Source: a virus
Taxonomy: Duplodnaviria; Caudoviricetes
Strand: one strand, 5' to 3'
Virus record (IMG/VR): IMGVR_UViG_3300047282_000135
Coordinates: 1-37,613 of that record
DNA length: 37,613 nucleotides
In this document: in pieces, positions 1 to 37,613 of the stretch
Numbering within the stretch: the stretch's first letter is position 1
Layout: each line of letters opens with the position of its first letter
Made by a program: the position numbers and the translations under genes
The notes under the pieces: generated by a model
Database searches by the model: none
Seen by the model: the letters and a program-made list of their open reading frames with translations, nothing else
What the model was told of the DNA's origin: nothing

Positions 1-127
1 CAGGAAATAAGGCGCAGTCTCGCTCAGGAACTCCACGATGTTCAGAGAGTCCGAGATCACCCCATTGAAGTGAAGGCCGTATTCATCGCAGAACGCAGCC
101 AGATCTTCCATGTTGCCGGTGTAGATC
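1..127. repeat. 127-nt terminal direct repeat, identical to 37487-37613 (circular assembly overlap)
   Basis: CAGGAAATAAGGCGCAGTC...GCCGGTGTAGATC is present at both ends. It lies inside a coding region, and 127 is a common assembler k-mer length. Confidence 0.95.
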
Positions 128-1545
128 GGTGCCGCCACATCAGGATCGGTGTTGCTGGTGCGCTTATAGATCGTGAACAGGTACATCGCCAAGTCCACCA
201 GCTGGTTGCTGGCGCCTTGCGTGTAGACGCCACCCACAAGGCCGACGCTATAAAGATCAACGCTCACGCCCTGCTCGTAGTAAACCGAGAGTTGCCGCGT
301 GGTGGTTGGATACGATCCAGACTCCGGCGGATCGTAGATGTCGCCAACTACTTTGAGGAAAGTGATATCTGCAAAAGCTGAGTTATTGGCGGTTGGCGTG
401 CTTGATGGATTGGCATATTTGCTGACGACGTACTCCTCTTGCACTGCCTCTAATGTCCCTGTGCTAGCAGGCAGGCCAGGATTGATCTGGTTGTCTACTG
501 AGGTTGCCGTGTACTTCCAAGTCACGCTGCCGGACGAACCAATGGCAGCAAGCACCGGATCAGGCGGGGCAATATATCCTGATGCAGTGCCAGCCGGGAT
601 GTTGGTTCCCCCTATAAAATCCTGCACAACACCAACACCGTAGCCACCTGTGATGGTACCAGTTGAAGTGATTACGGCATTGATAAGGATCTCCGAATTA
701 GTTGGCAAGCCAAAATACCCCCACCATGCGGATGTTAAATCAGCCCCAGTGACATTATCAAATACTTCAATGGTCGCATTTAACGCAGAGTTTGTTGTAT
801 TACCTGTGCCTCTGGCGATGCGTCTTACGCCATAGTACGAAGTACCTAAGAAGTCTTGCCTTTGGGTTTGTTCACCTGATGCTGGCAAAGGTTCTGTCAG
901 GTATGAGTAGGTTTCATTACCGCAATACAAACCCGCGCCAAGAATCGGGCACGTGCCAGGGTTGGCAGCAAGCGTGGCGGCGCTGTTATAGATCGCACTG
1001 ATCGTGATCGTTTGATCAGCCAGAAACGCCATATTGCTAAGGCCAACCCATACGCGGTGCTTCACAGGACTGCTGACGATCTGCCCTTGGCTGATAGGAA
1101 ACAGAAAGCTGCCAACAAAAAAGTTAGATCCAGCACGCACAAGTGAGGGTTGCACCCAGATGCCACCGTTATCGTTCACACGCTTGCCGAACACAATCGG
1201 CACCGTTTCGCCAGCGGTTGCAATCCGTTGTTCAGCGCCCAGATCAGCCTTAGGGGTTTTGCGGTTTTCTGGTGATCTGTCTTGCTGTGAAACTGCCTGA
1301 TTAGGGGAGCTTTTTTGCTGAGGTGCTCCCTGCTCGCCGTCCTTAACGCGGTAGACAATCCATCCACGGCCACTGCCAGATGGACGCTTGGCCCAGGTTT
1401 GCCCTGGGTTGTTGCGCATGTTCTCTTTGATGATCCAATCTGAGACTTCATCTGCCCCCTGTGGACCACGTTGCCCTGGCGGTGCCATTGCAGGCATCAC
1501 TTGCTGATTAACCTTTGGCCCACGGTTGTAAGCGGAGTTAGTCAT
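1..1545 (-). CDS. Tail tip/central hub protein (gpJ-like), N-terminal part; continues across the junction to 36875 (about 718 aa in total)
   Basis: Manual translation shows no stop from the ATG at 1545 (overlapping the upstream TGA) down to position 1. The frame joins the 36875-37597 ORF. It contains ...ATAGETVPIVFGKR..., typical of tail-tip hub proteins. The ORF track missed it because it runs off the window edge. Confidence 0.8.
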   Translation of the reverse strand, partial: MTNSAYNRGPKVNQQVMPAMAPPGQRGPQGADEVSDWIIKENMRNNPGQTWAKRPSGSGRGWIVYRVKDGEQGAPQQKSSPNQAVSQQDRSPENRKTPKADLGAEQRIATAGETVPIVFGKRVNDNGGIWVQPSLVRAGSNFFVGSFLFPISQGQIVSSPVKHRVWVGLSNMAFLADQTITISAIYNSAATLAANPGTCPILGAGLYCGNETYSYLTEPLPASGEQTQRQDFLGTSYYGVRRIARGTGNTTNSALNATIEVFDNVTGADLTSAWWGYFGLPTNSEILINAVITSTGTITGGYGVGVVQDFIGGTNIPAGTASGYIAPPDPVLAAIGSSGSVTWKYTATSVDNQINPGLPASTGTLEAVQEEYVVSKYANPSSTPTANNSAFADITFLKVVGDIYDPPESGSYPTTTRQLSVYYEQGVSVDLYSVGLVGGVYTQGASNQLVDLAMYLFTIYKRTSNTDPDVAAPIYTGNMEDLAAFCDEYGLHFNGVISDSLNIVEFLSETAPYFL

Positions 1546-1760
1546 TGCTCGCACTCCATACAGCGTTGCAACGCCGCAGCCAAGACCATCGGTGGCACGA
1601 TAGTCAAACACTTGGTCACAGTCTGCACGTCGCTGATTTCTGTGTCATCAGCAGCAAGGTAGACGCGGCGTGTTCCATCTACGGCCAGTCTCACGCCCTG
1701 ATGTGTAGTGCCATCAGAGCACTCCACTTCAACATTGATCGCAAGAATCTGCATCGTCAT
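1542..1760 (-). CDS. Small Cys-containing tail-region protein
   Basis: 72-aa ORF with ATGA overlaps at both ends, inside the tail operon. Confidence 0.6.
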   Translation of the reverse strand: MTMQILAINVEVECSDGTTHQGVRLAVDGTRRVYLAADDTEISDVQTVTKCLTIVPPMVLAAALQRCMECEQ

Positions 1761-2266
1761 CGTCCCACAAATCTCCCGATCAGATCGGATGCAATCTTGC
1801 GAGTTGGAATCTGCGGCCTTGTCTTATCAATCACTGGGGTAATGGCCCAGTTGACAGATGTGTCATTTACTTCAGCCCCATCGATACCGCCAATGTATCT
1901 GCTGACAAGCGTGGCGCTAGCAGGGTCGAGTTGATCCTCGCCAGCATCCTGCAGATACAGCGAGGCGATCACAAGGCGATTTGCCCCAATGGCTGTGTCA
2001 GTCAAATCGATGATATCACCAGTTGCTGCGATCTCAACCGATAGCTCGCCAATGCCACTAGCGGACTTCAACGTAAAACCGGAGACACTGAATGGGATAT
2101 ATACGAATCTGCCCTGCACGGCGCTATCGACTGTTGATAGATCCTGCGGCACTTGGTAGAAGTTCTGCCAGCGCCGCGTTGGTGAGCGTTTGCCGGTGCT
2201 TGGATCGTACACGCTGCTGCGATCAGCGTAATACTCAAGGAAGCAAAGCAGATCGTAATAAGCCAT
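1757..2266 (-). CDS. Minor tail protein (gpL-like position)
   Basis: 169 aa, coupled to the tape measure stop. It has a ...YIPFSVSGF... motif and a C-terminal QIPTRK typical of tail-tip proteins. Confidence 0.6.
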   Translation of the reverse strand: MAYYDLLCFLEYYADRSSVYDPSTGKRSPTRRWQNFYQVPQDLSTVDSAVQGRFVYIPFSVSGFTLKSASGIGELSVEIAATGDIIDLTDTAIGANRLVIASLYLQDAGEDQLDPASATLVSRYIGGIDGAEVNDTSVNWAITPVIDKTRPQIPTRKIASDLIGRFVGR

Positions 2267-4185
2267 CAGGCCATCCCCAGCTGCCGGCGCACGCTGCCAT
2301 CGCCTGCAATCAGGCTCAGCGTTTGATTAACGCCAGCCTGTACGGCACGGCTGAGATCTTGTGTCGTCACATAATTGCTGCCATTCATCTGCATTACCGG
2401 GCCAGTTTGAATGCTGACATTGGCGCTGCTGGGCACAACCACGCCACCCTCAGCAAAGCGTGGGATAGCGCTTGCGCCACGCTTGCCGGCCATCCAGTTA
2501 GCGGCGAATCCGCTGGCCTTGGATTGCGGCACGATGTATTCCGGCTCGCCGCCCTCACCCACCATGGCGATGGTCGGGCCACTGACAACGCCACCCTCAG
2601 CAAATCGAGGTAACTTGACCGGGCTAACCTTCGGGATGCTGACGCCAGGTACGCGGTTGGCCGCGGCGATCAGTGCATTGATTGCGCCTACAGCACCATT
2701 GATGCCGCCTTCAATCGCGCCCATGATGCCGTTCAGCGCACCCTTCACTACGCCAAGGGCAGCGGTGAATGGAGCCGAGATGATCTGCTGCATCCCGGCC
2801 CATGCGTTTTTGATGAAGTCGATTGATTGCGTGAATGCATTTTGAATAGGCGCGATGAAGTTTTCCTGAATCCATTGCCAGCCCTGCTCGAATGGCTGTT
2901 TGATGAAGTCAAAGATTCCAATCCAAGTGCTGACGTACCAATCAACAATCTTCTGGCCAAGCTCGATAACAGGAGTTAGAAAGTTTTCATTGAGCCAGTC
3001 CCATGCCTTCATGAATGGGTCTTTGACATAATCAAAGATCACCACCCATCCATCGACGAACCATTGCGTCAATTGCTTGAACGCATCAATGACAGGTTGA
3101 ACAAAAATACTGAAAAGGGACTGACCGATTTGACCAATGGTATCGAGTATCCCAGCCACCGCAGATTTGACGCCTTCCCATGCAGCCATGAAGGCTCCCC
3201 CAATCTCATCTCTGAAGTTCCAGATCACCGCAATCAACGCGCCAATAGCAATAGCAATGCCAACCGGGCCGGTGAGCAAGGCAACAATGGCCGTGATTGC
3301 CGGCGCAAGAGTTGTAAACGCTGTGACAACAGCTGCAACCGGTACGGCGATGGCGGCTAATGGAATAGCTACGGCCGCAAAACCAGTCGCCAAATCCTTA
3401 ACAGGCTGCGGGAGGTCCATAAACCACTTGGCGAAACCACCGATGGCCTCAGCCATTTGCGTGATCAAAGGCAGCACAGCAGTCAAAGCCTCGTTGAACG
3501 GACCTTGCAAACTTCTGCCGACTTCATTGATCGTGTCGTTGAGCTTGTCGGCGTTCTGGGCCATTTCCGTATCAATAGTCGCGGCGTACTGGCTCAAAGC
3601 ATCTTTGCCTTCACTCAACATCGGAATCAGATTCACGCCTGATTTGCCAAATAGATCCATTGCCAACGCGGTCTTTTTCGCGGGATCTTCCATCTTTGAC
3701 ATCTTGTCAGCAATGTCGACCATGATTTGATCGACGCCGCGGATCTTGCCTTGCGCATCCGTTGAGCTGACCCCAATCGATCTCAGCGCTTCGCTTGCTT
3801 TTGACGCAGGATCAACAATGCCTTTTTGTAGCTTGCTCATGGCCTTGGCAACTTCTTCAACGCTGCTGCCACTGTCTTGAGCTGCTGCGCCAAACTTGCT
3901 GAGGTTCTCAACGCTTACGCCAGTGCGCTGGCTGAGATCGTTCAGGTTATCAGCCGCATCAATGGCCCGCTTGCCAAGCACGGCCAATCCGCCAATAGCT
4001 GCCGTACCCAATCCGGCAAGCAATGTGGCCGTGCTTTTTGCGATCCCACCAAGTTTCTGAAATGATCCGCCAAGTCCACCAGCTTGTTTGTCGGCAGCGT
4101 CAAGCGAACGAGTCAAGCCATCAATCTGACTAAGACCGTCAACCTTGGCCCTGATCGTCAGGGCGGTTGTCATGTCCAGCGCCAT
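2266..4185 (-). CDS. Tail tape measure protein
   Basis: 639 aa, Ala/Gly-rich and helical, with a hydrophobic central segment, periodic Trp/Phe and duplicated PRFAEGGVV motifs. It follows the tail chaperones. Confidence 0.93.
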   Translation of the reverse strand: MALDMTTALTIRAKVDGLSQIDGLTRSLDAADKQAGGLGGSFQKLGGIAKSTATLLAGLGTAAIGGLAVLGKRAIDAADNLNDLSQRTGVSVENLSKFGAAAQDSGSSVEEVAKAMSKLQKGIVDPASKASEALRSIGVSSTDAQGKIRGVDQIMVDIADKMSKMEDPAKKTALAMDLFGKSGVNLIPMLSEGKDALSQYAATIDTEMAQNADKLNDTINEVGRSLQGPFNEALTAVLPLITQMAEAIGGFAKWFMDLPQPVKDLATGFAAVAIPLAAIAVPVAAVVTAFTTLAPAITAIVALLTGPVGIAIAIGALIAVIWNFRDEIGGAFMAAWEGVKSAVAGILDTIGQIGQSLFSIFVQPVIDAFKQLTQWFVDGWVVIFDYVKDPFMKAWDWLNENFLTPVIELGQKIVDWYVSTWIGIFDFIKQPFEQGWQWIQENFIAPIQNAFTQSIDFIKNAWAGMQQIISAPFTAALGVVKGALNGIMGAIEGGINGAVGAINALIAAANRVPGVSIPKVSPVKLPRFAEGGVVSGPTIAMVGEGGEPEYIVPQSKASGFAANWMAGKRGASAIPRFAEGGVVVPSSANVSIQTGPVMQMNGSNYVTTQDLSRAVQAGVNQTLSLIAGDGSVRRQLGMA

Positions 4186-4187
4186 GG

Positions 4188-4478
4188 CTATTTCTTGCGC
4201 TTGTTGACTGCTGCAACCACTGTAGCCTCGATGATCTGCAGATCACCTAGAACCTCTGCCGGATCAGCGATCTGCAGTAGATCAAACACCCACCGCACGG
4301 CGCCATAATCCAGCCCGATCATGGTGCCGGAATCAGTACGCCATTGCGTCTGCACCTTTAGGAACACACGCACTGCTGCCCATGCTTCAGGCTCCACCTC
4401 GAAGTTGACGGCCGCTTTGCTCGGTGGTGGTTCGATGCCGAACACAGCTGCATCCTTTGCTGTGTCGTCAACCTCCAT
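4188..4478 (-). CDS. Tail assembly chaperone, frameshift extension (gpT-like)
   Basis: Contains TQWR...IGLDYGAV...DLQIIE. The frame is open from the slippery site at 4511-4517. Confidence 0.8.
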   Translation of the reverse strand: MEVDDTAKDAAVFGIEPPPSKAAVNFEVEPEAWAAVRVFLKVQTQWRTDSGTMIGLDYGAVRWVFDLLQIADPAEVLGDLQIIEATVVAAVNKRKK

Positions 4479-4507
4479 GCCACCTAGCCAGTGCTCAGCG
4501 GCCCCGA

Positions 4508-4888
4508 TCAGTTTTTTCTCTTCTGCTCCACCAGCGATTCAAAGTAGGCGGCAACCAATGCACCGGCCATCATCGGCACATCCAATAGCTGTGCCTTCAC
4601 GGCATTGCTGAATGGCACGGGCTCACCATCACCATCGACAATGCCATCCCATCCCACGAGGATCTCATCTGCAATGCTCTGATCGCTGATGCCCTCGCCA
4701 GTGTCCTCACCCTTTTCGTTGGCCTTGACGCGCTGCTGCACCTCGCGCTGAATCTCATTGATGCGGCTCTGAGCTAGCCGCTTGAACTCAGCGTCAAATG
4801 TCTGCCGCTCTCGTTTCCCACCGTTGGCCGGGAGCTTAATGCTCACCGGCCAGGTGTAGGAGTCCGACTGCTTAAGGACAAATGCCAC
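4508..4888 (-). CDS. Tail assembly chaperone (gpG-like)
   Basis: 126 aa between the major tail and tape measure genes, with an ILVGWDGI motif. It ends in AGA AAA AAC TGA. Confidence 0.85.
   Translation of the reverse strand: MAFVLKQSDSYTWPVSIKLPANGGKRERQTFDAEFKRLAQSRINEIQREVQQRVKANEKGEDTGEGISDQSIADEILVGWDGIVDGDGEPVPFSNAVKAQLLDVPMMAGALVAAYFESLVEQKRKN
4511..4517 (-). promoter_or_regulatory. Programmed -1 ribosomal frameshift site A-AAA-AAC
   Basis: X-XXY-YYZ heptamer immediately before the stop. The -1 frame reads KLIGAAEHWLGG-MEVDD..., in frame with 4188-4478. Confidence 0.85.
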
Positions 4889-4893
4889 GCGGA

Positions 4894-5832
4894 TCAGGTG
4901 AAGACTAGTTGCATCTCATCATTGCCCGAATCGGTCGGGGTGGCAATGTATGGCAGTGTCAGCATCTGGATGCCGTCTTCATCGCTGTAGGACGGGTTAC
5001 CCAAATCGATCTGGCTGGCGGTGAATGTGATGATGTTGCCTGCAGTCTGGCCGTGCTGGAACGTGAGGTTTCCAGTGCTGTTGCCGGTGGCGTCGTTGAA
5101 GAAGTTGTGAGCGCTGACCGAGACGGCCTCAATCATCACCTCACCAGCAGGGGCGCGGTTGGTGATGATTACTTCCTTGGTGCAGCCCACCAGCTCGCGG
5201 TAGACCAGCTCATTGGCCAGTTCCATCGTGAAGCTCTGAAGGCAACCGGCATAGCTGAACACTTGGAAGCTAGTGGTGTTGCCCTGCTTGAACACCACCG
5301 GATCAGCCTGATTGGCGTAGGTGGGGGTGCTGATGGCCGATGCCGTCGGTGCGTTGTAGATGCCCGTGAACTCAAATGCGATGGTGGGGATCTCACCCAC
5401 GGTGCAGTTCAGCGAGAAGGTGCCGCGGCAGCCGGTGGCTTTGTGCAGCACGCCATCGTTGTTGAAATAGATGGTGACCGAACCGGGCGAGGTGTTGCTG
5501 TTGGGCGTATAGGTAACGCTCGTGCTGGCCGATACGGTCTCAGTAAACGAACATGCTTTCAGCAGCGGGCCATATGCCGGGGCAGTGCCAGCAGTGCCAG
5601 AACCTGCAAGCTCCACTTCAAAGTTCACCAGCACCCGGGTTTGTGCCAGCAGCTGCTCAGATTGACCGAGGTAAGGGCGAATCAGCTCACGGCTTACGGT
5701 GTCAGCCTCGAGGGGCGTCACCTCGATATTGCGCACCAGGATGGCGTTGGCGCCAACAGTTGGCGTAGGGTCAACGCCATAGGTAGTCTCGATTTCGGCC
5801 AGCAGCAGCTGGCGGCGGGAAAGCAGCGGCAT
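4894..5832 (-). CDS. Major tail tube protein
   Basis: 312 aa, Thr/Ser-rich, with an ETTYGVDP N-terminus. It lies directly upstream of the chaperones. Confidence 0.85.
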   Translation of the reverse strand: MPLLSRRQLLLAEIETTYGVDPTPTVGANAILVRNIEVTPLEADTVSRELIRPYLGQSEQLLAQTRVLVNFEVELAGSGTAGTAPAYGPLLKACSFTETVSASTSVTYTPNSNTSPGSVTIYFNNDGVLHKATGCRGTFSLNCTVGEIPTIAFEFTGIYNAPTASAISTPTYANQADPVVFKQGNTTSFQVFSYAGCLQSFTMELANELVYRELVGCTKEVIITNRAPAGEVMIEAVSVSAHNFFNDATGNSTGNLTFQHGQTAGNIITFTASQIDLGNPSYSDEDGIQMLTLPYIATPTDSGNDEMQLVFT

Positions 5833-5872
5833 GGCTTGGCCGGATGGAATCTTTCAACCCATCGTAGCCGGC

Positions 5873-6301
5873 TCAGCTGATAGTCAAATTGGTGACTGAG
5901 GTGCGATAACGCACAAGATATTCGCAGCCAATCACGCCAGCCGGTTGATCAGCTTCCACCATCTCGAAGCTCACCGATTGCGGTTGCACATCAATGGCAT
6001 AACCGCCAAGGGTGAGATCGGCCATCATCTTGGCGTGCAGGCTTTCAATGATCGGATCAGCCGTCTGATCCGGCACCGTGCCGCGCACGATCACCGCGAT
6101 CCGTACCGTCAGGCTCCAATCCAGCGTGGGGAGGCTGGTGTTCTGCTGCGCTGTATCCGAGATCGGCTCAATCACAAGCGCCGGGCTTTCGCCGCGGCTC
6201 AGTGGTTCCACCCTGCTGCGATAGATCCGCGTGCTGACGCCGGTGGTTCCGGTGAGCGCTGTGCGAATCGCCGTCAGGACCTGTTCGCGCTTGGTGGTCA
6301 T
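5873..6301 (-). CDS. Tail terminator / tail completion protein
   Basis: 142 aa, MTTKREQVLTAI...RIYRSR...YLVRYRT, upstream of the tail tube gene. Confidence 0.75.
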   Translation of the reverse strand: MTTKREQVLTAIRTALTGTTGVSTRIYRSRVEPLSRGESPALVIEPISDTAQQNTSLPTLDWSLTVRIAVIVRGTVPDQTADPIIESLHAKMMADLTLGGYAIDVQPQSVSFEMVEADQPAGVIGCEYLVRYRTSVTNLTIS

Positions 6302-6627
6302 GAGTCGCAGCAGACGCTCATTGTGATGCTACGGCCGCTGCTAATGCTGCTCACATCTAACCGCAGATAGCGCACGGCATAGTCGCAGTACGTGTGGATG
6401 TGATTGCCTGCATCCTTAGTCTTGGCCTCACCGATATTTGCCCAGTCAGTCCCATTCATCGATCCCTGCACGTGGTAGGTCACCTGCCCGCCAGTGATCT
6501 TCTCGAATGTTGTGAACACTGTGCCATCAACCTCAATGGCCGCAGAGGAGCCAGTGGTGTTGGAGATCGTGGCAAAGGTGTGAATGTTCTGCGGACGATC
6601 CGCATTGCCGCCGATGATGGTGCTCAT
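6298..6627 (-). CDS. Putative virion protein, beta-rich
   Basis: 109 aa with ATGA overlaps, in the head-tail region. Contains VQGSMNGTDW and RYLRL. Confidence 0.6.
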   Translation of the reverse strand: MSTIIGGNADRPQNIHTFATISNTTGSSAAIEVDGTVFTTFEKITGGQVTYHVQGSMNGTDWANIGEAKTKDAGNHIHTYCDYAVRYLRLDVSSISSGRSITMSVCCDS

Positions 6628-6902
6628 GTCTTCTGCAATCCGAGTTGTACGAACTTGCCGTCATCCATGAGCATGGTCTCTCTGACGGTATAAGCAGTCC
6701 CATCCACAGTGATCGAATCGCCGCGGATGAGACTGCCGAAGTTTGAGGTTCTGGCCGTCAGCGTGTAGTCAGTGCTAAGCACCATCCCATTGCTGATCAC
6801 CTGGCTTGGCATGTCCAGGATTCCCTTCGCAGTAACGGCGCCAGCGGTGCAGCTGACGCCGAAGTCTGCGAGGAACACGTCCAGATCCTCAGTGAACGCC
6901 AT
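6624..6902 (-). CDS. Head-tail joining / head closure protein (gpFII-like)
   Basis: 92 aa, ...GDSITVDGTAYTVRE..DDG..., with the expected synteny. Confidence 0.7.
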   Translation of the reverse strand: MAFTEDLDVFLADFGVSCTAGAVTAKGILDMPSQVISNGMVLSTDYTLTARTSNFGSLIRGDSITVDGTAYTVRETMLMDDGKFVQLGLQKT

Positions 6903-6904
6903 GC

Positions 6905-7294
6905 TCAGCTGTACTTCTTAGAGCCGAGAGCCACCACGGAAACGGCGCCGGTGCCGGTGCCGCCGGTCACAGTGAAGAGCACGCGAACGTAACGACGGAG
7001 ATCGTTGCTGTTCAGGTAGATCTTCTCTTGGAATGCGGTGTTAGCAGCAGCAGCGGTGAAGCCGCCACCGGTCACATCCACGAAATCGCCGGAGGTGGTG
7101 GTGTTGCTGTGCTGGATCTTGGCGGTCAGGGTGACGCCAGAGCCGGCAGCAGCTGCATCGATGATGAAGGCAACGTCGCCCTCATAGTCCACGAGATCAA
7201 CGTTGGCGGGGGTGCCAGCGCCGGTGGATGCAACGACTGCGTTGTTGTGCAGCTCGAGCAGATCGGTCTTAGATCCGAGGTTGTGGATGGTCAT
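6905..7294 (-). CDS. Putative head decoration protein
   Basis: 129 aa, beta-rich (KIQHS..., RRYVRV), directly after the capsid gene. Confidence 0.55.
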   Translation of the reverse strand: MTIHNLGSKTDLLELHNNAVVASTGAGTPANVDLVDYEGDVAFIIDAAAAGSGVTLTAKIQHSNTTTSGDFVDVTGGGFTAAAANTAFQEKIYLNSNDLRRYVRVLFTVTGGTGTGAVSVVALGSKKYS

Positions 7295-7497
7295 GATTTT
7301 GCCCTCCGTCGGGGGGTGGTTGGTTTAGGTGCAGGTTGAGCGATGGTCTCAACTGCGTCTACTACAGAGGCGACAGCCTCAACAGCTTTGCCGATACCGA
7401 TCAGGAGTTTGGCGTCAGAGGGGGAAGCCTCTAGGACTTCCCCAGTTTTGACGACCCGGCCCGCCAGCATCGTTTGCCGTAAGACCTTGATCAACAT
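7291..7497 (-). CDS. Small post-capsid protein
   Basis: 68 aa with a basic tail, starting 2 nt after the capsid stop. Confidence 0.6.
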   Translation of the reverse strand: MLIKVLRQTMLAGRVVKTGEVLEASPSDAKLLIGIGKAVEAVASVVDAVETIAQPAPKPTTPRRRAKS

Positions 7498-7499
7498 GA

Positions 7500-9866
7500 T
7501 CAGAGGGTGTTGTTGCCGCGGCTGAAGGACTCAGGGTGACGGACGGCAATGTCCACATCCTGCATAGCCACCACGCGCACGGTGCCGGAGGTGCTGTTGG
7601 TGTAGGGGTCCACCATCAGATCCAGGCCAGAGAAGTAGCCGATGATCAGGTCAGCGAAGTTGCCGAACCACAGATCACCGGAGGCAACCTGGTTGGACAG
7701 CACGCCCTGATAGCCGTTCACCTCGTTGCCTTCCATGACGAACAGGCCGGAGCCTGCGTCCTTGGCTTTGGTCTTGAGGCCGCCGCGCATGGCAGCGTTC
7801 ATCAGATAGACGGGGTTGCCGAGCAGTGCGTTGGCGGTTGCCACGTCGCTCTCCAGTGCCACCACCTCAGCGAAGGTAGGGGTATCAGCGGCGAAGTCTT
7901 CGGTGCCGATGCCGGTGGTCAGCTTCAGGCCAAGGGGCTCACCGTTGGAGCCGGTGCCATAGAGACCAGCCAGGTCGATCTTGAGTGCGAGCACACGAGC
8001 CAGGTCGGTGCGCACCATGTTCTCCACATCGATGGAGGACTGGATCATCAGGCGGCGGCTGTAGTCAGTGAAGGCAGCCACGGTCTTAGGAGTCAGGCTC
8101 ACCTGATCCACGGTCTGCTGGGATTCGGTGGGAGCACCGGACTCAGCAACCCAGTAGGCAGTGCCAGCGCCGGACTGGCGAGGGATGGCCACGTTGCCGG
8201 TGAGGCCGGTCAACACGGTGGCGCCAGCCTGATCCAGAGCCGAGGCGTTGCGCAGCAGATCGATGAAGCTGCCAGCATCCAGCTCGGTAGCAACTAGGTT
8301 GCCGCCAGCGGTTGCAGCGCCGACGTTCAGGTCACGGCGCAGCACATCTTGGGGAATGGTGATGCCACGGGACTGACGGCCGAGCTTTGCAGCAGCAGCT
8401 TCAGATGCCTCGATCTCGAACGCAGCAGCCTCGCGAGCGGCGCGGTCGGTCGGGTTGGCCAGATAGTTAATGGCACGCATGAAGGAGAAGCTGCGGCTCT
8501 CCTTCTCAGTCAGGCCGATTTCAGCGGCGCTCATGTTCACAGGCTCCTGTTTGATGTCGAGGTTGTCGAGCACAGCAGCGCGGGCCTCGTCGATAGAACG
8601 ACCAGACTCGATCAGCTGGCGGCCGAGGTCGGCCATACCGTGCTTTTCGGTCAGTGCAGAAATGCCAGCGATGCGGGAGCGCTCAGCCTCAGCGGCTTCG
8701 GCCCGCACCACTGCCAGATCAGGGGTGGTGTTTTCCATTGCAGGAATGGGATCAGGTGTAGGTGCTGCCGAGGCAGCTTGCTCGGCCTCTAAGGATCTGC
8801 CGATCCCGACGCCGGGATCAGCCGGCACCGAGACAACAGAAACCTCGTAAGGAGACCAGGCAGTGGCAACAAAGTCACCGCTGCCGCGCTCCTCCATTTT
8901 GTCAATGGAGTAGCCAAAGGAGACATTCCTGAGAACGCCATCCTTTACATCGTTCAGGACTTCCTGAGCGAATGGATTGCGGCTGAACCGCACGCGTGCA
9001 TAACCGCGGCGACGTTTGCCATCGATATATGCACGCTCCACAACGCCGATCACTCGATCAGGATTGTGATTGAACAGCAGCGGTGCGCCATCATTCAGGC
9101 GGCTGAGATCAGCAGCCGTTGCCTCATGGCTGAGAATCTCGTTGCCAAAGTAACGGGCAACAGGAAACTCAGAGCTAAATGGGAACTCATAGGTGCGATC
9201 TTCAACCTCATCGAAGGTTGTGATCTCAGCGCGTTGGTGGCGGCCGATGCCTGGCATCGCACGCTCCTCGCCAGTTGCCTCTTCAAACATGATCGGATCC
9301 ATCTCGTGCTCGCTCAGCCAATCACGCGCTTCTGATGGCGTGAACTGCTGCGCATCAAACCGCACTGCTTGAATCTCGCTCTCGCCTTCCTTGATTCCGT
9401 AGATGAAATCAATGCCAGATCCGCCAGCATCATTCTCGCGGCGCAGAGAATCGTATTGGCCGGGATCAGTCAACCTCGCGGCATGTTCATTTGGATAAGG
9501 GCGCGCCTCTTCCATTTGTCTATCCTGCAATGCCTTGATTCTATCCGCCTTCTCATTAGCCCAACTCTGCCCAGCATCGCCGCCCCATGCGGCCCATGCA
9601 ACGCGGCCGGCTGATGGATAGCCATCCTCGCCAGGGCTGAATCCCTCGCCTTGCTTATCAACCTCATGGCGGGCAAACCATGCCGCCATCGTGATCACTG
9701 TGTCAGGTGACAACTCATCACCGCTCAGGATCTGACGCGCCCTGGCCGCGGCAACCTCAGTGCCGCCTGCCTTGCCATCAGCCTTCCAATCGCGATAGCG
9801 CTGCGCCTCTTCCCTCATGCCATCCGTTGGCATCAAGTCAACGGTCTCGCCTTGGATTGTTGCCAT
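7500..9866 (-). CDS. Prohead protease-scaffold-major capsid fusion (HK97 fold) with extra N-terminal domains
   Basis: Protease motifs LLFNHN, VSFGY and EVSVVSVPAD. Capsid motifs GGNLVA, AYWVAES, LTPK and GTGSNGEPLG, and a C-terminal DIAVRHPESF. Confidence 0.93.
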   Translation of the reverse strand: MATIQGETVDLMPTDGMREEAQRYRDWKADGKAGGTEVAAARARQILSGDELSPDTVITMAAWFARHEVDKQGEGFSPGEDGYPSAGRVAWAAWGGDAGQSWANEKADRIKALQDRQMEEARPYPNEHAARLTDPGQYDSLRRENDAGGSGIDFIYGIKEGESEIQAVRFDAQQFTPSEARDWLSEHEMDPIMFEEATGEERAMPGIGRHQRAEITTFDEVEDRTYEFPFSSEFPVARYFGNEILSHEATAADLSRLNDGAPLLFNHNPDRVIGVVERAYIDGKRRRGYARVRFSRNPFAQEVLNDVKDGVLRNVSFGYSIDKMEERGSGDFVATAWSPYEVSVVSVPADPGVGIGRSLEAEQAASAAPTPDPIPAMENTTPDLAVVRAEAAEAERSRIAGISALTEKHGMADLGRQLIESGRSIDEARAAVLDNLDIKQEPVNMSAAEIGLTEKESRSFSFMRAINYLANPTDRAAREAAAFEIEASEAAAAKLGRQSRGITIPQDVLRRDLNVGAATAGGNLVATELDAGSFIDLLRNASALDQAGATVLTGLTGNVAIPRQSGAGTAYWVAESGAPTESQQTVDQVSLTPKTVAAFTDYSRRLMIQSSIDVENMVRTDLARVLALKIDLAGLYGTGSNGEPLGLKLTTGIGTEDFAADTPTFAEVVALESDVATANALLGNPVYLMNAAMRGGLKTKAKDAGSGLFVMEGNEVNGYQGVLSNQVASGDLWFGNFADLIIGYFSGLDLMVDPYTNSTSGTVRVVAMQDVDIAVRHPESFSRGNNTL

Positions 9867-11446
9867 CAGTCCTCAGGCCCTTCGAGCGGATCCTCAAGAA
9901 CTGATTCCTCTTCGTATTCCTCTTCATCCATCGGCGGTTCCGTATCCTCAAACGCCGGCTGGCCGCCCATCGTCACAGCAGGCTGCGAACCACCGCCAGC
10001 ATTCACCTCACTGGGATCGGTATCGAGCACGATGCCCATCTCATCCAGCATGGCCAGCTCAGACTGACGCGCCACCAGCACGTCATCCAGATCGCCACCC
10101 TGCTCGCTGATCACCTGACCCAGCGTCTTAAAGCCACAGCGCACCGCATCCTTGTAGGCGTTCACTTCCTTCTGCGGATCCACCCATTCCCAGCTGCGTG
10201 GAATCCAACGGCTGGCCTTGTACCGATCCGGGTTTGTCTCATATGCCGGCAGGCTCAACTCACCGCTCAGCACCGCCATCTCGAGCCAGTTCTCGTAAAC
10301 CGTCTGGTGGAAGTTCTCGATGAAGAACCGCTGCAGCACCTTGTACGTGTCGCGCTCCTCAAGCAGGCTCAGCCGGCTGCTGCTGTAGTTGCTCTCTGAG
10401 AAGTTCTTACTGATGCTCTCGAAACTCACACCAACGCCAGCGGCCACAGCACGCAGCATCGAACGCGTGAATGGTTCCAGCTGGCCATCCGGTGCGTTCA
10501 GATCCGGCACCGTCACGCTTTCGCCCGGCGCCAGATACTTGAACACACCAGGCTGGAAGTCGCTCACGCGCTCGTTCTCATACACCTCATCGCCGATCAG
10601 CTCACCCTCAGGCGATTGGATGAAACCCATCAACGCACTGCTCGCCCTGGCCCGCACCACCTCGGCCTCCTCATAGCCCTGCAGCATGTGCAGCCGCATC
10701 AGCGCCGAGGCGAACCACGTCACGCCGCGCGTCTGCCCTGGCCGCTCCGGCAGGAACAGATGAATCACCTCATCAGCAGGCACGCGCACACGGCGCCCAT
10801 TGGTGCGTGGATTGCCCGCATACGTGTCGCCAGGGTGGTTGGCGTAGAAGTGGTACGCCTGCGGCCGCAGGTAGCCATCCACCTCGATGCCCATCCGCAC
10901 CGTGTTGCCTTCCTTGGCCTGCGGGATATCGTCGTCGATCAGATAGTCAGCCTCAAGCACCTGCAGCGCGAACGGCACGCGCGACCCACCGAATGGTTTG
11001 CGGATCATCCGCACGAACACCTCGCCGCTCTCCGCCAAGCTGCGGCACAGCAGCCGCTCCATATCGTGGAAGCCCAGCAGGCCGCTCACATCACAGCGGC
11101 TCTTGTGCATCCACCGCTCCCATGCCTCGTGGATCTGGCCGTTGATCGCCTCATCCAACCGGCCGCCACGCAGCATCCGCACCTGCGACTGGTGCTTGAT
11201 GCCGTGCCCAATCACATTATTCTGGATGCTCCGCAACGCTTGCCGCGCATAGTCGTTGTCACGGCACAGCTGACGCGCACGATTGCGCAGCGCCTTGAAG
11301 CTGCTCTTGATTTCGCTGTCGGCACTGGTGCCACTTGTCACCCAGTCAGCAGTGAGCCGGCTAACCCTTGCGCCTTGATACGCCCGCGCACGTGGCCGCA
11401 TCGGCTCGAATCCCATCGCCTTGAATAGCCGCGTCCGCAATCCCAT
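9866..11446 (-). CDS. Portal protein, lambda family
   Basis: LRNRARQL, RPGQTRG, NYSSSR and WVDPQKE motifs. Confidence 0.95.
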   Translation of the reverse strand: MGLRTRLFKAMGFEPMRPRARAYQGARVSRLTADWVTSGTSADSEIKSSFKALRNRARQLCRDNDYARQALRSIQNNVIGHGIKHQSQVRMLRGGRLDEAINGQIHEAWERWMHKSRCDVSGLLGFHDMERLLCRSLAESGEVFVRMIRKPFGGSRVPFALQVLEADYLIDDDIPQAKEGNTVRMGIEVDGYLRPQAYHFYANHPGDTYAGNPRTNGRRVRVPADEVIHLFLPERPGQTRGVTWFASALMRLHMLQGYEEAEVVRARASSALMGFIQSPEGELIGDEVYENERVSDFQPGVFKYLAPGESVTVPDLNAPDGQLEPFTRSMLRAVAAGVGVSFESISKNFSESNYSSSRLSLLEERDTYKVLQRFFIENFHQTVYENWLEMAVLSGELSLPAYETNPDRYKASRWIPRSWEWVDPQKEVNAYKDAVRCGFKTLGQVISEQGGDLDDVLVARQSELAMLDEMGIVLDTDPSEVNAGGGSQPAVTMGGQPAFEDTEPPMDEEEYEEESVLEDPLEGPED

Positions 11447-12012
11447 CAGAACCTCACGAATAGGTTGTGCGGATTGCCCAAGCCGTTGGCGATTAGGTCC
11501 GCCATCTGCTCACGCTTCACCTCAGCCTTCAGCTTACTTTCGCGTTCCATCAGCTCACTCAGATCCAGCTTGGTGAAGCTCCGGCTGCCGATTGTGTATT
11601 GCTTAGCGCCAGCGCTAACAATCGCGCGGATTGCAGCTTGCACTGCATCCAAATCAATCTGCGCTTGTGTGCGCCCATCAAACGCACCTGGCGAACCGGC
11701 ATAGGACAACGCCGCCTCAACAGTCAGCTGGCCGGCGCCCAGCGTCACCTTCTCACTGCCGGCCGTCGCAATCGCCTGCCAATACCACTGCCCAGCATCG
11801 AACCCAGCGCTCGTGCTAGCTGCGATGGTGAACTCCCAGCCAGTGCCATAGGCAGTGCCTACCACCGTGGCACCCTCACTTGCAGTGTTAGTGCGCAGGT
11901 AATACGTCAGCGTCCACGTGCCGCTGCTGATCACATTGCCCAGATTGTCAACGCCCGCAACGTCGCGCCACTTCACCGTGTCGCCTGCCCTGATTGTCGC
12001 GGGGATGTTCAC
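11446..12012 (-). CDS. Head completion protein (gpW-like C-terminus with an N-terminal beta domain)
   Basis: Probable GTG start at 12012, just after the terL stop. C-terminal AIRAIVSAGAKQYTIGSRSFTK is gpW-like. It lies between terL and portal. Confidence 0.75.
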   Translation of the reverse strand: MNIPATIRAGDTVKWRDVAGVDNLGNVISSGTWTLTYYLRTNTASEGATVVGTAYGTGWEFTIAASTSAGFDAGQWYWQAIATAGSEKVTLGAGQLTVEAALSYAGSPGAFDGRTQAQIDLDAVQAAIRAIVSAGAKQYTIGSRSFTKLDLSELMERESKLKAEVKREQMADLIANGLGNPHNLFVRF

Positions 12013-12014
12013 GG

Positions 12015-13871
12015 CTACCAGTTGCCAACAAAACCAGGCCCAGCCGCTGCCGGCTGTTGCTTCCTCGATCTTAGCGGTGCTTTCTTGCCGTCTTCCAACT
12101 GCACTCTCAACTGTTCCCACATCGTCGCCTTATTCATCCTCCGCCCATAGATCAACATCGCCGCATAGCCATACACCGCACAATCAAGCGCCTCGTTTCG
12201 ATCCCCCGCTTTCTTCACCCATTCCCTGATCGGAAAGCCCCGGTGATACCTGAGCGCCTGCCGCTCACTCGTGAGCTGCCGGTAATACTCATCATCAGCA
12301 GCCAATCCAAAGTTCAATCCGCCCTTTGTCTCGTTATGGCGGAGCCGGCCGAACAACGTCGTCTTGATCGTGTCGGTGCCCAGCTGATACAAAGTCACGC
12401 CACGCTTAATCACCCGGCCGCGCCAGTTCACATCCACCTTGCTGCCCTTGCCCACCGCCGGGCTGTTGCGCCTGCTGCTGCCCTTAATCGCCACCACGCC
12501 CTGGCTCACGCGATCACGCACGTACCGGTACACCTCATGCGTGCAGTGGCCGCCAGAGTCCACCGCCACCTGGGCCAACTTCAAATGACGGCCGCTCTCC
12601 GTCTCCCACTCAGTCCCGATCACATGATCCAACTGCTCCCACACCTCCGTTTGGGTCGGGTCGCCCATCAGCTCCTGGTGCCACACCAGCCATCCGGTCT
12701 CGCCCTCACCCCATCCCCACACACTCACCGCTAGTCGGTTGTCCTGCACGTCCACCCCAGCCGTCAACAGCACCACCCCAGCCGGGCAGATGCCGGGCTT
12801 GTAATCCATACGCCGCGCCATCAATCCATCGGCGCTCACCTTCGCCGCGTAGTCCTCCTCCCACGTCTCCGCCAGTCGCGTATTCACAAACGACTTCAAC
12901 GCAGGCGCATCACCCTTGGCCCGCAGGAAGTCATCCACCAACTGCTCCCAACTGCACCAGCCCAGCGGGCTATACAGGCCGCTCAGATGGAACCCAGCAG
13001 TGCGCCCATTGCTCGGTGCTGTCGCACGCCACTCACCACCCCTGAGCATTGCCGGCTTATGCATCTCAGCGAATCGCTCGCCGCAGTGCTCGCACTGATA
13101 CCGCGCACTCTCCGGATTGCCCTCATCCCATTTCAGCTGCCCCCACTTCAACCACTCCATCGCGCCGCAGTTGGGGCATGGCACATAGAACCGACGCTGA
13201 TCGCTCCGCTGATACTCCGCCTCAATCCGGCTGAAGTCCTTCACCGTCGGCGTGCTGGTGAGCAGGATCTTCCGCCGCGCGAACGTCGTCGTCCGACGCT
13301 CCGCCAAGCTCACCGGATCGCCCTCCCCATCCACATCAGCAGGGAAGCCGTCAACCTCATCGCAGAACAAATACCTGCACGGCGCTGATCGCAAGCCGGT
13401 GGCACTGTTCGCCCCGGTCAACAACATGATTCCGCCTGCATACTCCTTGCTAAACATCGTGTTGCCAGAATCTCGCGCCCTAGCCGGCGCGATCTTGGCC
13501 GCCAAGCAAGGCGTCTCCGTGATCATGCTCTCGAGCCGCTGCTTACTCAGCCGCTTCGCCATCTCCACCGTCGGCTGCACGCACAGCATCGGCCCCGGTG
13601 CATGGTCGATCACATAGCCCAGCCAGTTGCTGCCGGCCTCCGTCTTACCGGTCTGCGCCGCAAACATCATCACCACACGCTGCACCGGGCTCTCGCTGCT
13701 CAGGCAATCCATCGGCTCGCGCAGGTAAGGCGTTCGATCCGTGCGCCATGGCCCCGGCTCCGCACTCGCCTTGCTGCTCAGCTTTCGATACCGATCCGCC
13801 CACTCACTCACCGTCAGCGGCGTCTCAGGCCGCAGACCCTCCAAGAACCCATCACGCCACGCATCAGCCAT
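12015..13871 (-). CDS. terL: Terminase large subunit, GpA family
   Basis: Walker A AAQTGKT, Walker B LFCDEVD, STPT, a CPNC/CEHC zinc site, GVDVQ and RNEALDC. The ATG at 13871 overlaps the end of terS. Confidence 0.96.
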   Translation of the reverse strand: MADAWRDGFLEGLRPETPLTVSEWADRYRKLSSKASAEPGPWRTDRTPYLREPMDCLSSESPVQRVVMMFAAQTGKTEAGSNWLGYVIDHAPGPMLCVQPTVEMAKRLSKQRLESMITETPCLAAKIAPARARDSGNTMFSKEYAGGIMLLTGANSATGLRSAPCRYLFCDEVDGFPADVDGEGDPVSLAERRTTTFARRKILLTSTPTVKDFSRIEAEYQRSDQRRFYVPCPNCGAMEWLKWGQLKWDEGNPESARYQCEHCGERFAEMHKPAMLRGGEWRATAPSNGRTAGFHLSGLYSPLGWCSWEQLVDDFLRAKGDAPALKSFVNTRLAETWEEDYAAKVSADGLMARRMDYKPGICPAGVVLLTAGVDVQDNRLAVSVWGWGEGETGWLVWHQELMGDPTQTEVWEQLDHVIGTEWETESGRHLKLAQVAVDSGGHCTHEVYRYVRDRVSQGVVAIKGSSRRNSPAVGKGSKVDVNWRGRVIKRGVTLYQLGTDTIKTTLFGRLRHNETKGGLNFGLAADDEYYRQLTSERQALRYHRGFPIREWVKKAGDRNEALDCAVYGYAAMLIYGRRMNKATMWEQLRVQLEDGKKAPLRSRKQQPAAAGPGFVGNW

Positions 13872-14400
13872 CACACAGCTCCACAAGCGCCGCACGGTGC
13901 TCCTGCGTCAGCACCTGATGGATCACCGTCGGATCCGTCTCGCCCGCCAGCTGGTGGCTCAACCGATCCGCCAAGTTCGCCAGCGCCTCACGCACACTGC
14001 GACCCATCTTGAATGCTTCCTTTTTCACCTCATCAGCAGGCACCAGCTCACCACGCTGCTGCGTCACCTGCAGCTTCGCCAACTCCGCCTGGTAGTGCTC
14101 ACGCCTTGCACGGCTCTCATTCAGATCCGGGATCGCATCATCCGGCAATCCCTCAACGCGCCGCTTCAGCTCCGCTGCATCCCGTGGCGGCTCCACCTCA
14201 ATCGGATCACCACGGCTCACCTTGCTCACGTTGTTGATCGCCGTGTTTTTGTTCCACAGCTCCAACGCCAGATCACGATCCAGCCACCTGCGCCCATCCT
14301 TCTCCACCACAGCGCCAGCAATCCTGCTCTTGGTCGCATGGGTCACAGCGCCCTTACTGCATCCCCTGATCGCTGCAAATTCAGCGAACGTAACCAGCAC
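13864..14400 (-). CDS. terS: Terminase small subunit (Nu1-like)
   Basis: N-terminal HTH (FAEFAAIRGCSKGAVT) and SRARREHYQAELAKL...GELVP, directly upstream of terL. Confidence 0.85.
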   Translation of the reverse strand: MLVTFAEFAAIRGCSKGAVTHATKSRIAGAVVEKDGRRWLDRDLALELWNKNTAINNVSKVSRGDPIEVEPPRDAAELKRRVEGLPDDAIPDLNESRARREHYQAELAKLQVTQQRGELVPADEVKKEAFKMGRSVREALANLADRLSHQLAGETDPTVIHQVLTQEHRAALVELCDG

Positions 14401-14429
14401 AAACGCAAATCGATCTAGCGTTAAGTTAA

Positions 14430-14590
14430 ACCCCACTAAACGCCACTAAACTGTCTTAAGGGAGTCTCATTTGCGTCTCAAAATGAGATCCCTTGCGCCG
14501 CAACGGTTTAGGGGTGGTCAAGTCTGACGCTAGCGGAAGCGGGTGCGAACGAACGACCCACACAGTATTGGCTTGGAAGGACCCACGCGC
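14430..14590 (-). other. Putative cos packaging region (cosQ-like GGGTCCT, cosN-like dyad, cosB-like repeats)
   Basis: Minus-strand GGGTCCT at 14578-14584 and a GGGT-N11-ACCC dyad at 14541-14559. Also an inverted repeat TCTCATTT/AAATGAGA at 14465-14488 and CCACTAAAC twice at 14433-14451. All lie upstream of terS. Confidence 0.55.
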
Positions 14591-14602
14591 GGTCTCGCGG
14601 CG

Positions 14603-15295
14603 TCATCGAGCAGTCGCCATCGCCTTATCGAGCGCAGCGCTGAGTGCATCGTTGAAGTTGCGAGCAACGATCTTCTCTCCGATGTCTTGAATGGGGAAGC
14701 GGCCTGTGTATCGCGGTGCTGCCGATGCTGCGATGAAGTAAGGGAACAGCTGCTCGCGTGAGCGGCGATAGATACCAGGCGGCCGGTTGCCTGCGCCTCG
14801 TGGTGTGCCGACGAAGAAGCCGCCTCGCTTATTGGTGGTGCTCAGTCCTTTGCTGATGGATCGCAGTGTGGCGAGGCTCACGTTCCCTGCGTCTGTGGTC
14901 TTGACCAAGGAGGTGGGCACCAGGGTGGTGCCAGGGGGGAGGGTGCCGTCGTTGTCAGCGCCAGCGAAGTAGCGCTCAAAGCCTTTGGCTACACGCTGCC
15001 CGCCTTGGATGCCATAGCGCAGGTAGCGGGCACGGTTACGGCCTTGCTGGTTGTTGGCGAAGACGTAGGCGGTGAGTGTGGACTTTTTGGCCTTGTCTAC
15101 CAGGAAGGCGGTCTGCGTGAAATTGACGGGCCCTTGGAAGTATTGACGGGTTGCGCCATTGAGGGATGTGCGGGCCTTGAAGGCCACGTCGTTGAGGGCA
15201 ACGGACGTGGCGAAGGGCAGTTGCTTGGCGACAGCCTGCGACCACCTCGAGGCTTGCACGAGGCCCTGCTGATCGATCTCGAGGGTGATGGCCAT
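14603..15295 (-). CDS. Conserved phage protein, possible neck/tail completion protein
   Basis: 230 aa from the ATG at 15295, with a KQLPFATSVALN...FTQTAF motif; basic; located before the terminase. Confidence 0.55.
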   Translation of the reverse strand: MAITLEIDQQGLVQASRWSQAVAKQLPFATSVALNDVAFKARTSLNGATRQYFQGPVNFTQTAFLVDKAKKSTLTAYVFANNQQGRNRARYLRYGIQGGQRVAKGFERYFAGADNDGTLPPGTTLVPTSLVKTTDAGNVSLATLRSISKGLSTTNKRGGFFVGTPRGAGNRPPGIYRRSREQLFPYFIAASAAPRYTGRFPIQDIGEKIVARNFNDALSAALDKAMATAR

Positions 15296-15325
15296 GCCCC
15301 AAGGGTAGGCGGAGCGGATGGCGGC

Positions 15326-15560
15326 CAGCACCTGCCGACCTGTCAACCTGCCAACCTCCCGCCAAGAGTTGTCAACAGATCAGCGGTCGTCAGCACCTGT
15401 CAACCTGCCGACCTTGTCAACGTTGCCCCTATAGGTCCTTTTTACCCCTACCTCTCCCCTTTTATATATTTACTACTAAGGTTAGAAGGTTAGTAAGGAT
15501 AGCAGAGGGGTTGGGGCGCAAGGGATCTCAGCCTGACAACCTCAGCCGAGAGGTTGGCAG
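15326..15560. repeat. Iteron-like TGYCRAC repeats plus AT-rich tract: putative replication origin
   Basis: TGTCAAC at 15341, 15370, 15398 and 15415. ACCTGTCAACCTGCC at 15338 and 15395. AT-rich tract at about 15460-15480. Directly downstream of the primase-helicase gene. Confidence 0.65.
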
Positions 15561-17578
15561 TAAACCCACTTAGAGCGCCCTGCGACCCATTGGCGCTGTT
15601 TGACGAAGCCGAGCTCGCGCATGATCGATGCGATCTGCATTTGATCGGCGCGGCTCTGCCGTTCCACTGGTTTGCTGATGGCTTCGGTGAGTAGTAGCTC
15701 GCTGGTGATGGGTCGGCCGTCGTTACGTGGTGCATTGAGCCATTCCTGAATGGCGGCCTTCCATGGGCTGTCGACGAGATAGGACTCGTTCTCGTGATCA
15801 ACCTGTGCGCTGTGTTCGCGTGAGAGGTGGTTAGGTTCGCCTGCGCGGTATGCGTGAACGGCTGCGGACCATATGGCGTCACGCTCGAGCAGGAGGCCAT
15901 CCACGGGGATGTGTGGCGCTGCTGTGACGGGTATGACCCAGAAACGGCGGTTGCCGGTGTCGTCTACGAGGAAGCCGGTGTCGCGATTGGTGGAGCCGAC
16001 GATGATGGAGCGGCGTGGGTATGCCTCCGTGGTGCGTTGGTATGGCGCACGGAACATGTCCGTCTGTTGGGTGAGGAAGGCTTTTACTTGGCCGGCGTGC
16101 TTGCGGCCTGTGATGTGATCGAGCTCGGCCCATTCCATGAGCCATGAGCGGTGCAGGACCATGAGGTCATCCTTGGAGCCGATGTCGCGTAGGGCATCGG
16201 AGAACCAGAGGCCGCCGAGGTTCCGCCAGAAGGTGGACTTGCCGCAGCCCTGGGGGCCCATTAGGACGCAGGCGGAATCGTGCTTACAGCCGGGCTCAAA
16301 GATGCGGCGCACAGCGGCCACAAGCGTGGCCTTGAGCATGGCGTCGTAGAGGCTGCCGGGCTGATCGTCGGGACGCAGGTAGGCGGTTGCTAGGTGGTCG
16401 ATTGGGATGGGTGGGATGTGATCGGCCACGTGCTCGAGATATTCGCGGACGGGATCGTATGGGTTTTCAAGTGCGACGACGTGGACGGCATCGGCTGCTA
16501 GATCTTTGGTGACCTTGACGCCTTGCTGTGAGAGGGCGAGATAGAAGTGCTCGATGTGCTCGAGCGGTTGTTGATCGAGCTCGATGGTCTTGGTGAAGAC
16601 ATTCCAGCGGAGGCGATCTGCCATCTGCTGGCGCAGGAGGGCGAGCAGTTCATTCGATTCGAGCTTGAGGAGTTTGCCGTTATGGGTTGCCGTATGGTTT
16701 GGTGCGCCATCGGGTGCATGGACGGACGGCCGCGCGGCTGGAGACGTGCGGCTTTTCTGATGACCTGCAAGGTGAGCGAGGGTGCCGAGGGAGACACCAC
16801 CGGCTGCTGCTGAGAAGGTGCGCCATTTGGCTTCGCAGGCGCCGGGTTCAAACTTGCCTGAGATGGTGGACCATTGGATCCAATCGGTGAGCAGGGCATC
16901 GTCAACGCTGTGTAGGGCCATTCCAACGCGGAGCCATGCGTCGTAGTCATCTGCGTCAGCTGCGGGAACTGAGGCGAGGTATAGGCGTGCCCGTTGAATG
17001 TCGGTGTCTGGCAGCTGCAGAAGCGGGGCAGGTGCTGGCTTCTGGCGCTGCATCTGCTGGAGCAGGAGCGATGGTGCCTCAGCGATGGGTAGCTCACCGG
17101 GTGCGCGGCCTTTAAGCCAGCGGTATGCGCCGGTCATTGGATGAGCGCCGGCTACAACGGATTGGCAGCCAGCCCATCGGAGCTCCAGCTGCTCGCCTTT
17201 AATTGAGCTGCGCAGCTTGGTGGTCTTGATGGTGGCCCAGAAGGGTTCTGGGACTTGGTAGATGATCTGCACGCGGCCATCGCGGCCTGATGTGACGGCC
17301 CAGGACTTGGGGAGATCGCGGAGTGGTGCGCCAATCTGCTCGAGCACCTCGGATGCACCGAGGCCATCGTGATCGACGAAGAGGAGGCCACCGGATTGGG
17401 GGCCAGCGATGACGCCGATCGCTACGGCGCGGCCGGACTGGATCTCGGTGGTGAGATCAGTGCGTGAGATCGGATGCTTTTGCCATTCGGGCTGATAGGG
17501 GCGTTTGTCATTCCCGACGGCTACCAGGGCCCAGTGATCGGGGATATTGGCGAGTTGATCGAGGAGGTCGGCTACCAC
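15542..17578 (-). CDS. Primase-helicase: AEP prim-pol, PriCT-2-like domain and VirE/VapE-type SF3 helicase
   Basis: LLFVDHDG, YDAWLRVGMALH, Walker A GPQGCGKST, RAPY and DDTGNRRFW. Confidence 0.92.
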   Translation of the reverse strand: MVADLLDQLANIPDHWALVAVGNDKRPYQPEWQKHPISRTDLTTEIQSGRAVAIGVIAGPQSGGLLFVDHDGLGASEVLEQIGAPLRDLPKSWAVTSGRDGRVQIIYQVPEPFWATIKTTKLRSSIKGEQLELRWAGCQSVVAGAHPMTGAYRWLKGRAPGELPIAEAPSLLLQQMQRQKPAPAPLLQLPDTDIQRARLYLASVPAADADDYDAWLRVGMALHSVDDALLTDWIQWSTISGKFEPGACEAKWRTFSAAAGGVSLGTLAHLAGHQKSRTSPAARPSVHAPDGAPNHTATHNGKLLKLESNELLALLRQQMADRLRWNVFTKTIELDQQPLEHIEHFYLALSQQGVKVTKDLAADAVHVVALENPYDPVREYLEHVADHIPPIPIDHLATAYLRPDDQPGSLYDAMLKATLVAAVRRIFEPGCKHDSACVLMGPQGCGKSTFWRNLGGLWFSDALRDIGSKDDLMVLHRSWLMEWAELDHITGRKHAGQVKAFLTQQTDMFRAPYQRTTEAYPRRSIIVGSTNRDTGFLVDDTGNRRFWVIPVTAAPHIPVDGLLLERDAIWSAAVHAYRAGEPNHLSREHSAQVDHENESYLVDSPWKAAIQEWLNAPRNDGRPITSELLLTEAISKPVERQSRADQMQIASIMRELGFVKQRQWVAGRSKWVYCQPLG

Positions 17579-17626
17579 ATGGACGGTGAGAGGCCGGCAG
17601 AGTTTGGCAGATAGGTTGGCAGGTTG

Positions 17627-17986
17627 CTAGGAGTCGCAGGAGATTATTTGCGACGCATCTGCGACTGAGCGAGCAATTCCTGCGATGCCACCAGCGCCTG
17701 TCACAGCGGTGAGCCATGCGTGCTGCTCGGGGCGGATGCGGCCATGCTCTGTCTTCACCTCGATGCTGGTGAACACGGCGAGGCGCTGGCCCACCATGTC
17801 GGGGGTGATGGTGATGGTGCGCCAGCCGATCAGATCTGCAGAGCCACGTGCTAGGCCAAACTGCACGGGGCGGCCGGTGCGTGGATCTGGCAGGCTGCCG
17901 CAGTTGTTCCTAAACAGCCTCAGGCCTGGCTTTGTGCCCAAAGCCAGACGGATTTCCTGTTGGAGGTGCGTCTCACTAGCCGACAT
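17627..17986 (-). CDS. VRR-NUC domain nuclease
   Basis: SETHLQQEI, RNNCG, GSADLIG, IEVKT, RPEQ and GGIAGIARS. Confidence 0.9.
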   Translation of the reverse strand: MSASETHLQQEIRLALGTKPGLRLFRNNCGSLPDPRTGRPVQFGLARGSADLIGWRTITITPDMVGQRLAVFTSIEVKTEHGRIRPEQHAWLTAVTGAGGIAGIARSVADASQIISCDS

Positions 17987-18590
17987 TCATTGCCTTGAGG
18001 TGCTTACGCACAGTGTGGCGCGGCACACCTAACAGCTCGCTCCACTCCGTAACGGTCAGACGCTTGCCGTCGTGATCGATGTAGACGCAGCAACGGCGAT
18101 TATTTTGCTGCTCTTTCCTAGTTGCCCACCGGCAGTTGCTTGGTGCGTAGCCGTTGTCGTTATCGATGCGGTCAATCGTCAGACCTTCTGAATAGCCGCT
18201 GGTATTTGCCCATGCCTTGAAGTTGCGGTAGTCGCGCCACTCCGCGCATACATGAATACCTCTGCCGCCATAGTTTGCAAACGCACGATGGTTTGGGTTG
18301 TGGCACCTCCGGACCATCGAATCCCAGACGCGATAAAGCTTGCTGTGGCAGTCTGAGTGCTTGGTGTGTCGGCCACGAAGGCATCCACATGCCAGCTGCT
18401 TGCCGGTGCGTTCGTAAAGGCGGCTTTTTCTGATCACGGTCACGTTGCCGCAGTCGCACTGACAGCGAACCATTTGGTAGCGGTGGCCAGCCGAAGCGTC
18501 AGCCAAAACAGTCAGAAGACCGAAGCGCTGGCCGAGCAGCTCAGCAGGTATGGGATTTGGCACGGAGCAAGATAGGATAGCTGTTCCCAT
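17976..18590 (-). CDS. HNH homing-endonuclease-like protein
   Basis: GQRFGLLTV, CQCDCG, YGGRGI and TIDRIDNDNGYAPSNCRWAT. Confidence 0.88.
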   Translation of the reverse strand: MGTAILSCSVPNPIPAELLGQRFGLLTVLADASAGHRYQMVRCQCDCGNVTVIRKSRLYERTGKQLACGCLRGRHTKHSDCHSKLYRVWDSMVRRCHNPNHRAFANYGGRGIHVCAEWRDYRNFKAWANTSGYSEGLTIDRIDNDNGYAPSNCRWATRKEQQNNRRCCVYIDHDGKRLTVTEWSELLGVPRHTVRKHLKAMNVG

Positions 18591-18608
18591 CTTATTGCGT
18601 TTTGCCTT

Positions 18609-19967
18609 TTATTGCCGGCCACGCGCATAGAGCACATGCTTAGCCCAGCCAACTGGGTTCTTCATTCCACGGGCTTGGCCGAGGTGGATCAGCTCTTGCA
18701 ATGTGCGCGCTTGGCCTTGCTCACGGCGTGCGGTGCGTTGCTCGGTGCGCTTCAGCTCCTGCAGTTCTCCTGCGATTTGACGGATGACGCGCGATTTAAT
18801 CGGCTGGCATTGTGCGCCACAGACCGGGCAAATCGGCGCCGGCTTGAACGCGGCGTAACACTCAGGGCATGTGCGCACTGACGGCGCTGCGGTGCCGCTG
18901 CGCTTCACTGCACCCTCGGCCAGGCTCCACTCGCGCGGATCATCTGGGAATCCATGGCGCGGCACGTTGCCAACGTGATCGAGGATGATTGCGGCATCCT
19001 TGCCTGGCGCTGGGCGCAGCACGCGGCCCACCTGCTGTAGGTAAAGGCCGAGCGATTGCGTGGGCCTGAGTAACACGGCGCAACTGGCGGCGGGCACATC
19101 GAAGCCCTCACTGACCACATCCACGGTCACGAGCACGCGAATCACGCCAGCGGCATATTGCGCCACTACTGCATCACGATCCTGCGTATCGCCCAGCAGC
19201 AGCGCTGCGCCAATCCCGGCTGTCTTAAATGCGTCGCACACTGAGACGGCATGGGCGACATTGCAGCAGAAGGCGATGGCCTGCTGTCCTGCTGCCAGGC
19301 GCTGATAATGCGCGATGGCATCGCCGGTCACTGTGGGTCGATCCATAGCGGCCGCGGCCTGATCGTTGGCGTAGTCGCCGGCTCGCGTGCGGATGCCATT
19401 GAGATCAGCCACTACTGGCGGCGCATAAATCCGTGCAGGCGATAGGAACCCGGCATTGATCAGATCTGCTACTGACGGGCCAAGCACCATGGCATCAAAG
19501 GCGCTGCGCAGTCCCTCGCCCGAGAGGCGGCATGGCGTGGCGGTAACACCCAGCCGGTAGGCATCGGGCCAATGATCGAGGACGCGCGCCCACTGCCCTG
19601 CAGTGGCGTGGTGGGCTTCATCAATAATGATCAGCCCCGGTTGCCAATCCATGCGGGCCAGCCTGCGGGCGAGCGTTTGCACGGATGCGATCTGTACCGG
19701 TGCATCTGTAGCAGGCACACCAGCGGCGATGATGCCGTGTTGAAGGCCGATCCATTGGAGCTTGCTGCTGGCCTGGTGGATCAGCTCACGGCGATGCACC
19801 AGGATCAGCACGCGGTTGCCTTTTGCTGCAGCGCTGGCGGCGATGGTGGAGAAGACGATGGTTTTGCCGCCGCCGGTCGGCAGCACTAGCAGCGGTGCGC
19901 GGGCGCCAGAGCGGTAGGCATCGCGCAGATCATCAATGGCGCGCTGCTGGTAGGGGCGGAGGTGCAT
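18609..19967 (-). CDS. Superfamily 2 helicase (RadD/YejH-like) with C-terminal Zn finger
   Basis: LRPYQ, PTGGGKT, DEAHH, TATP, EGFD, QQVGRVLR and CPEC/CPVC. The likely start is the ATG at 19967. Confidence 0.93.
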   Translation of the reverse strand: MHLRPYQQRAIDDLRDAYRSGARAPLLVLPTGGGKTIVFSTIAASAAAKGNRVLILVHRRELIHQASSKLQWIGLQHGIIAAGVPATDAPVQIASVQTLARRLARMDWQPGLIIIDEAHHATAGQWARVLDHWPDAYRLGVTATPCRLSGEGLRSAFDAMVLGPSVADLINAGFLSPARIYAPPVVADLNGIRTRAGDYANDQAAAAMDRPTVTGDAIAHYQRLAAGQQAIAFCCNVAHAVSVCDAFKTAGIGAALLLGDTQDRDAVVAQYAAGVIRVLVTVDVVSEGFDVPAASCAVLLRPTQSLGLYLQQVGRVLRPAPGKDAAIILDHVGNVPRHGFPDDPREWSLAEGAVKRSGTAAPSVRTCPECYAAFKPAPICPVCGAQCQPIKSRVIRQIAGELQELKRTEQRTARREQGQARTLQELIHLGQARGMKNPVGWAKHVLYARGRQ

Positions 19968-19970
19968 GGG

Positions 19971-20101
19971 GTTGCGGCCCCGGTTGCCCAGGGCCTCGGT
20001 GGTTGGCGGTGATGCGCGGCATAGTGCGATGCGGAGACTCACTGGGAATTGAGCTGCTCAGCGGGTTAACGCGGGGCGACGCAGAATGGCAGGCACAGCC
20101 C
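19971..20101 (-). ncRNA. Pentamer-array ncRNA unit C (putative guide RNA)
   Basis: 17 or more pentamers at 20007-20091 (plus-strand consensus M-R-N-N-G). On the minus strand they are followed by CGCCAACCACCGA, hairpin GGCCCTGG-GCAA-CCGGGGCC and GCAAC. Confidence 0.75.
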
Positions 20102-20131
20102 ACCAGATAGCCGATAGCTAAGTGTTGGGTT

Positions 20132-20240
20132 GTTGCGTGGCCCCGAAGGGCCACTCGGTGGTTGGCGACGAGCGGCACAGCGCTACTACGCAGATCAGGG
20201 CAAAGAGCAGCGCTAAACTGATATGCAGAGAGCCGAATGT
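20132..20240 (-). ncRNA. Pentamer-array ncRNA unit B (putative guide RNA)
   Basis: 14 pentamers at 20166-20235, followed on the minus strand by CGCCAACCACCGA, hairpin GTGGCCC-TTCG-GGGCCAC and GCAAC. Confidence 0.75.
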
Positions 20241-20270
20241 GGGCCTTACACCTAACGGATGCCCAGATCA

Positions 20271-20774
20271 TCAGCCCTCTAGTTGCGGTGGCTTTTTACC
20301 TGCACGTTTGAGCAATCTGAGCTGACGTTGTGCGCCTTGTGCTGATGCAGCGATGAATGAATGCACGTTGATGCGATTCTGATGTTCGCGGCGTGCAGCA
20401 CCTGTCAGCTTGCTGTCATCAATCGAGCTAACCAATCTGCTGGTAGCGCGTTGATGGCGGCGAAGCCCTTGAAATGCCTGATCATTCAGATAGGCAGATG
20501 CGTTCTCATCGGTCAGGACATTGATTACGCCTCCGACGGTGTTCATCACCAAGGGCGGGAGTTCCTTTTCGCGTCGATCACGCTCCAGCCAATCACGCAC
20601 CTGAAGCAGCACATACGGCAGTTTGGCTAGCTTGACTAACTCTTCATCACCGAGTTCATCAATCCAGCTTTGCAATTTATCTGGCTTGCGATTGACATAG
20701 TGCTCCCATGCCAGTTCTGCTGGGATTGTCTGGCCCTTGTAAAGAGCTGTTGAATCGATGGATGCGCTTTTCAT
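20271..20774 (-). CDS. Accessory protein coupled to the Cas7/RAMP-like gene (function unknown)
   Basis: 167 aa from the ATG at 20774, which overlaps the upstream stop (TGATG). It looks helical and has a basic C-terminus. Confidence 0.75.
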   Translation of the reverse strand: MKSASIDSTALYKGQTIPAELAWEHYVNRKPDKLQSWIDELGDEELVKLAKLPYVLLQVRDWLERDRREKELPPLVMNTVGGVINVLTDENASAYLNDQAFQGLRRHQRATSRLVSSIDDSKLTGAARREHQNRINVHSFIAASAQGAQRQLRLLKRAGKKPPQLEG

Positions 20775-21403
20775 CAGCCGATCTCCACTTCTTCTAGGTG
20801 GGTGACTTGAAAGCGACCGTGCATTGGTCGCCATGTACCAAGTCCCTCAGCAATACCGGCACGGTCAAGGATCTTGGCCAGCGTTTGCGGGTCAATGATC
20901 TCATCATTCACCAGCATGGAATACTTTGCTGCCCAATGCGGGATGCGAACACGAACGGCCATGGTGCCGCGTCCGGTTGGCGCGATTGATAGGAAGCGGG
21001 AGTCTTCATACATGACGGCAGCATCACGCGGTCCGTCGTAGATGAGTTCTGCGTCGCCTTCCACAACGATGGCGCGTTTGGTGTCTTTGCCCAGCTTCCA
21101 TGCGGTTGCACCATCGCGGATGCAGCGCTGCAAGTTTTGCGCGGGCAGGAATGGATCGCGGAAACCTTCAAAGCTGGAATCACCATCCAGTGATGTGCCA
21201 TAAGTGAAGGTGCCCTCTGTGCCCCAATAGCCAGAGAAGAGCCAATGCAAACGGCGCAGCGCGTGCTCGTTGCGGTTCTTCTTCATGGCGGTGAAGTATT
21301 TGATCGCTGCTGCATGTGGCCCGAGTGGGTCGACTGTGCAGGGATTGGACAGGATGACCGGGCGTGTGCCCTCAAGCGTTAGTTCAAAGCGGCGAAATGC
21401 CAT
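20774..21403 (-). CDS. Cas7/RAMP-like (Vipr-like) RNA-binding protein
   Basis: N-terminal strand FELTLEGTRPVI, central PFLPAQNLQRCI resembling the RAMP P-x-I-P-x-x-x-x-K helix, and C-terminal Gly-rich loop AGIAEGLGTWRPMHGRFQV. Flanked by repeat arrays. The fold is assigned from motifs only. Confidence 0.72.
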   Translation of the reverse strand: MAFRRFELTLEGTRPVILSNPCTVDPLGPHAAAIKYFTAMKKNRNEHALRRLHWLFSGYWGTEGTFTYGTSLDGDSSFEGFRDPFLPAQNLQRCIRDGATAWKLGKDTKRAIVVEGDAELIYDGPRDAAVMYEDSRFLSIAPTGRGTMAVRVRIPHWAAKYSMLVNDEIIDPQTLAKILDRAGIAEGLGTWRPMHGRFQVTHLEEVEIG

Positions 21404-21421
21404 GGATGTCCTCGTGGGTTA

Positions 21422-21545
21422 GTTGCAGGGCCTGAAGCCAGGCCCTTCTGTGGTGTGCGCAGAAATGCGTCAGACGGCAGGAAAAGGCGGCGAATGGCGC
21501 GGCAATGAGCAGCGCATCAGAGCTCCGAAAAGCAGTGACCCGCAA
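21422..21545 (-). ncRNA. Pentamer-array ncRNA unit A (putative guide RNA)
   Basis: 17 pentamers at 21458-21542, followed on the minus strand by CGCACACCACAGA, hairpin AGGGCCTG-GCTT-CAGGCCCT and GCAAC. Confidence 0.75.
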
Positions 21546-21601
21546 ACCATACCAGCATCCGGCCGCATCCGCTAGTATCTGCCTGAAACCCGCTGCAATG
21601 C

Positions 21602-22438
21602 ATGAAAAACACCGACTATCACGCGCATCCGGCAATCTCAAAGTCTCATCTGGATCTCATCGCAAGATCACCGCTGCACTACTGGGCCAGGTATCTGGAC
21701 CCCAAGCGTGTGGCGCCAGAGCCCACCGCAGCCATGCGGCTTGGCACTGCGCTGCATACGCATGTGTTGGAGCTGAGCCGATGGGATGAGGAGATCGCGG
21801 TGGCGCCAGTGTGTGATCGCCGCACCAAGGCCGGCAAAGATGCGTTTGCATCATTCGAGGCCAGCTCAGCTGGCAAGACCGTGATCACCGCCGACGATGC
21901 CGAGGTTGTGATGGCGATGGGCCGTAGCATCATGCGCCATCCCGGTGCGGCCATGCTGCTAGGGCTGCCAGGCAAGGCTGAGACCACGCACATGTGGACA
22001 GACGCCACTTATGGGGTCGACTGCAAGTGTCGTCCTGACTGGCTCACGGATGACGGCAGCATCATGGTTGATCTCAAAACCACCCGCGACGCCAGCCCGC
22101 GTGGTTTCAGGCGAAGCATTGGCGATTACCGCTACCACGTGCAAGCTGGCTGGTACATGCACGGGGTCCAAGCTGCCACCGGCAAGCGCCCCGATCAGTT
22201 CATCTTTATCTGCGTTGAAACGACAGCGCCTTACGCGGTTGCTGTGTACGCCGCCGATGCCGAGATGATCGAGCGCGGTTATGAACAGGCAATGTTTGAT
22301 TTGGGCAAGCTGGCCACCTGCCGCGCTGCTGACAGCTGGCCCAGCTATAGCGACCAGATCGAAACCATCAGCCTGCCGAGTTGGATGACGGCCGCCACCA
22401 GCCAGCAGCAGGCCACAACCGAAATCGAGACCTATTAA
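21602..22438 (+). CDS. RecE/exonuclease VIII-like PD-(D/E)XK nuclease
   Basis: YHAHPAISKSHLD, GTALHTHVLE, KCRPD, VDLKTT and YHVQAGWY. Confidence 0.9.
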   Translation: MKNTDYHAHPAISKSHLDLIARSPLHYWARYLDPKRVAPEPTAAMRLGTALHTHVLELSRWDEEIAVAPVCDRRTKAGKDAFASFEASSAGKTVITADDAEVVMAMGRSIMRHPGAAMLLGLPGKAETTHMWTDATYGVDCKCRPDWLTDDGSIMVDLKTTRDASPRGFRRSIGDYRYHVQAGWYMHGVQAATGKRPDQFIFICVETTAPYAVAVYAADAEMIERGYEQAMFDLGKLATCRAADSWPSYSDQIETISLPSWMTAATSQQQATTEIETY

Positions 22439-23095
22439 ATGGACGCACAATCAGCCATCACCACCACCCAGCCCGCGGGCTCGGTATTCAGCGGCATCCA
22501 AGCCTTCGAGGACGCCCAGCGTATTGCCAAGGCTTTGGCCAGCAGCACGCTGATCCCACCGCAGTTTCAAGGCCAGCAGGGGTTCGCCAACTGCTTGGTG
22601 GCGCTTGAGATCGCCAATCGGATGGGCATCTCGCCCTTCCTAGCGATGCAGCACCTGCATGTCATCCATGGCCGGCCCTCGTGGAGCAGTAGCTTCATCA
22701 TTGCGATGGTGAACGGCTGTGGCCGCTTCAGCCCATTGCGGTTTGAGATGAGCGGCAGCGGCGACAACCTGGCCTGCTATGCCGTCGCCAAGGATCTCGC
22801 CAGCAATCAGGAGCTGAAGGGGCCGACGATCACGATGGCGATGGCCAAGCGTGAAGGATGGGCCACCAAAAGCGGCAGCAAGTGGGCCACGATGCCCGAG
22901 CTGATGATCCGCTACCGGGCCGCCGCCTTCTGGGGCAGGTTGTACGCCAGCGACCTGTTGCTCGGTATGCAAAGCCAAGAGGAGGTGCTCGATGTGCAGC
23001 CGGTCACGGTGACAGAGACCAGCGTGGCTGATTTGAACGCCAAGCTGCAGCCCGAAACTCCAGTTGCCGCAACCGATCAGGATGAACTCTTCTGA
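22439..23095 (+). CDS. Single-strand annealing recombinase (RecT/Red-beta-like)
   Basis: NCLVALE, MQHLHVIHGRPSW and KWATMPELMIRYRAAAFWGR, adjacent to the RecE-like gene. Confidence 0.75.
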   Translation: MDAQSAITTTQPAGSVFSGIQAFEDAQRIAKALASSTLIPPQFQGQQGFANCLVALEIANRMGISPFLAMQHLHVIHGRPSWSSSFIIAMVNGCGRFSPLRFEMSGSGDNLACYAVAKDLASNQELKGPTITMAMAKREGWATKSGSKWATMPELMIRYRAAAFWGRLYASDLLLGMQSQEEVLDVQPVTVTETSVADLNAKLQPETPVAATDQDELF

Positions 23096-23273
23096 TTACT
23101 TAACGGCCACGCAGTTAGCGCAGCGCTGGGGCCTGCACCCTGACACGCTTAGCCGCTGGCGAAAGGCTGGCAAAGGCCCGCCGTACTTCCGCACTCCCGG
23201 CTTCGTGCTCTACCCATTGGCCGAGGTGGAGCAATACGAACAGGCCAACACCATTACCCACGAGCAACCATGA
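23082..23273 (+). CDS. MerR/excisionase-like HTH protein
   Basis: YLTATQLAQRWGLHPDTLSRWRKAGKGPPY...VLYPLAEVEQYE. Confidence 0.85.
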   Translation: MNSSDYLTATQLAQRWGLHPDTLSRWRKAGKGPPYFRTPGFVLYPLAEVEQYEQANTITHEQP

Positions 23274-23629
23274 CCTTTTCCGTTAACGGCGCACTGTTTA
23301 AGCAATCCGAAGCCGACTGGCAGAAACGGATGGGCGATAAGTTCCAAGCTGGCAAAAACTACCCCGAGTTTGATGGCGTGCTGAATGTGCCTGCTGATCA
23401 GGCGTATGCCTTGGCGCAGTATCTGATGAACGCCGACCCACAGGGTGACCGCAATGAGATTCCTGTGCGGCTGAGCGGTTGGGCTAAGACGGCCAATAGC
23501 GGCGTGAAATATCTCAGTGTTGTGGCTAAGCCGGACTGGAAGACGCAGCAGGCCATTGAGGCCAAGGGTGCGGCTGAAAGCCTGGCCAAGGCCACTGATG
23601 GTGTCGTGGTGGACGCTGATCTCTTCTAA
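23270..23629 (+). CDS. Putative ssDNA-binding protein
   Basis: GALFK, PEFDG and LSGWAKT...KYLS, with an acidic DADLF tail. It follows the recombination genes. Confidence 0.55.
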   Translation: MTFSVNGALFKQSEADWQKRMGDKFQAGKNYPEFDGVLNVPADQAYALAQYLMNADPQGDRNEIPVRLSGWAKTANSGVKYLSVVAKPDWKTQQAIEAKGAAESLAKATDGVVVDADLF

Positions 23630-23829
23630 CGACCCATCAGCTCGCATTCGAGCCGAGCGATCTCGTTAACGGCTTGCTGCAACAGCTGCTGCTGGTAGCA
23701 GGCTTGCTTCAGAAGCGCCGCAGCCATTGGGCCTGCATCCTTGCTGGTTAGCAGGGTGCGGGCCTGTTTTTCAATCTCAAACTGTTGTTCTGGCGATAGC
23801 TCCACCGCCATCCACTGCCCGAAGTTCAT
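23626..23829 (-). CDS. Hypothetical protein
   Basis: 67-aa ORF, LSPEQQFEIE...QQAVNEIARLE. Confidence 0.55.
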   Translation of the reverse strand: MNFGQWMAVELSPEQQFEIEKQARTLLTSKDAGPMAAALLKQACYQQQLLQQAVNEIARLECELMGR

Positions 23830-23865
23830 AGTGCTACCGTGGCGGTGTACATTCCAAGCATACCT

Positions 23866-24093
23866 ATGGACTGCCCGCGTTGCGGTGGTGATGAGATTAG
23901 AGCGCTGTGTACCAACGGCAAGGAATCACATCAGATCACGCGGCAACGGCGTTGCGTAGGCTGCGGGCACGTCTGGTACACGGTGGAACTGCCCGTAAGC
24001 GTGGCGGTGATCGGATGGTCTCGCGGCCGTGGCAAATCAATGCCGGTGTTGCGGGTGCCGGTGGAGCTGGCCGTGGGCAGCAACGCAGTGTGA
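23866..24093 (+). CDS. NrdR-N-like zinc-ribbon protein without ATP cone
   Basis: MDCPRCG...RQRRCVGCGHVWYTVE. Confidence 0.7.
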   Translation: MDCPRCGGDEIRALCTNGKESHQITRQRRCVGCGHVWYTVELPVSVAVIGWSRGRGKSMPVLRVPVELAVGSNAV

Positions 24094-24129
24094 AGAACTG
24101 TTACAGCCCCCCTAGCAGGGTGACCCGTC

Positions 24130-24145
24130 GGCGGTGCATAATTAG
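24130..24145 (+). promoter_or_regulatory. Candidate extended -10 promoter (TGCATAAT) for the small-ORF cluster
   Basis: TG-n-ATAAT-like element in an intergenic gap about 40 nt before the ATG at 24179, followed by a GC-rich leader hairpin. Confidence 0.35.
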
Positions 24146-24178
24146 GGGACGGCCGACGAGGCCACCGCTTCCCCGATC

Positions 24179-24385
24179 ATGACCGCAACCATCAACGGCC
24201 GCACCTTCGAACTCACCGAGAACACCGCCGAACTGCGCAACCTTCGCGCCGATCTGCAGACCCGCGGTTTTGATGGCACGATCTGGGAAGGTTTCAGCGC
24301 TCGCACTGGCCGTCAGCGCAAAGACGTGCGGGCTCTGATCTATCGCGCCAAGGCTGGCCACTTCGTCATCGGTTGTTCGATCTGA
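24179..24385 (+). CDS. Hypothetical protein
   Basis: 68 aa with typical codon usage, followed by hairpin GAGCCC-TCCG-GGGCTC. Confidence 0.65.
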   Translation: MTATINGRTFELTENTAELRNLRADLQTRGFDGTIWEGFSARTGRQRKDVRALIYRAKAGHFVIGCSI

Positions 24386-24419
24386 GCCCTCCGGGGCTCC
24401 CCCCTCTATCTCGCCAACC

Positions 24420-24551
24420 ATGATCAACACCATTAACAACACCATCTGTTGCCTGATCGCCGCAGCCGTGTTCGCCATGATCGGCATTGAATCCGGCGCA
24501 CATCACACCACCACTCACTCAGGCACGCAGCAGGTGGTGCGCCATGACTGA
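24420..24551 (+). CDS. Small membrane peptide (43 aa)
   Basis: MINTINNTICCLIAAAVFAMIGIESG..., overlapping the next ATG. It is below the ORF-track size cutoff. Confidence 0.5.
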   Translation: MINTINNTICCLIAAAVFAMIGIESGAHHTTTHSGTQQVVRHD

Positions 24552-24717
24552 ACGCCGCTTCTATTTCACAATCAAAGACGCCAACGTCGTTGAGTGCATC
24601 TCAGCGCATAGCCTCACCGAGGCCAAACTGATCGCCGCCGATACGTGGCTCCCTTGGTGGAACCAGATCGAATGGCTGAACCCTGAAACCGTTACTGACC
24701 CGAACTGCCATGGCTGA
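24544..24717 (+). CDS. Hypothetical protein
   Basis: MTERRFYFTIK..., part of a chain of overlapping ORFs. Confidence 0.55.
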   Translation: MTERRFYFTIKDANVVECISAHSLTEAKLIAADTWLPWWNQIEWLNPETVTDPNCHG

Positions 24718-24937
24718 GGTTGCTGCATTCCAGTGGCGCACAGATCCTGAGACCCTTGGAAGCTATGGCGAGGGCATCAGCCGCCCACGCCACAACGCCC
24801 GCGTGCGTGATTACAAAGTGATCGTCTACCCCAAGAGCGCCCGGCCAGTCACGTGGTACACGCGTGCGGAATCCAAGACTGCTGCCAAACGCTATGCACA
24901 TGCCCGCTGGCCAGGTGCCACGGTGGAGGTGGTGTGA
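24710..24937 (+). CDS. Hypothetical protein
   Basis: 75 aa, part of the overlapping chain. Confidence 0.6.
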   Translation: MAEVAAFQWRTDPETLGSYGEGISRPRHNARVRDYKVIVYPKSARPVTWYTRAESKTAAKRYAHARWPGATVEVV

Positions 24938-25122
24938 GTACCATCCGAGACCGCATCAACCAGCTGATCACAGACTCCGGCGCATACCAGCAGGGGAGGC
25001 AGGATGAGCGCGAGCGCCTGCAACACCTGATTGATATCCGCGTCGATCAGCTGCGTAAGGCGCCACGCACTGAGCTGATCTGCGCTGAACTGCTCCGCAT
25101 CCGTCAACTGCTCGACTCATGA
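24934..25122 (+). CDS. Hypothetical protein
   Basis: GTGA overlap start; YQQGRQDERERL. Confidence 0.55.
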   Translation: MSTIRDRINQLITDSGAYQQGRQDERERLQHLIDIRVDQLRKAPRTELICAELLRIRQLLDS

Positions 25123-25388
25123 CCCACGCCACGTTTCTGGACCAGCAACGCGCCGACATGATGGAGGCGCTTTATAAACGCAGCGGCCGCACCTGCAGCA
25201 CCTACACCGGCTTGTGGGAGGAGTTCTGCCGCGACTTGGCCGCTAACTTCCGCGACACCTACTACCCCGACCTGCTCGAGCGCGTGGTGCGTGCGATGGA
25301 TGCCACCGAGTCGGTGATGACGCAGAAGAACGCGCAGCAGGCGATAGAGGTCTGCCGTCAGCAGCTGCTGGGGGACAAGTGGCGATGA
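25119..25388 (+). CDS. Hypothetical protein
   Basis: ATGA overlap; MMEALYKRSGR...YTGLW. Confidence 0.6.
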   Translation: MTHATFLDQQRADMMEALYKRSGRTCSTYTGLWEEFCRDLAANFRDTYYPDLLERVVRAMDATESVMTQKNAQQAIEVCRQQLLGDKWR

Positions 25389-25732
25389 AGGCCGATACGT
25401 TCACGGCGCCCGGCCTGTTGGTCGTGCGCCAGTGGGATCGGTGGAACGGTGCGCTGTTTATCGCGTGGAAACCGAACGTAAGCATGGCGTTCCGCGATCG
25501 AAAGCTGTTATTGAAGTTTGTGGCGTGGCCGATCAAGACACCCACCGGCGACCGCTTCCGCGAATGGCTGAACAGTTTTGAGAAGCAGCCACACGCAACG
25601 GAGCCTTTAACAAGCGCGTCTGTTGTTCAAGGTGATGAAGCCAGCCTTTCACAAGAATTGCTAGCCACCGGCTTCGGACCTGAGTGCCACGACGAAGAAG
25701 ATCCAGCACTCAGCACCAAGATGATCATCTGA
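25385..25732 (+). CDS. Hypothetical protein
   Basis: ATGA overlap; 115 aa. Confidence 0.55.
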   Translation: MKADTFTAPGLLVVRQWDRWNGALFIAWKPNVSMAFRDRKLLLKFVAWPIKTPTGDRFREWLNSFEKQPHATEPLTSASVVQGDEASLSQELLATGFGPECHDEEDPALSTKMII

Positions 25733-25761
25733 CCCAGAAGATCTACACACTTCTCTTCCTC

Positions 25762-26091
25762 ATGACTAACAACATCTACCCACCCGATCACCTCCTTAAA
25801 AAGTGGGAGGAATTGATCATCGATGAAGAACAAAATGTCGATCTGGTGCTGTACGAAGCCTTCCAAGCTGGCGCCGACCAGGAACTGGAGGCGTGTTGTG
25901 AGTGGCTTCACTGGCAAAATCTAGCGACACACCCGGAGCTAATCCCATCACTCCGCGCCGCACGCCGCCCCAATCCGCCGAGCTTGAAGGAGCAGGCGCT
26001 CCACGAGATTGCGGGTGTCTACAACAGAGACGAAATAGACGATGCCGCCTACGACATCATCCGCCGCGCCCTGGAGCAACTCGATGACTGA
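25762..26091 (+). CDS. Hypothetical protein, cyanophage-type family
   Basis: GADQELEACCEWL...LRAARRP..SLKEQAL...IRRALEQL. Confidence 0.65.
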   Translation: MTNNIYPPDHLLKKWEELIIDEEQNVDLVLYEAFQAGADQELEACCEWLHWQNLATHPELIPSLRAARRPNPPSLKEQALHEIAGVYNRDEIDDAAYDIIRRALEQLDD

Positions 26092-26617
26092 TTACACAGC
26101 AACGCCCAAGCAATGGGCCGAAATAGAGCATTGGTCTGATGAATACGGCTACGCTCCTCAAACCTGCATCCTTGAACTCCGCGCCAGGGTCGAGACACTG
26201 GAAGCTGCGGCTCACAAGCACATCGTCGAAACCAGCGCCAACATCTTGGCTCTGGCGAGCCGGGTCGAGGCGCTGGAAGCTGCCAAACGCCAAGCGTCAA
26301 AAGTCCTAGATGTTAGTGATCTGCCACAGTGGACGCCAGAACAAGCGCAGCAGATTGCTGACCTGCTCACGCTCAACTCATCAGCGACGCTTACAAGTTA
26401 CAACTATCCGGCCAAGCCAGATAGTTCGCTGGTAAAGCGGGTCGCGCTTGCTATCAGCGGCATCGAATACGGATTGGAACGGGACGAGGAGGCGGCCAAC
26501 TGGGCATCCGAAGCCCGCGCCGCGATCCGCGAGGTGGCCGCGTGGATGAGTAGCAATCCCGACCACCACTTCCCGCCAGCCCTTGTATTTGCTCTTGAGC
26601 ATGAGGCCGAGATATGA
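26084..26617 (+). CDS. Hypothetical coiled-coil protein
   Basis: CILELRARVETLE, SLVKRVA and EARAAIREVAAW. Confidence 0.6.
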   Translation: MTDYTATPKQWAEIEHWSDEYGYAPQTCILELRARVETLEAAAHKHIVETSANILALASRVEALEAAKRQASKVLDVSDLPQWTPEQAQQIADLLTLNSSATLTSYNYPAKPDSSLVKRVALAISGIEYGLERDEEAANWASEARAAIREVAAWMSSNPDHHFPPALVFALEHEAEI

Positions 26618-26796
26618 CCGATTACAAGTTTGTGCCACTTGACAGTCTTGAGAATCGCCTTGGCGATGCCCTTGGCCTAGCAATCGCCATGATCCGCAAG
26701 CCTGAGACTATCGACAACAAAGCCATGGCTCAGATCGAGGCGCCATTCAAGGAATGGTGTGATGCTCTCGTTGATGGAGGTCTACTCAATGACTGA
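26614..26796 (+). CDS. Hypothetical protein
   Basis: 60 aa with ATGA overlap. Confidence 0.55.
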   Translation: MTDYKFVPLDSLENRLGDALGLAIAMIRKPETIDNKAMAQIEAPFKEWCDALVDGGLLND

Positions 26797-27010
26797 CCAG
26801 ATCAACCCCGACCACTACAAACACGGACCGGCAGAAGCGATCGACGTGATCGAGGCTGCCATCGCCCGCGCGCCCAATCCGGTGCTCGGCAACTGCCAAG
26901 GGCATGTCCTGCGCTACATCCTGAGGATGTGGGACAAGGGTGATCCAGCCGTGAACGCTGCCAAGGCCCGGTGGTATTTGAACCGCCTGCTCGGCAAACT
27001 GGAGGGATGA
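26789..27010 (+). CDS. DUF3310-family protein
   Basis: INPDHYK..EAIDVIE..G.VLRY..R...K....KARWYL. Confidence 0.8.
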   Translation: MTDQINPDHYKHGPAEAIDVIEAAIARAPNPVLGNCQGHVLRYILRMWDKGDPAVNAAKARWYLNRLLGKLEG

Positions 27011-27237
27011 TGCACCTGCCGGGGCTGAACCTGATTGAACGCCTGGCGCTCTGGGTGCTGGTGCGTAGCCCGCGCACCAGTTTGGTTGTGGTGAAGGAGC
27101 ACCTCTGGCCAACGGTGTTTGCCGCGGCCGATCCATCGGATGATGTGGCCTGCTACGTCACCAACGGCCACGCAGAGCCGGCCTCGATGCAGCTGGAGCG
27201 GATCTTTCACCTGCCGGCATACGGCGAGGAAGAATGA
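27007..27237 (+). CDS. Hypothetical protein
   Basis: ATGA overlaps at both ends. Confidence 0.55.
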   Translation: MMHLPGLNLIERLALWVLVRSPRTSLVVVKEHLWPTVFAAADPSDDVACYVTNGHAEPASMQLERIFHLPAYGEEE

Positions 27238-27566
27238 TCAGTCTTCACGCCGGCCGGCTGCTCCTGTTCTGCGATCGCGCAGACCGGACGTGGCACTGCA
27301 GGGTGGTGTTGGGGCCTAAGCCAGAGCACCAGGTGGAGGCTGACACTGGCGCCATCCAGCTGCAGGATGCGCTGCTGCGTGCGCAGTCGATCTATAGCGC
27401 CGCGGTGGCGAGGATCCGGCCGGTGACGGAGCCGCGGCTGTGTTGGGACTGCGTGCAGTGGGACCATCCACGGCGACGCTGCAGCTTGGACTTCCCTGAG
27501 GCGCGGCAGAGTGGGGGAAGGTACGCCGCCCGGTGTGAGGTGTATGTCGCAGCCAACGATCGTTAG
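27234..27566 (+). CDS. Hypothetical Cys-rich protein
   Basis: CWDCVQW...C...FPE...C pattern. Confidence 0.6.
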   Translation: MISLHAGRLLLFCDRADRTWHCRVVLGPKPEHQVEADTGAIQLQDALLRAQSIYSAAVARIRPVTEPRLCWDCVQWDHPRRRCSLDFPEARQSGGRYAARCEVYVAANDR

Positions 27567-27717
27567 CCGCACCGACCGCGATGGCGGATGGATCGAAACG
27601 CTGGAGCCTGATGGTGGCGGTGAGCTGTACTACCGCAGCTGCGTCGGTGGGATCTGCCGCTATAGCTCTGATCTGTGGCAGGCCGAGCTGTATCTCGATC
27701 ATCTGCTGGCCCGCTGA
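27544..27717 (+). CDS. Hypothetical protein
   Basis: YYRSCVGGICRYSSDLWQAELYL. Confidence 0.55.
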   Translation: MSQPTIVSRTDRDGGWIETLEPDGGGELYYRSCVGGICRYSSDLWQAELYLDHLLAR

Positions 27718-27803
27718 TGCTGCGCGACGTGCTGATCCTGATCGTTGAGTATTGGGTGACCTGCTGGATCGCGCTGTGGGTATGCAGCAGGATCCTGCCT
27801 TGA
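27717..27803 (+). CDS. Small hydrophobic peptide (28 aa)
   Basis: TGATG overlap; MLRDVLILIVEYWVTCWIALWVCSRILP. Confidence 0.4.
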   Translation: MLRDVLILIVEYWVTCWIALWVCSRILP

Positions 27804-27899
27804 TTGGGTTGCCCGGTAGCTGGTCCTCACGCGGTGCCAACCTCACCGCTGCCGGGCACAGCGGACGCCTCAGACCTAAGAAAGGTTGAGGCCAGAATC

Positions 27900-28205
27900 T
27901 TAGCCACCATCGTGTAGCCACTGCGCGATTGCCCACTCGCCCAGTGCAGTCCAGAACGGCTGAGAGCGATACCAGTCCACCCATGGCTTATGGCCTTTGC
28001 TGCAGTTGCAGCCCATGCAGCAGGCCACCAGGTTTGATGGCGTGGTGGTGCCACCGTGCGCTTTGGGGATGACGTGATCAATGGTTGGGCTGCGGCCTAG
28101 ATCGTCGCCGCAGTAGGCGCACTGATAGTTCCAGGCCAGGAGGATCTGATCACGCGCTGATCGCCGTGTGACCAGTCTCGTCTCGTCAATCCTGTGACGA
28201 TCCAC
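27900..28205 (-). CDS. HNH endonuclease
   Basis: CAYCG...TIDHVIPKAHGG...NLVACCMGCNCSKG. Confidence 0.88.
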   Translation of the reverse strand: MDRHRIDETRLVTRRSARDQILLAWNYQCAYCGDDLGRSPTIDHVIPKAHGGTTTPSNLVACCMGCNCSKGHKPWVDWYRSQPFWTALGEWAIAQWLHDGG

Positions 28206-28371
28206 CGAGATCAGCTGGCAACGGGACGGCGTTCACTTCGATGTCGATAATGTCGTCGTCTGATGGGATGAACTCCGCCAAGTGCGAATAGATATCCGCT
28301 GGCAGATCATCGGGATCCGTGTCAGATCGATAGATCAGCTTGGCGGAGATCTCTAGGTAGAACGCCCGCAT
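28186..28371 (-). CDS. Hypothetical acidic protein
   Basis: 61-aa ORF overlapping the HNH start. Confidence 0.55.
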   Translation of the reverse strand: MRAFYLEISAKLIYRSDTDPDDLPADIYSHLAEFIPSDDDIIDIEVNAVPLPADLGGSSQD

Positions 28372-28474
28372 GGGCTAGCCGCCGCTTGGCACACGGTAGC
28401 GGTCGCAACTAAGTCTCACGAGACTGCAGAATTGCTATGGGATTCAGCAGCAGGATTCGCGCTACCGTCCCGCA

Positions 28475-28687
28475 ATGCAATACATCCTCCGCATCGGCCC
28501 GTGGCATATCGGGCCATTCACCACTCATCAGGCCGCCAGCCACTTCGCTGAAAGCCATGGCTGTGATGACTACACGATGGTGCCAATGGATGATCCAGCC
28601 GAGGCTCCAAGCAAGATCATTCGGCTGCGCATGGCGCCGCTCGATCACCCAATGAAAAAGGCGCCGGTGGCTGAGGCCAGCGCCTAG
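28475..28687 (+). CDS. Hypothetical protein
   Basis: 70 aa; IGPWHIGPFTT...FAESHG. Confidence 0.55.
   Translation: MQYILRIGPWHIGPFTTHQAASHFAESHGCDDYTMVPMDDPAEAPSKIIRLRMAPLDHPMKKAPVAEASA
28655..28685 (-). terminator. Putative intrinsic terminator downstream of dcd
   Basis: Minus-strand stem AGGCGC-TGGC-CTCA-GCCA-CCG-GCGCCT running into a short T tract. Confidence 0.4.
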
Positions 28688-28711
28688 GTGCCTTGACTCT
28701 CCGAACGAACG

Positions 28712-29245
28712 CTAGCCCTTCGATCCAGTGACGCCCAGGTCTGCGTTATATCTTCCGGTTTCGGCGTAGCTGCGCTCCACGGTTCCGCTAACCAGCAGGA
28801 ACTTCATCTGACCAATACGCAGGCCGGGCCAAATCGGCAACGGATGCAGCCGCCGCTGATTGCGTAGCTCCATGGTGAGCCTGCTGCCAAACCACCCTGG
28901 ATCCGCCCAGCCGGCCTCTGCATGGTCCCAACCCTCACGTGCCCGGCTGGACTTCAGCACGAACTGCGCGCCGACATGGTGGGGCAGGTTGAAGATCTCC
29001 TGCGTTTCAGCCAGGAAGAATTCACCAGGCTGAATCCAGAACGGATCCTGTTGCGTGTGGCCATGCAGCTGCACCTTCTGCAGCTCTGCTGTGCTGGCAA
29101 CTTCCATCATGATCTGGCCGCCAAGCGTCACGTCATAACTGGCCGGGTTCAGCTGAGCTTCGTTATATGGCGACAGCATCGAATGCTGTTGACACAGTCG
29201 GCGGATCTCGTGGTCAGGTAGCAGCACAGCAGATAGCGGTAGCAT
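28712..29245 (-). CDS. dcd: dCTP deaminase
   Basis: LNPASYDVTLG, PGEFFLAET, KSSRAREG, AGWADPGW, MEL and IGQM. The start is the ATG at 29245 or the GTG at 29227. Confidence 0.92.
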   Translation of the reverse strand: MLPLSAVLLPDHEIRRLCQQHSMLSPYNEAQLNPASYDVTLGGQIMMEVASTAELQKVQLHGHTQQDPFWIQPGEFFLAETQEIFNLPHHVGAQFVLKSSRAREGWDHAEAGWADPGWFGSRLTMELRNQRRLHPLPIWPGLRIGQMKFLLVSGTVERSYAETGRYNADLGVTGSKG

Positions 29246-29302
29246 TGGGGTGCCCCAGCGGGTTGCCGCCCCTGGAGCGTGACCACCTGCAATCACCAGG
29301 CG

Positions 29303-29734
29303 ATGACCACCAGCGTAGAGGTGTGGAAGCCCGTTGTCGGCCACGAGGGCCTGTACGAGGTTTCCGATCAGGGTCGGGTGAGGAGCCTGGATCGCACAAT
29401 CCAAACCCGATCCAGCAAGCGCACTTACAAAGGACAGCTGATCAAGCCGACCTCAAGCGGCAAAAAGGGGTACCTAGTCGTTCGATTGTCGTGGCCCGCG
29501 CGACAAAAGTTTTATGTTCATGCACTTGTTGCAGCTGCTTTTCACGGCCCGAGGCCAACCGGCTTTGATTGTCGGCATTTGAATGACAATCATTTAGACA
29601 ACAGAGCAAGCAACTTGGCTTGGGGAACGCGGGAAGAAAACATGCGAGACGCTAGGCGGAACGGAAAACTGGCAACAGGAGACAGGTGCAAATGGCAATA
29701 TCGCAGCAGAAACAAACTAGGACAGTTTCAGTAA
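29303..29734 (+). CDS. NUMOD4-HNH homing endonuclease
   Basis: EVWKPVVGHEGLYEVSDQGRVRS (NUMOD4) and CRHLNDNHLDNRASNLAWGTREEN. Confidence 0.9.
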   Translation: MTTSVEVWKPVVGHEGLYEVSDQGRVRSLDRTIQTRSSKRTYKGQLIKPTSSGKKGYLVVRLSWPARQKFYVHALVAAAFHGPRPTGFDCRHLNDNHLDNRASNLAWGTREENMRDARRNGKLATGDRCKWQYRSRNKLGQFQ

Positions 29735-30810
29735 TCCCAAACAACTCTGGGACGCCCTTTTCTGATTCCAGTGTGGATGAATCCGCGAGGCGCTCCTTTG
29801 CCGGTGCTGAATGGCCAGTTCTTGATGCACCATTCCTGCAGCTTGTAGATATCGACTCCTTGGATGTACCAGTCGACCGCGCCAACGCCTAGTGCGTTGT
29901 AAAGATGCTCGCTCCCGCTGGCCCCGCCGACTGAGCGATTCACGGCTGGCGGTCTGAAGCCGCTGGTGATGATGATCGGCTTTCCGCCAAATGCCGTCCG
30001 GGCACGCTCCAAGAATGCAGCCAGCTCAGCCGCAGTGTCCAGCTGGTATTGGTGCTGGAACCGCCGCGCTTCCTGATCCAGCGCAAATTCCCCCAACCTG
30101 ATGTGCGGCGTAATCCGCGCATTGAATGGGCTGCTGGACCGCAGCTTTGCAGTTTCAGGCTCGGCCGCAGCTTGATGCTGCCCCCATAGCTTGCCTTCTG
30201 CACGGCGCCGCCGCAGCAGGCCAGCTTCCACGTTGGTGCCAGGGTTCCTGTACAACTCCATCGCGGCAGGCACCGCAGCCCAGTCACGGTCGCGCAGCTT
30301 GGCCGTGATCGTCTCAAACCCAGCGGTGCCATAGAAGCCTGCGCCGAGGTTGTAGGCAAAGCTCACTAGCGCTGATCGCTGCTGGTCATCCATCACCTTC
30401 CAGTGCGGGATGGTGGTGCGCAGCTTGTCAGCAATGCGATCCACCTCCAGCCGCAACAGCATGTCGGCCTCGATCACGTTGATCTTATCGCCGCGCTTCA
30501 CGGGCACGCCGCCGCTGTAGCGCGTGGTGCCATAGCCAATGGTCCACGGGTCACCGCCGCTAAGCGGATCGGGATAGGCCGAGAGGTGGCAGCCTTCAAA
30601 CTCCCGAATCAAGCTGATCGCGGCGCTTAGGTCGCTTTGCTTGCCGTCTTGGCTCCACGTCTGAAACCACTCTCGATCCCTGCGCATCACGGCGTCGTAG
30701 CCGTTGGCGCTCAGATCGGTTTCTAACTGCTGAATCGCGGCGGTTTGATGCGGCAGCGCCTTGTAATACCTGAACAGCTGCTGCAACGAGATTCGCGCGT
30801 CGTTGGCCAT
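29728..30810 (-). CDS. Endolysin: GH24 lysozyme plus M15-type peptidase
   Basis: FEGCHLSAYPD...WTIGYG, ALVSFAYNLG and GLLRRRRAE. The C-terminus has TSGFRP...SEHL...AVD...FIH. Confidence 0.9.
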   Translation of the reverse strand: MANDARISLQQLFRYYKALPHQTAAIQQLETDLSANGYDAVMRRDREWFQTWSQDGKQSDLSAAISLIREFEGCHLSAYPDPLSGGDPWTIGYGTTRYSGGVPVKRGDKINVIEADMLLRLEVDRIADKLRTTIPHWKVMDDQQRSALVSFAYNLGAGFYGTAGFETITAKLRDRDWAAVPAAMELYRNPGTNVEAGLLRRRRAEGKLWGQHQAAAEPETAKLRSSSPFNARITPHIRLGEFALDQEARRFQHQYQLDTAAELAAFLERARTAFGGKPIIITSGFRPPAVNRSVGGASGSEHLYNALGVGAVDWYIQGVDIYKLQEWCIKNWPFSTGKGAPRGFIHTGIRKGRPRVVWDY

Positions 30811-30813
30811 GAT

Positions 30814-30960
30814 TCAGCGGCGCTGCTTTGGGAAGGCCAGTTGCAAAGCCTTAAAGATCAGCTGCACCCAGCTGTTGGATTTAAGCGGTGATACTGCAAT
30901 GATCTCGCTGCCTGCTGCAACGATGATGGCAATCACCGCAATGGTGGTGGCCTGATCCAT
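30814..30960 (-). CDS. Holin-like small membrane protein (48 aa)
   Basis: MDQATTIAVIAIIVAAGSEIIAVSPLKSNSWVQLIFKALQLAFPKQRR, directly upstream of the endolysin. Confidence 0.6.
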   Translation of the reverse strand: MDQATTIAVIAIIVAAGSEIIAVSPLKSNSWVQLIFKALQLAFPKQRR

Positions 30961-30962
30961 GA

Positions 30963-31214
30963 TCAGCACGATGGTGGACGTGCTTCCAACTTAGAGACGC
31001 GCTGCTCTACCGTCGACAGCCGCCCGAATGTCTCCTTTCGGTCTTCCTTGATATCGGTGTGGAGCACCTCAAGCTGTGAGGCGATGTGCTCCACCGCTGA
31101 GGTGAGCCTGATTACCGCCTCGCGGGCTTCATCAGATTTGCGACTGAAGCCAGCAGCACCCATGGCTGCCACTGAAATTGAAGCGCCGGCAATGGCGGCA
31201 ATGACTTCGATCAT
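30963..31214 (-). CDS. Membrane-anchored coiled-coil protein (lysis region)
   Basis: Hydrophobic N-terminus followed by a coiled coil. Confidence 0.65.
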   Translation of the reverse strand: MIEVIAAIAGASISVAAMGAAGFSRKSDEAREAVIRLTSAVEHIASQLEVLHTDIKEDRKETFGRLSTVEQRVSKLEARPPSC

Positions 31215-31239
31215 GGCGCCATGGGGCTACCTGTTCAGC

Positions 31240-31377
31240 TTACCGACCTTGCCCGCGTAAGGGCTTCTTGCCGCGACGGCGTGGACGGCTATGTTGCCCG
31301 AACCCCTGACGGGTTGTTTTCGGGCGTCCGGGTTGATGCTCGATGCGAGCCGTGCCAGTCTTACTCTTGACCGCCAT
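31240..31377 (-). CDS. Small highly basic protein (45 aa)
   Basis: MAVKSKTGTARIEHQPGRPKTTRQGFGQHSRPRRRGKKPLRGQGR. It fills the gap between neighbouring genes. Confidence 0.6.
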   Translation of the reverse strand: MAVKSKTGTARIEHQPGRPKTTRQGFGQHSRPRRRGKKPLRGQGR

Positions 31378-31867
31378 CTTCTGGTGCCTCGATTACGGGT
31401 GCGGGTGCGTAGGGATCAGCAGGCCATGCTGGGTAGTCTGCGCCAGTGATGTATGCGGCAAGTGCTGCGGTATCGGCGGTCTGCTCGATCTCGTAGTTCT
31501 TGCTGCCAGCGGCTAGGCGGATTTCTTCGCGCCAAGTCTTCAGGACAGGATCGGCGGCTTTGCCGTTATCAGCCTCGCGGATGATGATCCAATCCGTTGG
31601 CTGCAGCAGCGTGTTAGCGGTTGTGCGTGTTTGCTGCGTCCATTGCTCCACCAGTTGCGCGTGATCTTTAGGGATCAGGGCGCCGTCAGCGTCATAACCC
31701 CAGTAGAAGCGCTGGTCGTAGGGCTGAGGGTCGGGTGCTTCGGTGATGCCGATGGCTTCGCGTTCCGCAGGCGTCGCTAGGCGCAGCCAGTTGGCTGGGT
31801 ATTGCGTGCCATCGGGCGTGGTGAACGCCACGTCTGGGCTGAGGGGTTTGCCGTCAAGAATGAACAT
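31361..31867 (-). CDS. Tail fibre assembly / chaperone-like protein
   Basis: YPANWL, YDQRFYW and LLQPTDW...WREEIR, following the fibre gene. Confidence 0.7.
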   Translation of the reverse strand: MFILDGKPLSPDVAFTTPDGTQYPANWLRLATPAEREAIGITEAPDPQPYDQRFYWGYDADGALIPKDHAQLVEQWTQQTRTTANTLLQPTDWIIIREADNGKAADPVLKTWREEIRLAAGSKNYEIEQTADTAALAAYITGADYPAWPADPYAPAPVIEAPEDGGQE

Positions 31868-31887
31868 GGCTCGCTAGTGGGTAGTGG

Positions 31888-34293
31888 TTACCTGGCACGA
31901 GCCAGGGAAAAGGGCGCTTCCGCGAAACATGCATAGACATATGTGCCGGCACTTGCATTAACAGAGGCGTCCGTGCTGCGGAGTTTGAATCCATTGCTCA
32001 CAATGTCCGCCAGATCCGCAGTGCCTTCAGCGTCTGCAGTGTTTGGATATAGCGGATCATTGTCGACGTTATAGCCTTCGCGGGCTGCGTCAATAATCGT
32101 CCAATTTCCAGTGGAATCAGTGCGCTTGATCATGATCCAGCGCGGGCGCATGTTGGTAAACACCATCGGACCATCTGCGCTGCCGTTGCCGGTGTAGGAA
32201 CCGAAGGCGCTGTAGCCCGCGACTGGGGCGAAGGCGTAGCAGACATAAGTGGTTCCACTACCGTTGTAATAACCCTGTCCGTAAGCCATTGTGATTACGG
32301 AGCTATCTGGCAAGGTGGACGTGATTGGCGGTTGTCCAGCGCTTGTTTGGGCGGCGGTATTATCCAGGTTTAGGTAGTTGTTAGCAGATAAGCTGCTATG
32401 CCAGACCATCCAGTTTGTTACGGCTGATCGTGCTTTCCAAATAAGAAACTTGGGTGCAGCACCTAAGCCGTGCCCGACCGTAGCTGCAGAACCTGAGCCC
32501 GTGTACGTGATAACTGAAAACCCTGCATTAGCATTAGCCCGCACCTGCGATGAGATGGTGCCAGCGGTGTTGGTGACGGTACTGCTGCCAGCGTCCCAGG
32601 TCCACGCTGCGTAGGTGGCGGCGTTGGTGTTGACCTGCGCCAATGTGCCAAGCGTGAAACCTGCAGTATTGAACGCCGTGACACCGCTATCGCTGGTGGC
32701 TTCTGCGCCCGTGGTGTTGCTTTCTAGGCGAGCTTGGGCGCCACGCACGCTGTCGTAAAGCGCGTGATCTGTAGCGGCAGAACGTGACTTGATCCAGATC
32801 AGGTCAGGGTTGAAACCAAGGGTGCTGGTGGGTGTCAGTGTGGAGCCGGTGCCCGTATAGGTCACCACATCCATCACCGTGGAGGGCTTGACGATGGTGG
32901 GTGCGGGCAGGTTTGCCGTGCAGAGCGCCTTGAAGCCGCTGGGGGCGGTGTAGGCGAATGGGCGTTGGCCGAAGTTGGCGGTTATTTTTGTTTCGTATAA
33001 AGTGCAAGCCGGAGTCTGGGTTCCGGTAAGTGCTGTTGTTATTGGGCTTGTACCTGTAGCCGGATCCGGCGATCCACTACCAAGCCACGTTCCATTTCTA
33101 CGGAACCATAGTTTTTTACTGTCTGCATCATACGCAACTCCAATGACATCACCATTGGCGCATCCAGTTGTCGTGAATACTACGCTTCCATTTACATAGA
33201 TGTCCAGATTGTTTTGATAGTTGAGCGTTACGGCAGCAGAATTATTGTTGCTAAGCCCTACATAGCCAGTTGTTGTTGACATATTGACGCTTGCCAATCC
33301 TATAGGCTCAAGAGCATACCCTACTGGTGTAGTTAATACCGAATACTCCCAATACCATTTGCCGCTTATCAAGCCAATAGAGCCTTTTATTGTTGCGTAG
33401 GTAGCCGCGTTGTCGTTGTCAAGGTTTCCGTTGGAGAGAACCGCGCTTGGGTTGCTGTCTACTGGATTCCAAGTGCAGTAATTCCCCCTCACCTCACCGC
33501 CGGCGCCGGTGTCGGCCTGCGTACCGTTGACGGGGACATCCACCAGGCTGTCGTTGCCTGCACCAGCGGTGACGGATAAGTTATTCGGCGTCCAGTTGTT
33601 GCCGTTGCCGGAGCTGTCTTTACCCAGCGTGGTGGCAGTGGCTGCGGAGTTATCCGCGAAGTCGAGTTTCCAGCCTTGCGACCCGTAGGTGCCCGCAAAG
33701 CGCTTGGGCATCCAGACGCCGGTGGTGGCGGAGAACTCACCGAAGCTGGTGGGGTCTAAGGCTTGGCCGTCGATGAAGTGGATGTCGGCTAGATAAGCGC
33801 CGCAATAACTTCCAGCAGTATCGGTACCGATAGCGTGGGAGCAATTATTGTTTACAAGATAGTCTGTATTTAGGGCAGGGAATGTACCCGTTAGGGTCTG
33901 TAAAGCACCGTTGACATATATCTTAATTCTGTCTGAACTTGTCACATTCGTGGAATCAAACGCCAATACAATGTGCCACCAAGCACTATAGTCCCTGAAT
34001 GCAGCGCTTGTGCCTACACTAAAACTGGGAGATGTATTAGTGTCGAAGTAGAGCTTGCTTAAGTAGTGGTACAAGCGAATATATTGTGTCTGGTTGGCAC
34101 CAAAGAAAATGCTTGTTTCTGGCGAGTGCTTAACCCACCCCGCCCAGGTCCACGTCTTGCGGTTGCCGGCAGATGCGGGGGTGCGGTTCAGATAAGCCGA
34201 ATCGGCGGAGTTGAACCGCAGGCTGCGGCTGATGGTGTAGCCACCTGCTCCAGCACTAGCAAGCAGCAGGGCGTTAGCGCTTCCGGGAATCAT
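31888..34293 (-). CDS. Tail fibre / receptor-binding protein with LamG-like and SPRY-like domains
   Basis: 801 aa from the ATG at 34293. LamG-like SLRFN and WWHIV, SPRY-like GKWYWE/GDVIGVA/NFGQ, and repeated YTGxG...PxxxxxKxR modules. Confidence 0.82.
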   Translation of the reverse strand: MIPGSANALLLASAGAGGYTISRSLRFNSADSAYLNRTPASAGNRKTWTWAGWVKHSPETSIFFGANQTQYIRLYHYLSKLYFDTNTSPSFSVGTSAAFRDYSAWWHIVLAFDSTNVTSSDRIKIYVNGALQTLTGTFPALNTDYLVNNNCSHAIGTDTAGSYCGAYLADIHFIDGQALDPTSFGEFSATTGVWMPKRFAGTYGSQGWKLDFADNSAATATTLGKDSSGNGNNWTPNNLSVTAGAGNDSLVDVPVNGTQADTGAGGEVRGNYCTWNPVDSNPSAVLSNGNLDNDNAATYATIKGSIGLISGKWYWEYSVLTTPVGYALEPIGLASVNMSTTTGYVGLSNNNSAAVTLNYQNNLDIYVNGSVVFTTTGCANGDVIGVAYDADSKKLWFRRNGTWLGSGSPDPATGTSPITTALTGTQTPACTLYETKITANFGQRPFAYTAPSGFKALCTANLPAPTIVKPSTVMDVVTYTGTGSTLTPTSTLGFNPDLIWIKSRSAATDHALYDSVRGAQARLESNTTGAEATSDSGVTAFNTAGFTLGTLAQVNTNAATYAAWTWDAGSSTVTNTAGTISSQVRANANAGFSVITYTGSGSAATVGHGLGAAPKFLIWKARSAVTNWMVWHSSLSANNYLNLDNTAAQTSAGQPPITSTLPDSSVITMAYGQGYYNGSGTTYVCYAFAPVAGYSAFGSYTGNGSADGPMVFTNMRPRWIMIKRTDSTGNWTIIDAAREGYNVDNDPLYPNTADAEGTADLADIVSNGFKLRSTDASVNASAGTYVYACFAEAPFSLARAR

Positions 34294-34811
34294 CAGCTCA
34301 GGTTGGTGATCAAGGTGGCGGTGATCTGTGTGGTGGACTGCACGGAATACACCAAGCAATCACGCGCCGCTGCAGTGGTGGTCAGCGTTGGCGCGGTGCC
34401 GCCGGTGAAGTCCCAGTAGCTGCCGTAGGACAGCGTGCGGGAGCCGGTGCCGTCTTGCGTGATCCAGATGCAACCGGACTGCCCAGCGGTCAGGTTGGTG
34501 GGATTGGCGAGAGTGCGGTTACCGCCGAGGGTGACGCTGAAGTTGTTGCTATCGCTGAAATCAGGCGTGATCGTCGCGCCGTCAGTCAGTGCTGTGATTT
34601 CACCGCGTTGCCCTTTGGTCCAAGTCTGGGCAGTATCAAGTCCGGCGCCATAGGGCAGGCTCGTGAGCGCACCGCCTTCAATCACATAAACCTTGTTCTC
34701 ATCCGTTGCGTAACAGATTTCGCCTTCTTGTAAATCAGCAATGCTGCTGTTGAGATTGCTATACGTGCCGCGTGCGATACGGACAGGGGTGCGTGTGGAT
34801 GGGGTTGGCAT
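34293..34811 (-). CDS. Tail fibre-associated protein
   Basis: LQEGEICYATD and ITQDGTGSRTL motifs. Confidence 0.7.
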   Translation of the reverse strand: MPTPSTRTPVRIARGTYSNLNSSIADLQEGEICYATDENKVYVIEGGALTSLPYGAGLDTAQTWTKGQRGEITALTDGATITPDFSDSNNFSVTLGGNRTLANPTNLTAGQSGCIWITQDGTGSRTLSYGSYWDFTGGTAPTLTTTAAARDCLVYSVQSTTQITATLITNLS

Positions 34812-36004
34812 TAGTTAAAGCTCCCGCCGTCGATGGTCGCAGATGTGGTCACTGTAGATGAGCCATTGGCGAAGTTTCCACCGTCGACAATGATGGCGCC
34901 AGCATCGCTAGCCCAGCTGAGAACACCGCTGCCGTTAGTGCTGAGCAGCTGACCGCTAGCGCCGTCCGCAGCGGGCAATGTCCAGGTGACGTTGCTAGCA
35001 ATCGTCGCGGGCGCCTGAAATGCAACCCAGTTGCCGCCGTGACCAGTTGCCTCGCCAAAGCGCAGATCCGATTGATTGTCTAATAGCAAATCACCCGTCA
35101 GGGTTCCGCCTGTCAAGGGGAGAAATCCTGAGCCAGTGGCTGCAATGGTGATGCTGCCATCGCCATTGGTAACAGTGACGCCGGTCCCTGCTGTGATGGT
35201 TGCCTTGGCGAGCGTGCCATCGGTCTTGCCAATCAGCAGCTGGCCATCGGTGTAGGTGGTCTGCCCTGTGCCGCCGTACCCCGTCGCAACAGTGGTGCCA
35301 TTCCACACGCCAGTGCTGATGGTGCCAACGCTGGTCAGGCTGCTGCTAACTACAGCGCTGCCAAGGCTGGTGGCATCAAGCACCTTGGTACCAGCGATGC
35401 GGTATTCCTTGCCGCTAGCGATATTGACGTGCTCGCTGAACGTCCACGCATCTGTGGCATCGATCCAGTTGATTGTCTTATCAGTAGTGCCTTTGAGCGT
35501 GATGCCACCACCGTCAGCCGTCACATCGGTTGGCGTGGTGACCTTGCCGATGATGATGTTTTTATCTTCAACGTCCAGCGTCTGAGTGTTGATAATCGTC
35601 TCAGTGCCGTTGACCGTTAAATCGCCTTGAATGATGACATTGTTGTCAAAGGTTGCCGCACCCGTCACGTCGAGCGTGCCAGGCACATCAATATTGCTGG
35701 CCCACTCAACACCAGTCCCAGCTGCATCGGTCTGCAACAACTGCCTAGCGGTGCCATCGGCCAGTTTGCTGACGGCAATCTCAGCATTGCTGGCGATATC
35801 CGCATTGACCAGCGGATAGGCGCTCAGCTGCGTACCACGCACATAGCCAAGGCTGGCCCATGCTGTGCTGCCGTTGCCGATTTTCCAGTAGCCGGTATCA
35901 CTCTCAACACCAATCTCGCCAGCCAGCAGCGTTGGATTCTCGGCTGTCCAGTTGGCTGCCGTATCGCGGCGCTGCCGCTGCAGTGCTGAGAGGGTGATAC
36001 TCAT
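34811..36004 (-). CDS. Tail fibre protein
   Basis: N-terminal RRDTAANW..NPTLLAGEIG...KIGNG.TAW; DLTVNGT, DGGGI and GGTGQT motifs; Thr/Gly-rich. Confidence 0.8.
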   Translation of the reverse strand: MSITLSALQRQRRDTAANWTAENPTLLAGEIGVESDTGYWKIGNGSTAWASLGYVRGTQLSAYPLVNADIASNAEIAVSKLADGTARQLLQTDAAGTGVEWASNIDVPGTLDVTGAATFDNNVIIQGDLTVNGTETIINTQTLDVEDKNIIIGKVTTPTDVTADGGGITLKGTTDKTINWIDATDAWTFSEHVNIASGKEYRIAGTKVLDATSLGSAVVSSSLTSVGTISTGVWNGTTVATGYGGTGQTTYTDGQLLIGKTDGTLAKATITAGTGVTVTNGDGSITIAATGSGFLPLTGGTLTGDLLLDNQSDLRFGEATGHGGNWVAFQAPATIASNVTWTLPAADGASGQLLSTNGSGVLSWASDAGAIIVDGGNFANGSSTVTTSATIDGGSFN

Positions 36005-36501
36005 GTCGCTGCGCCAGGGCTGATCACATAGTCGCGTGCTGGCGTGGCAGCAGCCAGCCCACCATTGAGAATATAGTCGCGTGCTGGTGTTGCAGCCGCC
36101 AAGCCGCCATCAAATACCAGATCTCCGGTGTTGATCGCATAGGTTGTCAGCTCAAGCTCAACGCTCCACAGGTCACAGGATCCATCTGTGATGACTGGCG
36201 GGCCTGCATACCGCCAGGCGTAATCACTGAGCAAACCAACTGGTGGCGTGGCGTAGCCATTCCACACCTCAGCGGACAGATAGAAGATGTCAAAGGTGCC
36301 TTGCCGGTCTAGGTAGTGAGTCTTGATGAGGTTCAGATCTGATTCGCTGATGTTGTTGAACGCCAGCTGCAGTGTCTGCGCGATCCTGCGGTTGCCTTGC
36401 CTGTAGCCGCTGTTGACGCCTGAGAGGGTCACCTGCTGCTGCTGTGGCACATCGCCAGGTGTGTAGACGCGAGCCGATGGGATTAGAGCAGGAAAGGCCA
36501 T
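36001..36501 (-). CDS. Minor tail protein (gpM/Dit-like), paralog 2
   Basis: MAFPALIP...WRYAGPP, with a duplicated GGLAAATPARDY at the C-terminus. Confidence 0.65.
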   Translation of the reverse strand: MAFPALIPSARVYTPGDVPQQQQVTLSGVNSGYRQGNRRIAQTLQLAFNNISESDLNLIKTHYLDRQGTFDIFYLSAEVWNGYATPPVGLLSDYAWRYAGPPVITDGSCDLWSVELELTTYAINTGDLVFDGGLAAATPARDYILNGGLAAATPARDYVISPGAAT

Positions 36502-36503
36502 GG

Positions 36504-36875
36504 CTAAATCGGCACCGTTTCAAGCTCAATGCTGATGTTGTATCGCCTTGGCGCTGCGATATCCACGCCGAATGGCCCGGTATATCGCCATTGGTAACTG
36601 GCTGAGCTGACTGGCGGCGTGGTGTAGCCGCCCCATACCTCAGCGGATAGATCGAAAGGGATCAGGCTGCCCTCTTGCCCTGCATAGTGATCCAGCAGCA
36701 GCTGGGCCTCAGCCTCTGTCAAAAACTCATAGCCGATACTGAGCGTTTGAGCGATGTAGGAGTTGCCCTGCTTGAATCGCACTTCACCACCACTGGTGCC
36801 GACGTATTGCTGCTGCGGTATGTCGCCCAGCGAGAGCGAACGTGTACGCGGTGCCAGCGCAGGGAAGGTGGCCAT
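36504..36875 (-). CDS. Minor tail protein (gpM/Dit-like), paralog 1
   Basis: MATFPALAP...HYAGQEG...WRYTGP, with TGATG coupling. Confidence 0.65.
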   Translation of the reverse strand: MATFPALAPRTRSLSLGDIPQQQYVGTSGGEVRFKQGNSYIAQTLSIGYEFLTEAEAQLLLDHYAGQEGSLIPFDLSAEVWGGYTTPPVSSASYQWRYTGPFGVDIAAPRRYNISIELETVPI

Positions 36876-37613
36876 CACACCACTGTAAAGGTGCCATTGA
36901 GCACATCATTGCTGATGCGAGCAATATCACTGCCGTTCACTGGGAACTGGGCTGCCTCGATGCTGGTGATGCCATCGGTCTGGTGGTTGATCGTTGTGAT
37001 CTGATACCACTCAATTTCGGTGCGGTTGTCTCCGGTACTGGTGATGCGCTGCCGCTGGATTTTGATCACGTCGGTTGGCTTCAGTCCAGCAGTCGAAAGT
37101 GGCGTTGCGAAACTGATCGAATGCACTGAATACTTACGCCGGACCAGGTAGTGCTTGGCATAGATCACAGCATGATCGCGATTGGCGCAAAAGTCCGACA
37201 TATCAAACTGCTCCACTGGGGCATCAAGGCTTACACCGCTGTAACGCACCTGCACGCTTTGCTGCGTGCCAATGGCATCAGGACCATTCAGGCGATAAAG
37301 CACCGTGGCTGTCACGTCGGTTTTGTCTGCTGCTGCTACATAGGTCTTGCTGAATGAACCTGGCAGGATCTCGTCTTCTGTAAACGTCGCCACTGGCGTC
37401 AGCGCTGTTATGTCGATCTCTTGACTGCCATTCAATGGCAGCAGCGGCTCAAACCGATACTGACCGCCATTCGACTGGAAAGACAGCAGGAAATAAGGCG
37501 CAGTCTCGCTCAGGAACTCCACGATGTTCAGAGAGTCCGAGATCACCCCATTGAAGTGAAGGCCGTATTCATCGCAGAACGCAGCCAGATCTTCCATGTT
37601 GCCGGTGTAGATC
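36875..37613 (-). CDS. Tail tip/central hub protein, C-terminal part of the junction-spanning gene that starts at 1545
   Basis: Same frame as 1-1545 through the 127-nt overlap. FNGVI, FTEDEILPGSF and LKPTDVIKI motifs. Confidence 0.8.
   Translation of the reverse strand, partial: IYTGNMEDLAAFCDEYGLHFNGVISDSLNIVEFLSETAPYFLLSFQSNGGQYRFEPLLPLNGSQEIDITALTPVATFTEDEILPGSFSKTYVAAADKTDVTATVLYRLNGPDAIGTQQSVQVRYSGVSLDAPVEQFDMSDFCANRDHAVIYAKHYLVRRKYSVHSISFATPLSTAGLKPTDVIKIQRQRITSTGDNRTEIEWYQITTINHQTDGITSIEAAQFPVNGSDIARISNDVLNGTFTVV
37487..37613. repeat. Terminal repeat copy of 1-127
   Basis: Exact match to the window start. Confidence 0.95.

Follow-up and report, generated by a model that had tools for sequence, protein, structure and literature searches.

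The window, that is, the whole stretch of DNA analyzed here, is the complete length of a virus record (37,613 nt; 37.6 kb) whose head and tail genes are lambda-like. For the terminase and exonuclease VIII, the nearest matches are those of Synechococcus phages S-CBS3 and S-CBS1 (51-52% and 49%), which makes a picocyanobacterial host likely. The virus is likely a cyanosiphovirus. A 1.6-kb block between the helicase and exonuclease VIII genes holds two protein-coding genes and three tracts of 5-nt units, A, B, and C, which we interpret as predicted guide RNAs (vrRNAs). In the reading direction of the cassette, the features are as follows.

21602..22438, plus strand: exonuclease VIII gene, bounding the cargo slot on the right
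21546..21554, minus strand: extended -10-like motif seen just upstream of guide A, putative promoter
21458..21542, minus strand: repeat tract of predicted vrRNA A, 17 units of C-NN-Y-K; matches sigma-70 region 2 best
21408..21457, minus strand: guide A 3' tail, which contains a GC-rich hairpin at about 21427-21446 and continues into the ribosome-binding region of vipr
20774..21403, minus strand: vipr gene, 209 aa, RAMP fold (from homology and a structure model)
20271..20777, minus strand: 168-aa vap-like accessory gene that overlaps the stop of vipr
20240..20266, minus strand: conserved hairpin interrupted by an internal loop; it follows the vap stop directly, precedes guide B, and may be a leader or processing element
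20166..20235, minus strand: predicted vrRNA B repeat tract, 14 units
20132..20165, minus strand: 3' tail of guide B, hairpin at about 20135-20156
20092..20131, minus strand: conserved linker between guides, whose GGTGGG core can pair with downstream sequence; putative processing site or leader hairpin of the next guide
20007..20091, minus strand: predicted vrRNA C repeat tract, 17 units
19968..20006, minus strand: 3' tail of guide C, hairpin at about 19976-19995, abutting the helicase start
18609..19967, minus strand: DEAD/ResIII helicase gene, bounding the cargo slot on the left

A consensus promoter scan found no full sigma-70 site, and the promoter and terminator scan gave nothing above shuffled sequences. 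An HNH endonuclease gene lies at 17976-18590, between the helicase and VRR-NUC genes.

The 209-aa protein is related to Vipr of VIPR, a phage system related to CRISPR that, according to the preprint text, silences DNA and was first described in 2026 (10.64898/2026.04.26.720920; 10.64898/2026.04.26.720927). It matched the Vipr of phage SUSP1 (PDB 36pp_D) with a phmmer E value of 2.1e-11 and a Felixounavirus Vipr over 183 columns in hhalign (probability 99.5%; E = 2.6e-23). The structure model (pLDDT of 91.6) resembled Csm3/Cmr RAMPs in Foldseek at TM scores of about 0.4 to 0.5. The cassette thus encodes what VIPR systems have, a stand-alone RAMP-fold Vipr with a G-loop and thumb. A Vipr-alignment scan of genomes found no relative, and an exonuclease scan returned only non-cyanobacterial bins. 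The second gene completes a minimal locus of vipr plus accessory vap, again as in VIPR systems; a homolog of this 168-aa protein stood next to vipr in 92 of the 95 loci with room downstream. SUSP1-like type II VIPR has a vap1-type DNA-binding accessory protein; the similarity of the window protein to four reference Vaps was weak in a profile comparison (E = 0.022; probability 2%) and gave E values of 0.09 to 0.21 with single Vaps. We found no Pfam or PHROG family for it, its Atlas clusters are unnamed, and a fold search returned generic helical-hairpin matches only.

The tracts had come to attention as a hidden 5-nt periodicity, and on recount the coordinates, pentamers, and counts of the original prediction were all exact: among 48 plus-strand pentamers, position 1 was C or A in 44, position 2 was a purine in 40, and position 5 was G in 37. 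Its description of a conserved triplet plus a free dinucleotide (NN) was correct in its own register, as was the statement that codon structure does not explain the pattern. The expected excess over shuffled controls was absent from the tracts taken singly and present when they were pooled. In a period-5 scan of the window, the single tracts had chi-square values of 36.7 (C), 44.3 (B), and 40.3 (A), inside a window-wide null of 200 codon-block shuffles (mean maximum of 39.4; 95th percentile of 45.3), and were the second, third, and joint fourth period-5 windows. Pooled in the phase anchored on the tails, they reached a chi-square value of 103.2, attained by none of 3,000 random triplets of stretches for each of which the best relative phase was allowed (null maximum of 52.0). 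The period-5 pattern is real.

We also scanned the window with a 5-mer matrix built only from the guides of relatives (Vipr identity of 57 to 95%). The three tracts ranked first to third, all on the minus strand, with scores of 21.4, 18.8, and 15.6; the next-best score in the window was 4.4, and the null maximum in 100 shuffles was 14.6. These training guides had been excised using a prior seeded on the window's own pattern; a prior-free chi-square scan of the relatives revealed the same CGC or YTC period-5 tracts. The highest period-5 chi-square value in the window (60.3; null maximum of 49.5) belongs to positions 11397-11466 at the start of the portal gene. We rejected this stretch as an array, as it fell outside the top matrix scores and in three relatives is ordinary coding sequence without array conservation; its signal is probably a short internal coding repeat.

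On the minus strand, which is the vipr strand, the unit reads C-NN-Y-K, and each tract is followed by a short conserved motif and a GC hairpin. The phase of the tracts had been described as fixed relative to a motif shared by their ends; the strand and the role of the motif needed correction, as the minus strand is the functional one and the motif is the 3' tail of the guides. The same arrangement with different NN occurred in 97 of 104 related loci. Across these 97 loci, guide-type segments numbered 286 on the vipr strand near vipr versus 3 elsewhere; a further 100 calls on the opposite strand near vipr are probably mirror signals of the same tracts. Among near-clade tails, 99 of 127 folded with z scores below -2, and all three window tails are hairpins.

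From the related loci we compiled 195 unique guides, 139 of the near clade (1,789 units) and 56 of a marine clade. Information content in the near-clade guides was 0.01 and 0.04 bits at the NN positions versus 1.57, 0.75, and 0.81 bits in the scaffold, bearing out the per-position contrast that had been predicted. The scaffold across the 104 loci was CGC or YTC and rarely GGY, with NN free. Near-clade junctions were CGC (836), CTC (209), TGC (157), and GGC (23), so that the GGY scaffold of type II VIPR is not the rule here. The marine clade stands at 43 to 47% identity, and its guides had mostly CTC and TTC. The marine loci (L082-L103), with their YTC/NN scaffold, differ in their tail and have as many as six guides per array; a freshwater subclade (L018/L019/L054-L060) also has a YTC scaffold. 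The scaffold in the window is looser than that of its clade (position 1 at 1.03 bits), and some of its units may be decaying.

The linker between guides was present in 52 unique copies in 35 loci. Its GGTGGG core could pair 6/6 downstream in all 52 and upstream in 16, a count made without a null. The post-vap hairpin motif was matched in 24 near-clade loci. The linker and this hairpin separate the guides and are likely marks of processing. VIPR types I and V have hammerhead ribozymes interspersed in their arrays; here, an Rfam search of nine sources gave no family at the gathering score, and no hammerhead core was seen in the linkers by eye.

The expectation that NN should vary among related phages while the scaffold stays held over all near-clade guides and failed for orthologous ones, which kept NN at least as well as the scaffold. 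Guide B and its ortholog in L024 differed at 3 of 28 NN versus 8 of 42 scaffold positions, and guide A and its ortholog in L001 differed at 5 of 28 versus 10 of 42. NN conservation in relatives, which had been named as grounds for rejecting the pattern, is therefore too strict a test, and such conservation is what is expected when both orthologs aim at one target. Two of the three NN changes in guide B are Leu-synonymous first-position swaps on the opposite strand, and those in guide A include Arg- and Leu-synonymous swaps on the same strand. These swaps point to protein-coding targets in which the wobble base is skipped.

The departure from GGY has a counterpart in the protein. In the SUSP1 cryo-EM structure, as the preprint text describes it, H17 and D177 read G1 of GGY, R138 and W178 read G2, and Y3 is read in a pocket that includes R179 (10.64898/2026.04.26.720920; 10.64898/2026.04.26.720927; PDB 36pp). 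The window Vipr keeps R151, W191, and R192 at the places of R138, W178, and R179. At the G1-reading places of SUSP1-like type II (GGY) Viprs stand S19 (H17) and T190 (D177) instead. Among the 104 related loci, the D177 place was T and the R138 equivalent was kept in all 102 loci covering the respective site (for D177, the G-loop); the H17 place, covered in 97, held S (76), G (12), D (8), or A (1) and in no case H. In the four reference phage Viprs, the H17 place holds H and the D177 place holds D or E; three of these loci have GGY tracts visible in their DNA, and for the fourth a translated repeat implies them. A GGY-type Vipr family of cyanophages likewise has E at the D177 place. The change of scaffold accompanies the replacement of both G1-reading residues; judged from the alignments, this is a correlation that may go back to a single evolutionary event.

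The cassette occupies a variable slot (19968-21601). Among 80 relatives fetched by their exonuclease, 63 had both flanks, and the slot was empty (44 to 122 nt) in 16 of these; in the remainder it was mostly filled by different cargo of 1.2 to 2.9 kb. Window-type vipr was found in 2 of the 80. The slot being empty or otherwise filled in most relatives, the cassette is mobile cargo. In the relatives (L264-L343), the slot is a cargo hotspot, with a helicase-methylase fusion in L274, an HNH gene in L266, a PAPS-reductase/DUF3440 gene and an ectoine-synthase-like/ParB gene in L283, and a GGY VIPR in L334.

The L334 cargo is a different Vipr family in the same slot (E = 0.0034 to 36pp), with E at the D177 place and GGY tracts. 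This family, with GGY-type arrays, was located at L334:3698-5190, L239:18130-18711, L242:1927-2511, L248:18805-19389, and L251:8287-8871. Four phages, G002-G005, have the family with GGY-type tracts (about 0.8 to 1.2 kb or more) alongside a CGC-type Vipr. Such coexistence of two VIPR codes suggests that there is no cross-loading between them. We tentatively propose, as a reading on the doubtful side of even, that cyanophages run orthogonal VIPR codes. The changes H17 to S and D177 to T would switch the scaffold from GGY to YGC/YTC and keep GGY guides from loading or hijacking the system. The CGC system would silence rival temperate cyanophages at their integrase and own sigma factor, and possibly host sigma genes too. 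The window itself had no homolog of the second Vipr family, of the clade's target integrases, or of the sigma factor. As a separate observation on GGY loci, the annotated start of the post-vipr gene in Gordonia phage Trine (L352:2085-2888) runs through a GGY tract; this CDS is probably overextended across the vrRNA.

We searched for targets of the guides under a 1-nt skip rule, in which the NN pairs read DNA and skip every third (wobble) base, with other skips and shuffles as controls. On 0.6 Mb of related-phage DNA, matches of at least 0.85 numbered 0, 2, 3, and 2 for skips 0 to 3, and on 0.9 Mb, guides with an excess of at least 2 numbered 0, 5, 3, and 2, with no separation in either case. 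Two guides (L057 and L060) matched one tyrosine integrase, after which integrase-bearing loci were added to the search DNA. On the resulting 2.15 Mb, the numbers of the 195 guides exceeding other skips and shuffles by at least 2 were 0, 5, 0, and 2, and four of the five skip-1 standouts matched one tyrosine-integrase family, two of the four being new. On the integrase-bearing loci, 5 of 191 guides stood out for skip 1 and none for other skips. At the protein level, against 120 integrases, 5 of the 139 near-clade guides outscored every one of 100 shuffles, the matches lying at three conserved sites; on two control sets, the numbers were 0 and 1 of 139. The target integrase family occurs in Cyanobium and Synechococcus records.

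The wobble skip was thus seen for five to six guides of relatives, and the great majority of the 195 guides had no target; in the window, the only comparable match is a subthreshold one of guide A. The skip rule and integrase or sigma-factor targets are supported for the relatives only, from sequence matches. Some candidates were set aside as likely chance: an L078 guide on the window's minor tail gene (position 6012, ORF 5873-6301; 22/26 at a 1-nt skip), which stood out on 0.9 Mb and not on 2.15 Mb, and weak matches of L010 to L243 (18/20), of L097 to L347 (23/32), of L041 to a sigma protein outside the motif (22/26), and of the L047 guide on the Vap set (17/22).

No window guide had a target at 80% or more. 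Exact 8-unit seed scans of IMG/VR gave 37 matches for guide A (best, 24/34), 81 for guide B (best, 21/28), and 13 for guide C (best, 23/34), none above chance; with one exact seed per scan, this is a weak search whose blanks are no proof of absence. Full-guide scans of the 0.6, 0.9, and 2.15 Mb of related-phage DNA and the integrase, Vipr, and Vap protein sets likewise gave the window guides nothing above chance. For guides B and C, no target appeared in the seed scans, the related-phage DNA, the protein sets, or five sigma-bearing contigs. Self-targeting in the window (best, 21/34, 17/28, and 22/34) was no better than with other skips.

Guide A nevertheless gave a lead. It resembles sigma-70 region 2, a motif that was noticed first and scored afterwards. 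Among 150 sigma proteins its best score was 27/34, where 500 shuffles reached 25 at most; 108 of the 150 carry the motif, and the in-register median of the family was 24/34, a level expected about 0.5 times per million residues. Its L001 ortholog reached 22/28 and an unrelated guide of L047 reached 20/22 on sigma proteins. In DNA, the best match of guide A was 25/34 (74%, below the 80% used in the VIPR paper) in a phage sigma gene. The seed of this search combined the guide with a sigma motif, a post hoc choice, and the score of the match only ties the best of 20 shuffles on sigma-bearing contigs. Among 11 sigma loci, the best DNA match of the L047 guide was the same L394/L403 phage gene that holds guide A's joint-best site (20/22, 57 nt upstream of the guide A site, at a 1-nt skip only). 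The contig concerned (L403:3664-9111) looks temperate: besides its own sigma-70 gene, it carries a serine recombinase and an unassigned 239-aa ORF. The L403 serine recombinase is also weakly matched (18/22) by two clade guides that are nearly identical. That guide A aims at a sigma-70-type gene, more likely that of a temperate phage than that of the host, we regard as close to an even call, falling just short of it; host sigma factors would be expected to score similarly to the phage gene.

Taken together, we consider it highly probable that the tracts are guide RNAs of a VIPR cassette with a YGC/YTC scaffold, predicted to act by gapped RNA-DNA pairing and so to silence genes of competing cyanobacterial phages. 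By extension from the SUSP1 work, the three vrRNAs would be transcribed and then cut at the linkers, one Vipr subunit would bind each 5-nt unit and bury the triplet, and the NN pairs would read DNA while skipping the wobble base, so that transcription would be blocked without cutting. A cassette of the same kind could instead use guide A against the host's own sigma-70 (SigA or group 2) and redirect host transcription. The motif is common to primary-type sigma factors, and 39 of the 108 motif-bearing proteins scored at least 25/34 in register; the other targets in the clade, however, are integrases, and the two sigma-directed guides have their best DNA matches in a phage gene next to a serine recombinase. 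We think this use of guide A unlikely.

It is also quite improbable that the system is decaying or inactive, with intact ORFs and guides that have drifted from their targets, as the looser scaffold and the lack of a match of at least 80% for A, B, or C might suggest. Both ORFs and all tails are intact, and guide B shares 25 of 28 NN with L024, and the 8 of 42 scaffold bases that differ stay inside the permitted set; the kept NN, together with the two synonymous Leu swaps among its three changes, implies ongoing selection. Single tracts, which lie within the window-wide null and are overlapped by short ORFs, might be taken for DNA elements such as protein-binding repeats or origin iterons, or for coding sequence that is periodic by chance or low in complexity. 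The pooled significance, the confinement of guide segments to the vipr strand and its neighborhood, the Vipr homology, and the free NN with codon-phased matches elsewhere all argue against this, and we hold it to be very improbable.

On the VIPR reading, the clade is a natural experiment on the scaffold code, in which the triplet changes together with the two G1-reading residues. VIPR has been proposed as the ancestor of class 1 CRISPR effectors, and its structures and assays have so far all concerned GGY guides. If the code is orthogonal, the system would offer a second, non-cross-talking programmable repressor of about 23 kDa, and escape from the guide hijacking reported for satellites would be one reason for code diversification. 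The data suggest that phage-versus-phage RNA-guided silencing extends to freshwater and marine picocyanobacteria, with sigma-factor genes among its targets. If the two-code reading is true, sigma factors would be a target class not described in the available VIPR text; "sigma factor" has no occurrence in that of the three VIPR preprints, and a literature search found no report of cyanophage VIPR or of sigma targets.

Type II VIPR is known, in the preprint text, from Escherichia phage SUSP1 and a Pseudomonas fulva prophage (10.64898/2026.04.26.720920; 10.64898/2026.04.26.720927). As far as SUSP1 is described there, the window cassette shares with it the order vipr then vap, with one guide upstream and an array downstream, pentamer tracts of 14 to 17 units with free NN and a structured 3' tail, the G-loop and thumb residues R138, W178, and R179, and, in the targets of relatives, the 1-nt skip on the codon wobble. 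VIPR tracts in general have about 9 to 16 units, with a triplet that follows GGY or a related consensus; the triplet here is of the latter kind. The window cassette differs from SUSP1 in its CGC/TGC/CTC scaffold with H17 and D177 replaced, its simple-hairpin tail and conserved linkers between guides, a Vap that is at best remotely related, and a likely picocyanobacterial host. The SUSP1 VIPR is reported to silence the excision recombinase of a satellite (10.64898/2026.10.15.759431); guides of our clade similarly converge on conserved codons of a recombinase gene, although the targets here are Cyanobium/Synechococcus tyrosine integrases and, tentatively, sigma-70 genes. The window Vipr shares the RAMP fold with G-loop of class 1 CRISPR proteins (Csm3, Cmr, Cas7). 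Unlike in class 1 CRISPR, the guide is gapped, and Pfam and PHROG scans of the window (22 and 21 ORFs) recognized no CRISPR array or other cas gene.

Non-GGY arrays have been described in the preprint text as alternative repeats NNNGG, YNNNG, and NNNNG (10.64898/2026.04.26.720920) and as 21 non-GGY clusters, e.g., GAC/NN, CAC/NN, WGT/NN, and TGH/NN (10.64898/2026.10.21.760802). Like these, our clade has a non-GGY triplet beside a Vipr fold, and YNNNG covers its G-ending units (29 of 48 in the window), whereas the T-ending YTC units fit none of the three patterns. The main text of the latter preprint does not name CGC, YGC, or CTC, and figures S17 and S10 of the preprints and the data files may include the clade; the available text of the two preprints (10.64898/2026.04.26.720920; 10.64898/2026.10.21.760802) gives no residue-to-scaffold link or targets for non-GGY variants. 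The window cassette is a member of the VIPR family in the broad sense, outside type II as defined by GGY. Since non-GGY VIPRs are already known from the preprints, what this clade adds is the link between residues and scaffold, the coexistence of two codes, and the sigma-factor lead.

Follow-up and report, generated by a model that had tools for sequence, protein, structure and literature searches.

Covarying hairpins as probable guide-RNA 3' tails at a variant VIPR locus of a likely cyanobacterial phage

Three short hairpins on the minus strand of a 37.6-kb viral sequence (hereafter the window, i.e. the whole stretch of DNA that was analysed) are probably the 3' tails of VIPR guide RNAs, where they would cap the filament of Vipr proteins and likely protect the RNA end against exonucleolytic trimming in the 3'-to-5' direction. 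VIPR, reported in 2026, is related to CRISPR and silences DNA under RNA guidance; its guide RNA carries an invariable structured 3' tail (10.64898/2026.04.26.720920). In SUSP1 VIPR the tail is a pseudoknot that was seen by cryo-EM to cap the 3' end of the filament, and the tail-proximal subunits are ordered first (10.64898/2026.04.26.720927, accessible part). A preliminary description of the window had placed three hairpins at minus-strand positions 21422-21459, 20132-20167 and 19971-20008, where all three strings are indeed present, and had read them as the 3' handles of arrays that resemble guides and lie next to a Cas7-like gene. That reading stands, although the system itself was not recognised as VIPR; the suggestion of a filament-capping or stability signal fits what the accessible part of the structural report says of the SUSP1 pseudoknot.

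As a virus record the window is complete and bears terminal repeats, and its genes include terminase, a lambda-type portal, capsid, tail, RecE/RecT-like, helicase and primase genes (Pfam, PHROG). Its exonuclease is closest to those of Synechococcus phages S-CBS1, S-H1 and KBS-S-2A (47–49%), which points to a cyanobacterial host; the window is thus likely a cyanobacterial phage. The locus runs along the minus strand in the order guide A, tail A, vipr, a 167-aa gene, leader alpha, guide B, tail B, linker beta, guide C, tail C and a helicase gene. An extended -10-like box read from the sequence just upstream of guide A (21546..21554) is the putative operon promoter; similar boxes precede the first guides of several relatives, and a sigma-70 consensus scan, which requires a -35 box, gave no match. 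The repeat tract of guide A (21450..21534) consists of 17 pentamers, each a fixed triplet plus a variable dinucleotide (NN), the last unit being ACCAC. It leads into tail A (21422..21449), composed of AGA, an 8-bp stem-loop (21446-21427) and GCAAC, for which an A·G mismatch and a G-C pair at the base of the stem are predicted. Next come vipr (20774..21403), predicted to encode a stand-alone RAMP of 209 aa, and the vap-like accessory gene of 167 aa (20271..20774), which is syntenic in relatives and the start of which overlaps the vipr stop. Leader alpha (20238..20267; a stem, a fixed internal loop and a small stem-loop) lies directly before guide B (20158..20237; 16 pentamers), which has an orthologous guide in one relative (L024), and tail B (20132..20157) is made of CGA, a 7-bp stem with a UUCG loop (20154-20137) and GCAAC. 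Linker beta (20087..20129), a two-stem hairpin of which 45 copies were aligned, separates tail B from guide C (19999..20088; 18 pentamers), which ends in tail C (19971..19998), i.e. CGA, an 8-bp stem with a GCAA loop (19995-19976) and GCAAC. The SF2 helicase gene (18609..19967) is the first of the downstream replication genes on the same strand. Further downstream of the VIPR locus, an HNH endonuclease gene (17976-18590, minus strand) sits between the helicase and VRR-NUC genes.

The 209-aa product is Vipr by homology and predicted fold. It shares 24.9% identity with SUSP1 Vipr over 209 columns (BLAST E 1.7e-17), a profile built from 38 homologues matched SUSP1 Vipr at E 1.4e-30, and its structural model (pLDDT 89.7) gave 66 matches with E-values of 0.001 or lower, to Cas7-type chains such as Csm3 and Cmr. 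The protein was assigned to PHROG 4652, had no Pfam match and aligned with proteins in 130 annotated phage records; no Vipr relatives were found in GTDB genomes. The 167-aa product had no Pfam or PHROG match, fell in an unnamed viral cluster and showed no similarity to SUSP1 Vap1 (BLAST E 6.4). The closest annotated Vipr homologue, from Gordonia phage Trine (35%), has no obvious pentamer tract within 100 nt upstream (L352 1393-1497).

Loci of relatives with at least 55% identity yielded 211 tract-plus-tail units, of which 121 were distinct. Across these distinct units the first three pentamer positions carried 0.93, 1.02 and 1.50 bits of information and the last two 0.01 and 0.03 bits, i.e. 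the three fixed and two hypervariable bases of a VIPR tract. Units -3 to -10 counted from the tail read C (76%), G (80%) and C (92%), followed by two near-random positions, and the triplet CGC occurred in 587 of 968 units compared to 8 for GGC. Unit -2 was mostly CGC-AM and unit -1 was NNC-AM. The repeat is therefore CGC/NN rather than the canonical GGY/NN. The methods of the discovery paper admit an alternative repeat, YNNNG (10.64898/2026.04.26.720920), with which CGC/NN agrees since it becomes CNNCG in that paper's register. Further VIPR repeats (GAC/NN, CAC/NN, WGT/NN and TGH/NN) are given in the accessible part of a later report (10.64898/2026.10.21.760802); the CGC triplet is not named in the text of that part, and figures S17 and S10 of the VIPR preprints may already hold this clade. 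Literature searches on VIPR with cyanophage and on cyanophage processing hairpins or structured RNAs returned no account of the clade or its tail, and preprint supplements may list the clade.

The change in triplet is matched by a change in the protein. SUSP1 Vipr reads GGY through H17 and D177 at G1, R138 and W178 at G2, and R179 at Y3 (10.64898/2026.04.26.720927, accessible part). In a 15-protein alignment, R138, W178 and R179 were conserved as R151, W191 and R192 of the window Vipr, while H17 and D177 were replaced by S19 and T190. The H/D pair was kept in SUSP1, Trine and four cyanophage proteins encoded beside GGY arrays (a fifth is truncated), and Pseudomonas phage Medea1 had H/E. The S/T pair was found in the window and in four of six other CGC-type proteins, the aligner giving G/T for L207 and S/A for L124. 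As these proteins form one clade, the replacement was probably a single event.

Guides shared with relatives differed more in the triplet than in the NN string. Guide A and its counterpart in L001, which has an identical Vipr, showed nine triplet and two NN differences over 11 units, and guide B and its counterpart in L024 six and two over 10 units. If a 1-nt skip applies, the NN changes would be first-position synonymous changes in Arg or Leu codons, a hint drawn from two pairs only. A strict 10-nt period present in guides A and B was not general in relatives. Among loci with Vipr proteins 97–100% identical to that of the window (L001, L024 and L080, compared with window 19999-20237), some guides were wholly different and some the same, with tails and linkers unchanged; guides thus appear to be replaced as blocks.

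A loose pattern, ACCAC-N-GA-N(10-30)-GCAAC, had exactly three matches on both window strands combined, each folding into a stem of 7–8 bp. Folding z-scores against dinucleotide shuffles were -2.6, -2.2 and -2.2 on the minus strand and -1.3, -0.8 and +0.6 on the plus strand, which supports the minus-strand RNA orientation proposed earlier. When ends of relatives' tracts were chosen by sequence alone, 115 of 120 had a stem of at least 6 bp at -8 kcal/mol or better beginning no more than 5 nt past the tract end. This test is lax, as 1523 of 3600 shuffles also passed; the real tract ends had a median z-score of -2.8, with 88 below -2. The five ends that failed comprised two 5-bp stems, two extended stems starting earlier and one apparent false anchor. 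The tails show the conserved 3' structure expected of VIPR.

Although the tails are conserved in form, their stems are free in sequence. The 121 tails contained 62 different stems of 6–10 bp and 46 loops, with a G-U pair in 28 of the 62 stems. Covariation was assessed on 17 ungapped tails (15 from relatives, with an 8-bp stem, 4-nt loop and 3-nt gap, plus tails A and C), all of them chosen as perfect hairpins and related by descent; within this set, all eight stem pairs showed two-sided changes (34 cells), which was reached by none of 500 shuffles. The earlier observation that stems vary yet keep pairing is borne out. These data largely refute the idea that the hairpins resemble one another merely through recent duplication of array units, without function. 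Some homogenisation is indicated by GCAAC, which is common to the three copies here and follows only 13 of the 121 tails overall, but copies within one genome have different stems that still pair, and the stable loops are strand-biased (UUCG in 27 tails and its reverse complement, CGAA, in none; GNRA loops in 17). We regard functionless duplication as almost certainly wrong.

What is fixed is the geometry around the stem. The distance from the last repeat unit to the stem was 2 or 3 nt in 119 of 121 tails, and the bases flanking the stem were A and G in 59 and G and A in 51, so that a mismatch closed the stem in 110. The orientation of this mismatch was tied to the gap: G stood at +1 in 58 of 62 tails with a 3-nt gap, where the stem is flanked by A and G, compared to 2 of 57 with a 2-nt gap, where it is flanked by G and A (51 of 57). 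Both gap lengths occurred together in 8 of 58 loci. The A·G/G·A pairing geometry of the closing mismatch is inferred. C occupied position +2 past the stem in 83% of tails, and in the window form, NGA-stem-GC, the GC of GCAAC can add a G-C pair outside the mismatch, which would explain those two bases. The preliminary description had taken the flanks, ACCAC and GCAAC, for conserved elements. All three copies in the window have them, but GCAAC does not extend across the clade as an element, and ACCAC is no separate motif, being the last repeat unit of the tract, the last two pentamers of which make up the 5' flank. The guide end consists of a tract with its last two units fixed, a gap of 2–3 nt, a 6–10 bp stem of free sequence and a closing A·G/G·A mismatch.

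The pairing of tail with vipr was also examined in 1.2 Mb of fetched phage DNA, a sample in which VIPR phages are enriched and which does not represent viromes at large. Its 26 tract-plus-hairpin units all lay at VIPR loci (22 within 2.5 kb of vipr and four with vipr across a region or contig edge). Away from vipr, an anchor plus hairpin without a called tract was seen eight times among 1,523 anchors, and in one of these cases the tail was real but its tract degenerate.

Alternatively, the hairpins might act mainly on the next gene, as pause sites, factor-dependent terminators or ribosome-loading structures. A vipr ribosome-binding site follows 33 of the 121 tails, an ATG lies within 30 nt after 20, and the helicase gene starts 8 nt past stem C. 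Yet what comes after 48 of the 121 tails is a beta or gamma linker leading to a further guide rather than a gene, and the position of the stem is fixed relative to the last repeat unit and not to a start codon. No U-tract terminator was found on the minus strand between 19800 and 21800, and only 3 of 121 homologous tails had four or more T within the next 8 nt; the hairpins accordingly lack the U-tract of intrinsic terminators, as had been stated before. Overall, a primary role in expression of the next gene seems very unlikely.

The tail hairpin could also be a cleavage signal, cut at its base by a nuclease (a host RNase or Vap) in a Cas6-like manner. Internal guides must be freed from a longer transcript, and the base of the helix is constrained by the closing mismatch and the C at +2. 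Stem and loop, in contrast, are free to vary, no Cas6-like family was found among the ORFs scanned by Pfam and PHROG, and the other side of each junction has conserved stem-loops of its own. Because the stem and loop vary so freely and separate conserved stem-loops precede internal guides, a processing role points away from the tail, and we consider a cleavage signal unlikely, if less so than a next-gene role.

Upstream of the 121 guides, beta was found before 32, alpha before 30 and gamma before 9, with none of these patterns before 49 and a contig end before one. Most of the 49 unmatched guides came first in their locus, with a promoter-like box ahead of them, and others were variants that the patterns missed. 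In the beta alignment (45 of 50 listed copies; L068, which runs off its contig, and four more were left out), 92.6% of cells were paired and 7 of 12 pairs showed two-sided changes, compared to none of 500 shuffles. The GGTGGG strand of beta has a C-rich partner on its upstream and another on its downstream side, so that two folds may alternate; the pair counts cover the upstream pairing. Exact matches to alpha were found at 54 IMG/VR loci, 33 with vipr (of GGY and CGC types) and 21 with no vipr detected. The latter copies mostly preceded a start codon by 9–57 nt or else stood ahead of an apparent tRNA gene, and one was a truncated VIPR locus; copies without VIPR ahead of phage start codons or an apparent tRNA gene include those at L203, L206, L209, L215, L217, L237, L240 and L241. 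We thus view alpha as a putative general cyanophage RNA boundary element, for which annotated phages gave no match beyond chance. A gamma linker with a fixed GCAYGA loop was seen between guides of relatives (L025 at about 3760-3800, L047, L048, L061, L107, L228 and L230), including the distant clade. A scan of 19500-22000 against Rfam gave one chance-level match (sR10, 17 bits against a cut-off of 45), with alpha and beta unmatched; a hammerhead or other Rfam identity of the linkers was rejected, as no curated covariance model matched. The alpha, beta and gamma stem-loops are better candidates than the tails for guide release and 5' end formation.

With the tail as a filament cap, the following sequence of events may be proposed. 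A single transcript would start at the promoter above guide A and, by way of vipr, vap, guide B and guide C, reach into the helicase gene. Host endonucleases would cut the A/C-rich single strand past each stem and exonucleases would trim back to the stem, which is plausible since cyanobacteria have RNase E, J, III, II/R and PNPase (PMC10989914, accessible part). The 5' ends would be set by the start site for guide A and by the alpha and beta stem-loops for guides B and C. By inference from SUSP1 VIPR, each pentamer would be bound by one Vipr protomer, the NN pairs would pass over every third base in reading DNA, and binding would silence transcription. Looked at for RNA, three runs from the same study gave no coverage of the locus.

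No target was identified for any guide. Exact 10-unit gapped patterns of guides A and B had no match in IMG/VR, 8-unit cores had 19 (B), 15 (A) and 23 (C) loci with none extending beyond chance, and guide A with three mismatches matched none of 36 phage records. Local scans of 1.6 and 4.6 Mb on both strands showed no clear skip-1 excess, and with skips of 0–2 no target of guides A, B or C passed shuffled controls. For 79 guides of relatives, 8 reached 85% or more at skip 1 compared to 2 when shuffled, with no significant target. The best lead is a resemblance of guide A, with a 1-nt skip, to phage sigma-70 genes in their region 2 (L124; S-CBS1 gp27) at 23 of 32 nt, a score that 8 of 60 shuffles reached and that falls below the published 80% rule and is not significant. 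The resemblance of guide A 21455-21534 (minus strand) to L124 4621-4668 and L350 20409-21299 was 22–23 of 32 nt, and the window itself had no match to sigma-70 region 2. At the protein level the sigma factor comparison gave 22 of 28 (0 of 40 shuffles), a test chosen after the fact and not counted. A bolder scenario would combine these observations: a re-coded CGC/NN branch with an S19/T190 Vipr, in which guides are freed by uncatalogued self-processing alpha, beta and gamma RNAs, also used before cyanophage mRNAs and tRNAs, and in which the sigma-factor genes silenced by guide A belong to rival phages or to the host. Taken as a whole this is improbable, somewhat more so than tail cleavage.

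By protein, repeat logic and tail the locus is best classed as VIPR, as a variant of the published system and not a new one. Like SUSP1 type II VIPR, it has a stand-alone Vipr RAMP with a single accessory gene, an upstream guide followed after the genes by a downstream array, pentamers of three fixed and two free bases, a structured 3' tail and the R138/W178/R179 residues. It differs in the CGC triplet, in S19/T190, in a plain hairpin tail closed by A·G/G·A instead of a pseudoknot, in an accessory protein unrelated by BLAST and in the conserved alpha, beta and gamma stem-loops before internal guides; neither a vap1-family gene, by BLAST, nor the pseudoknot tail of the SUSP1 type II clade was found, and the locus is likened to type II here rather than assigned to it. 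Its tracts of 16–18 units compare with 9–16 in published VIPR. Arrays of types I and V have hammerheads between guides (10.64898/2026.04.26.720920). The window locus shares with these the presence of structured RNA elements between guides, but alpha and beta have no Rfam match and lack the hammerhead core order. In Class 1 CRISPR, the 3' repeat handle of the crRNA is a Cas6-cut stem-loop that terminates the RAMP filament. The tails resemble such a handle in ending a RAMP filament with a stem-loop, but stem sequence is not conserved between copies and the window has neither a cas operon nor a CRISPR array (no cas families among 21 ORFs by Pfam and 18 by PHROG; no CRISPR-period repeat).

The tail suggests what a guide end needs in place of a pseudoknot, namely a short GC-rich stem of any sequence, set 2–3 nt past two fixed units and closed by A·G/G·A, which can be applied directly in designing compact synthetic guides. 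The CGC code and the matching two-residue change suggest a Vipr that would not load GGY guides and could be of use for orthogonal silencing and for testing the published G1 contacts. Excision of guides from the operon is not addressed in the accessible parts of the published VIPR papers, and alpha and beta offer a testable handle on it.

Hairpin tails are not peculiar to the CGC clade, as Medea1 combines GGY repeats with a plain hairpin tail. More distant relatives (40–47% identity) kept C-rich triplets but had a different tail, pseudoknot-like by inspection; downstream of vap, this clade (L085, L102, L147, L213, L228 and L251) has long arrays with a predicted H-type pseudoknot tail. Canonical GGY VIPR also occurs in related phages (L201, L208, L211, L223, L234, L239, L242 and L245), which share leader alpha and have long bulged hairpins as tails.

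Follow-up and report, generated by a model that had tools for sequence, protein, structure and literature searches.

The minus strand between positions 19966 and 21546 of the window, the whole stretch of DNA analyzed here (37,613 nucleotides), carries two genes flanked by three non-coding periodic tracts. VIPR systems combine Vipr and vap with vrRNAs that are built of 9-16 pentamers and in which variable dinucleotides (NN) read DNA with one base skipped, usually the wobble base (10.64898/2026.04.26.720920). We assign the locus to these systems on its sequence and a structure model, because Vipr homology and fold, a partner gene, and three periodic tracts with common tails coincide here. The vipr gene (20774-21403) specifies a predicted stand-alone RAMP protein of 209 amino acids with the G-loop GIAEGLGTWRP, which matched Vipr of coliphage SUSP1 (PDB) with a phmmer E value of 2.1e-11 and a profile E value of 8.9e-25. 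Its structure model (pLDDT, 91.7) found its fold matches among Cmr and Csm3 RAMPs, and the RRM, thumb, and G-loop of a stand-alone Vipr RAMP are all present. The vipr stop is overlapped by the ATG of a candidate vap accessory gene (20271-20774; 167 amino acids), the product of which is predicted, with low confidence, to be all-helical. Of 80 related loci, 73 have a homolog of this partner immediately behind vipr. No family was identified for it, its low-confidence model gave no fold match, and no similarity was found to a Felixounavirus partner in a vap1-type comparison. Vipr, one accessory gene, and flanking non-coding tracts make up the minimal layout of a VIPR locus; a sigma-70 promoter consensus was looked for and not found.

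The window, a complete virus record of 37.5 kb with direct terminal repeats of 127 nt, comes from a siphovirus of the S-CBS1/S-CBS3 type. A picocyanobacterial host is likely, because the protease-capsid fusion is 53-55% identical to that of the Synechococcus phages S-CBS1, S-CBS3, and S-LBS1; the runs that best cover the VIPR locus are freshwater metagenomes, and the two that contain it in full may be its source. Elsewhere, positions 29728-30810 (minus strand) encode a phage lysozyme domain fused to a peptidase M15 domain. In run X3, one contig connects 19975 with 21626; a relative may thus be missing the entire VIPR cassette between the helicase and exonuclease genes. Vipr proteins of 78-89% identity occur in phage records of 51-62 kb (G001-G004; loci L003, L010, L013, and L021) without a PF05065 capsid, a distribution that suggests movement of the cassette between phages of unrelated type.

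Guide tracts, tails, and linkers

Tract A lies upstream of vipr, tracts B and C downstream of it. On the minus strand, all three run into a common tail with a hairpin. Tract A (21457-21546; 17 NN) has a slot at 21459-21536 that varies among relatives; its 3' tail (21415-21456), with a hairpin at 21427-21446, precedes the vipr start. Just past the vap stop, a conserved hairpin, E1 (20240-20266), stands 5' of vrRNA B, whose guide tract (20165-20239; 14 NN) is replaced in relatives by 72 or 88 other letters and whose 3' tail (20136-20167) forms a UUCG hairpin (20137-20154). A second conserved structured linker, E2 (20087-20135), separates vrRNA B from vrRNA C. The guide tract of vrRNA C (20006-20085) comprises 16 scaffold trimers and 15-16 variable NN pairs, delimited by its periodicity and by a slot (20009-20084/86) that is replaced in relatives. 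Its 3' tail (19966-20008) consists of a AACCACCGAG linker and a GCAA-loop hairpin (19976-19995) and ends next to the helicase ATG.

The tracts are periodic, with a scaffold trimer and a hypervariable NN in each pentamer. In tract C, 7 of 16 trimers are CGC and 13 of 16 end in C; its minus-strand sequence has the form (CGC-like/NN)n. Its Y-G-C score is reached by only 18 of 74,812 genome windows, all 18 in arrays A, B, and C, a test that is partly circular since the motif was learned from relatives. A GTG-started extension of the helicase frame does reach 20042, and the tract might in principle be periodic by chance or belong to the 5' region of that frame, rather than being a guide. Against this stand the three tracts with common tails around vipr, the sole top-scoring places in the genome, and the swapping of the slot in relatives, which make a non-guide origin very improbable. 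We regard array C as almost certainly a VIPR guide.

Hairpins provide a structured 3' tail at all three tracts, with weak single z-scores (−1.6 to −1.7). The C tail hairpin folds better on the minus strand (z of −1.56 versus +1.60), and for the E2 linker the plus strand gives the better fold (−2.55 versus −1.72 for minus). E2 was found in 23 copies with a consensus stem of 13 pairs, 6 of which show two-sided change, and we consider it a candidate processing signal. An Rfam search of the window stretch and 10 related loci returned no ribozyme match and no meaningful match at all, linkers included; hammerhead ribozymes, which lie between guides in VIPR types I and V, were thus not detected in these sequences. 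Across the clade, conserved structured linkers between guides fall into three classes (window 20087-20135 and 20240-20266; L003:11252-11299, L004:1512-1559, and L005:6693-6740), which are likewise candidate processing signals. Several guide units are duplicated internally in the first downstream tract of L020-L022, a possible trace of guide expansion. More distant loci (L174, L184, L206, and L223; 41-46% identity) have no CGC tract within 180 nt upstream of vipr and share a short TCCGTTAAGG repeat motif.

Slot exchange and the CGC scaffold

A preliminary description of this DNA had listed 19 variable plus-strand pairs in array C, and all of them lie at 20009+5i exactly as listed. The exchange of slots among relatives sets a shorter limit to the guide itself. 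Contigs from another study carry 66 other letters between 20008 and 20085, in place of 76 (20009-20084), and several of them keep 20087-20160 while the sequence before it differs. Joints between contigs and the window fall at 20012-20087, 20167-20240, and 21458-21537. Likewise, locus L001, whose Vipr is identical to that of the window, aligns up to 20087 and resumes from 20008. All 23 linker copies have an unchanged GG behind pair 19. Because slot swaps end at 20084/86 and the stretch that follows belongs to the 23-copy linker E2, pairs 17-19 (A-Q/H-P) are not guide. By these sequence comparisons, guide C is made up of pairs 1-15 or 1-16, and pairs 17-19 are fixed linker. The earlier alignment of the final A-[QH]-P to the capsid motif G-x-G-x-x-x-x-P therefore falls away. 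The exchange of slot C between close relatives points to turnover of guide slots under selection.

Across 49 tracts of the window and related loci, CGC accounts for 325 of 671 trimers, with C at position 1 in 460, G at position 2 in 445, and C at position 3 in 618, in a count in which the detector favored CGC, some tracts overlap, and tract A was missed. All 16 NN occur in these tracts. In SUSP1 Vipr, the available passages of the structural report describe H17 and D177 as reading G1 and R138 and W178 as reading G2, with R179 helping to hold Y3 (10.64898/2026.04.26.720927). In the alignment to SUSP1, H17 corresponds to S19 and D177 to T190, and the readers of G2 and Y3 are kept (R151, W191, and R192). 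Threonine precedes WR in 88 of 101 near homologs, and aspartate occupies that place in 56 of 146 distant ones. The canonical GGY scaffold with the G1-reading H17/D177 pair of type II systems (SUSP1 and Pseudomonas fulva, P. fulva, prophage) is thus absent here, with CGC, S19, and T190 instead. Since H17/D177 are replaced while R151/W191/R192 are kept, we infer that CGC replaced GGY through loss of G1 reading with G2 and Y3 reading retained. The residue map also favors a minus-strand RNA, and the plus-strand preference of the E2 fold speaks against one.

Non-canonical VIPR repeats of the forms YNNNG and NNNNG appear in the methods of one report (10.64898/2026.04.26.720920), and GAC/NN, CAC/NN, and other scaffolds appear in the available part of another (10.64898/2026.10.21.760802). 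CGC/NN is a member of the YNNNG (NGY) class. The literature passages on VIPR repeats do not name a CGC scaffold, which may stand in figures or data tables; where one VIPR paper does contain CGC, the letters belong to sequences of another kind. A search for literature linking VIPR, cyanophages, and guide RNA found none.

Candidate targets of guide C

The preliminary description had read the variable dinucleotides as a gapped target with the wobble base skipped and had proposed the coding strand of a foreign capsid gene. The decoding logic was right in kind and is the VIPR rule already published (10.64898/2026.04.26.720920). The evidence it gave was a match of 8 of 19 pairs to the major capsid segment of the phage itself (7935-7991, minus strand; LALKIDLAGLYGTGSNGEP). 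These 8 pairs (23 of 38 bases) are there, at a level expected by chance: order-shuffled guides found a best own-genome match of at least 8 pairs in 407 of 500 shuffles, another place in the genome scores 8 pairs and 25 bases with guide C, and in a six-frame BLOSUM comparison 141 of 300 shuffles did as well with 16 pairs and 24 of 300 with 19. Because only 16 pairs lie inside the real slot, the match is properly 7 of 16. We therefore set it aside as evidence for a target on the shuffle and BLOSUM tests. That guide C instead tunes the phage's own capsid gene by partial pairing is hardly credible; a six-frame BLOSUM comparison across the window does rank the capsid motif of the phage itself first, but 7 of 16 pairs is chance level and published systems contain no self-target at 80% or above (10.64898/2026.04.26.720920).

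Better support for a foreign capsid comes from a codon-aware profile of 99 capsids: at the D-x-x-x-L-x-G-T-G motif, guide C with its 16 pairs scores 14.2 bits, a value equaled by 14 of 5000 shuffles; with pairs 2-16, 30 of 5000 shuffles did as well. Over 94 guide readings, the two best scores belong to guide C and to the upstream guide of locus L023, both in the frame first proposed for guide C, and 3 readings reach p ≤ 0.01 where about 1 is expected. L023 has the same neighborhood as the window (78% identity over 1.7 kb) and 97% identity over the available part of Vipr. Its guide (L023:9867-9946) fits the D-V-A-V-R-x-P motif at the C terminus of HK97 capsids, also in the same frame (18 of 5000 shuffles with 15 pairs; 0 of 5000 with 16, the last pair having been added after viewing), with 8 of 16 as its best natural match. 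The capsid family was chosen after decoding, and a p of 0.003 multiplied by about 60 (proteome size and two readings) is not significant alone. A score of 19.9 bits for 19 pairs (0 of 5000 shuffles) was put aside with the fixed linker pairs 17-19, which leaves the capsid Q-P fit an unexplained coincidence.

Familiar motifs can be found at 50-60% for guides A and B as well, which shows how little such a resemblance costs once the family is picked after the fact. For guide B, 8 of 14 decoded residues agree with the N terminus of related Vipr proteins (equaled by 135 of 2000 shuffles in a plain count and by 91 of 5000 against a profile), a weak hint that it targets a rival vipr gene. In the opposite reading, guide A gives W/C-W/C-I/M-R-Q/H-A, similar to sigma-70 region 2.4 (9 of 17; 20 of 2000 shuffles), and a related upstream guide in L001 reaches 9 of 15 to the same region (6 of 2000). 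A sigma-70 gene adjoins vipr in L171. The differences between guide A and L001 were dropped as proof of the opposite reading frame, being synonymous in other registers as well. The best of 120 sigma-70 homologs matched guide A at 9 of 17; an exact 9-pair viral scan with guide A gave 0 matches and a degenerate scan 7, the best at 10 of 17, and no target at 80% was found. The slot-C guide of L001 (near 7064-7108 of that locus) agrees with Vipr helix 1 of P0260 at 8 of 10 decoded residues (3 of 2000 shuffles), one of 96 readings tested, and is a candidate anti-VIPR guide. Because it decodes to a natural Vipr in the same frame, this protein-level match supports the codon-aligned one-skip rule in this clade, for which DNA-level scans give no support: clade guides scanned against related phage DNA with one skip did no better than with 0 or 2.

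The near-perfect in-frame capsid match that the preliminary description had proposed to seek by pattern search did not emerge from viral, metagenome, or GTDB scans, in which the best score, 11 of 16, is chance. In IMG/VR, exact searches gave 0 matches for pairs 3-14, 23 for pairs 1-8, and 19 for pairs 8-15 (best overall, 10 of 16). Exact searches with pairs 1-11 gave 0 matches in metagenomes and 1 in GTDB, where 0.07 are expected by chance; this match (L066; 11 of 16) was rejected as a target, lying out of frame in mutL with pairs 12-16 all unmatched. Degenerate capsid patterns gave 17 viral matches, 9 of them capsid-like by eye (best, 9 of 16), and 62 metagenome matches, of which 61 were scored (best, 11 of 16) and none was capsid-like by eye. 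The best of 121 capsids scored against guide C matched 8 of 16 pairs, as did 562 of 2000 shuffles by plain count. The guide C pattern with up to 3 base mismatches gave 0 matches in the own record and five related records. Among 249 sequences (2.38 Mb), many of them loci fetched with the patterns themselves, the best scores were 11 of 16 for C, 8 of 14 for B, and 10 of 17 for A, with no target at 80% or above for any of the three. Records with a related vipr contained a Pfam capsid in 0 of 5 and then 1 of 20 cases, and the motif of the one was unlike guide C. Since the scans require exact half-matches, they could overlook a target whose 2-3 mismatches are scattered. Clade guides (48 and 49 tracts) likewise showed no DNA target at 80% or above beyond shuffles in related phage DNA, where one 7-pair tract reached 6 of 7 at shuffle level.

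These blank searches would also be expected if guide C had aged and drifted until it matched no target, and several of its trimers are non-consensus (TAT, TAA, and AGT). We consider this improbable in view of the exchange of the slot among close relatives, the intact vipr and partner genes, and the other 46 scanned tracts, which are likewise without targets. Because those tracts also had none, the collections rather than the guide probably explain the blanks. A stronger competitor is a working guide whose target, in a satellite, a rival phage, or the host, is some other gene, frame, or strand, its capsid likeness being coincidental. No capsid was found with more than 9 of 16 pairs, guides A (9 of 17, sigma-70 region 2.4) and B (8 of 14, Vipr N terminus) illustrate how easily likeness is had after the fact, and published targets, in the parts of the reports available, are mostly recombinases, regulators, and vipr genes (10.64898/2026.04.26.720920; 10.64898/2026.10.15.759431). 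The profile p of about 0.003 at the best-conserved capsid motif and the second capsid-like guide in the sibling L023 weigh against it, and we give it a substantial but smaller share of belief. The proposal of a foreign capsid gene thus keeps moderate support from the profile (14 of 5000) and the L023 guide, with no target site found. On balance, array C is best explained as a swappable VIPR guide, most likely against the HK97-type capsid gene of a rival element, a reading to which we assign a probability of roughly 55%.

Proposed mechanism and relation to known VIPR systems

The operon is likely transcribed on the minus strand; RNA run X20 has no coverage at the locus and speaks neither for nor against this. 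The homology and fold of Vipr, the three periodic tracts, slot exchange, and the CGC scaffold of the clade are features of the sequences themselves; the later steps are drawn by analogy from SUSP1. The linkers would release vrRNAs B and C, and Vipr would coat the guide RNA as a filament with one Vipr per pentamer, as in SUSP1. The 15-16 NN pairs of vrRNA C would then bind the coding strand of a rival HK97-type capsid gene with every third base flipped out. Again by analogy with SUSP1, the bound Vipr filament would block transcription of the target and silence the gene. Synonymous third-position changes in the target would not give escape, and the phage's own capsid would be spared because only 7 of 16 pairs match. 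In a bolder and tentative extension, S-CBS-like freshwater cyanophages would use CGC-scaffold VIPR guides against the major capsid gene of an unsequenced capsid-forming satellite or a rival siphovirus, hitting two conserved motifs (guide C and the L023 guide), with slots swapped between lakes and guides released by a new class of structured linker.

The VIPR system and its code are already published, and this locus adds details within a known system. It gives exact boundaries of natural guide exchange, which are useful for the open question of vrRNA acquisition. The S19/T190 residue pair offers a testable explanation of the scaffold change, and guide C can serve as a search pattern for a competitor with a capsid that has so far gone unseen.

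Like the type II systems of coliphage SUSP1 and the P. fulva prophage (10.64898/2026.04.26.720920), the locus has a homologous stand-alone RAMP in a two-gene operon, a single guide before the operon and an array after it, pentamers in 14-17 units, a structured 3' tail, and a codon-aligned one-skip reading that is the published rule. It differs from them in its CGC-like (NGY) rather than GGY scaffold, S19/T190 in place of H17/D177, a hairpin tail with separate conserved linkers, a partner gene unlike that of a Felixounavirus, and a likely cyanobacterial host. The fold is shared with Cas7-group RAMPs of Class 1 CRISPR (Csm3 and Cmr), whereas the guide here is non-contiguous and no CRISPR array or other cas gene was noted in the window. 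In purpose, the locus parallels the vrRNAs that target vipr genes and satellites, described in the available passages of a further report as codon-register guides against rival elements (10.64898/2026.10.15.759431). Vipr-targeting guides are already known from those passages, and the slot-C guide of L001, perhaps with guide B, would join them in decoding to vipr segments. A capsid-gene target and a cyanophage are absent from the same passages; a capsid target, once confirmed, would bring virion assembly genes and conflict among aquatic cyanophages into the range of VIPR.
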